Shown here: positions 1 to 64,000 of the stretch, in pieces | How the letters are laid out: every line of letters begins with the position of its first letter | Numbering within the stretch: position 1 is the stretch's first letter | Assembly: GCA_963833985.1 (NCBI GenBank) | Contig: CAWIAD010000001.1 | Coordinates: 3,008,001 to 3,072,000, forward strand | Length of the DNA: 64,000 bases | Reading direction: 5' to 3' | Source of the DNA: an uncultured Planctomycetaceae bacterium | GTDB lineage: Bacteria > Planctomycetota > Planctomycetia > Isosphaerales > Isosphaeraceae | Translations under genes and position numbers: made by a program | Notes under the pieces: model-generated | Databases searched by the model: none | Seen by the model: only the letters and a program-made list of their open reading frames with translations | Told to the model about the DNA's origin: nothing

Positions 1-1453
1 AGGGCCAGGCTTGAGAGCTCGATCGTCGGGCATGCTGCTCCAGAGGAAGTACGACAGCCGGGAGGCGACCTCGAAGTCGTTGAGCGGTATGGCGGCAACC
101 TCGCTGCCGTTCTTGCCGCCGGAGCGCCGCTTGCCCCGGTTGAGCTCCACCCGGAAGAGGAACTGGGGCGACACCAGCGTCGCCTGCACGGCAAGCTGGA
201 TGCCGCGCTCGAAGCTGTCGCTGTTCTCGCGGGCCAGGTCCACGAATCTCAGCAGTCTGGCCAGCTCGCCCCCGCTCACGGGCCGGCGGTACGCCCGGCT
301 GACGAACTTGCGCAGCACTGCTTCGGCACAGGCCGAGCAGTCCTCGGGCCGTTTCGGCGTCTGGAAGATGATCCGCCTGTGGCTTGCCGGCAGCGGCTCG
401 CCGGCGGTGCGGAGCGGCCCCTCAATCTCCAGGCTGTCAACGAGCAGGTTGCGGTCGCGCTGCCGCGGGTCGGGGGCGTCGGGCATGTAATAATCATTGA
501 GGAAGGCGACGGCGAACACGTGCCTCCCCCCGCGGACCCGCAGGCTGTGCTCATAGCTCTGCGGGCTCCCCTCCACGGCCTTCACCTCAATCTGCCGGAG
601 CGGCCTGCCGTCAAGCAGCAGGCCCATGCGCACCGGCTCGGGGCCGGCTTGCTGCCCGCAGGCGCGAACCCGCAGGGCGTAGGAGCCGTCGCGGGGGAAG
701 GCGTGCTCGACATGGATCTCTCCCTGCGAGCTGAGCACCCGCATGTTGTCGGCGGGGCTGCCGCCGGCCGCGTCGCCAAGGGAGCCAGCGTCCCAGGTCT
801 TGATCGGCGCCGGGCGGTTCGTGTCGGCCACGATCGCCTCGACGGCGATCGACTCGGCGGCCGCCAGGTACTTCTCCATGAGGATTGGCGGTATCGACAG
901 CACGTCGCCGATATTGTCGAAGCCGTAACCGACATCGTCCGAGGGAAAGTCATCGGCGGGATGGAAATCCAGGCCGACCAGCTCGCGGATCGTGTTGTTG
1001 TACTCGGCTCGGTTCAGCCGGCGGATGGTCACCCGTCCCGGGTCCACCGTCCGCCCGCACTCCGCTTTCGCCAGCTCGGAGTTGATCCATTGCAACACGG
1101 TGTCGACCTGCTGCGTCGTCGGCTGCGGCCGGTCCTCCGGCGGCATGGTGCCGCCTTGCAGGTTCTCCTTGACGCTGGTCAGCAGCTTGTGGCTCCGCGG
1201 CGCCGTCTGCAACCGTCAAGCCGGTCAAGTTGAGCCCGGCTTTCGGCTTGCTTGCTCCGTGGCAGCCAATGCAATAGCGGTTCAGGATGGGACGGACGGT
1301 CGACTCGAGCACCCCTGGGCTCGCTGCCGGCTTCCGGCCCGGCACCGGAGACGGAGTGGCCGGCTGATCCGCCCTGGCTTCCGTAACCAGCGAACTCGCC
1401 AGCAAGAGGCCGTTCAAGCTCAGGTATCCCAGGTATCCGAACACGCGCATCAT
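1..1453 (-). CDS. Planctomycete cytochrome-c domain protein (PSCyt, DUF1587/DUF1595/DUF1592-type); truncated at window edge; apparent frameshifts near 1195 and 21
   Basis: Signal peptide then CIGCH haem motif. After a frame change near 1195 it reads MPPEDRPQP...RRLNRAEYNNTIRELVG...GYGFDNIG...EKYLAAAE...RAYRRP...LVSPQFLFRVE...EVASRLSYFLWSSMPD. Confidence 0.85.
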
Positions 1454-1694
1454 CGCTTCTCCAGGCCAGCCGGTTCTCCTGGCGGAGCCGGCCGTTGTCG
1501 TGGCGGGAAGCGAAATTTTAACAAAGATAAAACAAGGCTGCGAGCCCAGTCCCAGCCGCCGGCGGCCCGAACGGCTCTGAGCCTTTGTGAACGGAGTGCA
1601 ATTCTGGTATCGTTCGGCTCCATGCGCCGGCAAGCGATGCGCTCGAGTCACAAGCCGACCTGCGACGGAGGTTTTCGGTCTTCGGGAGCAAGCG

Positions 1695-2738
1695 ATGACA
1701 CATCCTCAGAGCACGTCAGAAGCACACGAATCCCAGCCGCCCGGCAGCCTTTGGGCAGGCAGATTGAATCGCATCACGCGCAACCGGTGGCGGATCGCCT
1801 TTCTCTGGGTGGTGATCTCCGGCCCGCTGGCTTACCTCATCGATCGATACATCGAGCCGACCTACCTGGCTTACGGCCTGATCAAGGTCGAATCGTACCC
1901 CGATCTTTTCGGGACGTCCCAGGGCCGCGACGAGGCCGACTCGAAACTCGACTACCTCCAGACGGAAATCGAGACGATCCGGAGCAATCCCGTACTGGCC
2001 CTTGCGCTCATGGATCCTTCCCTCGCGAAATGCGCAGCGATCAAGGATTCGCATGATCCCAGGACCGAGCTCCGCGGAAGACTTGACTTACGGATCCTGG
2101 AAAAGACTCACTTCATCCGGGTCGCGTATGAGGCTTCATCACCGGAAGAAGCGCGCGATGCCGTGAACATAGTCATCAGAGCGTACGCCGCGTACCTGGC
2201 GGCTGATGAGTCTGACGGACGGACGAATTCAGGCAAGTTCATATCAGTGCGAAATAAGTTCGAGGGTGCACGTCGCGATCTGGCCAGGTATACAGACGGT
2301 CTCAAGCAGCGAATCGAGGGGTTGAGGAACAGGCTACGCGAACTCGCGAAGGCCGATGATGCCCTTGCCGCCAAGGCCGGGCAGTCCGGCGAGCTCGATC
2401 GGGGCACCGCCAGGCGGCAAGACGGCGGCGTGTGGAACTCTCACGTGAACCAGGTGGATGCCAGCTTCGTGAGAGACGACCTGGAGCGGGGTTACTCGGC
2501 GTACCGTGTCGCCAGCCGCAAGCTGGAGCAACTCGAGTTTGCCTTGCCGAAGACAGGACCATTCATCGAGCGGGTTGACGAGGCCGAACTTCCAAAAAGC
2601 CCTCATTCCGACCACAGGATCACCTACATGGCGGTTGCGCCGGTCGGCGTGTTGTTCGCGCTGCTGGCAGTGTTCCTGGCCTTCGGCCAGGACCAACCGA
2701 GACGGCGCCCTGGCGCGGAGGCGGCTTCCGAAGTTTGA
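1695..2738 (+). CDS. Wzz/GumC-like chain-length determinant family membrane protein (no kinase domain)
   Basis: N-terminal TM then P-x-Y-x-A (EPTYLA), YLQTEIETIRSNPVL, coiled coil, then 'VDEAELPKSP' before a C-terminal TM; GGGAG upstream of ATG 1695. Confidence 0.65.
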   Translation: MTHPQSTSEAHESQPPGSLWAGRLNRITRNRWRIAFLWVVISGPLAYLIDRYIEPTYLAYGLIKVESYPDLFGTSQGRDEADSKLDYLQTEIETIRSNPVLALALMDPSLAKCAAIKDSHDPRTELRGRLDLRILEKTHFIRVAYEASSPEEARDAVNIVIRAYAAYLAADESDGRTNSGKFISVRNKFEGARRDLARYTDGLKQRIEGLRNRLRELAKADDALAAKAGQSGELDRGTARRQDGGVWNSHVNQVDASFVRDDLERGYSAYRVASRKLEQLEFALPKTGPFIERVDEAELPKSPHSDHRITYMAVAPVGVLFALLAVFLAFGQDQPRRRPGAEAASEV

Positions 2739-2862
2739 CCCGCCGTTCGCCCCCGTGCTTCACACGAGCGTCCGACATGTGTACGATAATGGTGTGCGGG
2801 TCCGCTCCGCCGGAATCGCGAGTGGCTCCGGATTTATCCTGATGGGCTGATGAAACTCTGAA

Positions 2863-4884
2863 ATGAAGACCTCCGGGCTCCTTTCTGTCCTGTCCACGAC
2901 GGTATGGCTCGCCTGGCTGGGTTTTCTTGCACTGCTCTTGGCCATGCTCCGGCTGGGCGCCTGGCATCCGCATTTCTTGCCGGTGACGGCCGCACTGCTG
3001 CTGGTGCTGGCAGCGGGAATCTCGCTACTGATGCTGGGAACCTGGCGGCTGATCCGCGGGCCGGGCCGCAGGCACGCGCTGCTCTGCCTGCTGCTGGGCT
3101 TGCCTCCACTGGGCCTGCTCACCAGCCATCTCATGTACGGCTTCGGTGTGGCGTACGGACGCCAGTTCACGCTCAACCTCCCCATCAAGCTGCTCATGCC
3201 GTTCGGCGAATCGATCCTCGACCTGGTGGCCCGATTCCAGTACCCGGTGCGAACCGTGGGCGAGCGCGTGGTGATGATCTCGGCGCCCATGAAGAGCCCG
3301 GAATACCAGGTCGCCGCCATGGACCGGCACATCCGCGCACTCGAAGCGCGGCTGGGTCGAACCGGCACACGGAAGGTTCACTGGGTCCGAGGAGAGCTGC
3401 TGGGTATCGGCGGCAAGGCCATCCTCGGGATGTGCATGGGCAGCCCGGTGGAGGGCCACTGGCAGGCGCCCGATGCGGAGGGCCTGACCACCCTGGACCG
3501 GCACGAGGTGGCCCATGTTGTGCTCAGCCAGTTCTGTACCGCCGACTCGGAACCGCCCGCGATCCTCATGGAGGGATGGGCCGAGGCCGCCTCGCTGGCC
3601 TCTGCCATCAGCCACCGTGTCCGCGCCCTGTCGCAGCAGGAGGGCGGGCGCTGGCTGTCGCTGGCAGAGCTGACCGGCCCCGACTGGTATGGCCGTCACG
3701 ATTATCCCGTCTATGTCCAGGGAGCGGTGCTGGTCGATTATCTGCTCCGCCGATTCGGGCCGGATCGTTTCGTGGAGCTCTACGCCACCTGCCGGCGGCG
3801 CGAGTTCGCCAGCGACCTGGAGCGAATCGTGGGGATCACACTCGAGCAGCTCGACCGCGACTACGAGGCCGACCTCCAGGCGTCCATCGGGCCGGGCGGC
3901 TACCACGCCGCCTGGATCGCGTCGCTGCCTCTGGGGCCGAACGTGAAACCAGAGGAATGGAAGCAATTCACGGCAGCGTACCTGGCCGCCTGCGAGCGGA
4001 TACTCGCTCCGTACCGGGAGGTGCGCCTGGTGGCCGAGCGGAGGCACGAGACCATCGAGGAGGGCCAGCTTCCGCACCGCTTCCGCTGGCGCTACGAGCT
4101 GAAGCGGTCCGGCGCACTCTCCAGCGTGCGCATCGTGTACTCGGGGAACCGCGAGGAGATTTACCTGGCACACCCGTCCCACTCGTTCCGGGCCGAGCGC
4201 CAGTCGGCCGCCGATGCCTGGGAGATCCACCAGGACCCGAGCGTCCCGCCCGAGCGCGCGTACCGGCACATGACCAGCGAGATCGCGGTCAGGGACCCTG
4301 TTGCCGCCGGTGCACTCCCGCTTCTCTCCCAGGCGAACTTCGCCACGGAACTGGTGGACCCCATCTGCTTCCAGGTGACCGCGTTCGAACGGCACACGAA
4401 ACCCGAGGGCCCGTTCTTCCGGCTCGTCCTCGAAGCCACCGCCGCCGGGCACCCGGGGTTCCGCAAGCTGGTCCTGGAGATTTCGGCCGCTGACTACCGT
4501 ACGCTCCACGACGAATCAGTGTCGCCAACCGGAGCAGTCTGGACGAGCGATACGGTCTACGAGTCCCGGGACGGCGTGCCGCTGTTTGTGTCGGACCAGA
4601 GCACGGGCCGCTCAGAGGACGGCAAGCCGGCAAGCAATACGCTGGCTGTCGTCGAGCGCACGTTCGGTCCCGTTCCCGAAAGCGAGTTCACGGAGGATCA
4701 CCTGCTCGGCTCGGCCGAGCGGCGCCGCGTGGCCCCATCGGCAGGCCCCGACCAGGAGTCGTGGCCCCTGCGCTTGTGCTGGGTTCCGATCGTCCTGGGA
4801 CTGCTCTCGATGACAGCCGGAGTCCCGCTGGCGCTGCGGGAGTGGAAACGTGGCCGTGCCGGTCCGATCTGGATCGAGACGTAA
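2863..4884 (+). CDS. Membrane protein with zincin/peptidase MA-like domain
   Basis: 673-aa ORF; three N-terminal TMs; HEVAH plus downstream MEGWAE third ligand; C-terminal TM. Confidence 0.7.
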   Translation: MKTSGLLSVLSTTVWLAWLGFLALLLAMLRLGAWHPHFLPVTAALLLVLAAGISLLMLGTWRLIRGPGRRHALLCLLLGLPPLGLLTSHLMYGFGVAYGRQFTLNLPIKLLMPFGESILDLVARFQYPVRTVGERVVMISAPMKSPEYQVAAMDRHIRALEARLGRTGTRKVHWVRGELLGIGGKAILGMCMGSPVEGHWQAPDAEGLTTLDRHEVAHVVLSQFCTADSEPPAILMEGWAEAASLASAISHRVRALSQQEGGRWLSLAELTGPDWYGRHDYPVYVQGAVLVDYLLRRFGPDRFVELYATCRRREFASDLERIVGITLEQLDRDYEADLQASIGPGGYHAAWIASLPLGPNVKPEEWKQFTAAYLAACERILAPYREVRLVAERRHETIEEGQLPHRFRWRYELKRSGALSSVRIVYSGNREEIYLAHPSHSFRAERQSAADAWEIHQDPSVPPERAYRHMTSEIAVRDPVAAGALPLLSQANFATELVDPICFQVTAFERHTKPEGPFFRLVLEATAAGHPGFRKLVLEISAADYRTLHDESVSPTGAVWTSDTVYESRDGVPLFVSDQSTGRSEDGKPASNTLAVVERTFGPVPESEFTEDHLLGSAERRRVAPSAGPDQESWPLRLCWVPIVLGLLSMTAGVPLALREWKRGRAGPIWIET

Positions 4885-4941
4885 TTTCCGTGCTACAAGA
4901 GGTGCAACGTTTCAGCGTTCTACCTGGGGGAACCTGCCGCG

Positions 4942-6301
4942 ATGGCAACCGCCGAGGCCGGCGCCGTTTACCGTGAGCTCGAGGAGCTTGTTCTCCGCGT
5001 CAACGACCACCCCGAGGTGCGGCTGGCGCTCATGGCCCGGGTCAGGGAGGCGCTCGCGAGCGGACCCACGACGTCCCGTGGCGACCGCCTCGGCCTGGCC
5101 GACCAGGTCGAGCGCTGGCGATACCAGCTGCTGAACCACAATGCCGGGCACCTGACCGTCGACCAGGCCGAGTTGACCCGGCGACTGGACGCACTGGCGA
5201 ACACGCTGAGCAGTCGCGAGCCCCGGCCGGCGCGGTCGTTACGAGCCATGCTGAAGACCGAGCACGGGGAGCTCGCTCGGCGAGACGGTCGAGCTCTGCC
5301 TTGATCCGGCTCGTCCCGTGGATCAGGTCGAGCAAGTGGCGCACACGGTCACCGCGAAGCATTTCCACACGCCTCGCGGCAACTCCGTCCGTCCGATGCT
5401 GCTGTATGCACCCTTGTACGTCTCGAACCACTGCATCAACCACTGTCTTTATTGTGGATTTCGCTATCCCAATTCGATGGAGCGGTCGCGGCTCGACGAG
5501 AGCGCGGCGCTTGCCGAGGCCGAGGTTCTCTGTCGGCACGGCTTCCGGCATGTGCTCGTCGTGGCCGGCGAGTACCCCCGGCTGATCACGGTGGATTACC
5601 TGGCCGGGATCGTCTCGGCCCTGAACGACCGGGGGCTGGACATCGCGGTCGAGGTGGCGCCTCAGAGCACGCTCGATTACACCCGGCTGCACGAATCCGG
5701 CGCGGCCGGCGTCACGCTCTACCAGGAGACGTACGACGCGGAAGACTATCGCACCTACCATCCCCGGGGAACCAAGGCCTGGTACGACTGGCGGCTGGAA
5801 GGCCCGGAGCGTGCCGCGCTGGCGGGCATCCGCCGCATCGGCCTGGGTATCCTGCTGGGCCTGGGCGACCCGCTCCGCGAGCTTGACGCCCTGATCGCAC
5901 ACGGCCGCTACCTGCTCGAGCGGTTTCCGGACCTGAAACTGTCGTTCAGCCTGCCGCGCATCCACGAAGCACCCGAGGGCTTCCGGCCGCCCTTCCTCGT
6001 CGATGACGAGCTCTTCATCAGGCTCTACTGCGCGTTGCGGACGGCGGTGCCGAATGCCAACCTGGTGCTCTCGACCCGCGAGCCGGCCCCGCTCCGCGAT
6101 CGGCTGGCCCGAGCCTGCGTCACGCAGATGAGCGCGGGTAGCTCCACCGCGCCGGGAGGGTACCGTACGGCAGATCGGCCGCAGGGCGGGAGCGAGCAGT
6201 TCCCCGTCGTCGATCAGCGCAGCCCGGAGGAGGTGGCCGGATACCTGGCAAGCGCCGGCTTCGAAGTGCTCTGGAGCCCGGACGCGTTGCAGGCGGACTG
6301 A
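4942..6301 (+). CDS. thiH: ThiH-like radical SAM protein (2-iminoacetate synthase family), probably one gene with an apparent frameshift near 5275
   Basis: YAPLYVSNHCINHCLYCGF (CxxxCxxC), YQETY, SLPRI, LSTRE, SAGSSTAPGGY, QFPVVDQRS. The 5318 frame stays open upstream and overlaps the end of ORF 4942-5304. Confidence 0.75.
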
Positions 6302-6382
6302 GGTTTCCGGAGAATTACGCTGAAGGCATCCGTTCCATTTGTGGGTTCCAGCGGCCCTTTCAAGGGCCCAGGGAAGTGGACC

Positions 6383-8362
6383 GTGGGCAACGGCGTAGGG
6401 ACAACGCGCACGCTGCCGCGGCTGGCACTCGGCTGCGGCATGTCGTCCGCAATCATTGGCAGCGCCGCACTTGCCGGCACGGCGATCGGTCAGCCGTTCT
6501 TGATGGGCGTCCGCGCCAGCTACGTGCCCATGGCGCCGAATACGGCCATCGGCTTCGTGGTGATGGGCCTTGTGCTCTGCCTGCTGGCGGCCGACGACCG
6601 CGTCCAACCTGGGATCAGGAAACGTGGGCACAGCCATGCCCGCAACCTGGCGGCGCGGCGGGGCTGGAGGCGATGGGCGACCGACCTGGCCGCCCTGGCG
6701 GCGCTGCTGGTGGCGATTGTCTGCGTGTTTCGGCTCATCGAGTTCGCGGCCGGGGCCAGCTTCGCCGTCGATTCCTGGTTCATGCGTGTGCCGGCACGGA
6801 AGCTGGATGAGATTCCCGTGGGGCGTATGGCCATGTCCACGGCCTTCGCCTTCCTGGCAGCGAGCCTGGCGGCACCGATCCTTGCCTGGAGCCGGCGCGA
6901 GAGGGACTTGCTCGGCCGCAACGTGGCGGGGGCAGGGGCAACGGTCGGGGGAGCCATCGGCCTCATCTTTGTCCTGGGCTACCTGTTCAGCCCCAACGCC
7001 CCCTTGCTGTATGGTGGGCATGTGATCCCCATGGCACTGAACACGGGCATCGGGCTGGTGCTCCTGGGGACTGGACTGGCCGCGGCCGCGGGGCCAGGCG
7101 CCTTCCCACTCCAGCGGCTGTGCGGTCCGAGCATCCGCGCGCGGCTGCTGCGGGTCTTCCTGCCCCTGGTCGTCGGCACGGTGGTCATGGTTGGCTGGCT
7201 CACCCACGTGGTGGCGACAACCGCCGGCGCCTCGACGGCAGCGATTGCCTCGGCCGCACTCGCCACGGCGGCCATCTTCGTGTTCGGCGTTTCCCTGGAA
7301 CGGATTGCCGGCCGGGTCGGCGAGCAGATCGAGCGCGTCGAGGCTGACCTGCAACGCGCCCACGACCAGCTCGAGATCAAGGTGCAGGAACGGACGCGGT
7401 CGCTTCACCTCGCCAACGAGGACCTGGCGCAGGCGTTCCGCGACCTCAACCAGGCGCATTCCGCCCTCCAGAAATCGCACGAGGAACTGAAGCAAACACA
7501 GGGGCGCATGGTCCAGCAGGCCAATCTGGCCAGCCTGGGCCAGACCGCCGCGGGCGTGGCGCACGAGATCAACAACCCCCTCGCGTTCGTCACCAACAAC
7601 ATCACGGTGCTGAAGCGCGAGGTGACTGACCTGCACGATATCTTGCGGCTCTACCAGCAGGCTGAGTCCACCCTGGCTTCCTACCAGAACGACCTGCTGC
7701 AACGGATCCGGCTGCTCAGCGAGGAGGTCGATCTGCCCTTTGTCCAGGCGAACCTCGAAAGCCTGCTGGACCGCTCACGCGAGGGACTGAAGCGGATCCA
7801 GAAGATCGTAGAGAACCTGCGCGACTTCGCCCATCTGGAAGAGGCCGAGCTTCAGGACGCCGACCTGAGCGCAGGCGTCACCGCCACCGTGAGTATCCTG
7901 CGCGAGCTGGCCGGGCGGAGGCACATCACACTGGAGACGGAACTGGAGCCCGTGCCGAAAGTGAGATGCTACCCGGCGAAGATCAACATGGTCATCCAGA
8001 ACCTGGTGCTCAACGCCATCGACGCCTGCCCCGTCGGAGGCAAGGTCGTGGTCCGCAGCCGGGCGCGGAGCGAGGGCGTGGAAATCGAGGTCTGCGATAA
8101 CGGCAGCGGCATCGACCCGGCCATCCAGGCCAAGGTTTTTGATCCGTTCTTCACGACCAAGCCGATCGGGCAGGGAACCGGGCTGGGCCTGTCGATGAGC
8201 TACGGCATCATCAGGGATCACGGTGGTACCATCGCGTTCGAGTCGGAGCCGGGGAGAGGAACCCGGTTCACCATTCAGGTGCCAGGTGACGGGGATCCGC
8301 GATTCACGCCATTGAACGATTCACCCGCCCTGGACCCGCGCCCGGCGCCGACGCCAGCCTGA
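6383..8362 (+). CDS. Multi-TM sensor histidine kinase (start approximate)
   Basis: H-box AHEINNPL, N-box NLVLNAIDA, DNGSGI, FDPFFTTK, GTGLGLS; hydrophobic N-terminal half. Confidence 0.92.
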   Translation: MGNGVGTTRTLPRLALGCGMSSAIIGSAALAGTAIGQPFLMGVRASYVPMAPNTAIGFVVMGLVLCLLAADDRVQPGIRKRGHSHARNLAARRGWRRWATDLAALAALLVAIVCVFRLIEFAAGASFAVDSWFMRVPARKLDEIPVGRMAMSTAFAFLAASLAAPILAWSRRERDLLGRNVAGAGATVGGAIGLIFVLGYLFSPNAPLLYGGHVIPMALNTGIGLVLLGTGLAAAAGPGAFPLQRLCGPSIRARLLRVFLPLVVGTVVMVGWLTHVVATTAGASTAAIASAALATAAIFVFGVSLERIAGRVGEQIERVEADLQRAHDQLEIKVQERTRSLHLANEDLAQAFRDLNQAHSALQKSHEELKQTQGRMVQQANLASLGQTAAGVAHEINNPLAFVTNNITVLKREVTDLHDILRLYQQAESTLASYQNDLLQRIRLLSEEVDLPFVQANLESLLDRSREGLKRIQKIVENLRDFAHLEEAELQDADLSAGVTATVSILRELAGRRHITLETELEPVPKVRCYPAKINMVIQNLVLNAIDACPVGGKVVVRSRARSEGVEIEVCDNGSGIDPAIQAKVFDPFFTTKPIGQGTGLGLSMSYGIIRDHGGTIAFESEPGRGTRFTIQVPGDGDPRFTPLNDSPALDPRPAPTPA

Positions 8363-8551
8363 CCTGGCTGACGACCGCCACTCTTGAAACCGTTGCTCCC
8401 GCGGCCGCGCCCAGTGCCGTTGACCTTCGCCGTGGCATCCCAGATAATTTGGACAAGTGTCATTTCAGACGGAACGCGTACGACCAAACATCCCCGGAAA
8501 GCCTGAGCGCGCTACGGCGATTGCGGAGACTGGCCGAAAACGAGGTGGTGA

Positions 8552-9932
8552 TTGGATTTGTTTGGACGGGCTCGGAGCTTGTTCCAGGGGCTAGCAGCGC
8601 CCCCCATCTCGCGCGTTCAGTACTATAACGTGGCCTGCCCGCTGGGCCATCGCCTGCGCGGCCAGCGGACCAGCGGCTACCAGGCTCTGCGCTGCCCGTC
8701 GTGCGGCGAGGGCATCTTCGTATTGCCCGCCAGCCCGCTGCCGGAGCCCGTGGCCCCCGACCGGCCGGCCAGGAGGCGCACGGCCGTCGCCGCCAGGGCC
8801 GAGGTCGAGCTCGAGGAGAGCCCGCTGGAGCTGAAGGACCCGGGCAAGGCCAGCCTTGATCTTGCCGAGCCCGACGACGCTTCGGTCGAGGCCGAAATTG
8901 TCTGGGACGATGAGCCGGCAGGGCCACCGTCCCGGCCGCCGGGAGATGATCGGTCAGAGGACCTCGGGCGGGAATCCGCGGCCCCCGCCCCTCAAGCAGG
9001 AGGCGGCGCCCCACCCCGGACGGCCAGGCCCGGGGCCCGTCCGGCCGATCCCGCGGCCGGCCGTGACAGAGAGCCGCGCGGAGCCCCGCGATACTCAGCC
9101 CGCCGTGGGGCGGCCTCGCCGCACGGAGCCGACGCACGCCGCGTCCATGGCGGACGTCGAGCCGGGCGCCGGTCTGACGGAGCCAGCACCGAGGAAGAAG
9201 CGTCCTGTCGGCAGCCGCCCGGCACTGGTTCTGCTGTGCGTGATCGTGCTGGCACTGGCCGCCGTGGCATTCCGCTCGTGGAGGAGCCACCGGGCCAGCC
9301 TGCCGCAGGTGGCGCACCTCGGGCAGACCGAGGGAATTGCCGCGCTCGAGGAGGGCCAGTTCGACCACGCCTATCAATTACTCTCCGAGGCCAGAGATGC
9401 GGTCGACACGCTGGGCGACGCGGTGGAAGGGGCCGAGGACATCCGCCAGGCGGCCCGTGAGGCCGCGATCTTCGTGAACCTGCTGGCCGACCCGCTGGAG
9501 AACCTGCTCGACGAGGCCGCCAGGACCAGTCCCCAGGCCTGGGCCGACCGCTTCGATACGCTCTACAAGGGCCGCGCTGTGATCATCGACGCGACAATCA
9601 CCGCGACGCCGTCCACTCCCGGCTCCAGCCGTTATGAGCTGGACTACCTGGTGCTGGTCCCAGGGAACGGGTCGCAGGATGTACGGTATGCCCGGATCGA
9701 CATGATGGGATTCGAGGCGATCACCCAGGCCGACCCCAGGGTGGGAGACCACGTCACCTTCGGCGCGCAACTGGCCGCGTTCGGGTACGACGCCGAAGCC
9801 AAGGAGTGGACCATCCGCCTGGACCCGAAGAGCGGCGCATCCATCACCCACACCAGGGCATTGCAAAGCATGGGGTGGCCGGCAGGGTCGAGCCTTCCTG
9901 ACGACAATTCGGAGACGCCGGAGCTGCCATGA
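8552..9932 (+). CDS. Hypothetical protein: N-terminal Zn-ribbon, Pro-rich linker, one TM, C-terminal domain; apparent frameshift near 8970
   Basis: CPLGH...CPSCG in ORF 8552; TM LVLLCVIVLALAAVAF and globular C-terminus in ORF 8856-9932; stop overlaps the next ATG (ATGA). Confidence 0.65.
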
Positions 9933-11545
9933 CTTGCGTTCGACCCATCCTTGCGGTGCCCTGGATCGTGGCCCTGGTCGCGCTGCTCCTGGCACCAGGT
10001 CGCTTACCAGCGCAGGCCGAGCCCATTCCGGTGGACGCCGCAGAGCTGGCGCGGCGGGCGGACCTCATCGGCAAGACGGTGAGGGTGGATGACCGTGTCA
10101 GGTTCTATACCTACCATCAGGGACGGGGCTATGACGAGCTCGACCTGAAGCGCACCAATGTCATCTTCCGGCTGCCGGCGCGGCTGCGGCCCGAAACACC
10201 GCCCCGCCCCATGCCGGTGGTGGTTCAGGGGCGCCTGGTGCGCGAGGAGGGCCAGCTTTACTGCGACGTGACGGCGGTGAAGGTCATGCCTGGCGACATG
10301 GAGCGGCTCGACCAGGCCATCGCGGCGCTGCCGGCGCGCGATTTTGCCAGCCGCAAGGCCTGGGCAGCCTGGGCCGAAGGGCGCGGTAAGGCATTCAAGG
10401 AAAATGCGCTGATCCAGCGGGCCAGGGAGCTGCAAGCCGACGCCTTGCGACTGGAGGCCGGGCAAAAGCGGGGGACCGTCGACGCCCCCCGTGAGTGGCT
10501 AGCGCTGGCCGGGGACGCGCGACGCCGCAACATCGCCGAGCCCGAGCCTTCTGCACTGGCGCACAAGGCCCTGCGCTCGCTGCTCGCGTCCGCGGAGAAT
10601 GCCGATTCCGTGCAGGAGCTGATCCCGCTCATTGATCGGCTCTTCCCGCGCGCGGCCGGCGATCAGGCTGCGGGCCGAACGGGCCTGGGCAGGTGGGAGA
10701 ACGCGTACACCGCGGACCCGGAAAACGCCTATCGGAACGCACCGGCCGATGTACGCCGGGCGCTGGACCGAAAGCTCTGGGCCGATGCGGTGGCCCGGCG
10801 CATGGAGCGGCAAGCCGAGCGTGACCCGCAGCAGGCGGTCGAGCTGGCGTCGCGGGCGGCAGCCGAGCTTCCCGAGCGCCCCGAGCTTGCGGGCAACCTG
10901 CTGAAGCGGGGCCTCGATCAGGGCCGGAAGAACCTCCCCGGGCTACGGCTTTCGGAGATCAAGAAGCTGGCCGAAGCTTACCAGGAGCGTCTCAAGGACC
11001 CCCAGGCCGCACTGGAGCTGAAGCGCGAGTGGCTGAAGATTCAGCGGGACCGTCTCAGCCCCACGGACGCGGACGGCCCGATCGCCCTGGCAGCGCTCTA
11101 CGACGAGCTGTTACAGGATCGGGCCTCGGCCAGGGAGCTACTGGAACGAGCCTGGAAGATCGATCCGGGTTCGAAGGAAGTGGCCGAGGCCTTTCGCAGC
11201 CGAGGCTTTCAGCGGGTGAAGGACCAGTGGGTCGACACGGCCCCGACCGCGGCCGGCGCTGGGGCCGGCCCCGGCGCCGCGGATGCGGAGGCAACGGCCT
11301 CTTCCAGCCTGCGCGGCAAGACCCCGGACGAGGTCAGCCTGTTGATGGCGTCGAAACCGGACGGAAAAGCGATTTCCGCAACCAAGGGCCAGCTCATCGA
11401 ACAATGGATCTTCCTGGTTCCGAACCAGCGCCAGGTGCGCTACGTGAACTTCCTGCACGCGCCGGGAGACCTCATGCCCCGGGTTGTCGCCGACTACTTC
11501 CTACCGCTCCGTGTCGTCCACGGACAGTTGAAACCGCAGCATTGA
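9929..11545 (+). CDS. Secreted hypothetical protein (possible N-terminal OB-fold, helical/TPR-like middle)
   Basis: 538-aa ORF, signal peptide ending AQA, GC-rich third positions, coupled to the upstream gene. Confidence 0.7.
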   Translation: MTCVRPILAVPWIVALVALLLAPGRLPAQAEPIPVDAAELARRADLIGKTVRVDDRVRFYTYHQGRGYDELDLKRTNVIFRLPARLRPETPPRPMPVVVQGRLVREEGQLYCDVTAVKVMPGDMERLDQAIAALPARDFASRKAWAAWAEGRGKAFKENALIQRARELQADALRLEAGQKRGTVDAPREWLALAGDARRRNIAEPEPSALAHKALRSLLASAENADSVQELIPLIDRLFPRAAGDQAAGRTGLGRWENAYTADPENAYRNAPADVRRALDRKLWADAVARRMERQAERDPQQAVELASRAAAELPERPELAGNLLKRGLDQGRKNLPGLRLSEIKKLAEAYQERLKDPQAALELKREWLKIQRDRLSPTDADGPIALAALYDELLQDRASARELLERAWKIDPGSKEVAEAFRSRGFQRVKDQWVDTAPTAAGAGAGPGAADAEATASSSLRGKTPDEVSLLMASKPDGKAISATKGQLIEQWIFLVPNQRQVRYVNFLHAPGDLMPRVVADYFLPLRVVHGQLKPQH

Positions 11546-12068
11546 CGGCACGTCTTGATGAAATCTATCGTACACGCTGTTTTTTTTCATTGATTTTTTG
11601 AAAATCGGCTTCACAATGTGGAGGCTTTCCCGCCCCGAGAGCCTTCCTTCGATCGCTGCCTCGGCGTGTCCGTCCTGCCTTGGCCGAGTGTCCTTCTCCC
11701 CACTCCGGATCGGCTTGGAGTCTCGCTGTCCCGGGTGGCTGAAAGGACGAACGAAAATCCGAAGAATTTCGTCAAACCTTTGGCTGGCGGAGACGTATTA
11801 TTGCTGGGGATCAGCCGATCGGCGGCATCGCTTGCCGGTGGCGCATAATGTGCTTGATGGAGTCGATCGGATTGAGGAACCGAGGTAGCGTCCTTTGCCT
11901 CACTGGATCGGCTGCTTCTCACGGACCCGGGTCGGACGATGTATGTGCTATCATCCTATTGAAATTGAGCTGGTCTATCTGATCGACCGGTCATCCGTGG
12001 CGATGTGGGTCGGTGGGGTTGATCCCCGCTACCAGTGATCCGCGTAGTATTACACCAGGAGGTGTTCC

Positions 12069-12551
12069 ATGGCCCGTAAAGACGCTTTGCTCAGACTCAC
12101 CTCGCGCCTGGTCGCTCGCCGCGATGCGCTGCGGAAAGCCATTAATGGCGATCTTGACAGCTTTCGCAAGTTTTCGTCCGTCAGCGGAGTGGGCGATAAC
12201 GTGGATGCCGCCGTCGATTCGGCCAACGATGAAATCAGCTCGCAACTGGTGGAAATCGAAAGCCGTGAACTGAGCCAAATCGAACATGCCCTACAGCGGA
12301 TCGGCGCAGGGGTCTATGGCCGTTGCGAGTTCTGCGGAGGCAAGATCTCGGAAGCTCGGCTCAACGCACTTCCTTACACCAATAGCTGCATTGACTGCCA
12401 GCGCGAGAACGAGCGTCTGGGCGCGAACCGCCTGGACGGCGAGTCGGCACGGTGGGCCAAGGTGTTCGAGAAGCCGATGGACGACAGCGAGGGCGACGCC
12501 CCGATCAACCTGAGCGACTTCGAGATGGACTTCAGCGAGACCGGACGCTGA
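12069..12551 (+). CDS. DksA/TraR family C4 zinc-finger protein
   Basis: DNVDAA coiled-coil tip; YGRCEFCGGKISEARLNALPYTNSCIDCQ; strong AGGAGG RBS. Confidence 0.92.
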   Translation: MARKDALLRLTSRLVARRDALRKAINGDLDSFRKFSSVSGVGDNVDAAVDSANDEISSQLVEIESRELSQIEHALQRIGAGVYGRCEFCGGKISEARLNALPYTNSCIDCQRENERLGANRLDGESARWAKVFEKPMDDSEGDAPINLSDFEMDFSETGR

Positions 12552-12592
12552 TACGGCCCTGATTCGCCAGGTGAAGCGTGCGATCGGATCAT

Positions 12593-12624
12593 GCCGCCGG
12601 AGACCTCTCCGGCGGCTTTCATTT
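12593..12624. terminator. Probable intrinsic terminator between convergent dksA-like and RRM genes
   Basis: 10-bp perfect stem GCCGCCGGAG/CTCCGGCGGC with 4-nt loop, followed by TTTCATTT. Confidence 0.7.
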
Positions 12625-12650
12625 CGAAGGACAGATGTTCGCGTGAAGAC

Positions 12651-13022
12651 TCAGTAGCGGTCCCGATCCCGGCCACCACCGCCACCGTAGCCACCACCAC
12701 CACCTCCACCTCCACCGCCATAGCCGCCTCCGCTACCACCACCGTAGCCACCACCACCTCCGCTGCGGGGCTCGCGCGGGCGGGCCTCGTTCACGGTCAG
12801 CCGACGGCCACCATGGTCCTGATCATGAAGTCCCCGGATCGCCTCCTGGGCTTCGGCATCGGAATCCATCTCCACGAACCCGAAGCCCTTGCTGCGCCCG
12901 GTGTCACGGTCCGTGATGACCTGTGCACTCTGAACCGTTCCAAACTGGGAAAAGAGTTGCTCAAGATCCGAGCTGGTCACCTTGTAGGAAAGGTTGCCGA
13001 CGTACAGTTTCTTGCCCACCAT
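12651..13022 (-). CDS. RRM RNA-binding protein with Gly-rich tail
   Basis: KKLYVGNL (RNP2), RSKGFGFVEM (RNP1), LTVNEARPRE, GGGY repeats; GGAG RBS. Confidence 0.95.
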   Translation of the reverse strand: MVGKKLYVGNLSYKVTSSDLEQLFSQFGTVQSAQVITDRDTGRSKGFGFVEMDSDAEAQEAIRGLHDQDHGGRRLTVNEARPREPRSGGGGGYGGGSGGGYGGGGGGGGGGYGGGGGRDRDRY

Positions 13023-13323
13023 CAATCTCCTAGCGAAATCACGTCGGCCCTCGGTTGCCTTTCCGGGCCGAGAGGAAAGGGATCGGTCAAGATCCAAAGA
13101 GCGGAACGGCAGGGGGACGAAGGCGGCGAAGGTGGATTCCGGGAAGGATCGACATCGCAAACTCGGCTCGTTCCCAACCAATCGAGGATTATACGATACA
13201 CGGAACGGCCCGGTAGGCCGTCTCTCATTTTTTTCACAGAATTTGAAAGTTTTAACCGAAACACTGCCGGGGATGCTGCCCGAATGGGGCGCGAACGCCT
13301 GGCCGCTGCCGCGCGGGGATGGC

Positions 13324-14232
13324 TCAGCCGCCCGCATCGACGCTCAGCACGAGCAACACGTCTCCATCCGCCAGGTGGGTTGACGGATCGTTGGTGAATT
13401 GCCGGCCGTTCAGGTTCAGGATGTAAGCCGCGTGCAGGGCACCGGCCTCACTGATGACCGTGCCGCGGAGCCCGGGGCAGGCCCGGCACGCGGCGCCCAG
13501 CGCGGCTGCGATATGATCCGCGTCGACCTCGATCCGGCCCACCCCGGCACGCAGCCGCGGGACACCATAAAACTCCAGCGTGACGTGCCGCGGTCGGGGT
13601 TCGCCCGCCGCCGGGGGATGATCTGGCGGGTTCAGTCCAGCGGCCTTCCGGGCCAACTCGTAGTCTTCCGGACTGTTCAGGTTGCGCAGCGTGGCCAGCT
13701 CCGGGTCCACGTCGCGAAGCTCCTCGGCGGCTACGATGCGGGTTCGCAGGATCTCGGACAGAAACACCGGGCGCAGGCGGTCGGCTTGCAGCAGCGCGCG
13801 GGTTGCGGGCAAGGCAGCCTCTTTGCGGTAAAGCGCAGCGAGCGGGTGGAAGAAACCATCGCACCGGGGGATGGCCAGGTCATGGCCGCCGATCAGCTCG
13901 GCCATGCGCTCGATCCAGGATGGCTGGAGGAAGGGCACGTCGGTTGCCGTGGCATACACCAGGTCCGCCTCGCCAGGAAGCGCGGCCAGGCCGGCAGCCA
14001 GACCCTCGAGTGGTCCCCGGCCGCGCTGGGGATCGCGTGCGATGATCACCGAACCCGGGAGAGGGGGCAGTTCCTGTCCCGGGGCGGCCACCACGGCGAT
14101 CGGTGCGGCCACCGCGGACGCCAGGCGCACCACGCGCTGGAGCAGGTATTCCGCACCAAAAGGGAGCCAGGCCTTGGGCCGGCCCATCCGCCGGCTCTCG
14201 CCCCCGCACAGGATGACCGCCGCAACCTGCAT
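13324..14232 (-). CDS. mobA: Molybdenum cofactor guanylyltransferase fused to a C-terminal MoaD/ThiS-like domain
   Basis: ILCGGESRRMGRPKA, GPLEG, DVPF, HPLAALY, NLNSPED; then a ubiquitin-like domain ending VDAGG. Confidence 0.88.
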   Translation of the reverse strand: MQVAAVILCGGESRRMGRPKAWLPFGAEYLLQRVVRLASAVAAPIAVVAAPGQELPPLPGSVIIARDPQRGRGPLEGLAAGLAALPGEADLVYATATDVPFLQPSWIERMAELIGGHDLAIPRCDGFFHPLAALYRKEAALPATRALLQADRLRPVFLSEILRTRIVAAEELRDVDPELATLRNLNSPEDYELARKAAGLNPPDHPPAAGEPRPRHVTLEFYGVPRLRAGVGRIEVDADHIAAALGAACRACPGLRGTVISEAGALHAAYILNLNGRQFTNDPSTHLADGDVLLVLSVDAGG

Positions 14233-14423
14233 GACCACCTCACCTCTCGCTCTGCCAGGTTTCCGATCGCCCTGGACCTGTTGCCAAATTACCACGGACG
14301 AGTCACTTCCTGGCAGCCACGCGTAATTCTTGTAGACGAGAAACGCACGCTGTTGAGCAAAGAACACCGACCGTCGATCGGCATGATGCCGATCATCGCT
14401 CCCCGATGACGTGGAGGACGAGG

Positions 14424-14870
14424 ATGAGTCACGCAAGCACGACATTCTCCCCGGCAACCCTCCCCTGTCAGCTCCTGACCTGCACCGCACTGGCAGCCGC
14501 CTTGCTGGTCGAGACCTGCGGCCTGATCGGCGATTTCCGGTCAGCGCAGGCCAGCGTCGGCAACAATCGTACGGTGCAATCTTCCTCCATCCCGGTGCAG
14601 CTTCTCACCCTCCGTACGAGCGTCTCGGCAGCCGCCCGGGCAAGCACCGGCGCCGCTGCGAACGGCGTGAGGACGAGTGAAGAGATGCGAGAACAGGTCG
14701 ATCGTCTGCCGGACGGCCCCGCCTCCGAGCCCCCGGTTCACGCGCGGCGACGTCGCGGCGATTACCGCTCGACGGCCACCACAACAGTGAAGCGATCGCT
14801 CAGGAATCGCCTGCTGCTGCATCCTCCCGGCACCGGCCAGCATTTCCCGGACCTGGTGAACGAGCACTGA
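14424..14870 (+). CDS. Hypothetical protein (3' end uncertain)
   Basis: GGAGG/AGGA upstream of ATG; hydrophobic N-terminal stretch; no recognisable motif. Confidence 0.35.
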   Translation: MSHASTTFSPATLPCQLLTCTALAAALLVETCGLIGDFRSAQASVGNNRTVQSSSIPVQLLTLRTSVSAAARASTGAAANGVRTSEEMREQVDRLPDGPASEPPVHARRRRGDYRSTATTTVKRSLRNRLLLHPPGTGQHFPDLVNEH

Positions 14871-15052
14871 GCCGCGCCTGGCCCTGGCCCCGAGCCGCTC
14901 GTGTCGCGGCGGACCAGCCCGTCATCCCACCGGCGGTGCGGGCTTGATGCCGGCGGAACGCGGGCCGGATAATCTCCTGGACCGCGGCTGACGGACCGCA
15001 AGGCCCGGATGGCGCAGGACCCGGATCGAAAGACACCACCAGGAGATGGCCC

Positions 15053-17344
15053 ATGCCTCCTTTGATCGCGGTGCTCACAGGTAGCTGGCTGGCGATCTGC
15101 GGCGGTGCCGACGGAGCTCCACCGCCGGTACCATTCGCCGTACCGGCCGGTCTGCCAGACCGCGCCGAGGTGCTCTCACCGGCACAGGTTCACCTGGACG
15201 GCTGGTTGGGTGCACGGGTCGATGCCAACGAGAAGAACCGGCTCCTGGTCGTCGACATGGAGCCGCTCCTGGCGGGCTACCGCAAGCGGCCCGGCAGCCA
15301 TCCCTGGATCGGCGAGCACGTGGGCAAGTGGCTGCACGCAGCGACCCTGGCCTGGGTCTACACCGGCGATGCCGCGCTCAAGGCCAAGCTTGACCGCGTG
15401 GCGGCCGACCTCATCGCCTGCAAGGAGCCAGACGGCTACCTGGGCACGTATGTTCCAGAAAAGCGATTCGGACTTTACCGGGAGGCGGACTGGGACGTCT
15501 GGTCACACAAATACAACTTGATCGGACTGCTCACCTATTACCAGTACACTGGCAACGGTCCTGCGCTCGATTGCTGCCGCAAGATGGCCGATCTGTTGAT
15601 CGCCACGTTTCCCGGCAAGAAAAGCATCCTCAAGGCCGGAACGCACGTAGGGATGGCGGCGACCAGCGTGCTCGAGCCGGTGGTCTTGCTGTACCGGTTG
15701 ACGGGCGACCGGCGGTATCTGGAGTTCGCCCATTACATCGTCAAGTCGTGGGACGAGCCCGGCGGACCGGCCATCGCGGCGACGCTCCGCGCAGCGCTGG
15801 GCGTGAACCGGACGGCCAACGGCAAGGCCTATGAGATGCTCTCGAACCTCGTTGGCCTGTGCGAACTGGCCCGAGCCGACGGCGACCGCGCGCTGCTCCA
15901 GCCCGTCTTGAACGCCTGGCAGGATATCGTGGACAAGCGACTTTACCTCACCGGCAGTGCCAGTGCGGGAGAGCTTTTCCGCGACGACCACATCCTGCCC
16001 AACCAGCCGGGGCGGAATATCGGCGAGACCTGTGTGACCACCACGTGGATCCAGCTCAACCTCCAGCTCTTGCGGCTCACGGGGATGGCGAAGTTCGGCA
16101 ACGAGATCGAGCGCTCGCTGTACAACCACCTGGCGGCCGCCCAGCACCCGCGCGGCGACGACTGGTGTTACTACACGGCCCTGGAGGGTAAGAAGCCCTA
16201 CGACTCCGGGATCACCTGCTGCCATTCCAGCGGCCCGCGAGGCATGGCACTCGCACCTCAAAGCGCTTATCTGAAGTGGAACCAGGATGGCGCCGAGGCC
16301 CTGGCGGTGAGCACCTTCGAAAGCTCCCGGGCAAGGCTCATCCTTGGCGGGCAGGAAGTAACCTGCGAGCAGTTCAGCGAGTTTCCGCGCAGCGGGCGGT
16401 CGGAAATCACGATGCATCTCGCCCGACCGGCGAAGTTCGGGCTGCTGGTGCGCCAGGCGCCCTGGGCCGGCCCTCTGGTCGTGAGCGTGGGAGGGGTCCG
16501 GGTCGAGGCCCAATCGCAGGACGGCTGGTCCGTGATCCCGGCGCGGGAGTGGAAGGACGGAGATCGTCTCAGCCTGGCGTTCCGTCTTGCCCTCGAGCAG
16601 ACGGTGGGAGACTACGGTAACCGAGGACGTGTTGCGTACTCATGGGGGCCGTTCGTGCTGGCGGTTGACCCGCGGGCGACGGCCGGTCTTCCGGCCGGAG
16701 GGGAACCAGGGTTCCACGAAGCCCGATCCGGGACGATCGGAGCCAGTTTCGTCATCCGGGCCGCGCACTCACTGCCGCACGGCAAGAACTCAGCGCCTGC
16801 GGTCTTTGTGTCGTTCGCCGACGCGGGCGCCACGGGCGGCCGCTATGTCGTCTGGGTACCGCTCGATCCGAACATCTCGGCGCTGCTCGCGCAGGGAGAG
16901 GAGAGCCGGTCGCGCCCGGGCAACCAGGACGGATCGATCAACGATGGCGATCGATCCAGCTTCGTCGTGACCTTTGACGGAGCGAAGGCCGGGGAAGACT
17001 GGTACGCCGTGACGCTTGCGAAGCCAGCAAGAATCAACCGGGTGGCGTTCACGCACGGGCAGAACTTCCACGACGGCGGCTGGTTCGACACCAGCGGCGG
17101 TAAGCCGCGGGTGCAGCTTCAGAAAGAATGCGGAGGCGCCTGGCAGTCCGTGGGAGAGCTGACCGGCTACCCGGCCACGACAGCGACCGACGGCAAGGCT
17201 CTTGAGGAGGGTGGCACCTTCGAGCTCCGGCTCGCCATGCCGATGCTGGCGACTGCGATCCGCGTGGTGGGCGTGCCGTCGTGCGGCGACAACCCGAACC
17301 AGGCATTCTCTTCATGCGGCGAGATCGAGGCCTTCTCCGACTGA
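15053..17344 (+). CDS. GH127-like (beta-L-arabinofuranosidase family) glycoside hydrolase with C-terminal beta-sandwich
   Basis: GKWLHAA, DGYLGTY, KAYEM, GETC, ERSLYN, TCC motifs; signal peptide; AGGAG RBS. Confidence 0.85.
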   Translation: MPPLIAVLTGSWLAICGGADGAPPPVPFAVPAGLPDRAEVLSPAQVHLDGWLGARVDANEKNRLLVVDMEPLLAGYRKRPGSHPWIGEHVGKWLHAATLAWVYTGDAALKAKLDRVAADLIACKEPDGYLGTYVPEKRFGLYREADWDVWSHKYNLIGLLTYYQYTGNGPALDCCRKMADLLIATFPGKKSILKAGTHVGMAATSVLEPVVLLYRLTGDRRYLEFAHYIVKSWDEPGGPAIAATLRAALGVNRTANGKAYEMLSNLVGLCELARADGDRALLQPVLNAWQDIVDKRLYLTGSASAGELFRDDHILPNQPGRNIGETCVTTTWIQLNLQLLRLTGMAKFGNEIERSLYNHLAAAQHPRGDDWCYYTALEGKKPYDSGITCCHSSGPRGMALAPQSAYLKWNQDGAEALAVSTFESSRARLILGGQEVTCEQFSEFPRSGRSEITMHLARPAKFGLLVRQAPWAGPLVVSVGGVRVEAQSQDGWSVIPAREWKDGDRLSLAFRLALEQTVGDYGNRGRVAYSWGPFVLAVDPRATAGLPAGGEPGFHEARSGTIGASFVIRAAHSLPHGKNSAPAVFVSFADAGATGGRYVVWVPLDPNISALLAQGEESRSRPGNQDGSINDGDRSSFVVTFDGAKAGEDWYAVTLAKPARINRVAFTHGQNFHDGGWFDTSGGKPRVQLQKECGGAWQSVGELTGYPATTATDGKALEEGGTFELRLAMPMLATAIRVVGVPSCGDNPNQAFSSCGEIEAFSD

Positions 17345-17379
17345 ATGTCGTTCCTCTTGAAGCTCTCCGAAAGGGGACC

Positions 17380-18723
17380 GTGCACGTGCTGAAAGCCGAC
17401 CGCCTCCTCGCGCAGACATTCCACGCTTCCGTGTTCCTGCTGGCCGCATCCGTTGCGCTCGCGCGCGGCGAGGAGCCGCGGCCGAACATCGTGCTGGTCC
17501 TCGCGGACGACCTGGGCTGGGGTGATGTCGGCTTCAACGGCCGCACCGAGTGGAGCACGCCCCACCTGGACCGGTTGGCAGGGCAGGGGGTGATGCTGAA
17601 GAACTGCTACTCGGCGGCTGTGGTCTGTGCCCCCAGCCGTGGAGCGCTCCTCACCGGCAAGTACACGATCCATTCCGGAGTGCGCCGCAACGATGACGAC
17701 CTGCCGACCGAGGAGGTCACGATCGCCGAGGCACTCAAGTCAGTCGGCTACGCGACAGCCCTCTTCGGAAAGTGGCATCAAGGTCGACCACGAACTGGCC
17801 GCGCCTATCCGCTGCACCCCATGGCCCAGGGATTCGACGAGTTCTTCGGCTTCACCAACGCGGTCAAGGCCTGGGAGAAGTTTCCGAAAACGCTCTGGGA
17901 CGGGCACAAGGAGGTCCCGGTATCGGGCTATTTCGACGACCTGATCACCGATCGGGCGGTCGAGTTTCTCGGCCGCCAGAGCAAGCCGTTCTTCCTCGAG
18001 GTCGCCTACACGGCAAGCCACTTCCATATCGCGGCTCCAGCGGAGGAGGTCGATCGGTACCGCGGCAAGTTCCACGAAAGCGACCCGGACCACCCTGTAC
18101 AGGCCACCTATGCCGCCATGGTGAGCCGGCTGGACGGGAACATCGGTCGGCTGCTCAAGTGCCTCGACGAGCGGCAACTTACCAGCAACACCCTGGTGTT
18201 CTTCACCAGCGACCAGGGTGCTACCTTCGAGAAAGGGAACGCCGGCGCCAGCTCGTCACTGGACAGCAATCGGCCCTTTCGAGGCCAGAAACGCACACTC
18301 TGGGAGGGAGGTATCCGCGTACCGGGGCTGGCGCGGTGGCCTGGTCACATCCCCGCCGGCTCCGTGTGCACCGAGAATATTCATCTCACCGACCTCCTGC
18401 CCAGCTTCCTGGCTGCCGCGCGAGCGGCCGTCGATCCTTCCTGGCACGTTGACGGGGCGAACATGCTGCCGGTCTGGGAAGGGCGAACGCACGGAACGGC
18501 CCGAACGCTGTTCTGGGAGTGGCAAAGCGATGGCTACGATCAGCTCGCCGCCCTGCGCGGTGGTTTCAAGCTGGTCGTCACCCGCGGCGGTAAACCCGAG
18601 CTTTATGACCTGACCTCCGACCCGGAGGAGCGCCGGGATGTGGCAGCCAGTCAGCCGGATCTGGCCCGCCAGCTCGACGAGGAACTGAAGGCCTGGCTGG
18701 CCACCGAGGTCAAGCGGCCTTGA
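17380..18723 (+). CDS. Arylsulfatase-family sulfatase
   Basis: PNIVLVLADDLGWGD, CAPSRGALLTG, GKWH, FTSDQG, EGGIRVP, ELYDL. Confidence 0.95.
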   Translation: MHVLKADRLLAQTFHASVFLLAASVALARGEEPRPNIVLVLADDLGWGDVGFNGRTEWSTPHLDRLAGQGVMLKNCYSAAVVCAPSRGALLTGKYTIHSGVRRNDDDLPTEEVTIAEALKSVGYATALFGKWHQGRPRTGRAYPLHPMAQGFDEFFGFTNAVKAWEKFPKTLWDGHKEVPVSGYFDDLITDRAVEFLGRQSKPFFLEVAYTASHFHIAAPAEEVDRYRGKFHESDPDHPVQATYAAMVSRLDGNIGRLLKCLDERQLTSNTLVFFTSDQGATFEKGNAGASSSLDSNRPFRGQKRTLWEGGIRVPGLARWPGHIPAGSVCTENIHLTDLLPSFLAAARAAVDPSWHVDGANMLPVWEGRTHGTARTLFWEWQSDGYDQLAALRGGFKLVVTRGGKPELYDLTSDPEERRDVAASQPDLARQLDEELKAWLATEVKRP

Positions 18724-18748
18724 GGCCGGCATCGCTGCCCCTGCGGCC

Positions 18749-19255
18749 TCATTCCGAACCTGAGCGATGGAGCCAGATCTCCTCGAGCACGGAGTAGCCG
18801 CCAGGCTTCAATCCCAGTGCCTGGTAGACCTTTTGCGCGGGCAGGTTGCCATTCTCGACGTAGAGCCGCATGCCGATGACGTCGCGGACAGCCAGCGCCT
18901 GGCTGTACACGTGACGGTAGAGAGCTTTGAAAACACCGCGGCCCCGGTAGCCGGGTGCGACGTAGACGCTTTGCAGCCACCAGACCCAGCCATTGCGCCA
19001 GTCGCTCCACTCCCGTGTGACGGCGGTCTGGCCGATCAGCAGGCACTCGCTTCCGGTGGTCAGCTCGGCGACCCAGTAGCGAAGGCGGTCCGGATCGGCC
19101 AGGGCGCGGGCAACCCCCTGTTCAAGGATGGCGGCATCGAGCGTTTTGTTCTCGGTCTCGAACGCCAGCAAGCGATTGAACTCGGCGATGCGTGGGCGGT
19201 CGGCTGGAACAGCGTCGCGAATGAGAGGCACGATCGGTGCAAGGTGCTCGGCCAT
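18749..19255 (-). CDS. GNAT family N-acetyltransferase
   Basis: EWSDWRNG, SVYVAPGYRGRGVFKALY, LYVENGNLPAQKVY; ATG overlaps the rhomboid stop. Confidence 0.9.
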   Translation of the reverse strand: MAEHLAPIVPLIRDAVPADRPRIAEFNRLLAFETENKTLDAAILEQGVARALADPDRLRYWVAELTTGSECLLIGQTAVTREWSDWRNGWVWWLQSVYVAPGYRGRGVFKALYRHVYSQALAVRDVIGMRLYVENGNLPAQKVYQALGLKPGGYSVLEEIWLHRSGSE

Positions 19256-20178
19256 CAGAGACGGTCGCTCCGCTTGTCGCGTGCACGCCGGCTCGCTTCC
19301 TGGAGCACGCGGTGGTCCTCCTCGGTGAGGCCCCCGCGCCCCTCGCGAGCGATCTTGGCCAGGACCTCGTCGAGCCGGGCGTCGAGCTGTTCCTCGGGAA
19401 GCACCGTCACCGGCGAGGTCCGAACACCCACGGCCTCGCCCGCCGACCGGCTTGATCCGGGAGGCCGGCTGCGCGGCTGCTCGGCGGGCATGGGGGTGAA
19501 AATGCGGAGCCGCGGACGGCGGATCCTGCCACTGACCAGTCGGGACCAGCGGAGGTCGAATTGCTTGTAGCAAAACGCGAATGCCGCACCCATCAGGTGG
19601 GCCTGGTAAGCCACCTGGCGGCTGTCGCCGATGAGGGGAAAGATCAGGTAGATACCCAGCAGCACCCACATCGGCATGGGCAGGAAAAAGAAATAGATCT
19701 CGCGCCTGGGGTAGTACAACGTGTACAGGGTGACCACCGCCATGACCGCGCCCGAGGCCCCCAGCATGTGGCGCTCCATGGCGAAGGGCCCGCCGGAGAA
19801 GGCCGCCATCACCGCCCATCCCAGGGTGCTCACACCGCCGGCGAGCAGGTAGAACGCAAGGAAGTCGCGGCTCCCGTAAAGCTGCTCCATCTCCCGGCCC
19901 ACGAGCCAGAGGAACCACATGTTGCCAAGGATGTGCAGGATGTTGGAATGCAGGAACGTCGCCGTCCAGAGCTGCCAGATCCGTCCGTGCTGGAAGATGG
20001 CATCGGGAGATGCTTCGAGCCAGTCCACGAAGAGGGGATTGTCGTAGCCCAGCGCATTCTGAACCAGGAAAGCCGCGGCGTTGATCACGATCAGCGTGTT
20101 GCACCAGGGCGAGGCACCGCTGAACCAGCCGGCCCCCCCCGATTCACCACGGTAGTACTCGCGGTCGTAAATTCCCAT
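19255..20178 (-). CDS. Rhomboid family intramembrane serine protease
   Basis: MGIYDREY start, WQLWTATFLH, HILGNM, GASGA, AHLMG; C-terminal LDEVLAKI-GLT domain. Confidence 0.93.
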   Translation of the reverse strand: MGIYDREYYRGESGGAGWFSGASPWCNTLIVINAAAFLVQNALGYDNPLFVDWLEASPDAIFQHGRIWQLWTATFLHSNILHILGNMWFLWLVGREMEQLYGSRDFLAFYLLAGGVSTLGWAVMAAFSGGPFAMERHMLGASGAVMAVVTLYTLYYPRREIYFFFLPMPMWVLLGIYLIFPLIGDSRQVAYQAHLMGAAFAFCYKQFDLRWSRLVSGRIRRPRLRIFTPMPAEQPRSRPPGSSRSAGEAVGVRTSPVTVLPEEQLDARLDEVLAKIAREGRGGLTEEDHRVLQEASRRARDKRSDRL

Positions 20179-20602
20179 CGCGGCTCCGCTCTGCCGGGTG
20201 CCCGGCACGACCCGATTCGCCGGTGCTGCTCATCGCCAGCCCTCAGTTGCAGGCAGCCAGGTCACCGAGCGTTGTCGCCCCCTGGACGCCGGTTGTGCAA
20301 CCAACCCATATCGCGATGCATCCCTGCCCAGCGATCGCCCGAATTGCCTGCCCCGCCATACCGTCGTGGCTGGCATGACGAGAGTTCTCGCTCGCCCTGG
20401 ACCTGATCGTGCACAGCGCCAAGCTCTGCCACCTTATCTCATCATGGAAATGGGCTTACTGCCTGTCAACGGGTCGCGCGGGATCATGGTCCCGCGCGAT
20501 CCGCCGCGTGACCGCGCTGGGCCGTCCGGAGCCCTGTTACGATCGCCCGCAGGCCGCCCCGGAGGATCGGTCAGGCTGCGAACGAGCCAGGGCGCCTCGC
20601 CG

Positions 20603-20983
20603 TCAATCCAGCTCGAACGCGGCCAGCGCCTCCGGCCGGGAACCGTAGATCGGCCAGACGATGTCCAGGGAGGTGATCCGCAACAGCTCACGCGTTCGTT
20701 GCGACACGCCGGAGAGGGCCATCGATCCCCCGCGCGACAGAGCCAGTTTCCAGCACCGGATCAGCAGAGCCAGGAACATCGAACCGAAAAAGTCCACCTG
20801 GCTGAGATCAAAGAGGATCAGCGGGTTTTCCTGGCGCTCCAGCGGCTTCAGGATCAGTTCCGCCGCTTGCTCCTCGAGGCCGAAGGCCAGTCGCTCCAGC
20901 GCGGCGGTCGCGGTGATGACCGTCACCTCGCCATGGCGTTCGATGGTGAACGCATCATCGGATTGCGGTTTCCTGGTGCTCAT
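20603..20983 (-). CDS. STAS domain protein (anti-sigma factor antagonist)
   Basis: LFDLSQVDFFGSMFLALL, LRITSLD. Confidence 0.85.
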   Translation of the reverse strand: MSTRKPQSDDAFTIERHGEVTVITATAALERLAFGLEEQAAELILKPLERQENPLILFDLSQVDFFGSMFLALLIRCWKLALSRGGSMALSGVSQRTRELLRITSLDIVWPIYGSRPEALAAFELD

Positions 20984-21182
20984 CGTTGTGCCCGGGGGTC
21001 AGAGCCGGAGATCGATCCCTCGAGAATGAGGCGACTCCGGCTTGACCTATAGGGTAGGGCGCTGGGGCCGGCTGGACAAGGTGATTACTCCCCCAGCCCC
21101 TGCCGTTACACCACCAGCCCCCCTGGGCGATGGCAGTGCGACGGCACTGCCAGGCGTCCCGGTCACCGCAAGACCACCGCAT

Positions 21183-21407
21183 TCAGGCCGAGGGACGACA
21201 GTTCGAGAACGCCCGGATCACCTCGTACAGGTCATTGCTGACCATCAGCCGCTCGTTCTCGAAATCGTGCAGCCAGACGTAGTTGTCGCGGTAGGCCTGG
21301 GCAAGTAAAGGATAAAGATCAGAAAGCTGGATCGGGATGGAGGGTACGTTTGCGTCTTCCTGTTCATCTTCGGGATATGGGAACAGGCGCAAGCGTGCGG
21401 TTGCCAT
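21183..21407 (-). CDS. Small hypothetical protein (74 aa)
   Basis: GGAGGAGG RBS; globular composition (WLHDF...DLYEVI...RPSA). Confidence 0.7.
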   Translation of the reverse strand: MATARLRLFPYPEDEQEDANVPSIPIQLSDLYPLLAQAYRDNYVWLHDFENERLMVSNDLYEVIRAFSNCRPSA

Positions 21408-21844
21408 AGAATTCCTCCTCCGTGCAGGTCAGAGCGGGTCCAAGTTCGGAACGCAGTCGACGTGGATTCTGCGATCCGCCCGGGCAGGCGCAAGAAGCAT
21501 GGTGGCTTCACCGCAGCAGGCGCACTCCTTCAGGCCCATGCCCCTCATCCGGCCAGCTTCATCCATCGGCCGGCCGTCGCTCCGCCCATGAACCAATCCG
21601 CCGATCCGACGATATTGCCAGTGCTTGCATCCAAGACGCCGCCACGAGACCTGGACCCGGCCGTCAACCCCGGGGAAAACCGGGGCGACAGCCCACCTCA
21701 GATTTGCTATGGTCTGCACCGTTATCAAGCAGGGCCCGGCGCGAGGCCTGAGATCGCGGCCCGGCCTGCGATATTCGTGAGACGAGCTCGCGGATGTGAG
21801 GTTGCTGGCAAGAAGAACTCCTGGCTCATGGAGGAGCGTGGCGC

Positions 21845-22684
21845 ATGGAAGCTCACCGGGATGGTCTGGCGCACAGGCTCGGCCGCACGGCGGCCATTGC
21901 AGTGGGACTCGGAGTCGTGCCCTTCCTCTGCGGGGCATCGTTCCGCACCGCCAACTTCGTGGTCGAGGCCCCCAACCAGAACATCGCGCGGACGGTCGCC
22001 GAACACGCCGAGGCCGAGCGCCTGAGCATTGCCCGGGCCTGGCTGGGCCGCGAGCTTCCCGCCTGGAGGACGCCCTGTCCGATCCGGGTCCGGATCACTG
22101 CCGGAGAGGCCGGCGGCCTGACCTCGTTCGGCTTCAATGACGGCCGGGTATCCGACCAGAGCATGGTCGTGGAGGGCCGTCTCGACCGCATCCTGGCCTC
22201 GGCCCTGCCGCACGAGATCACCCATACCATCTTCGCCGCGTACTTCGGCGGCCCGATGCCGCGCTGGGCCGACAAGGGTGCGTCCCTGCTCAGCGAGGAC
22301 GAGCGCGAACGCCGCAGACACGACCAGATCGCCGTGGATCTGCTGGCTCGCCACGGCGAACTGGCGCTGGCGCGGCTGTTCCGGATCGAGGAGTATCCCA
22401 GGGACCTGATGTCGTTCTACGGCCAGGGTTACTCCATCTCGCGGTTCCTCATCGAGATTGGCGGCCGGCCCAGGTTCCTTCAGTTCGTCCGCGACGGCCT
22501 CAAGACCGGCTGGGATGGCGCGACGCTCGACCACTATGGTCTGGCCAACGTCCGCGAGCTGGATCGCGCATGGAGGTCGTGGCACCGCGTCACGCTGACG
22601 GCCGTCACGCAGGGGCCGGACCAGGAAGACCTTGCTTACCGCGACCAGCCCGGCAGCAACTCCGAGCCACCGCCGGAACGCTGA
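21845..22684 (+). CDS. Peptidase MA-like (zincin) domain protein
   Basis: LPHEITH...PRWADKG; N-terminal hydrophobic segment; GGAGGAG RBS. Confidence 0.75.
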   Translation: MEAHRDGLAHRLGRTAAIAVGLGVVPFLCGASFRTANFVVEAPNQNIARTVAEHAEAERLSIARAWLGRELPAWRTPCPIRVRITAGEAGGLTSFGFNDGRVSDQSMVVEGRLDRILASALPHEITHTIFAAYFGGPMPRWADKGASLLSEDERERRRHDQIAVDLLARHGELALARLFRIEEYPRDLMSFYGQGYSISRFLIEIGGRPRFLQFVRDGLKTGWDGATLDHYGLANVRELDRAWRSWHRVTLTAVTQGPDQEDLAYRDQPGSNSEPPPER

Positions 22685-22848
22685 GCGCCGGCGGCGGGCC
22701 ATTTCTTGAGCTCGGTGCTTTCCGGGGCACAACCTGCTCACAGCACCTCTTGCCGCTTTCCCTCCGGGTGTGATCCGGATAGTCTGCTGGTATCTCCTGG
22801 AATGAATCAGTCCCCGGGATCGTTGCAACAACCGAGACGAGCTTCATC

Positions 22849-23397
22849 ATGAAACGGCGGACGTTCTGCGGCGCGGGCGCCGTGGCGGCGACCGGCATGG
22901 TCGCACCGGAAGCGGCCGGAGCGGAGGTCGCGCCGGGGCAGCACATGAGCCTGGTGATCGGCAGCGATCATGCCGGTTTCCCCATGAAGGAACCGGTGAT
23001 CGTGCTGCTGCGCGGCTGGGGCCACACGGTCCATGACGTCGGCACGTACACCGCGGCACCCGTCGACTTTCCGGATATCGCCAGAAAGGTCTGCGGCGAG
23101 ATCGCGACGGGCCGGGCCGCGCGGGGCATCATGGTTTGCGGCACGGGCGTGGGCGCGGCGATCGCCGGGAACAAGGTCCGGGGCATCCGCGCTGCGCTCT
23201 GCCACGACACCTTCTGCGCTCACCAGTGCGTGGAGCACGACAACGTCAATTTGCTCTGCATGGGGGCCTGGATCATCGGCATCAAGCTGGCCGAGGAGGT
23301 CTTGCGGGCCTACCTGAACGCCAGGTTCAGCTCGGATGAGGATTTTCGTCGCCGCGTCAAGAAGCTCGAGGGTCTCGAAGACTTCCGCCCTTCGTGA
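22849..23397 (+). CDS. rpiB: RpiB/LacAB family sugar-phosphate isomerase with N-terminal Tat-like extension (alternative start 22945)
   Basis: IGSDHAG, DFPD, CGTGVG, NKVRGIRAA, EHDNVNLLCMG, RRRVKK. Confidence 0.9.
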   Translation: MKRRTFCGAGAVAATGMVAPEAAGAEVAPGQHMSLVIGSDHAGFPMKEPVIVLLRGWGHTVHDVGTYTAAPVDFPDIARKVCGEIATGRAARGIMVCGTGVGAAIAGNKVRGIRAALCHDTFCAHQCVEHDNVNLLCMGAWIIGIKLAEEVLRAYLNARFSSDEDFRRRVKKLEGLEDFRPS

Positions 23398-23408
23398 GGG
23401 GCACGAAC

Positions 23409-25261
23409 ATGGGGAATCCGCGCGCAAGATCCTGGCTCCCCGTCTTGCTGGCCGCACTGGCGTGGCCGTCCCCGTGCGCGCGGGCGCGCACGTCTGGGAG
23501 AAGCAGGAGCTGACCTTCGCCGCGGCGCGCACCTACACGAACGCCTACACCGAGGCCGTCGTCTGGGTTGAGCTCACCGGACCGCATTTCCAGAAGCGCG
23601 TTTACGGCTTCTGGGACGGCGGCCAGACATTCCGGGTGCGGCTCGCGGCGACGGAGCCGGGAAGGTGGACATGGCGGAGCGATTCAAGCCCGAAGGATGG
23701 CGGCCTGGCGGGTAAGACGGGTGAGTTCGAGGCGGTGCCCTGGAGCGAGCCCGAGAAAAAGGCGAACCCCCTGCGCAGGGGCTTTCTGCGCACGACCGCC
23801 AACCATCACGCCATGGAACACGCCGACGGGACCCCCTATTTCGCCGTGGGCGACACCTGGTGGGCGCTAGGCTCGAACCGGTTCCGCTGGTACGACGACG
23901 AGCGCGAGCGGCCCATCGGGCCAGCGGCCGGGTTCAAGGACTATGTCCGCTTCCGCAAGGCGCAAGGATTCAACTGGGTGAACATGATCGCCGCCTTCGC
24001 AAACTGGATGACCGACGCCCAGCCGTGGCACGTCGTCATGAACGGCCCGGAGCGGACCACCGTGCGCTCGGCCTGGCTCGAGTTTGGAGCCGACAGTGCC
24101 AAGAACATGGACAACGAGGGAGGCCGGCCGTTCCTCTTCCCCGGCAAGGTCCCGGGATACGAGTTCATGTTCCCGGACGTGGACCGGATCAACCCAGCCT
24201 ATTTCCGCGCCATCGATCGCAAGGTCGATTATTTGAACGAGCAGGGATTCGTCCCGTTCGTCGAGGTCGCCCGGCGCGACGCCAGCCTCTGCTGGAAGAA
24301 GTACTACGCATGGCCCGACTCGTACGCGCGGTTCATTCAGTACGTCTGGTCCCGCTACCAGGCGAACAACGCCGTGCTCAGCCCGATTCATCTGGACACG
24401 CTCAGCGAGTCGGTCCGCCCGGCCGATTACCTCGCCGCGATCCGTACCGTCCTGGACCACTTCGGCCCGCCTCCTTTCGGCACGCTGCTCTCGGCCAACT
24501 CGAACCCGTCCACGCTGGAGAACTGGGGCGACAATTCGTGGGTGACGCTGCACCAGACGGGGAACATGCGCGAACACAACAACTACTGGTACCTGGCCGA
24601 GATCTTCCGTTCGCCCCGCCCGCAGCCCGCGCTGAACGGCGAGCCGTATTACTCGGGATACGTCGACGCACGCTCCGTCGGCTACAAGCACGGCGCACCG
24701 GGAGGGACCGAGAAAGACGCCCGGTTCGTGCGTTCGGCAATGTACGGCTCGTTCCTCTCTGGAGGCCTCGCCGGGCATGTCTACGGGGCCGAAGGAATCT
24801 GGGGAGGAGACATAGAGGACCAGGCCCCCGTGAAGATGTGGGACGCCTTCCGGTGGGTCTCCGCCGAACAGATGCGCCACCTGCGCAGCTTCGCGTTCTC
24901 GATCGGCAGACGATACCAGGAGCTGGTCCCCGATGCTGACCTGGTCTCCCCGAACAGGACGCCCGTCTTGCAGTCGTATGAAGGCTGGGCCTACGCCGCC
25001 CGGACGCCGGACAGGGAGATTTTCATGCTCTATTTCGAGCAGGGCTGTCCGCGCAGCGAGGTCCGAAGTGCCATCCCCGATCGCACCTACCGCGCGGAAT
25101 GGCTCGACCCCCGCACCGGGACCTGGCAAAACGCCGGCAGCGGAACGGCGAAGGCCAGCGCGATCGGGACCATCAAGCTGCCCGCTTGCCCGGATGCTCA
25201 GGACTGGGGCCTGCGGCTCATGGTACTTCCGGCCCGGCCTGAACAAGGAGGCTCGAGCTGA
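23409..25261 (+). CDS. DUF5060/DUF4038 (apiosidase-like) putative glycoside hydrolase; apparent frameshift near 23460 in the signal peptide
   Basis: GFWDGGQTFRVR...PGRWTW, HADGTPYFAVGDTWW, RKAQGFN, NPAYF, NGEPYY, GHVYGA, WLDPRTG; ATG 23409 gives a signal-peptide start in another frame. Confidence 0.8.
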
Positions 25262-25303
25262 ATCACATCTTGAAGTGGTAGTCTCCGGTCGACTCCGCGA
25301 GGC

Positions 25304-25921
25304 TCACCGCGTCTCGTAAGGGAGGACGTCCGCGACGGCAACGCATCCGGCCTCGGCATTGTCGATGCTGAGCAAAACCAGGTCCGAAGCGGTATGGACC
25401 GCCCGGCGAGCGTAACCTCCCGCGTCCCGGTCAGGCTCGGAATACGCCTCGATCTGGTTGTCGACGAGGTTCAAGATCCAGTAGACCGGAACACCGCCGC
25501 GGCCGTAGGCCGCCAGTTTATCACCGCGGTCCCTGGCCAGGCTCGTGTCAGCCACTTCAACGACCAGGGCGACGTCATCGGGGCCGGGATGCCTGCGAGC
25601 GTAATGACCTCTCGACCCCCGAACGACCACGATGTCCGGCTCCGGCTCATCGTATTCGGAGACGCGCAGGGGGTTCTGTTCGCGGATGTACCAGCCCTCG
25701 GGCAAGAGGGCCTCAAGTGCCCCCGCAACGAGCTCGCACGCACTGACATGTCGCGGCTTCTTGACCATCTTTTTGACCAGCAATCCGTTGATCAGCTCGA
25801 TCTGCGGAACTTCGGGCGTATCTGACCCGGCCATGCGCTCATACTCATCCACCGTGATGCGGTGCAGATCGCCGAGCGTGATTGCCTGGAAACCGTGAAC
25901 CGTCGTCGAAGCCGCGGCCAT
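25304..25921 (-). CDS. Uma2 family endonuclease
   Basis: ELING, EPEPDIVVV, LVVEVADTSLARDR, KLAAY, YWILNL. Confidence 0.92.
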   Translation of the reverse strand: MAAASTTVHGFQAITLGDLHRITVDEYERMAGSDTPEVPQIELINGLLVKKMVKKPRHVSACELVAGALEALLPEGWYIREQNPLRVSEYDEPEPDIVVVRGSRGHYARRHPGPDDVALVVEVADTSLARDRGDKLAAYGRGGVPVYWILNLVDNQIEAYSEPDRDAGGYARRAVHTASDLVLLSIDNAEAGCVAVADVLPYETR

Positions 25922-25934
25922 GGTCGATTCCTCA

Positions 25935-27569
25935 TCAAGAAACTACCGGCAACTGCATGAAGAAGTCGTTCCCCTTGTCATCGACCAGGATGAATGCGGG
26001 GAAGTCGACGACCTCGATCTTGTAGACGGCTTCCATGCCCAGCTCGGGATATTCCAGCAGCTCTACCTTCTTGATGTTCTCCTGGGCCAGGATCGCGGCC
26101 GGGCCGCCGATCGAGCCGAGGTAGAACCCGCCGTGCTTCTTGCAGGCGTCGGTCACCTGCTTCGAGCGGTTCCCCTTGGCGATCATGATCCTGGACCCGC
26201 CGTGCGCCTGGAACAGGTCGACGTAGCTGTCCATGCGCCCTGCCGTGGTGGGGCCGAACGAGCCGGAGGGCAGGCCCTCGGGAGTCTTGGCCGGGCCCGC
26301 GTAGTACACGGGATGCTTCTTGAGATAGTCCGGCATTCCTTCCCCGCGGTCGATCCGCTCCTTGATCCGGGCGTGCGCGATATCGCGCGCCACGACGATG
26401 GTCCCCGTGAGCTTGAGCGGCGTCGAGGTCGGGTACTTCGAAAGCTCCGCCAGGACCTCGTCCATCGGGCGGTTGAGGTCGATGTCCACGCCGTGCTGGT
26501 GGCCCGGGCCAGTGCGATACTCGGCCGGAATGAATCGGGCCGGTTCGCGCTCGAGGGCTTCCAGCCAGAGGCCGTCGCGATCGATCCGGGCCTTGATGTT
26601 GCGGTCTGCCGAGCAGGAGACGCCCAGACCCACCGGGCAGCTCGCGCCGTGGCGCGGCAGGCGGACCACCCGGGCATCGAGCGCGAAGTACTTGCCGCCG
26701 AACTGGGCGCCGATGCCGCTCTTGCGGGCCAGCTCCATCACCTTGTCCTCGAGCGCCAGGTCGCGGAAGGCCTGGCCCAGGCGGTTCCCCTCGGTGGGCA
26801 GCGTGTCCAGATAACCCGCGCTGGCCAGCTTGACCGTCTTCATCGTCGCCTCGGCCGAGGTCCCGCCAATCACCACTGCAAGGTGGTAAGGCGGGCATGC
26901 GGCCGTGCCCAGCGAGCGCAGCTTCTCCTGCAAGAACTTCTCCAGGTTGGCCGGGTTCAGAAGCGCCTTGGTTTCCTGGAAGAGCATCGACTTGTTGGCC
27001 GACCCGCCACCCTTGGCCACGAAGAGGAACTCATAGCTCCCGCCCGGTGTGGCGAAGATGTCGATCTGGGCCGGCAGGTTGGTGCCCGAGTTGATCTCCT
27101 CGTACATCGAGACAGGGATGGTCTGCGAATAGCGGAGGTTCTCTTTCTGATAGGTCTCGAAGATGCCCCGCGACAGCCACTCCTCATCCTTGATGCCGCC
27201 GGTCCAGACTCGCTGTCCTTTCTTGGCGATGACGGTCGCCGTGCCCGTGTCCTGGCACATGGGGAGCTGGAAGCCAGAGGCCACCGCGGCATTGCGCAGG
27301 AGTGCCAGGGCGACGCCGCGGTCGTTCTGCGATGCCTCCGGGTCTTTCAGGATCGCCGCAACCTTGGCAAGGTGCGCCGGGCGGTACAGGAAGGACACGT
27401 CGCGCAAGGCCTCACGCGCCACCAGCGCAAGTGCCTCGGGCTTGACCTTGACGATCTCCTGCCCCTCGAACATGGCGATCGAGACAAGATCACTCGGCGC
27501 TTCCAGGCGGCGGTACGTGGTCGACTCGGGTCCCAGGGGAAACGGGGGCTGATAGGCGAACTCGGGCAT
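25935..27569 (-). CDS. fumA: Class I fumarate hydratase (Fe-S)
   Basis: [52 protein letters not shown]. Confidence 0.97.
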
Positions 27570-27759
27570 CGTTGGCTCCTATCCAGGCATGCCCGGCGGA
27601 GCGTCTCGTCCGCCGGCGTCGTGCAGTTGTGGGAGCCTTATTGTAACACGATTTGAGCCCAGAAGGCTGGACGGAGATAGGTGAGAGCGGGCTTGAGCGG
27701 CGACAGGAGCAGCCTGCATCCGGGAACGCCGCTCGCTCTCTCAACAGCGCCGTGGCTGG

Positions 27760-28428
27760 CTAGCCTTCCAGCTCCAGTGTGGCCCACATGCTGGGGTTCT
27801 CGCCGATCGGGAAATCGCGGCCAACGCCCAGGAACTGGTCCTCGCGCTCGTGGTCGGTCACCTGGTAGGCAAAGCCGAGCCGGCGGTTGGTATCGGGGTC
27901 GAATCCGTGCAGCGCGGCCGCGGGCAGGAAGATTTCCAGCCGCCAGCCAGACCGGCTGAGCTCCGCGCGCGATGAGAGGACCTCCGGCGAGCACAGCGGC
28001 GCGTCGGCGAGCGCCCGGGCGATGGCCCGCTGGCCAAGCTCCACGTTCAGGCTCTTGCGATCTCGGCCCAGTTTCAGGCGGGCCGAGAAGCGATGGCAAA
28101 ACCGCGTGGCACGGCTCACGTTGCGCGTGTCGCGCGTGTCGATCCAGAGGTTCACGTCGGCGAAACCCTCGGGCCGATCCCCACCCTGCGCCGGACGGCT
28201 GGCCGACCCATCGGCGTGGATGGAGATACCAAGCCCCCCGGGGTTCCAGCCCGCGCGTACCGACGCCCAGGACGCGCGGTAGTCCAGCGCCGCGAGGTCC
28301 GGCAGCGTGCAGCTCGCAGGCAGGTCGAGCAACCCTGCGGACGCGGAACACCGCGGTAGCTCCGCAACACGAGGACACCCGGCACTCAGCCGGAACCAGA
28401 ACGCCTGGGGCAGCAAGACCTTGGACAT
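27760..28428 (-). CDS. Hypothetical protein, possibly CBM9/DOMON-like fold
   Basis: Coherent ORF (LWIDTRDTRNVSRATRFCHRF, WRLEIFLP, LGFAYQVTD, NPSMWATLEL). Confidence 0.65.
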   Translation of the reverse strand: MSKVLLPQAFWFRLSAGCPRVAELPRCSASAGLLDLPASCTLPDLAALDYRASWASVRAGWNPGGLGISIHADGSASRPAQGGDRPEGFADVNLWIDTRDTRNVSRATRFCHRFSARLKLGRDRKSLNVELGQRAIARALADAPLCSPEVLSSRAELSRSGWRLEIFLPAAALHGFDPDTNRRLGFAYQVTDHEREDQFLGVGRDFPIGENPSMWATLELEG

Positions 28429-28474
28429 CGCGCAGCTCCCGGACCGCACTTCACGCCACCCAGACAGCGCCCGC

Positions 28475-28801
28475 TCACTCGAACGTGGAATCCACGAAGG
28501 GCTTTGGCTTGGAAAAGGAGATCGGCCTTGTCAACCCGCCCAGGATCGCGCTGGCACCCAGTCCCACCAGCAGAAATGCCAGGCTGTATCGGGAGAGGAC
28601 CCAGACGCCGAGGAACGCGAGCCAGAACCCGGCCGCCACGCCAACCCAGAATCGGTCCTCGAGCCAGCCTTTCGCAAGGCTGCTGAGGGCGACGACGAAG
28701 AGGATGCCGGGCCACCAGAACCCTGTGGCGAACAGGACGCCCAGGCCGATCAGCCAGATTCCCATGATCACGCTGCGTCGCTGGGAACAACCTGATTGCA
28801 T
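28475..28801 (-). CDS. Small hypothetical membrane protein
   Basis: 108 aa with about four hydrophobic helices ([17 protein letters not shown]); GGAG RBS. Confidence 0.7.
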
Positions 28802-29017
28802 GCTATTTACTCCATCTCAACCAGGACGCGAGCAACGGCTTTCACACCGTTCGTCCCTGGGGGCATTTCGCCGCCAGCATGCCATTATTGTGCTGCCAAG
28901 TCAGGGGGAATCCTGTGCGGCCTGCCCGCCTTCCAGCCCGCCCGCTCGTCTGGCCCCGGTGGCCCGGGCGGATGCACCGAGTCGTGGCCACGGTGGGAGC
29001 TTGCCGGCCGGAGGCGT

Positions 29018-29485
29018 TCAGAGTTCCAGCATCCTCAGCAGGTTGACCATCTCGATGGCTGCCAGGGCGGCATCGGCGCCCTTGTTGCCCGATTTGAGCC
29101 CTGCCCGGTTGAGCGCCTGCTCGACGGTCTCGGTGGTGAGGATGCCGAAGATGACCGGGACCCCGGCGGCCTGGGCGGCGTTCATGACGCCCGCGGCCGC
29201 CTGGCCGGCGACGTGGTCGTAATGGCCGGTTTCACCCCGGATCACGCAGCCGAGGCAGATGACGGCGGCGTAGCGCTGGCTTTCGGCGAGCTTCCGGGCC
29301 ACCAGAGGGATCTCGAACGAGCCGGGCACCCAGACGAGGTCCACCCGGTCCCCGGCCACGCCGTGCCGCGAGAGCGTATCGAGACAGCTTGCGCAGAGTG
29401 CCTCGGTGACCAGGGAGTTGAACCGTGCGGCCACGATCGCGAACCGGCCCGGGGGCGTGGAGAAATCTCCTTCGAACTTCGCCAT
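29018..29485 (-). CDS. ribH: 6,7-dimethyl-8-ribityllumazine synthase
   Basis: [40 protein letters not shown]. Confidence 0.97.
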
Positions 29486-29586
29486 CAGTCGTTCGGGCCG
29501 GGCTCATGGAGGTGGGCCGGTGATGCGCCAGCGCAGGACTCGATGGCTCGTCACGCAACCCGCCCCCCGCGGCCCACTCCCGTTTC

Positions 29587-31491
29587 TCAGGTCAGGTTCA
29601 TTGCCATCAGGAATTCGGCATTGGTCTTGGACTTCTTCATGCGGCCGGTGAGCAGCTCCATGGCCTCCACCGAGTTCATGTCGTTGAGCACGCGGCGGAG
29701 GATCCAGACGCGCCGCAACTCCTCGGCGTCCATGAGCAGTTCCTCGCGGCGTGTGCCGGACTTGTTCACGTCGATGGCCGGCCAGACGCGCTTCTCGACG
29801 AGGCGCCGGTCAAGGTGCAGCTCCATGTTGCCGGTGCCCTTGAACTCCTCGAAGATCACGTCGTCCATGCGGCTGCCGGTATCGACCAGGGCGGTCGCCA
29901 GGATGGTCAGCGAGCCGGCTTCCTCGATCTTGCGGGCCGCGCCGAAGAACCGCTTGGGCTTCTGCAAGGCCGAGGCGTCGATGCCGCCGGTGAGGATCTT
30001 GCCGGAGTGCGGGGCCTCGGTGTTGTAGGCTCGGGCCAGCCGCGTGATCGAGTCCAGCAGGATGACCACGTCCTTGCCGTACTCGACCATCCGCTTGGCC
30101 TTCTCGATGACCATCTCGGCCACCTGGATGTGCCGGGAGGCCGGCTCGTCGAAGGTGGAGCTGATCACCTCGGCGGTCGGGCCCTTCACCGAGCGCTCCA
30201 TGTCGGTGACTTCCTCCGGCCGTTCGTCGATCAGCAGGACCATGACGTAGGCGTCGGGATGGTTCGCCAGCACGCTGTTGGCGATCTTTTGAAGCAGGAT
30301 CGTCTTGCCGGTGCGGGGAGGGGCCACGATCAGCCCGCGCTGGCCGAAGCCGATGGGCGTGACCAGGTCGACCACGCGCATGTTGATCTCGTCGTTACCG
30401 TTCTCGAGCCGGATGCGGCCCTGGGGGTGCAGCGGAGTGAGGTCGTCGAAGCAGACCTTCTCGCTCAGCTTGTCTGGGTCTTCGAAGTTGATGGCCTCGA
30501 CGCGCAGCAAGGCGAAGTAGCGCTCGTTCTCCTTGGGGGGCCGGATCTGGCCGGAGACGATGGCCCCGGTCTTCAGTCCGAACCGGCGGATCTGGCTGGG
30601 CGAGACGTAAATGTCGTCGGGACAGGGGAGGTAGTTGTAGTCCGGGCTGCGCAGGAAGCCGAAGCCGTCGGGCAGGACCTCGAGCGTCCCCTCGCCGTAC
30701 ATCAGGCCGTTCTGCTTGACCCGTTCCTTGAGGATCTTGAAGATCAGGTCTTGCTTCTTCAAACCCATGTAGTCGGTGATGCCCTCGGTCTTGGCCGTGC
30801 GGATGAGCTGAGGCATCGTCATCTTCTGAAGCTCGGTGAGATGGATCTCGCCGCGCTTGATGTCCTCGTAGCGGTCGTGAATGGCCGCGTCGCCGAAGAT
30901 GTCCTCGTCCTCGATGTCCGGAAAGCCCTCGGCGGGAAACTCCTGCTGGGTGAAGGGTGCAGGCGCCGGGCGTTCGGGGCGGGCTGGCGGGGTGTAGTCG
31001 CGATCGCGGTTGTTGAAAGACGCATCCCGGTCATAGCGCTCGCGGTGGTTGGCCGGTGCATCGAACTCACGGTTGCGGTCGCGGATCACCGGGGCGCCCT
31101 CACGGTCGCGATCGCGCTCGCGGCTGACGGGCAGCCCTTCATGGTGGGCCGTGCCGCCGTCGCGTTCGGCGCGGTCGCGCGCCAGCCGCTCGCGGATGGA
31201 CATGCCGGGCTCGCGATCGGTCCGTTCCCGGATCGGCTCGCGCTCGCGGACGAAGCGGATCGGCTCGCGGTCGGCCGGGCCTTCCTCGCGGTAAGTCTCG
31301 CGGGCGGGCCGCTCGCGGTAGGTCTGCTCCGCGGCAGGCGGCGGCGCGTCGGCGGGGCCGCTGTGCCCTGGGGGCGGAGCCTGGGACGAACCGGCATTGT
31401 CATCGGAGACGGGCGGCGAGGTGGGCGAGGACGACTTGCGAAGGCGGGAGGTTCCGGAATTCTCCCGGCGGGGACGGGTCTCGTTCGGCAT
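29587..31491 (-). CDS. rho: Transcription termination factor Rho with long N-terminal extension
   Basis: [65 protein letters not shown]. Confidence 0.98.
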
Positions 31492-31833
31492 GATGCTCCA
31501 TTCTCCTGTTCAAACGAAATCTGTGATTCTGTCGAGCCGGGAGATCAAGACGGGGCTCGATGCGGGGCGAAGCCTTCCTGAAAGACCTGGACCGTATCGC
31601 GGACGGGATTGGCCGTTCATGGCCGGAAAGCTGGGCCACCGCGCGGACTTGGATGAAAAACGGAAAAAAAACGTTGAGCCAGGGTCGTTCATCTTCAGGT
31701 CGGAAACAAGAATGACCATTCCAGAAGAGCGCCGCCCGATCAGCGTCTCTTCAGTGTAGGCGAGCGGGCAATCACGTCATCGCATGACATCGGGCAATTC
31801 GCTCGGAGCGGGAACGGCGTGGCCGGCATGGGC

Positions 31834-32562
31834 TCATCGGCCCGGCGCGAGGCCGTCCCGGGAAGCCTGGCTCGCGGGCGGGCGGCCGATCAGCTTCCAG
31901 AACCAGCAATCCACATCTTGATCGAGGTCATCGAGGCTCGTTTCGTTGGAGATGACCACGTCGGCCCTGTCAAGCTTGCGCTGGCGGGGCCACTGGGCTG
32001 CCTCCCGAGCGTCCAGCACCTGCTCGCTCCAGCCGCGGCTCTGATACACCCGCGCCAGGCGCATCGAACGCGGCGCCTCGACGTGGAGCACAACGTCGCA
32101 AAGTCGATCCCAGCCGGCTTCCAGCAGAATCGCCGCGTCCAGCACGACGGCCGGCGCCTTGCCCTGTTGGGTCTGGCGGTCAATCAGCTCTTCGAACCGA
32201 GCGAACATCCGCGGGTGAACGATGGATTCCAGGTCGCGCAGGGCGTTCCGGTCGGCAAAGACGATGGCTGCCAGTGCCCGGCGATCCACCCGCCCGGTCA
32301 GCCCGGCCACACCTGCCGGATGAGCTTCCACGCACGCGCCGAAGCGGTCAATCACCCGGCAGCGAACGTCGGGCTCTTCCAGAACCAGATGGCCAACCAT
32401 GTCCGCATCGATGACCACGGCCCCACGCCGCTGGAGCAGGCCCGCCACCTGGCTCTTGCCAGCGCCGATCTCGCCGGTCAAACCGATCACGGGAACCGAA
32501 TCGTTTTTCCAACGGCCCGGCAACTCCGTCAACCCGGTCGCTTGGGCAATGGTCGCAGACAT
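31834..32562 (-). CDS. coaE: Dephospho-CoA kinase (start approximate)
   Basis: VIGLTGEIGAGKS, IDAD, DRRALAAIVF, LESIVHP, LDAAILLE. Confidence 0.93.
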   Translation of the reverse strand: MSATIAQATGLTELPGRWKNDSVPVIGLTGEIGAGKSQVAGLLQRRGAVVIDADMVGHLVLEEPDVRCRVIDRFGACVEAHPAGVAGLTGRVDRRALAAIVFADRNALRDLESIVHPRMFARFEELIDRQTQQGKAPAVVLDAAILLEAGWDRLCDVVLHVEAPRSMRLARVYQSRGWSEQVLDAREAAQWPRQRKLDRADVVISNETSLDDLDQDVDCWFWKLIGRPPASQASRDGLAPGR

Positions 32563-33035
32563 CGTATTCCTGAATGCAAGCGAGTCGTTCGCCGAGATTG
32601 CGCCAGCACGCCCGGTCTGGCTGATCAACGGCCGCGGGCGGCCCGCTCCCTTCATCCCAGGAACCACCGCTCGTTGATCAAGTGAGGCATCGCCGCGTGA
32701 ATGACTTCACCCGTGAGATTCGTACGAACTACGGAGATCAGACATTCGCGCCGGGGGCCTCCTGGACAAGGCCATGCGCACGCGTGATCAAGCAGGTGGG
32801 GTCCTGGTGGTACTGGGTATCGTCATCTCCCGTCCCGTGCAGTTTTTCAGGGGTAAATTCGCGGGAGGGAAATGATGCGGGTGACGGGTAATCGCCAGTC
32901 TCGGCAGCCGATCCGTTTCGATCGATCTCTTATCTTATACGTCATGCAGGCACCGCCTGCAATGGGCCTTCGCACATTTGACTCGAAATATTCAGGCTTC
33001 TCATCGGCACGACACGCCGCCGGCCTTTACCGGTC

Positions 33036-35729
33036 TCAGGCGTCGAGATCCGCGACATCGAGCCAGTTGGGACCGGCCCCGATGTCCACCTTCAAGGGCA
33101 CATCGAGATCGAGCGCCGAGTTCATCTCGAGGCGCACCAGCGCGGCTAGGTCGCCAATTTCCGCCTCGGGCGCCTCGAAGACCAGTTCGTCGTGGATCTG
33201 GAGGATCATTCGCGCCTCCAGCCCCCGTGCGCGGAGACGGGCGTCGATCCTGATCATGGCCATCTTGATGAGGTCGGCGGCGGACCCCTGGATCACGGTA
33301 TTGACGGCGGTGCGTTCCGCGAGGTTGCGGCTGCGGCCGGTGGTGTTCTTGATCCCCGAGATTGGCCGCCGCCGTCCCAGGATCGTTTCCACCTTGCCCG
33401 CGGCGAGCGCGGCCTCGAGTGTCCTGGTGATGAAACGGTCCACACCGGCATACTCGCGGAAGTAGGAGTCGATGAAGCTGGCCGCCTCGGCCTGCGAGAT
33501 GCCCAGGCGGCTGGCCAGGCCGTAGGCGCTCAGGCCGTAGATCACGCCGAAATTCACGGTCTTGGCCACGCGCCGCATCGACCCGTCGACCTGGGACTCC
33601 GGAACGCCGAAGATCCGGGCGGCAACAACGCTGTGAATGTCATGATCCAGCTCGAAGGCGCGCACCAGCGCCGGGTCGGCCGAGAAGTGGGCCAGAATGC
33701 GCAGCTCGATCTGCGAGTAGTCGGCCGTGAGCAGCTTCCACCCCGGACGGGCAATGAAGGCCTGGCGAATCTGCTTCCCCTCCTCGGTGCGCACCGGGAT
33801 GTTCTGGAGGTTCGGGTCACTCGAGCTGAGCCGCCCGGTCGCCGCCACGCTCTGGTTGAACGACGCGTGGATCCGCCCGTCTTCCGGGTGGACCAGAGCG
33901 GGCAGAGCATCGAGGTAGGTGCCCTTGAGCTTGGAGAGCTGGCGATGCCGCAACAGGAGCGCCGGCAGCGGATGCTTGAGGGCCAACTCCTCGAGGACCT
34001 CCTGCGCGGTGCTCTGCTCGCCGCCGGGAGTCTTCTGCACGGTCGGCAGCTTGAGCTTCTCGAAAAGCACCTCGCGGAGCTGAGCGCTGGAGTTGATGTT
34101 GAACGGCCCGCCGGCCTGCTGGTACACCTCGTCCTCCAGGGTCGCGAGCTGCACCGCGAATTCACGCGCGAGCACGCCCAGCCGGTCGCAGTCCACCTTG
34201 ACCCCGACCTGCTCCATCCCCGCCAGGATGGAGATGAGCGGCCGCTCCACGTCCGTGTACAGCTTCCAGAGCCCCTGCGCCTGGACCTGTGGGACGAGAA
34301 TCTCGGCGATCCTCCAGGTGGCGTCGGCGTCCTCGCCGGCATATTCGGCCACGCGGGCCACGTCCACCTGATCCATGCGCAACTGCTTCTTTCCCTTGCC
34401 GATCAGGTCGGTGATGGGAATCATCGCGTGGCCCAGCAGGCGGCTGGAAAGCTGGTCGAGGTTGTGGTTCCGCTCGCCGCTCTCCAGCAGATAGCTCAGC
34501 ACCATCGTGTCCGTGATCGGTCCCGCGATGGACACTCCCGCACGCCCCAGGGCGAGCATGTCGTACTTGATGTTCTGGCCAATTTTTTCCACGGCCGGAT
34601 CCGCCAGGATCGGGCCCAGGGCCTGGAGGACCCGCTCTGGATCGAGCAGCCGGCAATCGATCGGTCCGCGCACGGGGAGATAGTAGGCCTCCCCGCTGTT
34701 CCAGCTGGCGGAGATGCCGACGAGCGATGCGCGCAACGGATCGACATCGGTGGTCTCGGTGTCGATGCAGAAGCGCGGCTGCCGTTTCAGCTCCGCCAGG
34801 AACTGCTCGAGGCGCTCGGGGGTATCCACCACCTGGTAAATGGATTCCCAGGCGGCCGTCTGGTCCGGCTCCTGGGCTTTCAGCTCGTCGATGAAGCGAT
34901 GGAACCCACATTCCATGCAGAGGGATTTGAGAGCCGATGAGTCTGCCGGGTTGACCTTGAGCGTGTCCCAGTCCAGCGGGAGCGCCAGGTCGTCCCTCAG
35001 GGAAACCAGCCGCCGGGCCCGGCGGGCGGTCTCGGCATGCTCGCGCAGGCTTTGCTGCTTCTTGGGCCCCTTCACCTTGTGGACGCTCGCCAGCAGGGTC
35101 TCGAGAGTGTCGAACTCCCTGAGGAAGGCCGCGGCGTACCCGCCGCCGATACCTGGAACGCCTGGCACGTTGTCCACCGAGTCGCCAGTGAGCGCCAGGT
35201 AGTCCACCACCTGGTCGGGGCGGATGCCCCACTCCTTCTGGAGCACCTCCGCGTCGATGAAGGAGTTCTTGCGCAGATTGAGGATCCGCACGTGGTCGGA
35301 GATCAACTGCCGCGCGTCCTTGTCGGCCGTGCAAATCACCACGTCCAGCCCCCGCTCCTCGCCGCGCCGCGCCAGGGTGGCAATGATGTCGTCAGCCTCC
35401 ATCCCCGGCTCGATGAGCACGGGAACGCGGAACCCCTCGAAGACCCGGCGGATCAGCGGGATCTGGGGAACCAGGTCCGGCGGCATCTCCGAGCGGTTGG
35501 CCTTGTATTCGGCATAGATCTCCGACCGGAAGACCGGCCCCGCGCCGTCGAAGGCCGCGGCCAGATAGTCGGGCTTGCGGTCGCGGAGCAGGTTGAGCAT
35601 GTCGCGGAAGATGCCGAAGACCGCCTGGGTGGGCTGGCCGGCCGGCCCGGTCATCTCGGGAATCGCGTGGAAAACCTGGAAGATGAGCGAGAAGGCATCC
35701 AGGATGTAGAACGTGGGTCGCTGCGCCAT
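33036..35729 (-). CDS. polA: DNA polymerase I
   Basis: 5'-3' exonuclease (EADD, GDSVDNVPG), DTET, TGRLSSSDPNLQNIP, ADYSQIELR, KTVNFGVIYG, QIHDEL. Confidence 0.98.
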   Translation of the reverse strand: MAQRPTFYILDAFSLIFQVFHAIPEMTGPAGQPTQAVFGIFRDMLNLLRDRKPDYLAAAFDGAGPVFRSEIYAEYKANRSEMPPDLVPQIPLIRRVFEGFRVPVLIEPGMEADDIIATLARRGEERGLDVVICTADKDARQLISDHVRILNLRKNSFIDAEVLQKEWGIRPDQVVDYLALTGDSVDNVPGVPGIGGGYAAAFLREFDTLETLLASVHKVKGPKKQQSLREHAETARRARRLVSLRDDLALPLDWDTLKVNPADSSALKSLCMECGFHRFIDELKAQEPDQTAAWESIYQVVDTPERLEQFLAELKRQPRFCIDTETTDVDPLRASLVGISASWNSGEAYYLPVRGPIDCRLLDPERVLQALGPILADPAVEKIGQNIKYDMLALGRAGVSIAGPITDTMVLSYLLESGERNHNLDQLSSRLLGHAMIPITDLIGKGKKQLRMDQVDVARVAEYAGEDADATWRIAEILVPQVQAQGLWKLYTDVERPLISILAGMEQVGVKVDCDRLGVLAREFAVQLATLEDEVYQQAGGPFNINSSAQLREVLFEKLKLPTVQKTPGGEQSTAQEVLEELALKHPLPALLLRHRQLSKLKGTYLDALPALVHPEDGRIHASFNQSVAATGRLSSSDPNLQNIPVRTEEGKQIRQAFIARPGWKLLTADYSQIELRILAHFSADPALVRAFELDHDIHSVVAARIFGVPESQVDGSMRRVAKTVNFGVIYGLSAYGLASRLGISQAEAASFIDSYFREYAGVDRFITRTLEAALAAGKVETILGRRRPISGIKNTTGRSRNLAERTAVNTVIQGSAADLIKMAMIRIDARLRARGLEARMILQIHDELVFEAPEAEIGDLAALVRLEMNSALDLDVPLKVDIGAGPNWLDVADLDA

Positions 35730-35986
35730 GATTCTTCGGGCCAGGCGGCTGGTTCAGTGAGTACCTCATGCCGGACACGAATCTTAACACCCGCCAGCCG
35801 GCCCGGCCATGAGCGCGCGTCGGCAGCGGGCTTGCATCATCCCTCCACCTGTCTTTTCACTGAGGAATTCCGGGAACCGCCGGTCACCGAAATACGTCAA
35901 AGAATCGGCAAGCCTGTCGCGGCCGGGCCATTCATGCTCGCGCCCTGCCTGTCCACGGGCCCGTCGAACGCTCGCGTCGAATCGAT

Positions 35987-36015
35987 TTGATTCCCGGCAT
36001 GGCGGCTTTTACAAT
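35987..36015 (+). promoter_or_regulatory. Putative sigma70 promoter for the gene at 36181
   Basis: TTGATT-17 nt-TACAAT in the divergent intergenic region. Confidence 0.5.
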
Positions 36016-36180
36016 CAAATCAACCGTGCCGTATCTATCGAAGAAACGAGCCGGGCGCCACGGCCCAATTGCTTTTTTCCAGGCCCGTTTCCTCGCGACC
36101 TCTCTCATGTGACATATTTCTACAACCGGCGGACCGCAACAGCAGGTCGCTACCGCTCTGCCCGGAGGGAGTCATGACCC

Positions 36181-37815
36181 ATGGCCGCAGCTAATGATTC
36201 GCAAGGGCTGAAGATTGCCGTCGCCGCGTTCGTGGTTCTCACGGTGGCCCTGGCAGTCACGTCGTATTTCCTGTACTCGTCGTATTCACGCAGCGAGGCG
36301 CAACTCGAGGCCGAGCGAGACAAATCAAGCAAGGCGCAACGGGCGGCCAGCGACGCGGTGAACCAGTACGATGAGTTCCGCAAGCTTGCTGGCGCGCACG
36401 CCGAGGAGTTTGACCCGGCAAAGGCCGAGGTGGCGACCTTCTTCAAGAAGAACAGCGACCGGATCACCAACCTGGCCAGCGCCGTGAATGCGGCGATCCA
36501 GAAGGCTCAGCAGGCCGGCGCCGATGCCAAGGAGCTGGAAGACGCCCGGGCACGCGTGCAGACGATCATCAACTCCTACCAGAGCGAACCCAACAAGAAC
36601 TTCCTGTCCACCATCGACCGGCTCACCGAGCTACTCGAAAACGTGAGCTTGCTGAGCACCGAGATGAGCGTCAATTACCTGGGCCTGCGGAAGAGCCTGG
36701 AATCGACCACCACCGTGGCCAAGCAGGCCAACGACGTCGAGGCCAAGGCCGCCGCCGACAGCAAGGCCGAGCTCGAGGCCGAACACACCAAGCACGAGCA
36801 GGCACGGCAAGAATTGCTCACCAAGGTGGACCAGCTCCAGACCGACAACGACAAGAAGGCCACCCAGATCGCCAACCTCGAGAGTGATAACCGGAAGCTG
36901 CGGGAAGATTACGATCGCAAGCTCGAGCTAGCCAATTCCATCATCCGCGAGAAACAGGACATTCTCGACAAGAGCGAGAACGTGCTGGACCGGCCCGACG
37001 GCTACGTCACCTTCGTGGATGAAACACGCAATGAGGTTCAGGTGAACCTGAACCGCCGCCAGGGTGCCCGCCCGCAGATGAAATTCACCATCTTCAGCGC
37101 CAACTCTCCCGGGATTCCGACCGAGAAGCCCAAGGGGAACATCCAGCTCATCCAGGTCGGCGAGCAGTACAGCGTGGGTCACATCGACAAGGTGATCAGC
37201 GACATCGACCCCATCCGCGTGGGCGACATCGTCTACTCACCGGCGTGGTCTCCCGAGGAGCCCATGCGGTTCGCACTCATCGGCAAGATTGACGTGAACC
37301 GCGACGGCAAGGACGATCGCGAGGAGCTCAAGCGGATGATCCAGGAGGGTGGCGGCGTGATCGACTACGACCTCCCCCCGCCCAACTCGGGCAAGGAGTC
37401 CGGCAAGCTCACCGCCCGTATCGCCTGGTACGTGACCGACGAGCGGATGCCTCTCCGCGCGGTCTTCGACACCCGCAGCGACGCGGGCATCGCCGCCCAG
37501 AGCCTGTTCGATAAGAAACGCGGACAGGCCATCAAGGAGGCACGCGCGGAGGGCATTCGACCCATGCCGATCGGCCGCCTGCTGGCTTACCTGGGCTACG
37601 ACCTGGGCACGCCCGTGATCGGCCGCACCGAGGCGGTCAATACCGACGCACTGCGGCGCCTGCTGCTGCCGCGCAAGAGGTTCGAGGCCACCAAGCCCGA
37701 GACCGATGCCACCAAGGCCGGCACTCCTGCTGATGCCGCCAAGCCCGAGGCCGACGCCGACGCCGCCAAGCCCGAGGCCGATGCGGCCAAGCCCGATGAG
37801 GACCCGAAATCCTGA
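36181..37815 (+). CDS. Membrane-anchored coiled-coil hypothetical protein with AAKPE-type C-terminal repeats
   Basis: N-terminal TM, long heptad-rich region, globular C-terminus, D-A-A/T-K-P-E repeats near 37680-37800; strong codon bias. Confidence 0.8.
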   Translation: MAAANDSQGLKIAVAAFVVLTVALAVTSYFLYSSYSRSEAQLEAERDKSSKAQRAASDAVNQYDEFRKLAGAHAEEFDPAKAEVATFFKKNSDRITNLASAVNAAIQKAQQAGADAKELEDARARVQTIINSYQSEPNKNFLSTIDRLTELLENVSLLSTEMSVNYLGLRKSLESTTTVAKQANDVEAKAAADSKAELEAEHTKHEQARQELLTKVDQLQTDNDKKATQIANLESDNRKLREDYDRKLELANSIIREKQDILDKSENVLDRPDGYVTFVDETRNEVQVNLNRRQGARPQMKFTIFSANSPGIPTEKPKGNIQLIQVGEQYSVGHIDKVISDIDPIRVGDIVYSPAWSPEEPMRFALIGKIDVNRDGKDDREELKRMIQEGGGVIDYDLPPPNSGKESGKLTARIAWYVTDERMPLRAVFDTRSDAGIAAQSLFDKKRGQAIKEARAEGIRPMPIGRLLAYLGYDLGTPVIGRTEAVNTDALRRLLLPRKRFEATKPETDATKAGTPADAAKPEADADAAKPEADAAKPDEDPKS

Positions 37816-37950
37816 CGCGCGCCGGGGCTGGGGCGAACAGACGCCCCAGCCCGCAACGCAGCGCCGCCTGGCCGAACCCCGCAGCCTGTTTCCCCGCCCG
37901 ACCGCGCGCGGCCTTGCCACGGTGGTGTTGTCTCGGTTCCGGAGGGGCTT

Positions 37951-39096
37951 TTACCGCTCCGGATCACGGCTTGCTCGACGTGTCGGGCCAATGTAACGGC
38001 CGCGAGGACGCATCAGCCGGTTATGGTCGATTTGCTCGATGCAGTGGGCCGACCAGCCGACGACCCGCGCCATCGCAAAGATCGGCGTGTACAGCCGCAC
38101 CGGCAGGCCGATGTAGTGATACAGCCGGGCGCTCGGCCAGTCCACGTTCGGCGGCAAGGTCCTGCGCTCCCGAACGGCCCCCTCGATCGTCGCCGCGATC
38201 TCCTCCCAGCGCTCCTGGTGCAGCTCGGCAGCGAGTCTGCGGCAAAACATCTTGAGGATCGCAGCGCGGGGATCAGATCGCTTGTACACGCGATGGCCAA
38301 AACCCATGATCCGCTGGTGCTGATCGAGTGCGCGGTGGACCCAGCGGTCGGCATTCTCCGGGGTTCCCACACTCTCCATCACACCCCAGGCTTCCTCGTT
38401 CGCGCCGCCGTGCAGGGATCCCTTGAGCGCTCCGATCGCCGCCACGACGCCCGATGCCAGGTCCGACATCGTGGATACCGTCACCCGGGCTGCGAACGTC
38501 GAGGCGTTGAATTCGTGTTCGGCGTAGAGCACCAGTGAGCCGTCGAAGGCCTGGTGCACAAGCGCGGTCGGGACCTTACCCGTGGCCATGAACAGGAAGT
38601 TTGCCGCGTGATCGAGCTCCGGATCCGGGGCGAGCGCAGGAAGCCCCGCGGCGATTCGCTCACGCGCGGCAACCGCCGTGGCCATCCGGGCGATCAGCCG
38701 CTCTGCCTTGCGGACGTTCGCCGCATGGTCCGCGGGGTCGGAGCCGGCTTCGGGATCGAAATGCGAGAGCACGCTCACGGACGTCCGCAGTACATCCATG
38801 GGGCGGACGTGCGGTGGAATCATCCGCATCAGCTCGAGCAATGGCTCCGGAAGCTCTCTCCAGCCTCGAAGGCGGGCATCGAACGCAGCAAGCTGCCGTT
38901 CATCGGGCAGATCGCCGTGCAAGAGCAGGAAAGCGGCTTGCTCGAAGCTCACCTGGCCGGCAAGGTCCTCAATGCGGTAGCCACGGTACTCGAGAATCCC
39001 GGTGCCCTCGCGCTCCTCGATGTTGGAGATCGCCGTGTCGGCGGCGATCACGCCTTCCAGCCCCGGGTAATATCGATCGATCACGGGCTCGGGCAT
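37951..39096 (-). CDS. Citrate synthase / 2-methylcitrate synthase family
   Basis: PGLEGV, YRGY, AEHEFNAST, LHGGANE, MGFGHRVY, DPRA, PNVD, RPR; GGAGG RBS. Confidence 0.93.
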   Translation of the reverse strand: MPEPVIDRYYPGLEGVIAADTAISNIEEREGTGILEYRGYRIEDLAGQVSFEQAAFLLLHGDLPDERQLAAFDARLRGWRELPEPLLELMRMIPPHVRPMDVLRTSVSVLSHFDPEAGSDPADHAANVRKAERLIARMATAVAARERIAAGLPALAPDPELDHAANFLFMATGKVPTALVHQAFDGSLVLYAEHEFNASTFAARVTVSTMSDLASGVVAAIGALKGSLHGGANEEAWGVMESVGTPENADRWVHRALDQHQRIMGFGHRVYKRSDPRAAILKMFCRRLAAELHQERWEEIAATIEGAVRERRTLPPNVDWPSARLYHYIGLPVRLYTPIFAMARVVGWSAHCIEQIDHNRLMRPRGRYIGPTRRASRDPER

Positions 39097-39244
39097 TCCA
39101 GACCTCCAGCCAGAACGACGGCGTTGGCAATCTGAAGCGGCCGCGAGTTGCTCCAGCGGCACGCGCACTCCTGCGTCCCGGCGCAGCCGCCGGTGGGCCG
39201 TACGTCTCGGCCTTCTCGTCTCCAAGCCTACACCATTCCCCACC

Positions 39245-39504
39245 CATCAAGGATGAGGAAGTCCTTGCAAGGAAGGCAAGGCGCAAGCGGGCGTGCTCAG
39301 AAAGTACAGCCCGGAGGAAACCGGCAGGAAATGTGGAATGTGCTCGGGAATCCCATCGAAACACAACCGGCGGGGACAGGGCTACACCTTGCGGTGAGCC
39401 CAGCCCCGGCCGGGCACGCCCTGAACAGGCCTCGCCACCGAGGCGAGTGTCCACGCCTTCCGCCCAAAGGTGCGCAGACAGCCTGCCCAGTCGTCTCCTT
39501 GATG
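39245..39504. ncRNA. Candidate structured non-coding RNA (unidentified; strand uncertain)
   Basis: Three nested long-range stems (39245-53/39496-504; 39271-77/39455-61; 39289-98/39412-21) plus internal hairpins in an intergenic region. Confidence 0.4.
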
Positions 39505-39577
39505 TCCTCGCGGAGCCGGATCCCTGGCCTGACGACCTTGTTTTAGTCTCTGGAAGTGCATCGAAAAGGGGGGGTGA

Positions 39578-40171
39578 TCAGGTTTGATCGCGAAGAGCTT
39601 CGCCGTCAGCCCGATCCGGTGCGTCGCCTTGCAACAATGCACCCAGGTCAGCCATCTCGCGCGGGTCCAGGGCGAGCAGGCGGATGGCCACCGAGTCAAT
39701 CAGTGCGAAGAACTGGCGCAGGGACTCGACGCGGGACTTGAGATCGCGCAGGGCAGGGTCGGTCTCCGCCAGCCGGCTGATATGATCCAGGACTCCCAGC
39801 GTAGGATCCAGTTCACGTCGCTTGCGTTCCTTCAAGATGCGCCGGAACAGCGTCCAGACATCGGCTTCGGCGCGGTAGAGCTCGCGGCGTTCACCCGGGC
39901 GGTGGAGCTTGCGGACCACGCCCCAGGCCAGGAGCTCGCGGAGGTTCATGCTCACGTTCCCGCGCGAAACTCGTAGCCAGGCCCGCAGTTCCTCGGCCGT
40001 CCAGTCGGTGCCCGTGATATAGAGGAGCGCGAAGATCTCTCCCATGGTGGGGTTGATGCCCCAGGTGCGGGCCATCATTCCCCAGTGTTCCACGAACTGC
40101 CGCACCAGGGGCTGGGGCGAGCTCCCATCGGCCGGGCCATCCGGAAGGGGATCCACGCGCGGGTCATCCAT
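39578..40171 (-). CDS. GbsR/MarR family transcriptional regulator
   Basis: FVEHWGMMARTWGINPTMGEIFALL, SRGNVSMNLRELLAWGVV, ERKRRELDP. Confidence 0.9.
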   Translation of the reverse strand: MDDPRVDPLPDGPADGSSPQPLVRQFVEHWGMMARTWGINPTMGEIFALLYITGTDWTAEELRAWLRVSRGNVSMNLRELLAWGVVRKLHRPGERRELYRAEADVWTLFRRILKERKRRELDPTLGVLDHISRLAETDPALRDLKSRVESLRQFFALIDSVAIRLLALDPREMADLGALLQGDAPDRADGEALRDQT

Positions 40172-40652
40172 AATTCAATGCCTGCCTCGTCATCATGACG
40201 GATTTCGCCGGAAAAAAGCATGCCGCGGCACCAACCGCGATCACATCGCCAGGCAGGGGCCGCGAAGGTCCCGCGCCACGCCGCGAATTCAGGCTGGACA
40301 CAACTTGTGGTGTTTATTCAGGCAACCGTGCCGGAATCCAATCATCAATCCGAGGGTCCTTGGTTCGATTGCTCCACAGCATCGCGTGCTGGCGGGCCCA
40401 CCGGCAGTCCAGCCGACAAAACGATGTCGCACCGCACACTCACTGCTTGCAAGTTGGATTTGAGTGCACACAATGGGGTGCCAGTCAGACGGTATCATTT
40501 CATCGGGAATAATGAAAGTTCTCGCACGGTTTCGGGTAAGATGGTAGGTATGTCTTGCTTGCCGAGAACTGATCAGGACTTGAGGCTTTGGTATTCGACG
40601 TGCTGATCAGGTCTGGCGGTTTGTCTTTTCACGCTGTTGAGGAGCCAGTTCC

Positions 40653-40814
40653 ATGCCTGAGACAGTCGTCCACTTCCAGATTCGCATGCCACCCGTGTTG
40701 CACGAGCAACTCGCGAGCTGGGCGAAAGAGGATAAAGCATCTCTCAACGCCTTGATCGTGGGAATTCTCGAAAAGGCGATCGAGCAGCACGAGAAAGCTG
40801 TCCGCACGGCCTGA
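40653..40814 (+). CDS. Small Arc/ribbon-helix-helix DNA-binding protein (53 aa; absent from ORF track)
   Basis: GAGGAG RBS; MPETVVHFQIRMPPVLHEQLASWAKEDKASLNALIVGILEKAIEQHEKAVRTA fits the Arc/HicB-type RHH pattern. Confidence 0.8.
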   Translation: MPETVVHFQIRMPPVLHEQLASWAKEDKASLNALIVGILEKAIEQHEKAVRTA

Positions 40815-40984
40815 GACCAGGCGGGTTCTGACGGCTGCCTTGAGATATGCGATACGACACTGCGGCAGGTCCGTGGCGGATTGATCCCAGGGACACCGGG
40901 GCGTTCCGGGTTCTCTCCACGGCTTTCCTTGCCTTTGTTTGCCCTTGAGGACGGCATCGCCCGGCGGTACGATGGGGCGTCGAT

Positions 40985-41057
40985 TCCCCGATAGCTCAAT
41001 CGGTAGAGCGAGCGGCTGTTAACCGCTAGGTTCAAGGTTCGAGTCCTTGTCGGGGAG
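40985..41057 (+). tRNA. tRNA-Asn (GTT), CCA not encoded
   Basis: Acceptor TCCCCGA/TCGGGGA, D-arm AGCTCAATCGGTAGAGC, anticodon arm AGCGG-CTGTTAA-CCGCT, T-loop GGTTCGAGTCC. Confidence 0.97.
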
Positions 41058-41342
41058 CTTCCGACCCTTCCCGCATCGCCGGGCTGTGCCCCACGGGCTC
41101 CTGATCATCGCGGCGACAAGACCAAACCCGGCGCAGGGAGCCTCGCGGGGTTTCCTGGCCTGTCGCGGGTCATCACCAGACACGTCATACTGCCGCTCGG
41201 GGTGCGTGAGTGCTCACAATGGAGCAAATGCCTGCGCATCTGTGCCGCCGAGCGACATCCAGTTCATAGGCTCGCGCTCTCAGACAACATCCGCGGGTGA
41301 TTGCCCAGTTCTTTGCAAGCTGGCAGTTTTCTCCTTCCCACC

Positions 41343-43466
41343 TCATTTTTTTGAGCCGACGGGTTTGCCGCGCTCCGTGACCAGGATGATCATGGAGTGG
41401 TCCTGTACCCGGTACGAATGAAGGACAGGGATCGGTGCGTCCTGGGGTTTCTCCAGAAAATCTTCGGGCGTGGGCAGGGCCGTGTCGACGACCCTGTACC
41501 AGGGCCGGCCCGTGGGTGAGGCGGGGATTTGAAAATCGAGAGGGCGTGAGCCGCTATTCATGGCAACATAGAGGTCGGAGTCGATCCCGCCGTCACGTTC
41601 CGCGGCCCGCCCATCGAGAGCGAATGCCAGGGCGACGCTGGACGAGGAAAAATCGGGTTCCGCGGCTTTCACTCCGTGCCAGAGTATCTCCGGCAGCGCG
41701 TCGCCTGACTGGAAAAACGAGCGCCGGCGTAGCACGGGGTGCTCCTTGCGCAAGGCGATCATGTTTCGCACGAAGCGCAGGAAGCCCAGATTGCGCTCCT
41801 GGAGCGCCCAGTCTATCCAGCTCGTCTTGTTGTCCTGGCACCATGCGTTGTTGTTGCCGTTCTGGGTGCGGAGGAACTCGTCGCCGCCCAGGATCATGGG
41901 TACGCCCTGTGAGATCAACAGCGTGGCCATCAGGTTCCGCACCTGCCGGGCGCGGAGGCGGTTCACGGTCCGATCCTGGGTCGGCCCCTCGGCCCCACAG
42001 TTCCAGCTAAAATTCGCGCTATTCCCGTCCCGGTTTCCTTCGCCGTTGGCCTCGTTGTGCTTGTGGTGATAGGAAACCAGGTCGTTGAGCGTGAACCCAT
42101 CGTGGCAGCAAATGAAGTTGATCGAATGCAATGGCCCCCGACCGGCATAAAGATCGTCGCTGCCGCAGATTCGCGTGGCCAGGGCGGAGGTCATCCCCGG
42201 CTCGCCGCTCCAGAACCGGCGGACATCGTCGCGGTAGCGGCCATTCCAGTCGGACCAGCGAGCACCACCGGGAAACGTGCCGACCTGGTATAGCCCGGCC
42301 GCATCCCAGGGTTCGGCGATGAGCTTGCTGCCGTACAGCAGCGAGTCCTCGGAGATCCGGATCACGGCCGGGGGATTGACAACCACGTTGCCGCGGCGGT
42401 CGCGTCCGAACACGGAGGCGAGATCGAACCGGAACCCATCAACCCCGGCCGCGGCGACCCAGTTTCTCAGGCAGGCGATCAGGTAGTTACGGACGACGGG
42501 GTGATCGCTGTTGAAGGTGTTGCCGCAGCCCGAATAATTGAGATAGCGGCCCTCGTCGTCCAGCATGTAATAGAGCGAGTTGTCCAGGCCGCGGAAACTG
42601 TAGGTCGGCCCGCTTTCACTCCCTTCGGCCGTGTGGTTGAAGACGATGTCGAGAATCACCTCGAGGCCGCGCCGATGGCACGATGCAACCAGTTCGCAGA
42701 ATTCATGCCAGGGCTCTGACCGCTCCGGGTACTGAGCATATGCCGATTTCGGCGTGCCGAACGACATCGGGTTGTAGCCCCAGTAATTCTTGAGCTGCTC
42801 CCCTGTGAACGGGTTGACGAACGGGCAACCATTCTCGTCGAACTCGTCCACCGGCAGCAACTCGACCGCCGTGATTCCCAGCCACTTCAGATAGTCGATC
42901 TTCTCCGCGAGCCCTGCATAGGTTCCAGGATGCCGCACCTGGGAAGAGGGGTCGATGGTGTAGCCCCGGACATGAAGCTCGTAGATGATCGTATCTTCGA
43001 GCGGGATCCGGGGATTGAGGATCCCCTCGCGTTCGGCCATCGATTCGTTCATCAGGCTGCGCCGCGGGGGGTCTCCCGGAGCGCCCCAGGGCCGGCCGCA
43101 GGAAAGCGCCCGGGAATAGGGATCGAGCAGGATATTCCGCGGATCGAAGCGATGCCCGCGATCCCGGGGCCCCTCCACGCGGTATCCGTAGCAGAACTCC
43201 TCGGGGAGGCCGTCCACGCGGATGTGCCAGTGATCTCCGGTCCGGTTGTAGAGATCGTCGAGTGGGATCTCGGTGAGGATCTTGCTGTCACACGGCTCCG
43301 AGAGCACCAGCCAGACCGCCGTGCCGTGCCGGCAGATCAGCGAGAAATTCACCCCGCCGGGCATCGGGTTGGCACCCATGGGCAGCGGGCTGCCTCGACC
43401 CACGATGAGGATCCGGTCGCGATAGGTGTATTCCGTTTTGAAGGGCTGCCGCGTTGCAGTCTGCAT
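41343..43466 (-). CDS. glgX: Glycogen debranching enzyme (GH13 isoamylase type)
   Basis: [57 protein letters not shown]. Confidence 0.96.
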
Positions 43467-43969
43467 GATCATCCGACCGTTCGCTGTGCCCGACCCACAC
43501 TGGGAAAGACGCCGGCATCGTGTCAACCCGCTGACGGCGTTCCATCTGCTGCCGAAGCCGTCTGGCTCGTCTGCGATGCCGTCCACCGGCTACCGACGCG
43601 GAGCAGGCCTGGCGCCGAGACGCGGTTCGATTCCTGGATTTTAACGTCCCCCGAACCGGTTCTCGACTGGTGCAACGCTTCTGCCATGGTTTTTGGTGAG
43701 AAACTTCGACTCAAGACGGGCCGAGTGCAACGCCTGCTGCGGCGCGGGACCTCCGGGACTCTCCATCGCGACGCCCTCCACCCGGAGGGGACCGGCGCTG
43801 CCCGCTCGCACTGGGACCCCGGACAGCCGTCCTCTCCTGGTTCCCTCCCGCGATCGGAAACTCTGCTCCAGGGTGCCTGGCCATGCCACGCTGCGCGGTT
43901 CACCGTGCCAGCAGCGGGTTCAGAAGGCGCGTGAGCGCTGGGCTGCGCCTGCGATAGAGGCTCTGACGC

Positions 43970-46066
43970 TCACCAGATTCGCACTCTCTGCTCCGGCGGC
44001 AGCCAGAGCCGGTCTCCGGGCTTGACGCCAAACGCGGAGTAAAACTCCGGCAGGTTGCGGAGCACGCCGTTGCAGCGGAATTCCGGAGGCGAGTGCGGGT
44101 CGGTTGCGAGCCGGCGCGACAGCTCGGCGTCGCGGTACTTGCTCCGCCAGACCTGTGCCCATCCCACGAAGAAACGCTGCTCGCCGGTCAGCCCATCGAT
44201 CACGAGAGTCTGCTGACCCTTCAGCGACCGCTTGTAGGCCTTGTAAGCAATCGATAGCCCGCCGAGATCGCCGATGTTCTCGCCGATCGTCATCGCCCCG
44301 TTCACCCTTTGACCACGAAGCTGCGACGGCTCGAAACCGCCGTACTGGTCGATCAACCGTCGGGTGCGGCCATCGAATTCCTTGCGGTCTGCGTCGGTCC
44401 ACCAGCTCACCATGTTGCCGTTGCCGTCGGATTTCGACCCCTGATCGTCAAACCCGTGGCCGATCTCGTGTCCAATCACCGCACCGATGCCGCCGTAGTT
44501 CACGGCGTCGTCCACCGCCATGTTGAAGAATGGGGGCTGGAGGATCGCGGCGGGGAAGACGATCTCGTTCATTCCCGGGTTGTAGTAGGCGTTGACGGTC
44601 TGCGGCGTCATGTGCCACTCATCCCGATCGACCGGCTGGCCAAGCTTGGCGAGGTGGCGCGCCACCTCGAACGCCACCGAACGGCGGAAGTTGCCCAGCA
44701 GGTCGTCGCGATGAATGACAAGCTTCGAGTAGTCGCGCCACTTGTCGGGATAGCCGATCTTGGGGTGAAACTTCGCAAGCTTCTCCAGGGCCCGCTCGCG
44801 GGTCTCCGGGCCCATCCATTCCAGAGAGGAGATCTCGTCGTGATAGGCGTCGATCAGGTTTGCCACCAGCTGCTGCATGCGCGACCTGGCCGCCGGTGGA
44901 AACCGCCGCGATACATAGATGCGGCCCACGGCCTCGCCCATCGCCTCGCCCACAAGCGCCACCCCGCGCTTCCAGCGGGGACGAAGTTCCGGAGCCCCGG
45001 TCAGTACCTTGCCAAAGAACGCGAAGTCCTCATCGACGAAGGGCTTGCCCAGGTAAGGTGCGAAGCGGTGCAGGAGGTGCCAGGTCAGCCAGTTTTTCCA
45101 GTGATCCAGCGGCAGTTTTCCCAGCGTGGGAGACAGTGCGGTGAAGAAGTCGGGCTGGCGTACGATGACCTCGTGAATCTCCGGCTCCCGGGCGCCGTAA
45201 GCTTGCAGCCAGTCCCGCCAGTCGACCCCGGGGACCATGGCCTCCAGCTCGTGCCGATCCTTCTTGTTGTAACTTAGCGTGCGGTCACGCCGCTTGACCC
45301 GATCCCAGTGGTGCTTCGCCAGTTCGGTCTCAACAATCAACACGCTGCGGGCAGCCGCCTGGGGCGAAGGGACGCCGGCCAGAGCGAGCATCCGTTCCAG
45401 GTGCCCGGCGAACTGCTGGCGGATCGGCTGGAACTTCGGGTCGCGGTAATAGGCTTCGTCCGGCAGCGAGATCCCGCTCTGGACAAGACTGAGGATGTAG
45501 CGGTCGGACTGCTTGTCGTCGGTATTGATCGAGATCCCGAAAAGGCCGCCAACCCCGTCGCGCTGGAGCTCGGCAATCAGGTGCAGCAGGCCCGGCATGT
45601 CGCGAACCGCGGCGATTCGCTTCAGGTCCTCGGCGATCGGTTGCAATCCGCGCCGCTGGACTCCTTCCTCATCCATGAAACTGGCAAAGAGGTCGCCGAT
45701 CTTCCGCGTGTCCGAGCCGGGGCTGGCGATGGCCTGCGACGTTTCCAGGGCGATGGCGTGCAGGTCCGCCTCGCTCTTCTCGATGAGCTCCACGAAAGAC
45801 CCGTAATAGCTGCGATCGGGCGGGATGTCGACCCGCCCGAGCCAGGCTCCGTTGACATGGCGAAAGAAATCATCCTGCGGTCGGACGTTACGGTCGAACC
45901 CCTGGAGGTCGATCCCCGAGCGGGCTGCGGTACCGGCAGGTCGGTCCCCTCCCCTGACGACCGTCGCGAGCCCGAACGAGAGACAAAGAATTCCCAGAAC
46001 GGCGCGGCAAGCAGGTGATCTCATGTCCCAACCCGAAAGTGACTGATGGCCTTTACTCGATGCCAT
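43970..46066 (-). CDS. M13 family zinc metallopeptidase (neprilysin/PepO-like); start may be 46024
   Basis: PQDDFFRHVNGAW, VNAYY, GHEIGHGFDDQG, GENIGDLGG, DPHSP, RVRIW. Confidence 0.96.
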   Translation of the reverse strand: MASSKGHQSLSGWDMRSPACRAVLGILCLSFGLATVVRGGDRPAGTAARSGIDLQGFDRNVRPQDDFFRHVNGAWLGRVDIPPDRSYYGSFVELIEKSEADLHAIALETSQAIASPGSDTRKIGDLFASFMDEEGVQRRGLQPIAEDLKRIAAVRDMPGLLHLIAELQRDGVGGLFGISINTDDKQSDRYILSLVQSGISLPDEAYYRDPKFQPIRQQFAGHLERMLALAGVPSPQAAARSVLIVETELAKHHWDRVKRRDRTLSYNKKDRHELEAMVPGVDWRDWLQAYGAREPEIHEVIVRQPDFFTALSPTLGKLPLDHWKNWLTWHLLHRFAPYLGKPFVDEDFAFFGKVLTGAPELRPRWKRGVALVGEAMGEAVGRIYVSRRFPPAARSRMQQLVANLIDAYHDEISSLEWMGPETRERALEKLAKFHPKIGYPDKWRDYSKLVIHRDDLLGNFRRSVAFEVARHLAKLGQPVDRDEWHMTPQTVNAYYNPGMNEIVFPAAILQPPFFNMAVDDAVNYGGIGAVIGHEIGHGFDDQGSKSDGNGNMVSWWTDADRKEFDGRTRRLIDQYGGFEPSQLRGQRVNGAMTIGENIGDLGGLSIAYKAYKRSLKGQQTLVIDGLTGEQRFFVGWAQVWRSKYRDAELSRRLATDPHSPPEFRCNGVLRNLPEFYSAFGVKPGDRLWLPPEQRVRIW

Positions 46067-46086
46067 TGAAGGCCATCCTAGCTTAG

Positions 46087-46785
46087 TCACTGAGACGGCG
46101 GACCGCCAGCAGGAGGGCCGCCAGCACCAGGAGGTCCACCAGGGCCGCCAGGAGGACCACCGGGACCGCCAGGGCCACCAGGAGGGCCACCAGGACCGCC
46201 AGGGCCACCAGGAGGGCCACCGGGACCGCCGGGGCCACCAGGAGGTCCGCCAGGGCCGCCGGGACCGCCAGGAGGACCTCCTGGTCCGCCACGACGCATC
46301 ATGCGATGTTCACGGTGGCACGCCATGCACGAGCTGGACAGGCTGTCGAGCGATTCCTTGGTCCTGGCCGCGTCCTTGGCCTGCGCCGCTTGATCGAGCT
46401 CGGTGGCCGCTGCCGCGAAGGCCTGGCTCAGCTTGGCCCAAGAATCCTTCGAACCCCGGGGGGGGTCCAGCTTGCCGGCTTCCCCGGCGAGCTGCGCAAA
46501 CTCCCTGGTCTTGGGCTGGATGGAGGACCAGTCAGGCTCCGCCTGCTTGAGGGCCGTCGTCAAGGATCCCTGGAGCGCCTGGGGCCCGCGGCCCACCTTC
46601 TCCATGATCTCCTTGAGCCGCGGATTCGATTTGGTAGCTTCCCGCGCTCCCGGCCCAGGGGCGTTCCCGGGTGCGCCTGCACCCAGATTCGGGGCTTCGT
46701 TGGGGCTCTCCTCTGCGCAGCCCGCGGTGAAGAGCAGCGAAATCGCAAGCGATGTCGTCGCAAGGAGCAGGCGAGTTCCGACCAT
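46087..46785 (-). CDS. Lipoprotein cytochrome c (cytochrome c'-like) with Gly-Pro repeat tail
   Basis: Lipobox FTAGC; helical body; C-terminal CMACHREHR; then GGPPGGPGGP repeats. Confidence 0.8.
   Translation of the reverse strand: MVGTRLLLATTSLAISLLFTAGCAEESPNEAPNLGAGAPGNAPGPGAREATKSNPRLKEIMEKVGRGPQALQGSLTTALKQAEPDWSSIQPKTREFAQLAGEAGKLDPPRGSKDSWAKLSQAFAAAATELDQAAQAKDAARTKESLDSLSSSCMACHREHRMMRRGGPGGPPGGPGGPGGPPGGPGGPGGPPGGPGGPGGPPGGPGGPGGPPGGPGGPPGAGGPPAGGPPSQ
46100..46290 (-). repeat. Degenerate ~30-nt tandem repeat encoding (GGPPGGPGGP)n
   Basis: Repeated ccaggagggccaccgggaccgccagggcca-like units with synonymous variation. Confidence 0.9.
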
Positions 46786-47000
46786 GCAAGAACCTTTCGA
46801 GCTGAGAATCCGAGAATCGGCCATGAAAGACGGTTCATGGCCCCGGGCGTCCTGCGATGAGAGCGTCAACCGCCCGCCTGGCGGTACGGCATTCGCGATC
46901 ATTGCCTGGTTCTTTACAGAGCTTTACGTGCCAGCGGCGGAGAGGGCTCTTCGCGTTCGGCGGCTCCACGCGAAGTACCAACAAAAATGCCGATCCTCGA

Positions 47001-47019
47001 CTTCCGAAATTTTCGGAAG
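47001..47019. promoter_or_regulatory. Perfect 9-1-9 inverted repeat, possible operator
   Basis: CTTCCGAAA-T-TTTCGGAAG, about 215 bp upstream of the cytochrome c'-like gene. Confidence 0.45.
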
Positions 47020-47127
47020 GAGGACCGGCCTGAATTCCTCGGACACCAACGATACGGTATGGACTCGACGTAGCTTGACCTGGCAAACGACGGCGATCGT
47101 GAGAGATCCGATCAACCCGGAATGGGC

Positions 47128-47325
47128 TCAACGCTCGAAGGGCACACGCTCGCCGATGCGGCCGCCCCGAGTGGAATTGGCGTAAGTGGCGGTGAGCATT
47201 CCCAGCAAGGCGGCACGCCGGCCGGCGCGGGTGGACTTGCCACCACGCCGCACTCGAGCGACTGCGCCCGCCCATTCAAAACCGGCATGCGAAGGTGCAG
47301 CTTTCTTGGACTTCGGTTCATTCAT
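47128..47325 (-). CDS. Small basic hypothetical protein (65 aa)
   Basis: GGGGAG RBS before ATG; MNEPKSKK...RVPFER; sits in an otherwise ~1 kb gap. Confidence 0.4.
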   Translation of the reverse strand: MNEPKSKKAAPSHAGFEWAGAVARVRRGGKSTRAGRRAALLGMLTATYANSTRGGRIGERVPFER

Positions 47326-47866
47326 CGACAAAAACTCCCCACGAGCAGAAACGCGACCTCAAAGAGCAGGTCAACGCTCCAGCACTCCCTTGGCCCGGCA
47401 GGAACCCGAATTCCCCCGGAATCGCCATCCTGGCTCTGGTCAGTGCGAGCCGCCTTGATCGGTGGCGGCTCCCGTCTCGATGAGCCAATGCTCGGCTGTC
47501 TACTTCTCAACCGCGGCGACTTGGCGGTTCGCCGCGACGATGACCGGCGACAGTCCTCGCAAGTTCCCATTTCATCGGATCAACCGCGTGTCCATATTGA
47601 CCACGATTGAAACCGACCAGGACAGTTCATGAAGCAGGGAAATGGGCGGCGACCTCCAGACTGCGCGAGTTTCGATCGCCGAACCATGTCCTCCTTCCAG
47701 ACACTGCCCAAACTGTATCAGCCCGGACAGCCTGCGTCTAGAAAAAAAAAGAGCCCTTGCGCGATTTCCGAAGCCCCGTTCGCCCGCAGCGCCTTCCCCG
47801 TTTGCCGGACTGCCGCGAGAGTGCGGTAATCACGCAGCAAATTCACCACGCTCCGGCCCGACCCTT

Positions 47867-49129
47867 CTACCTAAAGCCAATCAGGGCCAGCCAATCGGTC
47901 AACGATGATGACCCGGTAACGCCACCCGCGAGACCACCCAGTTGCGGGTGCAGCCGGTGGGCCAGAGCGGCGAGCAGAAGCAACAGGGTGTTCAAACCAT
48001 TGAACGCGGAATGCATCGTCACAACGGCCAGCAGGCTACCGGTTCGCTCAAACAGCAGTCCCAGCGCCACGGAAAGCGGGAAGATCGCGATCGGCGCAGG
48101 CCATTGGGGCAAATGCATGCCTGCAAAGATAAGTGATGTAAGCAAGATTGGCAGGAACAGGGTCCGCGATGAGGCGCGTGGTGGTGGTTGGCCTGGTGCC
48201 ACCGGATCGCTTTGTGCGCTAGCCGGCGGATCTCCGAGGCTCACCTCGCGGAGCTCCCGCGAATCTCCATCGCCGCCGGCAGAGGCATCGTTTGCCAGGG
48301 TGCTGGTTCCGGCTGGGGACGGTTCCGGCAGCCAGCGCGCAACCCAGCGCTGGAACATGCCTCGGAACAGCAGCTCCTCGATCAAGGGGGCCAGGACCAT
48401 GGTGGAGACCACCGCCAGGAGAGCCACAGGAAGCGTGAGCCCGTCCAGGACCATCTGCTCCACGGGGTGAGATTGCGGCGTCCAGATCCGGATCGCCGCG
48501 AGCTGGATTGCACAGACCAGGGGCGTCATCAAGAGCGCGGCCGTGAGCCCCTCCTGCACCTGAAGCTGCCAGCCGCGCAGGTCCAGCCCAAGCTCCAGGA
48601 GCCCGGCGCCCGAACTGAACCGCACACACATCGGAACCAGGACGAGCAGCAAAGCGTTGCTGATGGCAAACTGGAGCATCATCTCGGCCAGCGTCTGTTC
48701 TCCGGACGCGTTCTTCCCGGGCTCCGCGCCAGCCGCTTTCTCGGGCCGGACGTCGCGGCTGGCCTCTGCCTCAGGCGCTGAACGGTCATCCGCCCGATCC
48801 CGTTCGCTGGCCTTGGCCGGCTCCCGAGGGCCGTGGTCCGGCGGCTTCGCCTGCTGTGCGGCACGGGCCGGACGCCGGTGGGTGGCCGTATAGTAAACCT
48901 TGGCGACCGAGAGGTTCACGCCCAGGTAAAGCAGCACGACGGCGAAGATGGTCAGGCTGCCCCACGAGGCCGGCCGAAGACGGTTGCCAGGGCGGCCCGC
49001 AAGTATTGGCAGCCCCTTCCAGACCCGGCCCAGCGCCCAGACCCAGGTGCCAAGCATTGCCGCCAGCGCCGTGGCCAGAACCAGGGAGAGCACCGAAAAG
49101 GCAAGGAGTTCGGGGGAGAAACGGTCCAT
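47867..49129 (-). CDS. CPBP (CAAX/Abi) family intramembrane metalloprotease
   Basis: APLIEELLFRG, FAGMH, RTGSLLAVVTMHSAFN; multiple TMs. Confidence 0.9.
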   Translation of the reverse strand: MDRFSPELLAFSVLSLVLATALAAMLGTWVWALGRVWKGLPILAGRPGNRLRPASWGSLTIFAVVLLYLGVNLSVAKVYYTATHRRPARAAQQAKPPDHGPREPAKASERDRADDRSAPEAEASRDVRPEKAAGAEPGKNASGEQTLAEMMLQFAISNALLLVLVPMCVRFSSGAGLLELGLDLRGWQLQVQEGLTAALLMTPLVCAIQLAAIRIWTPQSHPVEQMVLDGLTLPVALLAVVSTMVLAPLIEELLFRGMFQRWVARWLPEPSPAGTSTLANDASAGGDGDSRELREVSLGDPPASAQSDPVAPGQPPPRASSRTLFLPILLTSLIFAGMHLPQWPAPIAIFPLSVALGLLFERTGSLLAVVTMHSAFNGLNTLLLLLAALAHRLHPQLGGLAGGVTGSSSLTDWLALIGFR

Positions 49130-49306
49130 GAGACGGATGGAGCCCTCAGAACGGTGGCGGCGACAATCGGTCCATCCATCGTACCCGCCGCAAGCCGGTT
49201 CGGCCACCTTGTCCGGACCGGGCCCCCGCTCTAGAATCGCCCTGCGTGTACCGACGCGCGAACAGTGCTGATGCACGATAAACCCGAGCGGGAGCCAGTC
49301 CTGACG

Positions 49307-50522
49307 ATGCCCGAGATTGATGACCAGCTTCGCGTCCTCTCCCGGGGAGTGGACCAGATTGCTCCGGAAGACGAGTTCCGCAGGAAGCTGGAGCGGTCAC
49401 TCCGCGATCGCCGTCCCCTGCGCGTCAAGTACGGTATCGATCCGACCGGCATCGACGTGCATCTCGGCCACACCGTTCCCCTGCGCAAGCTCAGACAGTT
49501 TCAGGACCTGGGACATGCTGCGGTCATCATCATCGGCAACTATACGGCACTCGTCGGAGATCCCTCGGGCCGCGACGAGACCCGCGCGGTTGACGCAAGA
49601 GCAGGTGCAGGCCAACGCCCGCGACTACCTCCAGCAGGTCGGCCGCATCATCGACCTCCAGCGCGCCGAGGTGCATCATAACGGCGACTGGTTCTCGCGC
49701 TGGTCGTTTCTCCAGGTACTCGACCTGATGCGGCACATGACCCTCGGTCAGATGAGCGCCCGTGAGGATTTCGCGCAGCGGATCGCCGCCGAGAAGCCCG
49801 TCTATTTGCACGAGTGCCTGTACCCCCTCATGCAGGGGTGGGATTCAGTCGAGATCAAGGCCGACGTGGAGTTGGGCGGAACGGAGCAGCTCTTCAGCTT
49901 GCTTGTCGCTCGGGACTTGCAGCACTCCCAGGGACAGGAACCGCAGGTGGCGATGACCATGCCGATTCTGGTCGGCACCGACGGCGTCCGCCGCATGGGG
50001 AAGAGTCTGGGGAATTACATCGGCGTGGGCGAGACGCCTGAGAACCAGTTCGGCAAGGTGATGAGCGTACCCGACGAGCCGATGCGCCAGTATTTCACGC
50101 TGCTGACGGACCTGCCGATCTCCGAGATCGATCGCCTGCTCGCTCCGGAGGTGAATCCCAGGGACGCCAAGGAGGTTCTCGGCAAGGCCGTCGTCACCCA
50201 GTATCACGGGGCCGAAGCCGCCGACCAGGCGGCCGCCGAGTTTCGCCGCCGGGCCGCGGGGGATGATCCTGACGAGATTCCTGATGTCACACTCTCCGCG
50301 GACAGGCTCGACGCCGAAGGCCGGATTCCCGGACCCATTCTCATCAAGGAACTGGGGCTCGAAACCAGCACGTCCAACGCGCGCCGTGTGATCGAGCAGG
50401 GCGGTTTCAACGTCGGCCCTCACCGGGAGGCCGTCTCCGACCCGAAAGCGCTGATCCAGGTGTCCGACGGCTTGATCGTCCGGGTGGGCAAGCGCAAGAT
50501 CGCAAGAGTACGGCTGGTCTGA
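49307..50522 (+). CDS. tyrS: Tyrosine--tRNA ligase; apparent frameshift near 49588
   Basis: [16 protein letters not shown] and GDPSGR in the first frame; [24 protein letters not shown] and an S4-like tail in the second. Confidence 0.95.
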
Positions 50523-50561
50523 TCGAGGGCGCAGTCACCGAGGGGCGGGGAAGTTCTGGCC

Positions 50562-51623
50562 ATGGCTCAGCACGGTTTCGGCATCATCGGCTGCGGCATG
50601 ATCGCCGAGTTTCATACCCGGGCGATCCTGGAGATCCCCGGCGCCCGGGTGGTGGCCGCCTGTAGCCGCAACCGTGCCAACGCCGACAAGATCGCCGGCC
50701 TCGCCGGCGGCTGCCGGGTGTTCGACCACCTGGACGCGATGCTGTCTCTTCCCGAGATTGACGTGGTCTGCATCTGCACGCCCAGCGGCGCCCATGCCGA
50801 GCCGGCCGTGCAGTCAGCCCGGGCTGGAAAGCACGTGGTCGTGGAGAAACCGCTGGAGATCACCCTGGCCCGATGCGACGCGATCATCGAGGCCTGCGAC
50901 GCGGCCGGCGTGCGGCTCTGCACCATCTTCCCCTCACGCTTCACGCCCGCCAACCTGCGCCTCAAGGAGGCCATCGAGGCTGGCCGGTTCGGCCGCCTCA
51001 CCCTTGGCGACACCCACGTCAAATGGTGGCGCACCCAGCAGTATTACGATTCCGGCGGCTGGCGCGGCACCTGGGCGCTGGACGGCGGCGGAGCGCTCAT
51101 GAACCAGGCCATCCACAACGTGGATCTGCTCTGCTGGCTGATGGGCGACGTCCAGTCGGTGGCGGCCCACTCGGCGACGCTGGCGCACCTGCGGATCGAG
51201 GTGGAGGATACCGCGGTGGCCAGCCTGCGGTTCGCGAATGGCGCGCTGGGTACCATCGAGGCGGCCACAAGCGCTTACCCGGGGCTGCTCAAGCGCACCG
51301 AGATCCACGGCGACCGGGGCTCCGCCCGGGTCGAGCAGGACGACATCACACTCTGGGAATTTCAGGAAAAGGTCCCCAGCGACAACGAGGTTTATTCGGC
51401 CATGGCGGCCGTCTCGGGCTTCAAGGCTGGCGCCAGCGATCCGCGCGGCATCACCCACGAAGGGCACCGTGACCAGATCCTTGATTTCCTCACGGCCATC
51501 GATCACAACCGGGCCCCCCTGGTGGACGGGCGCGAAGGGCGAAAGTCGGTCGAGATCATCCGGGCAATCTACCAGTCGGCCGGATCGGCACGGACCGTCA
51601 CGCTGCCATTCCACGAGCAATGA
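50562..51623 (+). CDS. Gfo/Idh/MocA family oxidoreductase
   Basis: GIIGCGMIA, CTPSGAH, GKHVVVEKP, GGGALMNQAIH. Confidence 0.95.
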   Translation: MAQHGFGIIGCGMIAEFHTRAILEIPGARVVAACSRNRANADKIAGLAGGCRVFDHLDAMLSLPEIDVVCICTPSGAHAEPAVQSARAGKHVVVEKPLEITLARCDAIIEACDAAGVRLCTIFPSRFTPANLRLKEAIEAGRFGRLTLGDTHVKWWRTQQYYDSGGWRGTWALDGGGALMNQAIHNVDLLCWLMGDVQSVAAHSATLAHLRIEVEDTAVASLRFANGALGTIEAATSAYPGLLKRTEIHGDRGSARVEQDDITLWEFQEKVPSDNEVYSAMAAVSGFKAGASDPRGITHEGHRDQILDFLTAIDHNRAPLVDGREGRKSVEIIRAIYQSAGSARTVTLPFHEQ

Positions 51624-52018
51624 GCCGCTTCGGCGGACCAGGCCTGCTTTCGTCCGCCGGCCATTGATCCGGACCTTCCCCTGGAACCGAATTCCGGCGC
51701 ACCCAGCCCGGTCGCCATCGCTCCGCGACGGAGCGCGCGGGGAATTGGAGGGGTCCTCCTCCGACTGGCATTCCGAGCAAGTATGGCTCGTGATCCAGCC
51801 AGACAAGACGCTCGGTCGGCAGCATGCCGCATGATCGTGCCTGGAATAAATTCATTTTAAGGTCCTGCGGACAATTGATGGCAGAAATGCCTAGTTTGGG
51901 ATAATCTAAGAGATACGCGCGGGAATGTCGCCTGATTCCCAGCTTGGATCGTGAGTCCGCAACACGTCGTTCAGTCAATTCGCTCGAGACGAGCCGATGC
52001 GCCTTTGGGAGGCGAGTG

Positions 52019-52933
52019 ATGCCCAAGTCCGTCTTCATCAGCTACAGCCGCGCGCAGGGCGACTGGGTATTCGACCGATTGATCCCTCTCCTGCAAGCGG
52101 CGGGGATCGAGATCTTTGTGGATCGAGAACGGTTCAAGGCCGGCCGACCGCTGATCCCGTCGATGGAAGAATGGCAGGACAAGGCCGACATCAACGTGCT
52201 GGTGTTCTCGCCGGATTATCTTGAGAGCGAGTATTGCCAGCATGAGATGAACCGGGCCATCAGGCGGGATCCGAAGTTCGCGAAAGGAATCATCATTCCG
52301 GTGATGCGCGCCGAGTGCGTCCTTCCCCCCAAGATCAAGAAGGCGAATCCGCTGTTCGTGGACCTCGCTCCTGACAGGGAGGCAGAACCCTGGAAGAAAC
52401 TGCTTGAAGCCTGCGAGGGGTCACTGGGGACTTGCCCCCGGGAGTGGCTGAGCGCCCGGGATTCGATGCGCAAGCACCTTGAGAAGAAAGAGTCCGTCAA
52501 CCTGGTCGTCAGCGGAGGCGCGAGCTGGCGTCAGCTCATCGAGCACCTGCACAAGGACAGGGGCAACGATCTGGGCCTGGTTGACCTTCAGAACCCGGCC
52601 ACCTTTTCGAGAAAGGGACTGGTGCAGGCAATCCTCAGCGCTGCCGGCTCGACCATGGAGCCTCCCGAGGAGCCCGCGGACCTGATGCTGCTTGGAGATG
52701 TCATCGAGAGCCGCAAGCTGACACGCATTGCATTGACGCATTTTGATCTGATCGCGAGACGCAGCCTTGGCAACAAGGATGACCTGTTCTGCGCCCTCCG
52801 CTACTGGCTGATGGAGACGCGCAAGCTGGTGCTGCTGGTGCAGTCGCGCGAACCGTTCAATCGCCTGGTCTCGGCCGACCACCCGCTATCGCCCATCTCG
52901 TTGAAGATTGTCGAGCTGAAGGAGCAGGCATGA
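52019..52933 (+). CDS. TIR domain protein with C-terminal degenerate P-loop/STAND-like domain
   Basis: VFISYSR, IFVD, VFSPDYLESEYCQHE, IIPV (TIR_2 pattern); GGGAGG RBS; stop overlaps the next ATG (ATGA). Confidence 0.88.
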   Translation: MPKSVFISYSRAQGDWVFDRLIPLLQAAGIEIFVDRERFKAGRPLIPSMEEWQDKADINVLVFSPDYLESEYCQHEMNRAIRRDPKFAKGIIIPVMRAECVLPPKIKKANPLFVDLAPDREAEPWKKLLEACEGSLGTCPREWLSARDSMRKHLEKKESVNLVVSGGASWRQLIEHLHKDRGNDLGLVDLQNPATFSRKGLVQAILSAAGSTMEPPEEPADLMLLGDVIESRKLTRIALTHFDLIARRSLGNKDDLFCALRYWLMETRKLVLLVQSREPFNRLVSADHPLSPISLKIVELKEQA

Positions 52934-55900
52934 ACCTCCTTAGCGGCCAGGCAGACGCGAGTGATCGCCGCTCGTGGCTCTCGTGGCTTCTCTTGCTGTA
53001 TCGCCGCCCTGGATCGTTTTGCGACGCCTGGGATAATCTGGCGGCGAGCCAGCAGTGGCGGCTTGGCATTCAGCTTGCCTTCCTCACGATCCCCTGCTTC
53101 TTCCTGATCAGCGTCGCATTCAACCAGGTCGTTCAGTTCCTCATTCCTCGACTTCATGCGCTGTTCAACGAGAGCGATGCCTTTCGAAACCCTCGCCGAG
53201 CGCGGCTTCTATGGCATTGCCGCTGTGGCCTGCCTCGAACTCCTCGTCTGGCGGCGCCGTGATCCGGTCGAGCTGGAGCATTCTGGAACCGAGCGGCTAC
53301 GCGCCGCCAGGCTCTTGACGATGCGGCGTATCGCCTTACTGGCCGCGGTGTTGCTGTCCCTCGTCTACACCGCGTCCACGTTGAGAACGGCGGACGGGAG
53401 TCCAGAGGTCCAGAATCTCGTCTTCCGGACAGTGATCACCGCGCTGGCGGCCTGCACGATGCCAATGGCTCTGGAACTGTACTTCTGGATCCACCGCAGA
53501 CCGACCGGAACCGAGGAGCCGATGATCGGAGACCGCTCGCGAGCCTCGGCGCGGATCGCGGGGCGTTTGCTTGTCTATTTGCCGGTGGTCTGCATACTGT
53601 ACCTGGTCGTCTTCTCCTACGTCGGACTGCCCATACCCTCCGGCGTGCCTGAAATTCAGACTCGGGCACAGTTTGCAAAGATCGTCGAGGCAGCGCTGGA
53701 AGGTGTGGTCAAAGGCGTGACGGTCGGAGCCGTGGCAGGGATGCTGGTCGGCTACCTGGCCAGCCCCACGCACGGGATCGCCCTGGGCTTCATCGGGGCG
53801 ATGGCCGGCGGACTGGCACTCGGCACAACGTCTCGTAACGCACCGACGTTACTGCTCATGATTGCGCTCTTCATCGCGCTACTCTGGCCACTGTTGACCG
53901 GAGGCATGCGCAAGGAACTCTCCGCCGGACACCTGGCCGCAGCGACCGTCGTTCTGGTGGTTCTCGTGTCGATCTACGCGCAGATCGAGAAGGGAGTCAA
54001 ACATCAGGATTTTCTCCAGACGGAAGGCCTGATCCGTGGAGTCGCCCTGGGGCTGATACTGGGACTGTGCCGTGGAGCGGCCGAGTCCGTATTGCTACGT
54101 AAGCGAATGAAGTACCGGATGGGCCTGCTGGGAGCGATGATCGTCGGCACGATCGTATTCTTTTCCACGCTGTCGGCCGAGCAGAAGGCGGCAGCGCATT
54201 CCTCTTCCGGGCCGATTGCTAGCCAGACAGCCACAGCGGACTCCGCTGCCAGATCGTCCGCCAGCCACACGGCGACAGCAAATCGCTCCGCCAGAGCGTC
54301 GCAGCGCTGGTTACCCCTGCTCGCCGGTCTCGTCCTGGGAGCCTCGTACCTGGTTGGAGTGCTTCGCATCTACTACCACGCGGTCCACCCGCTCTTCGTC
54401 ATGCCGAACCCCACCGGCGCCTGGTACCCGCGCCACCCCGTGGCCTGGGACGACCTGTGCTCGGTTTCGTTTCCCGGCCTTCATCGCCTGCTCGTCGCCT
54501 ATGCGGAACTCGAGCCCGAGGCCGCCTCGACCGAGATCAGCAGGCTCATTGCCGGCTATGACAGCCAGAAAGCGCAGGCCCTGCTGGCACGTGCGGTCCT
54601 GCTCATGCGTCAGTCGGGCCGGGTTCAGAACCTCTCGGAACTTGGGCCGATTTTCGCCGAGCTTGCCCGAGACGATTTCGAGTTCCTGCGCAAGCCGCCG
54701 AAGCTCAATGCCCTGATTGGCGAGATCGTCAGCCTCCACAACCGGCTGCGCACCATCGACCGGCCAACCTTCCGCGAGCCGACGGCGCGCGAGCTCTGTA
54801 CGATGATCGACAGGTTCCGCTACCAGGTGGACAACTTCCAGGAGCCATGGGCGACCGAGTTCCGACTGGCCGCCGAATGCTGGCTGCGCATCGCCCGGAA
54901 ACTGCTCGGCGAGGCCGCGGCCGTCGTGGAGAAAGAGCCGACTCCCCAGGTCTTTGCGCGGGCGACCCCGTCGATCGCGAGACCGAGGCATTCGTCAACC
55001 GCGCAGGGGTCATCGGCGATCTCGAGCGCCTGGTGATGCTGAACACGGGCTGCCCCGGAATCGTCCTTTACGCCCGCCGCAGGATGGGAAAGTCGACCGT
55101 CCTGCGCAACCTCGGCGGATTCCTTCCGCCCTCGGTCCGACCGGTGACCATTTCCATGCAAGATCCTCGGGCATTTTCCTCGTTCCCGTCTTTCATGGGC
55201 CTGGCAGCCAGGCTTCTGAGCGAGGCTGCTCCCGGCGGCAATCATGCGTCCCCTGCTCACGACCTGCCAAGCTTCTTCACGTTCCTGGACAGGTGCAACC
55301 ATACGCTCGAGTCCGAGGGGCGGCGCATCCTCCTAAGTATTGACGAGTACGAGTACATTGATTCCAAGATCGCCGCCAATGTATTCCCCGAGGATTTCTT
55401 GAACCTGGTGAGGGAATCGATCCAGTCCCATCGGTCGCTCACGTGGATCTTCGCCGGCAGTCACGAGATCAACGAGCTCACGAGCGCACCCTGGGCTTCC
55501 TCGCTGGTCAGCGCGCGGACGATCGAGATCCCGATGTTCACGGAGGAAGAAACCCATCTCTTGCTCACCGACCCTTTGAGACACTCGCAGACCTTCGCAC
55601 GCAACGGCGCCGCGCGGCCTCGCCCGTGCTTCAGCGAGGAGTTCTGGGGAAATGGCGGAGTCCACCGCGTCCACAGGGAGGCAGGTGGCTGGCCGCACCT
55701 GGTCCAGCTCATCGCCGAGACGGTCGTCGACATGCTCAACGACGAGAATGGCAGCCGGGTCGACGATCGGCTCATCGACCGTGCGCTGGACCGTGCCGTC
55801 GTGAACGGACACAACGTCTTCTACGAGCTACTCTATAGCGAGTCGCAGAAGAACCCAGGCGAATGGGATTACGTCTCCGCCTTCCGCCGTGCCGAAACTC

Positions 55901-56025
55901 AGACTCCTCCCGCCGACGACCTCATCTGGCGGTCGCTACGGCGACGCAAGCTGGTCGTCGAGGAGGGCGGCCTGTGGCGGCTGCGGGTCCCGATGATGCA
56001 GCGCTGGCTTTGCACCCGCGGCTGA
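52930..56025 (+). CDS. Multi-pass membrane protein with C-terminal STAND/AAA-type ATPase; apparent frameshifts near 53183 and 54957
   Basis: Three overlapping ORFs join into ~1030 aa: about 10-12 TMs, HPVAWDD, helical region, QVF-RAGDPV, Walker A ARRRMGKST, Walker B LLSIDEYE, FAGS, GGWP, winged-helix-like end. Confidence 0.8.
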
Positions 56026-56208
56026 CACCCTTCAAATACCCGGTGTTCCGCGTCCGCGAATGCGCACCCGATTTCGCGACTCTTCCCGACCAGGCCGATC
56101 TTCTGCTTGATCGAGGTGCCTGAAGCAGGATATAAGACGGATCAGCCCCGGAGGGTCAGCGCGGCATTCCGAACCGCAACCGGCGCCACTGGTCAACGGA
56201 GTGACACC

Positions 56209-57204
56209 ATGCCCCGCCACAAGAAACGCAGGCCCGCGCTCGATTACCTCGTCTATTCCGTCGTTCGCCTGGTGGTGGCGTTCGCGCAAACGCTCACCAT
56301 CGGCCAGTCCTACGCGTTGGCCCATGCCCTGGCCTGGCTGATGTACCAGGTGGACAGACGCCACCGATCCGTCGGCATCGAGAACCTTCGCCTGGCCTAC
56401 GGGCCCTGTCTGGACAATGCCCAGCAAGACCACATCGTCCGTTCGGTCTACCTCCACTTCTGCATGATGATCATGGAGCTGTTGCACATCCCGCGCAAGG
56501 TGCACCTGGCCAACTGGAGACAGTACGCCACGCTGGTCGGGCACAAGCCGGTGCTCGACCGGTTCATGACCGGCGGACCGGTGATCCTGCTTACCGGCCA
56601 TTACGGCAACTGGGAGCTGGCCGGCTACCTCTTCGGCCTTTTCGGCTACCCCACGTATTCCGTGGCCCGCACGCTCGACAACCCCTATCTCGACCGCTAC
56701 CTGCGCGACTTCCGGGAGCGTACGGGCCAGAAGTTGATCCCCAAGTCGGGCGGCTACGACCAGATCCTCGAGGTGCTCCAGTCGGGCCGTGCTCTTTCCA
56801 TGCTGGCCGACCAGGACGCCGGCCAGCGCGGGATGTTCGTCGATTTCTTCGGCCGTCCGGCCTCGACGCACAAGGCGATCGCGCTCTTGTCCATCGAGCA
56901 CCAGGCGCCGGTGGTCGTGGGGGTGGCCCGGCGCGTCGGACCTGGGTTCCGCTACGAGATCCGCTGCGCCCAGATCATCCAGCCCGGGGAGTTCAGCGGA
57001 ACCGCCGACGACGCCCGCCTGCTGACTCAACGCTACACCTCGGCGCTCGAGGAGCTGATCCGGCAGGACCCCACGCAATACCTCTGGCTGCATCGGCGAT
57101 GGAAGCACCAGCCACAGCCGCGCAAGGCGAGAACGGCCGGCGCTCACGAATCGCTCACGGCGACTTCTCAAACATCTGCTGGACCGGCACAATCTTCACC
57201 GTGA
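56209..57204 (+). CDS. Lipid A biosynthesis acyltransferase (LpxL/HtrB family)
   Basis: TGHYGNWE, LDNP, LADQDAG, FFGRPAST, PTQYLWLHRRWK; GGAG RBS. Confidence 0.92.
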   Translation: MPRHKKRRPALDYLVYSVVRLVVAFAQTLTIGQSYALAHALAWLMYQVDRRHRSVGIENLRLAYGPCLDNAQQDHIVRSVYLHFCMMIMELLHIPRKVHLANWRQYATLVGHKPVLDRFMTGGPVILLTGHYGNWELAGYLFGLFGYPTYSVARTLDNPYLDRYLRDFRERTGQKLIPKSGGYDQILEVLQSGRALSMLADQDAGQRGMFVDFFGRPASTHKAIALLSIEHQAPVVVGVARRVGPGFRYEIRCAQIIQPGEFSGTADDARLLTQRYTSALEELIRQDPTQYLWLHRRWKHQPQPRKARTAGAHESLTATSQTSAGPAQSSP

Positions 57205-58678
57205 CTCCCTTGAGCGGAAACGCGGCGATCTGCCCGTCCTCGGCCAGGATACTCTCCGGCGTTCCCTGCGTGTCGTAGGTGATCGGCGACGGCGTGCCTT
57301 TGGTCAGGGTCACGCGCAGTTCCTCGGCGTTCTGCGCCACGATGGCGACCTTCATGCCGCCTGGCTTCAAATGCTTACGGACGGCCGCGTTGACTTGCTC
57401 CACGGTGAGCTTTGGCAACTGGCTCGCCAGCTCGGTGACCAGGTCGTTGCGGCCGTAGAACCGGCCATCGATCGCATAGCCCAGCCGGCGCGACAGGGTC
57501 TGAACCCAGAGCTTGCTGTAATTGAGCAGGAAAGCGCGCGTGGCCTCGAAATCGGCCGGGCTCATGCCGTCGTTCACCAGCCGGTCCAGCTCCCAGAGTG
57601 CCGCACGAAGAGCGAAGGCCGCCTTGTCTTTTGGAACGGGCCGCACCCAGATGGAGAAGTACTGCTGTCTTCTCGGGTTATTCGCAACCTCGAACGTGCT
57701 TCGACCTTCCTGGATGAAGTCCTCGATGTACGAGTAATCGCCGTAATTCAGCCCGCGCTTGCCGCGCAGGTCCTGCATCAGCTTGCCATTGAACGTGCGG
57801 TGTTCGCCCAGGTACGAGTTCGCAACGGCCAGCGCGTAGAAGTCGTCGTCGTGACGGGTGACGTCGATCGGGAAGCCGATCGAGATGGCGGTGGCCTCGG
57901 CCGGCTTGGCCACGATCGTCACTTCCAGTCCCGCGGGCGGGGCCGGGCGGCCGAGTACCGGCAAGGTCCGCTCGTGGCGGGGCAGCGCCGCGAGCTTTGC
58001 CTCCACCAGCGCGGCATCGTCCGATTCAAAGCCGCCCGCCATGCCCAGCGTGAGCGCCTTGCGCGTGTAGAACCGCTGGTGAAACGCCTTCACATCCTCC
58101 AGCGTGATCGCCTTCAACCCCTGCACGGTGCCAAGGTCGGGATGGCCGTAAGGATGGCCCTGGTACAGCTCGCACTGGAGCGTCCACTTGCCAAGCTCTT
58201 CATCGTTATTGCCGCGCAGGCCCTTGCTGACGTAGTCGATCGCCTCGTTGCGCAGCCGCTCGAAGTCGTCGGGAGCGAAGCGGGGGGCCGTCAGCAGCTC
58301 GGTGACCAGGGGAATATAGGCCCCGAGGTTGTCGTGATGGATGGTCCCCTCGAAGACCGTGACTTCCTTATGGCAGACGCCGTCCAGGCTTGCGGCCATG
58401 GGGTAGAACTTCTCCAGGAGTTGTTCGTACGAGAAGCTTGTCGTGCCTCCCTGCGCGATCATCGCCATGGCAAGCGCGGCCAGGCCCTCCTTGCCTTTGG
58501 GGTCATCCTGCGAGCCGACGCGGAACACGAATCGAAACGAAACCAGCGGGCTCGACGGCGAGGGAAGCAGGATCGCGCCGCGATTCCCACCCTCGGCCAG
58601 CGGCGCCGCCGCCAATCCGGCGGCCGGCATCGTCAGAAGCAGCGCGAGTGCCAGCAACAGATGGGGCTTTCCGCTCAT
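57155..58678 (-). CDS. M16 family peptidase, non-catalytic subunit
   Basis: GSQDDPKGKEGLAAL without HxxEH; HPYGHP; LRGKRGLNYG. Confidence 0.9.
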   Translation of the reverse strand: MSGKPHLLLALALLLTMPAAGLAAAPLAEGGNRGAILLPSPSSPLVSFRFVFRVGSQDDPKGKEGLAALAMAMIAQGGTTSFSYEQLLEKFYPMAASLDGVCHKEVTVFEGTIHHDNLGAYIPLVTELLTAPRFAPDDFERLRNEAIDYVSKGLRGNNDEELGKWTLQCELYQGHPYGHPDLGTVQGLKAITLEDVKAFHQRFYTRKALTLGMAGGFESDDAALVEAKLAALPRHERTLPVLGRPAPPAGLEVTIVAKPAEATAISIGFPIDVTRHDDDFYALAVANSYLGEHRTFNGKLMQDLRGKRGLNYGDYSYIEDFIQEGRSTFEVANNPRRQQYFSIWVRPVPKDKAAFALRAALWELDRLVNDGMSPADFEATRAFLLNYSKLWVQTLSRRLGYAIDGRFYGRNDLVTELASQLPKLTVEQVNAAVRKHLKPGGMKVAIVAQNAEELRVTLTKGTPSPITYDTQGTPESILAEDGQIAAFPLKGVTVKIVPVQQMFEKSP

Positions 58679-60035
58679 TTCTGCTTCTCCGTCTCGAGGG
58701 TGACCACTGTTTCGTTGGCCAGGGTGAAGTACCTGGCGGCCACACGCTGGAGGTCAGCGGGCGTGAGCCGGTCGAAGGCTGTGAAGAGATCGTTCATGGC
58801 GTCGGGACGGCCTGTGATGGCGATCGATTCGCCCACGGCACGCGCGACTGCATCGGCGCTGCGGAGCGAAGCGGCAAAATCATATTTCAGGTGCGATCGG
58901 ACCGCGTTCAGCCGCGCGGCGTCGATCGGAGTTCGGGCCGCGTCCGCCAGAGCCGCGGAGATCTTCTCCCGCACGGCCGCTAGATCGGCCGGCGTCCGCA
59001 CCCGCGCAGGATCGTGAAGAGGCCCGGATCGCGGTGCTCGGAGGGGTCGGCCATGAGCGTCACGACCTTTTGCTCCTTGAGCACCAAGTCCTGGTACAGC
59101 GGGCTGGTCTCACCGAAAAGCACCTGCTGCAACGCCCCCAGCGCAGCGGTGTCCGGATGGGTCGGATCCGAGGCGGGAACGTGATAACCCAGGTAGAGGA
59201 TCGGCAACGTCGGCACGGGCCAGGTGACCCGTGCGCTGCGGGGCTGGGTCTGCGGGGGCTCCGTGGGAACTTCCACGCTGGCCTTGCCCCGCGCCCACGC
59301 CCCGTAATGGGTCTTGACCAGCGACACGAGCTCGGCATGCTTGATGTCGCCGGTCACCACGATGGTGCAGTTCTCGGGACGGTACCAGCGATCGAAGAAG
59401 ATCTTGCTGTACGCATACTGATTCGGCATCTCCTTGATGTCTTCCAGGAACCCGAGCGTCGTATGCTTGTACGTGTGCCGCGTGAAGGCCGTGTCCTGCA
59501 TGGCCTCTTCGAGCTTGAGAAAGGGCGACGAGGCGTTCTTGTTGTACTCTCCTAAGACCGCGCGGGCTTCTTTCTGGAACGATGGCTCATCGTACTTCAG
59601 GTTCTGGAACCGATCTGACTCGAGCTCCACGGCCGTCTCCAGCGCCGAGGCGGGAACCGTCATGTGATAGCACGTCCAATCATCGGTGGTGAAGGCGTTT
59701 GAATCCGCACCCAGCGACTTCAGGACGTCGTTGTATTTCTGTTGCGGATACCGCTCTGTACCGCGGAACATCATGTGCTCGAAGAAGTGGGCGAAGCCGG
59801 AGAGCCCCTTCTCCACCTCGTTGCGCGAGCCGGTGCGGACCACCGTGTAGTAGGCGATGATCCCCGGCGAGTCGAACGGGATCGAGACCACTGTCAGCCC
59901 GTTCTCAAGAGTCGTCTGCCGGATCGGAAACGGGAAGATCGGCTTGTCGCTGGCCTGCCCTGGTCCGGCCCCGGCAACCAGCCCCGCCAGAGCCAGCACG
60001 ATCAAAGGCGCGAATTTTATACTTTGATATCTCAA
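58675..60035 (-). CDS. M16 family peptidase, catalytic subunit; apparent frameshift near 59008
   Basis: GSRNE, GFAHFFEHMMFRGT, NAFT, WYRPEN; AAGGAG before TTG; C-terminus continues in ORF 58675-59001 and couples to the next gene. Confidence 0.9.
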
Positions 60036-60076
60036 CAGAAAGAACTCCTTGATGAATTGCGGCTCGCGGCCGGACA

Positions 60077-61141
60077 TCAGCGCGACGTGAACTCTCGCTT
60101 CGCGCCGTCGGGCCCGATCTGCACGCTGAACTTTGCACCGCCTGGTGCAACCGCGACGTGAATGAACTGGCCGCCGGCGACATCGGTGTTGGCGATCAGA
60201 GCCGGCTCGGTGTTGTCCTCCGAGGACGTCATGGCATTGCGATGAAGCTGGTAGGCCGCCTGGATCGAGGCGATGGACCGCAACAGCTTCACGGTCGCCG
60301 GCGATCCTCCCTTGCGCGGGCCGTTGTTCATGATGGCCACGGTCGGCTGGATGCTCCTCAGGAGGACCGGGTTGTTCGAGATATCCATGCCATGATGCGT
60401 GACCTGAAAGAGGTCGATGTTCCCCAGCAGGTTCGAAGGGCACACAAGCTGGCGCTCGATGTTCCAGGTCAGGTCGCCACAGTCCAGGAAATCGAACGCG
60501 CCGAACTCGAACCGGATTGCCAGGCTGCGAGCGTTATCGGAGGAATCGACGGGCAAGTCGGGCGGTGCGCTCGAACATTCGGGATTCGCCAGCGCCGTTG
60601 CAGGCTGACGCATCACCTTGCCGCCCGAGGCCACCACCAGGGCCTTCAGATTGCCCGGTAGAGGGATCGAATCGCCGGCCTTGAGGGCCGTCCGCTTGCC
60701 ATGGGAAGCGGCGCGGTAAGCGACTCCGAGCGGGTCGTCTGCCCTGGGACCATCCGGAAAATCGAGGTCCGGATTGGCGTCCTCAGGCAACCCTCGATCC
60801 CAGAAGTGCCTGATCTCGATGGCCTTCGCCAGTCCGGCCACGCCGCCGAAGTGGTCCATGTGCCAGTGCGTCGTGACAAGGTGGTCCAGGTGGTCGCACC
60901 CGGCCAGGTCGCGCAGGACGTGCACGATCCGGCGCGGATCGCGGTCCTCAAAACCGGGCCAACCGGAATCGATCAGCACAGATTCCTTCTCGGGAGACAC
61001 CACCAGGGTGGCCGCTCCCCCCATCACGTCGATGAAGTAAAGATCGAGCGACCGCGAGGCCGGCTCTTCCCCGTATGCCGGTCCCATCCCGAGGAGACAT
61101 CCGGCGAGAAGTGCGAAACCGGCGCGCTTGCTAAGATTCAT
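60077..61141 (-). CDS. Secreted MBL-fold metallo-hydrolase (ComEC/Rec2-like)
   Basis: IDVMGGAATL, LIDSG, THWHMDHFGG, DNARS, GDL, HHG. Confidence 0.9.
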   Translation of the reverse strand: MNLSKRAGFALLAGCLLGMGPAYGEEPASRSLDLYFIDVMGGAATLVVSPEKESVLIDSGWPGFEDRDPRRIVHVLRDLAGCDHLDHLVTTHWHMDHFGGVAGLAKAIEIRHFWDRGLPEDANPDLDFPDGPRADDPLGVAYRAASHGKRTALKAGDSIPLPGNLKALVVASGGKVMRQPATALANPECSSAPPDLPVDSSDNARSLAIRFEFGAFDFLDCGDLTWNIERQLVCPSNLLGNIDLFQVTHHGMDISNNPVLLRSIQPTVAIMNNGPRKGGSPATVKLLRSIASIQAAYQLHRNAMTSSEDNTEPALIANTDVAGGQFIHVAVAPGGAKFSVQIGPDGAKREFTSR

Positions 61142-61634
61142 TGATGTTTGCTCCCTGTCGTCCGTTCTGGAGTCGTGGCGGCACTGCATTCAGAATACGG
61201 CCGGACGCGTGCGCAGCAATGATCCGCTGGTTCGGACGACATCCAGGAGGGATGCTTCATCAAGACGTCAACGTTGAAAAAAAGAAACATGCGTTGGTCA
61301 AAGCGGCGGTATCGTTCGCTCCGTCGCTGCTTCCCGCCTTTCGTTGAAGATCGCCTAAGTTTTTTCAAGATGATTCTTTAGAGAAAGCTTAGAGAAATCT
61401 TATGGTCCCGGAAGTTCTCGTTCGTCGCTGAGATTTTTTAAGGTTGATGTTGCAGGCGGGCCTTCAGGCGGCTAGGGATACTCCTTCAGATCTGCAAGGA
61501 GGTGTCGTGGCTTGCGATCGATTGCGGTTCCTCTCGTAGCGAGGGACCAGTCGTCGAGGTATGGAAATCGGCGGGCGAAGTCGCCTGATCCCAAGTTCCG
61601 ATCGCGACGAACTTCGGTGCTGAACAGGTCGCGC

Positions 61635-64000
61635 TTATCGCACGCACGGAGTGTGCCACGCATGATCGACGTGACGATCCTGGCGGTGACAGAAGATTCT
61701 TACTGGCTGGACTTCTTCTGGGCCGAGTTGAGTTCGGTGCAGGGAACCCGGCTTGTCGTGACGGGCTCGGTGGAGGAGGCATGCAACCTGCTCGATTGTG
61801 CAGGGGCGAGCCTGATTGTGGTTGACTGGCAAGATGCCATGACCTCCACCGGTCAGATGGATCGCTTGCTGTGGACGAACTCGATACTGCCCCGGCCGGC
61901 GGCGGTCCTTGTGATCGACGAAGCGTATCGGGCCGATCGAGCGATGTCCTTGTTCCAGATGGGCGTGGACGAGTACGTCGGTTTCGCCGAGCACGCGGGG
62001 CAGTTGCAGGAAGTCCTTGGCACCTGGCTGGGACGCAGGCCCATGCCGGCGCTTCATGGCGGGGCAGCGAGCGGGGCGGCCGCCAGGCCGGTGCAGGAAC
62101 CGGCGTCCCTGTCCGAGCGCTGGGCGGCCACGGCGAACTCGGCCTGAAACCCAACCCGCTGCCGGATCTTGTGCCCGGGCGCCTCGAGGCGCGGCTGGAG
62201 ACGGTGATGCCGCGGCGTGCGCGGGCATCCGCGCCGGGGTGGTCGCGGGCCGGTCCAGGCCCAGAGGGGCCGTTCCGGATCGGACTTCCTCCAGCCTGCG
62301 CAGATACTTCGCATAAAGCTGGGTGTGGCGGCTCTCGGGCGTCAGGTGCTTGCCATCGATGAAGAGGGCGAGCACCGAGGTTGTCGGCTGAAGCAGATGG
62401 CCGGCGGTGACCACCAGGTTGGCTCGCTTGCCGGTTTCCAGCGAACCCAGCCGGTCGCCCACTCCCAGAATCTGTGCCGGGGTCAGGGTCACCGCTCGCA
62501 GTGCCACGTCTTCCGGAAGGCCGAAGGCGACTGCGGTCGCGGCCTCGTAGGGAAGGTTCCGCGCGTTCGTCGCGTTCGCGGCCCCTCCCCGCCTGGAGCC
62601 GATCGCGAACGTGACGCCCGCGGCGTGCAGCCTTGCGGGGTTCGCATACGCGGAATCGTACGGGTCGTGGTCGTGCGCGGGCACGTTCAGCGTTCCGGCC
62701 ACGATCACCGGTACTCCGGCCTCCTTCAGCTCTGCGGCGACCTTCCACGCCTCTTCCGCTCCCGAGATCACCGCTTTCAGCTTCAGTTCCCTGGCGATGG
62801 CCAGGGCATCGAGGATCTCGGTGCGGTGATTGGCCATGAAGATCACCGGCTTCTGGCCCCGTGCATAGGGGACCAGCGCGGCCAGGCGGGGGTCGAAGGG
62901 AGGTGGCACCGCGCCTCGCGACCGCGCCTGGTCGACGATCTCGCCGTACTTCAGCCCCCTGCGGAAATGCTCGCGGATCGATTCAAGCTGCTCCTTCCGC
63001 CGCGCCTGCGGGTCAGCCCCTGCGCCAGCGGGTCCCTGGCCCGGGATGCGCCGGCGCGCCTCGGGAGACCTCGGGACGAATGCGGGGATGGTGACATCCA
63101 GCGCGGCACAGTCCGCCACGACAAGTTCACGTGGCACCCAGCCGCGCAGATTGACCACGCAGCCTTGCCCGGCAATGAATCCGCCCGTGGGCTGCACGTA
63201 CGCAGCCAGCACGCCGTTGGCGCGGGTCACGGGGATATGCTCCGAGTCCGGCTTGAGCGCCGTGCTGGCGCGGAGCTCGGGCTCGAAACGGCTGGCGTCG
63301 GCGAAGTCCTGGGTCACCGGCAGGCTATCGATCTCCGAGAGCCCGACCGTGGTGCCGGCGTCCACCAGACCGGGCCAGAGGTCCAGACCGGCCAGTTCGA
63401 TGGTCTGCGCCTCGGGCGGTACGCGTGTGCCCGCCGGGCCGATGGCGGCGATCTTGCCGTCGGCCACGACCAGCGTGCCGTGCGGGATCGCCGGGCCGGA
63501 CACCGGATGCAGTGTCGCGCCCACAAGGGCGAAGGTGCGCTTCGGCTGCGTGGCGAGCTCGATCACCCGGTTCCGTGCCGATTCGCTCGCCTGGGGCATG
63601 GCATGATGGTCGCCCGGCCGCGCGGCCAGCTTGCCGCCCGGCTCCACGCGCTGGAAGTAAACCTCACCGTCGATCAGGGCCAGCTCGCACCGCGAGAAGG
63701 CGTCGAAGGGGTGGGCGTTGAACAGAGCGATGTCGCCGTCCTTGCCCACCTCGATCGAGCCGAGACGGCGCTCCAGCCCGAGCTCGCGCACGGGTTGAGC
63801 GTGATCATCGCCAGGGCCTGAACCTCGCTGACGCCGCCGTACTTCACCATCTTCGCCGCTTCCAGGTTGAGATGGCGGTTCAACTCCTCGCTGTCGCTCT
63901 TGATGCAAACGTTCGCGCCGGCTTTGGTCAGCAGCGCGGCATTGAACGGAATCGCGTCATAGGCCTCGACCTTGTACGCCCACCAGTCCGAGAACGTGGA
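61635..64000 (-). CDS. Tandem-domain amidohydrolase family protein; 5' end outside window, frameshift near 63790; true stop probably near 62150
   Basis: [46 protein letters not shown]; 3' part of the ORF becomes low-complexity and overlaps the opposite-strand gene. Confidence 0.85.
61662..62147 (+). CDS. Atypical stand-alone receiver (CheY-like) domain protein
   Basis: [28 protein letters not shown] pattern; GGAG RBS; AT-rich upstream region. Confidence 0.6.
   Translation: MIDVTILAVTEDSYWLDFFWAELSSVQGTRLVVTGSVEEACNLLDCAGASLIVVDWQDAMTSTGQMDRLLWTNSILPRPAAVLVIDEAYRADRAMSLFQMGVDEYVGFAEHAGQLQEVLGTWLGRRPMPALHGGAASGAAARPVQEPASLSERWAATANSA

Follow-up and report, generated by a model that had tools for sequence, protein, structure and literature searches.

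A two-gene module at positions 52019-56025 of the window (the whole 64,000-nucleotide stretch of DNA that was analysed) is likely an unnamed anti-virus module. From sequence and predicted models we give about an even chance to the reading that this conserved module works as a split, NLR-like switch in defence: a dead NTPase domain would dock a TIR domain on a membrane ATPase, and NAD+ would be destroyed. For the module itself we established the architecture, the NTPase fold classes, the loss of Walker A in gene 1, the linkage of the two genes, natural fusions, domain swaps and a patchy spread.

In the bacterial STAND receptors known so far, sensor and effector lie on the same chain, and phage proteins are detected in the cytoplasm. 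If the proposed reading is true, a split form that combines an N-terminal membrane block with a dead-ATPase adaptor would provide a second route from detection to killing, with detection possibly at the membrane. The family is sizeable, with 314 dead-domain clusters at 50% identity, at least 607 gene-2 relatives at 90% and ten phylum labels in the tree. The module is directly testable in a laboratory host, because it consists of two genes only and intact, membrane-free and single-chain members are known from sequence.

Layout of the locus

The features of the locus, in window coordinates, were as follows.

50562..51623, forward strand: left flank, Gfo/Idh/MocA-like oxidoreductase, host gene outside the module (best NCBIfam rows below cut-off)
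51624..52018, no strand: intergenic gap, 395 bp, 60% GC (core 51825-51925, 45.5% GC)
52019..52933, forward strand: gene 1, TIR plus dead STAND/Orc-Cdc6-type NTPase core, 304 aa (open frame, Pfam, fold match)
52031..52405, forward strand: TIR_2 domain (Pfam TIR_2 E=1.9e-22; putative catalytic Glu76 at 52244-52246)
52436..52930, forward strand: dead NTPase alpha/beta core, no lid (fold match, in-register profile match to the partner ATPase)
52930..52933, forward strand: ATGA stop/start overlap (sequence)
52930..56025, forward strand: gene 2, about 1030 aa if one gene, two frame switches in the assembly (three frame pieces; intact homologue L018)
53060..54370, forward strand: gene 2 membrane block, 10-12 hydrophobic segments (hydropathy scan; first frame switch at about 53155-53225)
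54434..54957, forward strand: gene 2 HPVAWDD motif (54434-54454) and all-helical domain (motif conservation; L011 model helical; second frame switch at about 54958)
54958..56025, forward strand: gene 2 ATPase (Pfam AAA_22, motif conservation, fold match of the L011 homologue)
56209..57204, forward strand: right flank, LpxL-like acyltransferase, host gene outside the module (best NCBIfam rows below cut-off)

Gene 1 is a single open frame (52019-52933), and its stop codon shares the ATGA at 52930-52933 with the start codon of gene 2, as had been described from the letters alone. The same junction was seen in 44 of the 68 scored junctions of relatives and, judged from its sequence, is consistent with translational coupling. 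The flanking genes had been called unrelated to the module, and Gfo/Idh/MocA-like and LpxL-like genes were indeed found there. The gap of about 400 bp in front of gene 1 had been called AT-rich; the gap is present, but its GC content is 60% overall, compared to 65% in the genome, and only the 100-bp core is AT-rich. A weak sigma-70-like match (9/12, extended TG) lies at 51878-51905 in the gap; two sigma-70-like sites were found in the region vs 0.5 +/- 0.8 expected.

Orthologues of the left-flank oxidoreductase were 80-85% identical in genomes of the same genus. Among the eight relatives fetched, lpxL followed gfo directly or one gene later in four, and the two-gene module was absent from the gfo/lpxL site in all eight. 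By this comparison of sequences the pair is an insertion at the gfo-lpxL site. No meaningful repeats were detected at the insertion ends.

The three frame pieces of gene 2 aligned in order to the intact 1030-aa protein L018:5039-8128 (frame 1 to 53154, frame 2 from 53225 to 54994, frame 1 from 54958), and the two indels pointed out in the preliminary description could thereby be bridged. The frame switches are probably assembly errors, because an intact homologue of this length exists and the nearby tyrS is also broken. That the assembly carries indel errors follows from the essential tyrS, 3 kb away, and an M16 peptidase gene, both of which are split between two frames. We regard the window copy as probably intact in the organism. 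It is unlikely that the family is real elsewhere and the window copy a decaying pseudogene whose frame switches are true mutations, a reading that would concern this copy only and leave the family mechanism untouched. For it speak the two switches, which within 3.1 kb are more than the local rate suggests, and the decayed copies among the relatives (L085, L111); against it, in addition to the split neighbours, speak the intact state of every motif and the absence of in-frame stops from the three aligned pieces.

Gene 1: TIR domain and dead NTPase core

The preliminary description had read gene 1 as a TIR domain followed by an alpha/beta domain, a dead NTPase, and both folds were matched. Pfam TIR_2 was found at residues 5-129 with 80.5 bits (cut-off 28), and the model of the TIR domain matched 4w8h with a Z of 17.0 and an rmsd of 3.0 over 125 residues. 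Glu76, in a YCxHE motif, was conserved in 87 of 87 aligned proteins, and from its motif position we take it to be the catalytic glutamate. With the fold and a glutamate at the catalytic position both present, the domain is predicted to cut NAD.

The dead core comprises about 165 aa of the Orc1/Cdc6/STAND type. Trp170 (52526-52528) replaces the Walker A lysine and Walker B is reduced to THFD. The model of this core (range 140-304) matched ORC5 (5ujm_E) with a Z of 14.4 and an rmsd of 2.7 over 150 residues, and its profile aligned in register with the partner ATPase (E=4.7e-4); fold, alignment and motif loss thus bear out a dead NTPase. Several basic residues were conserved in the 44 relatives aligned (Arg198 in 44, Arg248 in 40, Arg261 in 39 and Arg268 in 38). 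The position aligned to the SART arginine of gene 2 held Lys in 23, Gln in 11 and Arg in 2 of 44, and this scarcity of Arg counts against a defence switch.

None of 12 dead domains matched the Pfam P-loop families at E up to 1 or the Pfam iSTAND models, and a PDB sequence search gave no significant match for the gene 1 or the gene 2 protein. In the Atlas, AAA_22, AAA_35 and nSTAND1 clusters appeared at 0.90-0.94 for the dead domain, which is a lead only. A genome scan for the dead domain with a single protein returned nothing, and alignments were needed.

The dead core forms the protein end in nearly all of 150 representatives, six of which have more than 60 extra C-terminal residues. It is mostly preceded by TIR, otherwise by XRE-HTH, a class III cyclase, a caspase-like (CHAT) domain, trypsin, an alpha/beta-hydrolase, DUF4145 or an Mrr-like nuclease. 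The conserved partner C-terminal domain with variable N-terminal effectors that had been anticipated was thus seen across the representatives. After TIR, the partner domain found most often is XRE-HTH (5 of 150), and the HTH-bearing copies L051 and L090 retain the membrane block. This HTH domain fits regulation as well as killing and in that respect speaks against a defence switch. The set of swaps overlaps the conflict-system domains listed in PMC7159879 and PMC8195603.

Gene 2: membrane block, helical region and ATPase

Gene 2 encodes, in order, a conserved N-terminal segment, the membrane block, the HPVAWDD motif, a helical domain and an ATPase of the STAND/Orc-Cdc6 class. This agrees with the 10-12 transmembrane segments, helical linker and P-loop ATPase described earlier: a Kyte-Doolittle window gave 10 hydrophobic segments at >=1.6 and 12 at >=1.4 (counts from a hydropathy scan, not a topology prediction), and the region after HPVAWDD was helical in the predicted model of the homologue L011. 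In the 57 relatives whose frame is intact, the membrane block has a length of 52-416 aa; it consists mostly of GxxxG repeats. It is absent in L005, L068, L069 and P0356, all of which retain the TIR domain, and L077 has a ParA domain where the block would be. In HPVAWDD the His, Pro, Trp and Asp were invariant in 44 of 44 relatives; the Atlas gave no usable match for the HPVAWDD-helical region.

The ATPase matched Pfam AAA_22 with 32.3 bits (cut-off 27). Its Walker A is ARRRMGKS (55072-55095) and its Walker B DE (55342-55347). The Walker A Lys, the Walker B Asp-Glu and the SART Arg were present in 44 of 44 relatives, while the first Walker A position was Ala, as in the window copy, in 4 of 44. 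The L011 ATPase model matched ORC5 (4xgc_E) with a Z of 13.5 and an rmsd of 3.4 over 161 residues, and the top fold matches were ORC5, archaeal ORC2, SSO1545, PAB2304, MalT and Avs3 (Z 11-13.5). Judged by motifs and model, gene 2 is a STAND/Orc-Cdc6-class NTPase with intact motifs, and according to the models both NTPase domains of the module share the Orc1/Cdc6/STAND fold.

In the aligned proteins, 8 of them full-length and 44 partial, the ATPase was always at the C-terminal end. Beyond its motifs the C-terminal part holds a GGWP motif and a short C-terminal domain; GGWP is conserved in the relatives, and in this part the L011 model has low confidence, with pLDDT values of 46-81 after residue 520. 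In the STAND class a winged helix reportedly comes after a GxP helical domain (Leipe et al. 2004 are said to have described this, as well as an Npun2340/2341 family). A C-terminal repeat sensor was not found in gene 2, and no nucleotide-signal receptor domain was detected in it. The missing C-terminal sensor counts against a defence switch, as does a membrane block at the N-terminal position usual for a STAND effector.

Linkage, distribution and genomic context

The dead domain was present in 56 of the 59 gene-2 loci with upstream DNA. When loci were found by gene 2 alone, 56 of 70 had it; the remaining 14 were either cut by a contig end (11) or truncated copies (L085, L111, L112). Both genes occurred in 76 of 89 non-redundant groups, and gene 1 alone was found as one fragment. 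The 12 groups without a dead domain include L043, a TIR-only match that is probably no member. Both parts are fused on a single chain in L069, P0302 and P0356, which also lack a C-terminal sensor. The pairing of the two genes is far beyond chance, and the co-occurrence of homologues expected at the outset was confirmed. Pairwise distances of the two NTPase domains correlated (r=0.68, 0/2000 permutations, 43 pairs), which speaks to co-inheritance only. An intact gene 1 followed by a broken gene 2 was seen in L007, L095 and L099, possibly through assembly errors. In L049 near-identical starts were repeated four times, which we treated as a possible assembly artefact.

The tree grouped the window copy with L018 (98), near planctomycete rows (88), with three outgroup rows on long branches; it was a quick version, and placement in it is no proof of transfer. 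Strong matches were found in 4 among 401 genomes of the class, the window genome included, next to four weak class-wide matches at E of about 7e-4. Within the genus the module was present in 1 of 10 other genomes. There is usually one copy per genome. No member was found in the viral contigs or plasmids searched, which counts against a defence switch.

Among neighbour genes, 45 of 222 were of toxin-antitoxin, defence or mobile type, about twofold the share in control genes (11/125). Enrichment in defence islands, which had been proposed as support, was only partly upheld: a strict hand count gave a defence context for 20 of 40 loci vs 8 of 35 control sites (p=0.018), but a lenient count gave 23/40 vs 12/35 (p=0.064), and the effect is modest. 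These classes were assigned by hand after the data were seen, and the signal comes mostly from toxin-antitoxin and IS genes. Half of the loci, the window locus included, lie among housekeeping genes. Septu-like, PsyrT, DarTG and NucC-like genes each adjoin single copies, and no neighbour or target gene was conserved across loci.

Comparison with named systems

The preliminary description had not recognised the architecture as a named defence system, and this held: no PADLOC or NCBIfam model names the pair, and neither a description of it nor an experiment on any of its members was found in the full-text literature, a search whose coverage leaves out most subscription journals. In PADLOC (PADLOC-DB of 2023) no family matched the window gene-2 pieces at E 0.1, and none matched L018; L011 gave only weak STAND_TPR and PDC-S27 rows.

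nSTAND2 (Kaur et al. 2021, PMC8195603) resembles this module as a mobile two-gene operon with a STAND module in each gene, one of which has eroded NTP-binding motifs and carries variable effectors by fusion; its two proteins were suggested to form a hetero-multimer (PMC8195603). Two adjacent STAND modules with one inactive, as in nSTAND2, are also found here. However, the inactive nSTAND2 module carries a winged helix and TPRs with C-terminal GT4 or HEPN effectors and no membrane block (PMC8195603), whereas the dead core here is lidless with an N-terminal, mostly TIR, effector, and the active ATPase next to it combines the HPVAWDD-helical domain with a membrane block at the N-terminal side. 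An arginine finger is found in both nSTAND2 proteins; here the gene 2 Arg is invariant and the dead core has mostly Lys or Gln there, with other arginines conserved. Three accession stems of this family were absent from 12 of the 13 supplement files of PMC8195603. We rejected nSTAND2 membership on the missing winged helix, TPR and C-terminal GT4 or HEPN on the dead module and on the N-terminal effectors.

The iSTAND/iSTAND2 MoxR-vWA systems share an inactive STAND that is preceded by TIR, caspase-like, trypsin or related domains, and the ternary systems are defined by the MoxR-vWA pair (PMC7159879 and PMC8195603), whereas the partner here is a STAND-class ATPase. MoxR was not found among 222 neighbours of 77 loci, and vWA once (L063). 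With no adjacent MoxR/vWA pair, and gfo and lpxL as flanks of the module in the window, membership of the ternary system was rejected.

In BREX the inactive, lidless STAND/Orc-Cdc6 protein BrxB binds the active BrxC at the ATP site and bridges to PglZ (PMC13326643 and PMC12839542). BrxC entries 9zdx and 9zll were fold matches of gene 2 (L011 model; Z 10.7 and 10.4), and by analogy BrxB-BrxC offers the best mechanistic model for the pair. BrxC is soluble and DNA-binding (PMC13326643 and PMC12839542). In the present module, effector and dead domain belong to the same protein. PglZ, PglX/BrxX and BrxA were not found in the module or in the two nearest genes per side of the scanned loci. BREX membership was rejected on the absence of PglZ/PglX from the locus and of any PADLOC match to BrxB or BrxC.

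Avs and NLR-like receptors combine a STAND ATPase with swappable TIR, SIR2, Mrr-like nuclease and proteases, and a single Avs chain comprises the effector, the NTPase and, at the C-terminal end, a large sensor (PMC13581612). Avs3 was a fold match of gene 2 (L011 model, Z 11.3). In contrast to Avs, the effector here is on a second chain (except in the three fusions), nothing follows the ATPase in its protein, and it is the N-terminal membrane block that varies. Since the one-chain layout is absent and no PADLOC Avs/NLR model matched, Avs membership was rejected. Gene 2 may be listed as an unnamed clade among the 589 STAND clades of PMC13581612; five accession stems of this family were absent from its seven smaller supplementary files.

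Thoeris, TIR-SAVED, SPARTA and TIR-I to IX have in common with gene 1 a TIR with the catalytic glutamate (PMC11350192 for some of them). Their models matched only the TIR domain and stayed far below the cut-offs, ThcB4 with 33.5 bits against 220. No SIR2/SLOG, Macro, SAVED or Argonaute partner was present in the module. Thoeris was rejected because a ThsA-type partner (SIR2-SLOG or TM-Macro) is lacking and the ThsB-type model is far below its cut-off.

Proposed mechanism and alternatives

In the defence switch that we propose, the hydrophobic block would place gene 2 in the inner membrane, its ATPase facing the cytoplasm, and the variable block or the HPVAWDD-helical region would sense an infection cue. 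ATP-bound gene-2 subunits would then stack back-to-face, and the dead core would take an open face, like inactive BrxB on BrxC. The clustered TIR would cleave NAD+, leading to cell arrest or death. Docking of an inactive AAA+ protein on an active one at the ATP site has a precedent in defence in BrxB-BrxC (PMC13326643). Since the TIR is retained where the membrane block is missing, it can serve as the sole evident output. The envelope sensing ascribed earlier to gene 2 is weakened as a general rule, because four copies have no block and L077 has ParA instead.

The N-terminal position is the usual effector site in STAND proteins. The polarity might accordingly be reversed, with gene 1 sensing or signalling (its dead NTPase being a sensor of invaders or nucleic acids, and its TIR, cyclase or protease giving a threshold signal) and the glycine-zipper block of gene 2 acting as a pore effector gathered by the ATPase ring. 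The block N-terminal to the ATPase with its GxxxG repeats, the conserved basic residues of the dead core and the HTH-bearing copies that keep the block all fit this, as does the treatment of iSTAND as an invader sensor with N-terminal TIR, protease or cyclase in signalling (PMC7159879 and PMC8195603). We nevertheless consider it unlikely: block-less copies persist with both genes or fused, gene 2 lacks a detected nucleotide-signal receptor domain, and block lengths that differ eightfold are more in keeping with a variable sensor or anchor than with a defined pore.

Still less probable is a guard or toxin-antitoxin arrangement, in which the ATPase would keep the gene 1 protein inactive at the membrane until a phage protein or membrane damage frees the TIR for self-assembly and NAD+ cleavage. 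Strict linkage, the coupled junction and the rarity of gene 1 alone (one fragment, vs three broken gene-2 copies without gene 1) agree with it, and BrxB blocks further BrxC addition at the bound face (PMC13326643); however, the three fusions are unable to release an effector, and intact gene 1 stands beside broken gene 2 in three loci, where assembly errors may be the cause. An equally improbable role outside defence would be envelope or stress signalling, with the ATPase passing a membrane cue to interchangeable outputs (an NAD-derived signal, a cyclic nucleotide, transcription). The XRE-HTH and cyclase variants, the housekeeping surroundings of many copies and the usual single copy point that way, and defence and non-defence STAND clades are interspersed, 198 of 589 being classed as defence (PMC13581612). 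Against it stand the very patchy occurrence even within the genus, the lack of a conserved neighbour or target gene, the nuclease, HEPN-like and protease swaps and the enriched toxin-antitoxin and mobile neighbours.

The defence switch can be extended to a bolder form, which we regard as possible but doubtful. Gene 2 would be a receptor of the NLR-like kind whose hypervariable glycine-zipper block, made of 4-residue repeats, senses phage within the membrane, and the dead ATPase copy would serve as a universal adaptor, equivalent to a CARD or death domain, for TIR, caspase-like, trypsin, nuclease, cyclase and HTH domains. Related pairs have a live second ATPase (L141, L143, L147) or an intermediate one (L142) and, in this form of the proposal, would record the origin of the adaptor; live, intermediate and dead partner NTPases together offer a model for pseudo-enzymes turning into immune adaptors.

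Domain architecture of the two genes

The preliminary description had joined the two genes by an ATGA overlap, and the gene 1 stop and gene 2 start codons did share an ATGA. The gap upstream, described there as AT-rich, was only mildly so (60% GC compared with 65%).

52019-52933 (+), gene 1, open frame of 304 aa, TIR domain and dead NTPase
52930-56025 (+), gene 2, membrane block and ATPase

A TIR_2 domain covered residues 5-129 of gene 1 (Pfam). In the AlphaFold2 model (mean pLDDT 91.8, 87 sequences) fold comparison matched residues 1-134 to TIR domains (Z 17.0) and residues 140-304 to ORC5 (Z 14.4), with further matches of this second domain to Cdc6/Orc1 (2qby, Z 15.2) and PAB2304 (Z 13.6). 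The part beyond the TIR domain matched the alpha/beta core of Orc1/Cdc6/STAND ATPases. Its profile aligned in register with the ATPase of the partner gene 2 (E=4.7e-4, probability 33%). Of 44 aligned domains, 40 had a tryptophan in place of the Walker A lysine; GK[ST] occurred in the P-loop of 0/87 sequences, Walker B was reduced to THFD, and the domain had no lid. We concluded that the second domain is a dead NTPase; fold, in-register alignment, Walker A loss and THFD all bore out the inactive NTPase proposed earlier.

Gene 2 was present in the window as three frame pieces, which aligned in order to an intact 1030-aa protein of the metagenome locus L018 (42%, 45% and 63% identity); the gene upstream of the latter was 59% identical to gene 1. 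Gene 2 opened with a conserved N-terminal segment, followed by a hydrophobic block, the HPVAWDD motif and a helical domain, and its chain ended with the ATPase, whose Walker A lysine, Asp-Glu of Walker B and SART arginine were found in 44/44 relatives. In a model of the L011 homologue, of middling quality (pLDDT 66.8), the ATPase matched ORC, archaeal STAND ATPases, MalT, Avs3 and BrxC (Z 10.4-13.5). The hydrophobic block measured 52-416 aa in 57 relatives and consisted mostly of 4-residue GxxxG repeats. The window and L018 had its longest, less repetitive form, with 10-12 hydrophobic segments, in agreement with the earlier estimate of about 10-12 TMs. The block was absent from loci L005, L068 and L069 and from protein P0356, and in locus L077 (4312-8545), with a TIR-dead-NTPase gene upstream, a ParA/MinD-like domain replaced it.

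Locus L010 (6853-10719) carried a 1288-aa gene 2 with a tandemly duplicated helical-ATPase unit, adjoined by a fused DarT-DarG gene. In L049 (1459-2628) the gene 2 start was repeated in four tandem near-identical 314-bp copies, either an assembly artefact or an IS-related duplication.

Frame switches

The frame of gene 2 switched at about 53155-53225 and 54958. tyrS was split over two frames (profile 8-95 and 94-404), an M16 peptidase gene likewise changed frame, and close to the end of the window an amidohydrolase-like gene appeared frameshifted too.

49265-50522, tyrS
58675-60443, M16 peptidase
61635-64000, amidohydrolase-like

The assembly probably contains frequent indel errors. Because it is error-prone here, as the split tyrS and M16 peptidase genes indicate, we consider it unlikely that the gene 2 switches are real.

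Linkage and exchange of the N-terminal domain

The expected co-occurrence of the homologues was found. Searching with gene 2 only gave 70 loci, 56 of them with the dead domain; of the other 14, 11 had a contig end upstream and three (L085, L111, L112) were truncated copies without it. With gene 1 as query, 10 loci came from genomes and 26 from metagenomes, and gene 2 was next in all except L042, a fragment adjoining a transposase, and L043, a TIR only. After merging near-duplicates, 76/89 groups held both genes, in reversed order once (L073). Single-chain fusions of both genes occurred in L069, P0302 and P0356. In L069 the second TIR-dead-NTPase unit was fused to the helical-ATPase part, without membrane block. 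Gene 1 was doubled in L068 (5099-8434) and L069 (5117-8434), as two tandem TIR-dead-NTPase units.

Local profile classification of the best 150 of 314 dead-domain representatives gave 104 TIR, 32 short or fragmentary and 14 other N-termini. Among 21 selected proteins Pfam found XRE-HTH in five, class III cyclase, CHAT, alpha/beta-hydrolase and DUF4145, trypsin once alone and once with TIR, and weak matches to Lon_C and Mrr_cat (P0039). A conserved partner domain with variable N-terminal domains was observed, as anticipated. In P0087 and P0283 the dead NTPase carried a C-terminal ABC (AAA_21) ATPase of Septu/retron type, pointing to another partner.

Distribution and neighbourhood

Strong module matches were found in 4/401 genomes of the class and 1/10 other genomes of the genus, and in none of the plasmids or viral contigs searched. 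None of the eight relatives fetched had the pair at this site: in two, lpxL lay at most about 120 bp beyond the Gfo/Idh/MocA-like gene, in two others a PDC-S03-like (Uma2-type) gene lay between them, and in four the Gfo/Idh/MocA-like gene was followed by other DNA. The pair being absent and the contents differing, the window copy is therefore an insertion at a variable site. Across the genus this site (window 51624-56208, L150-L157) was empty, carried the PDC-S03-like gene or held unrelated blocks that included remnants of transposases.

For 77 loci, the two closest called genes to the left and to the right (222 genes) were compared with 125 genes from arbitrary positions of the same genomes, using simple heuristic gene calling and hand classes fixed after the data were seen; 35 of the 40 control sites requested contained genes. 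Toxin-antitoxin, defence or mobile genes made up 45/222 neighbours compared with 11/125 controls (p=0.006, genes not being independent). By locus, the expected defence-context enrichment was modest (20/40 vs 8/35, p=0.018), and it weakened when ambiguous conflict genes were added on both sides (23/40 vs 12/35, p=0.064). PADLOC on 30 hand-picked proteins identified Septu-like, PsyrT, DarTG, NucC-like and PDC-S01 neighbours.

A SIR2-PtuA fusion and PtuB (Septu-like system) lay immediately upstream of the pair in L024 (2233-5909). Tubulin_2 genes lay downstream in the acidobacterial L063 (9847-14178), together with a vWA gene, and L088 (9316-13263).

Comparison with known systems and proposed mechanism

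No PADLOC or NCBIfam family fitted beyond the TIR domain, consistent with the earlier failure to recognise a named system. The accessible parts of the TIR-I to IX work (PMC11350192) and of the Avs survey (PMC13581612), including seven supplementary files searched, do not describe the pair. As far as the available portions of the sources describe them, nSTAND2 (PMC8195603) and BrxB-BrxC (PMC12839542, PMC13326643) likewise pair an active with an inactive STAND, iSTAND proteins (PMC7159879) have N-terminal domains in common with the module, and the L077 variant resembles TIR-ParA-STAND systems (bioRxiv 10.64898/2026.10.19.760177). Identity with nSTAND2, BrxB-BrxC or iSTAND was rejected on the same portions, as the module fails a defining feature of each. 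We regard this unnamed, widespread, modular two-gene system as a candidate conflict system.

Anatomy, linkage, fusions and domain swaps were directly observed, and the best reading, held with moderate confidence, is a split NLR-like switch. The putative membrane ATPase would sense a trigger and assemble, the dead core would dock on an open AAA+ face of the assembled ATPase, and the TIR domains, once clustered, would cleave NAD+, possibly as an anti-phage response. The docking step is modelled on BREX, where, according to the available part of PMC13326643, inactive BrxB attaches to the ATP site of BrxC and connects BrxC with PglZ. A reversed polarity, in which a glycine-zipper pore would be the effector, seems unlikely; a guard or antitoxin arrangement and signalling outside defence are each quite improbable, to a similar degree. 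With the readings combined, a defence or conflict role of some form is rather probable.

Live and intermediate partner NTPases

The architecture and the series from live to dead NTPase are unusual and testable. In the more distant pairs L141, L143 and L147 the upstream gene had an intact Walker A, with no effector, a SIR2-like and a TIR N-terminus, respectively; that of L142 was intermediate (GPPGCGKRR, profile match E=1.6e-6). These four, chosen from weaker search matches as examples and not as a survey, likely show the origin of the dead domain. Such live-live pairs more widely may fall within the Npun2340/2341 family reported by Leipe et al. 2004. L141 (2082-5392), L142 (5072-8381), L143 (3848-8039) and L147 (3689-7554) belong to a broader family of paired STAND-like ATPases, each with an upstream NTPase gene, Walker A intact or partly eroded, and a membrane-helical-ATPase gene.

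Follow-up and report, generated by a model that had tools for sequence, protein, structure and literature searches.

A predicted inactive, lid-less STAND core fused to a TIR domain is paired with a probably membrane-anchored STAND ATPase in a likely undescribed bacterial defence module

Within the 64,000-nucleotide stretch of DNA analysed here (the window), a TIR protein encoded by what we call gene A ends in a C-terminal domain (CTD) that is predicted to fold as the core of an AAA+/STAND ATPase and that, throughout its family, has replaced the residues of the ATP-binding motifs by other conserved ones. Gene A is followed, with overlapping stop and start codons, by gene B for a large STAND ATPase, and we regard this A/B pair as a likely undescribed bacterial defence module. 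Gene A and its two domains are laid out as follows.

51878..51905 (+): sigma-70-like promoter candidate 5' of gene A; consensus match only, a single hit where shuffled sequence gives 0.1 on average (sd 0.4)
52019..52933 (+): gene A, TIR plus inactive STAND-core protein; a 304-aa ORF with 51 homologues, mostly of the same two-domain build of ~300 aa
52031..52405 (+): TIR domain, residues 5-129 of the gene A protein; Pfam TIR_2, E 1.9e-22
52436..52930 (+): CTD, inactive lid-less AAA+/STAND alpha/beta core, residues 140-304; predicted from AlphaFold2, VIA fold search and hhalign

The fold of the CTD is supported by modelling. In the AlphaFold2 model of the gene A protein, which was built on a 52-sequence alignment (pLDDT 90.8), the CTD consists of helix-strand repeats with five strands in AAA+ order (residues 160-164, 185-189, 235-240, 270-276 and 296-300), and the chain stops directly after strand 5, so that lid and winged helix are both absent; a preliminary description of this DNA had likewise placed the end of the protein before the helical and winged-helix parts. 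When the whole protein was searched against 48,161 PDB representatives, the best match to the CTD was Cdc6/Orc1 (2qby; VIA Z 15.1, rmsd 2.7, 157 aligned), with further matches to an ORC chain (5ujm_E, Z 14.3, model residues 140-304), TnsC (14.1), MuB (13.9), PAB2304 (13.7), Sso1545 (12.2), 8bob (11.2) and a plant resistosome (6j5t, 11.1). The non-TIR proteins among the best 50 matches were nearly all of the ORC/Cdc6/STAND type, Foldseek with the same model agreed, and an ESM Atlas feature search with the CTD returned leads that all scored below 0.9 and of which every named one was AAA/STAND-like. BrxB is absent among the matches listed for the CTD fold search and Foldseek, which excludes nothing. 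At the sequence level, the CTD alone met no meaningful family in Pfam or PADLOC and a single weak, unrelated match in the PDB (E 0.64), and the TIR part was the sole match of the gene A protein in NCBIfam. Neither the model nor the fold searches pointed to anything other than a P-loop/ASCE alpha/beta core, and the earlier proposal of an inactive P-loop NTPase fold is now backed by structure prediction, by two fold searches and by homology to intact STAND ATPases. We therefore consider the predicted assignment of the CTD to the AAA+/STAND (ASCE) core fold to be supported.

The loss of the ATP-binding residues extends far beyond the window. Searching 1.84 billion representatives with a CTD profile yielded, at E <= 0.001, 319 clusters (50% identity), and the 201 proteins examined gave 184 near-full, distinct CTDs that are 31-66% identical to the query. 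A canonical Walker A motif occurs in none of the 184, in keeping with the original observation that SVNLVVSGGASWRQL occupies the Walker A place in the window protein and lacks GK[ST]. Three stretches of the CTD correspond to motifs of intact relatives.

52508..52531 (+): residues 164-171, the degenerate P-loop; in a gapless alignment with the intact Walker A of the sister family, W170 takes the place of the Lys and R171 that of the Ser/Thr
52724..52747 (+): residues 236-243, the degenerate Walker B; T240/H241 stand where DE would be and the third acidic residue, D243, is retained, from profile alignments
52826..52849 (+): residues 270-277, strand 4, with S276-R277 at its end, where T-x-S-R is frequent in sister proteins; from conservation and alignment

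The substitutes are themselves conserved across the 184 domains (W170 in 89%, H241 in 86%, D243 in 89%), as are R198 (94%), R248 (90%), R261 (91%), S276 (94%) and R277 (81%). Because the loss runs through all 184 CTDs together with these conserved replacements, the alignments indicate that it is a family trait under constraint and not the decay of one gene. The CTD thus has none of the features of an active STAND NTPase, as it carries no Walker A GxxxxGK[ST], no Walker B hhhhDE and no lid or winged helix, and we infer from the loss of the motifs that it probably neither binds nor hydrolyses NTP.

The origin of the CTD is best seen from its relatives. The preliminary description had drawn a parallel, motif by motif, to the neighbouring ATPase. 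All five of its motifs do lie in the 304-aa ORF (SVNLVVSGGASWRQL at residues 159-173, LGLVDLQ at 185-191, RIALTHFD at 236-243, FCALRY at 257-262 and LVLLVQSREP at 270-279), and their counterparts were located in the neighbouring ATPase at 54961-56022. A first alignment of CTD and partner ATPase profiles (40 and 24 sequences) covered 114 columns with a score of 27.9 (E 0.0029), which none of 180 column-shuffled profiles reached (maximum 27.0) and which compares with 13.1 for the reversed profile; this alignment paired four of the five motifs in the proposed order, but the Walker A region lay beyond its reach. With deeper profiles (184 and 125 sequences) the score rose to 44.8 (E 1.9e-5) and the P-loop region was now aligned. 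In global mode, hhalign had given a meaningless 9-column alignment, which was set aside.

Closer kin were found in other operons. Thirteen distant matches to gene B, mainly of a 700-800-aa class, were fetched, and 10 of the 12 evaluable loci carry a STAND gene upstream. Of these ten upstream proteins, seven have a canonical Walker A, in two the loop has an extra residue, and the remaining one is split into two pieces; an N-terminal TIR domain is present in two of the ten. The CTD profile matches them at E 5.9e-15 to 0.22 (Z=1000), with one unmatched. For the best of these sister STAND-A proteins we assembled a 117-member family, 114 members of which retain Walker A, and its alignment to the CTD profile spans 153 columns (hhalign probability 98.0, E 1.6e-13, score 90.8) and is gapless in the P-loop, so that W170 falls opposite the Walker A Lys and T240/H241 opposite the Walker B DE. 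Partner B reaches only 44.8 and the best of 20 shuffles 23.5, and the nearest kin of the CTD are therefore the intact upstream ATPases of sister operons instead of the neighbouring ATPase that had been taken as its parallel. In a quick tree, which was midpoint-rooted and in which one row (B_L003), mis-cut by the motif rule, shows a spurious long branch, the CTDs (SH-aLRT 100, long branch) join the upstream A proteins against all B proteins (SH-aLRT 99). An origin of the CTD as a duplicate of the neighbouring ATPase was rejected on the hhalign scores and the quick tree. Across the ten sister loci, which are not independent, the closeness of A to the CTD tracks that of B to the partner (rho 0.81). 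These sequence comparisons support homology between the CTD and intact STAND ATPases, and they suggest an ancestral two-STAND operon in which the first gene lost its P-loop and lid, the direction of loss being taken from the intact motif as the ancestral state of P-loop NTPases and not from a rooted tree.

The N-terminal domain of gene A appears to be a catalytic one. E76 (52244-52246) is conserved in at least 90% of the 52 aligned sequences and occupies the catalytic position of TIR NADases; of 201 proteins examined, 126 match the flanking pattern, and all 126 have the corresponding Glu. Judged by its sequence, the TIR domain of gene A carries the conserved Glu in helix C that characterises catalytic, NADase-type TIR domains. 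The position ahead of the CTD is also occupied by other domains. We scanned 119 representatives out of 149 new ones, leaving out short fragments, and found a TIR domain in 88, no family in 21 and an HTH domain in 4, as well as single cases of a nucleotide cyclase, an alpha/beta hydrolase, a trypsin, a CHAT caspase, a DUF4145 domain and a C-terminal ABC-type ATPase; one member of the first alignment, which we take to be P0014, matches an Mrr-type nuclease. Such apparent exchange of N-terminal domains is typical of conflict systems. In one protein, P0109, a CTD without a TIR domain is fused to the N-terminal side of an ABC-type AAA_21 ATPase.

Gene B encodes a protein of a different build, in which a conserved N-terminal motif is followed by a Gly-rich hydrophobic region, then a helical domain and finally a STAND ATPase complete with its lid and winged helix.

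52930..56025 (+): gene B, partner of ~1030 aa whose start codon overlaps the gene A stop; an intact 1030-aa homologue (L013) is colinear over frames 1-2-1
55072..55098 (+): intact Walker A of gene B, with Walker B DE at 55342-55347

Both motifs are nearly invariant among homologues of the partner (117 of 120 for Walker A and the same for Walker B). Simple hydropathy, as distinct from a topology predictor, gives about 10 hydrophobic 19-residue windows for the product of gene B, and in the 64 homologues with a recognisable N-terminus this part is 53-606 aa long with 1-9 strongly hydrophobic windows, which makes membrane anchoring of the partner likely. The C-terminal 569 aa of the L013 homologue were modelled (pLDDT 93.5) and are predicted to form a helical domain plus a STAND core that has both its lid and its winged helix. 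The closest structures are the archaeal PAB2304 (2qen; Z 21.6, rmsd 4.1, 312 aligned) and Sso1545 (Z 20.6), in a comparison that chiefly weighs what follows the helical domain (model residues 1-204). A C-terminal repeat sensor is absent from gene B, so no trigger is evident. In the window assembly, gene B is split by two frameshifts, one between 53154 and 53225 and one near 54955. These are likely assembly errors, since the genome's only match to a tyrosyl-tRNA synthetase is also frameshift-split. In the window, two genes named by their sequence motifs, this tyrosyl-tRNA synthetase (49265-50522, -) and an M16-type peptidase (58675-60443, -), are each split by a frameshift, which suggests indel errors in the assembly. 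Breaks also occur in homologous loci (L009, L012, L039, L042, L043 and L045-L050). At a further locus (L007:7579-10716; G456:C108), the partner occupies one frame of 1293 codons with two tandem helical-plus-ATPase modules.

The two genes are rarely found apart. Gene B follows gene A in all 12 genome loci, and of 56 loci examined, 42 extend 1.5 kb or more beyond A; among these 42, which include duplicates and kin and are thus not independent, 41 have a STAND partner downstream of A; the stop codon of A overlaps the start codon of B in 47 of the 56. In the reverse direction, eight close partner matches were fetched, two of which are cut by contig ends, and all six evaluable ones have a TIR-CTD gene upstream, two of the six repeating earlier contigs. 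The identity matrices of A and B correlate over 22 pairs (rho 0.56; 0 of 2000 permutations), a relationship that could stem from shared inheritance alone, and the CTD is about as conserved as the partner in these pairs (mean identity 54% vs 57%). Two proteins, P0131 and P0199, unite TIR domain, CTD and partner ATPase in one chain, although P0131 is without the last strand of the CTD and may be a deletion product. The sole locus without a partner (L028:1229-1700) carries directly behind A a WD40-like fragment, which may be what is left of a different type of partner, and another locus (L040:6001-9745) has two tandem TIR-CTD genes and then a short partner.

The cassette, whose two genes are flanked in the window by an oxidoreductase gene and an acyltransferase gene, is a patchy insertion between housekeeping genes. 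The CTD occurs in 4 of 61 related genomes, including G000, and in 5 of 11 loci of the same genus the two flanking housekeeping genes adjoin with no cassette between them (an empty site). A phylum-wide search for the partner, with 5 candidates per genome scored, found it in at least 2 of 401 genomes, and one other match was a fragment. Named hosts include Competibacter, Accumulibacter, Blastocatellia and an alphaproteobacterium. The cassette matched no viral contigs and no plasmids (one unrelated hit, E 0.02), and neither terminal repeats nor a target-site duplication stood out at its ends. PADLOC models match 14 of 116 neighbouring ORFs, about half of them generic kinases or AAA/GTPase proteins, a count without a background control in which we see no clear defence-island signal.

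We propose, at a little below even probability, that the lid-less, dead CTD docks on its ATP-bound partner and thereby clusters and switches on the TIR domains, likely against an invader. The product of gene B would sit in the inner membrane, anchored through its Gly-rich hydrophobic stretch, and, upon some trigger, would change state or oligomerise with ATP. With its own nucleotide face plugged by W170, the CTD would have the other face alone free for binding and could place it against the ATP site of B, as BrxB does on BrxC, so that it would cap the B assembly and gather several TIR domains, which may then cleave NAD+ and arrest growth or produce a nucleotide signal. The near-universal pairing, the overlapping stop and start codons, the two fusions and the BrxB-BrxC precedent argue for docking or an adaptor role, and the anatomy shared with BrxB argues for a cap. 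Against a cap, the usual arginine-finger slot just before strand 5 holds no conserved Arg in the CTD (at position 296, 31% of the domains have K and 21% have Q), and the partner keeps an Arg (R186) in the same slot; an Arg supplied in trans by the CTD would have to be another residue, for which R261 is one candidate. The lack of a clear defence-island signal among the neighbours speaks against defence. The frameshifted gene B of the window, the broken homologous loci and the lack of a C-terminal repeat sensor also weigh against the proposal.

Other arrangements of the same parts were weighed. Resting B could instead bind the CTD and keep the TIR domains apart or sequestered at the membrane, until a trigger or the loss of B frees A for self-assembly and toxicity; pairing, translational coupling and fusions fit this equally well, and A without B in just 1 of 42 loci would be expected if A alone were toxic. 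We nevertheless think it unlikely, as the one exceptional locus retains A with only the WD40 fragment replacing B, the window and several other loci have an intact A beside a frameshifted B (which sequencing error may explain), and direct fusions fit a release less well. The dead core could also be the sensor, with B acting as a threshold switch or membrane scaffold. Its best fold matches are DNA-binding proteins (ORC/Cdc6, TnsC and MuB), and R198, so strongly conserved, opens the helix that follows strand 2, in a region that contacts DNA in ORC/Cdc6. However, the CTD has no winged helix, and the part of the system that varies is the hydrophobic N-terminus of B, with its range of 53-606 aa. 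A nucleic-acid receptor role has been proposed for inactive STANDs such as iSTAND by Kaur et al. (PMC8195603, accessible part). iSTAND sensors are described as fast-evolving, whereas the CTD is about as conserved as its partner over the 22 pairs; we give a sensing CTD only a small chance.

Equally improbable, in our judgement, is a role outside defence, in which the pair would serve membrane-linked stress or developmental signalling with TIR, cyclase, HTH or protease domains as outputs. HTH, nucleotide cyclase and peptidase N-termini do exist, the defence-island context is not clear and, according to the accessible part of PMC13581612, many STAND clades are non-defence, but the patchy, insertion-like occurrence, the Mrr-type nuclease and DUF4145 N-termini and the dominance of TIR domains with the Glu as output all point the other way. 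Returning to a CTD that caps an ATP-bound partner, we tentatively suggest, with clear reservations, that the cassette represents an undescribed membrane-anchored two-STAND family in which present-day operons record how two live ATPases became one live ATPase and a lid-less cap plugged by Trp, and in which the cap may serve as a universal ATP-dependent socket joining a membrane-sensing STAND without a repeat sensor to interchangeable death or signalling enzymes.

Several known systems share parts of this architecture. In the accessible parts of two reports, BrxB of BREX is a compact inactive STAND without Walker motifs or helical bundle (PMC12839542) that binds the AAA+ domain of BrxC across an ATP and donates R182, blocks a further BrxC subunit at its position and bridges to PglZ (PMC13326643). 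The window pair resembles it in having a compact inactive STAND/ORC-Cdc6 core that lacks these elements, an active AAA+ partner and a link to an effector. It differs in that no BREX genes (brxC, pglX, pglZ) lie at the window locus, the effector is fused and not a separate PglZ, the partner bears a hydrophobic N-terminus and the three-stranded cap insert that follows strand 4 in BrxB is absent from the CTD model (helix 280-283, strand 296-300); a BrxB model gave no match to the gene A protein or its CTD.

The nSTAND2 system also joins an active and an inactive STAND in a gene pair (PMC8195603, accessible part, Fig. 6C; 30 of 104 places in one supplement). Likeness lies in the two-gene, MNS-like operon and in the variable effector fused to the inactive member, but the nSTAND2 gene, as described in the same part, has a winged helix, TPRs and a C-terminal HEPN (or GT4) domain and follows a STAND+wHTH gene, whereas in the window the inactive core comes first, is lid-less and has an N-terminal effector, and the active partner carries hydrophobic repeats. 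The nSTAND2 model PF20702 found no match at the window locus, although it does recognise the intact STAND-A proteins of the sister operons. Inactive STANDs fused to TIR, caspase or trypsin domains are known from MoxR-vWA ternary systems (PMC7159879 and PMC8195603, accessible parts), and the N-terminal TIR, caspase or trypsin domain is shared with iSTAND and iSTAND2, but the cassette has no MoxR or vWA gene and a STAND follows downstream in the 41 of 42 loci; at E <= 10, PF19995 (iSTAND) matches nothing in the genome. The suggested likeness to inactive STANDs of conflict systems consequently holds as a conceptual one, while the iSTAND, nSTAND2 and PADLOC models give no score. The MNS clade is likewise close in structure: the archaeal PAB2304 and Sso1545 head the structural matches of the partner and also match the CTD well, but both of these solved proteins are lone ATPases that lack an effector, a hydrophobic region and a dead partner. 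The Npun2340/2341 family, so named in the accessible part of PMC8195603, is a candidate relative in this clade, the link being structural closeness to PAB2304/Sso1545; related large families occur in Cyanobacteriota and Chloroflexota. Finally, Avs/AVAST and TIR-NLR-type STAND receptors couple a STAND switch to a TIR-type effector, but Avs is a single chain with a C-terminal repeat sensor (PMC13581612, accessible part), whereas in the window switch and effector lie on two STAND-derived proteins with no C-terminal sensor.

We found no description of the A/B pair in the literature, although the clade of the partner may sit in the large supplements of PMC13581612, which lie outside its accessible part, and short motifs of the family are absent from the readable supplements of three papers. 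The accessible part of PMC13581612 surveys STAND clades and their sensors from C-terminal regions of at least 400 aa, and a class of STAND switches in which a variable hydrophobic N-terminus replaces the C-terminal repeat sensor would be missed by such a survey. Inactive STANDs have been proposed as nucleic-acid sensors (Kaur 2021, PMC8195603, accessible part) and, from the partly accessible account of the BrxB structure, as caps or bridges on an active ATPase; the minimal two-gene system, with intact sister operons as natural controls, makes this question of sensor versus cap directly testable. Moreover, the 160-residue domain, which matches nothing in Pfam or PADLOC and yet has hits in 319 clusters (50% identity), could be given a family name of its own.

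The sister operons themselves are varied. Two of them, L075:5415-6593 (-) and L092:1938-3222 (+), have a TIR domain before the upstream STAND, which retains Walker A and lid in the former and is in two pieces in the latter, and in both a partner of 913-965 aa follows; they are the live-ATPase counterpart of the window architecture. A widespread sister operon (L084-L091) consists of two STAND ATPases, the first mostly of ~300 aa and with no recognised effector, and 380 homologues were found for the L084 protein. At L094:2130-6071, a family of ~1300-1400 aa with propeller and carboxypeptidase-regulatory-like domains stands before a related STAND, and families of this type are common among the searched relatives of G454.
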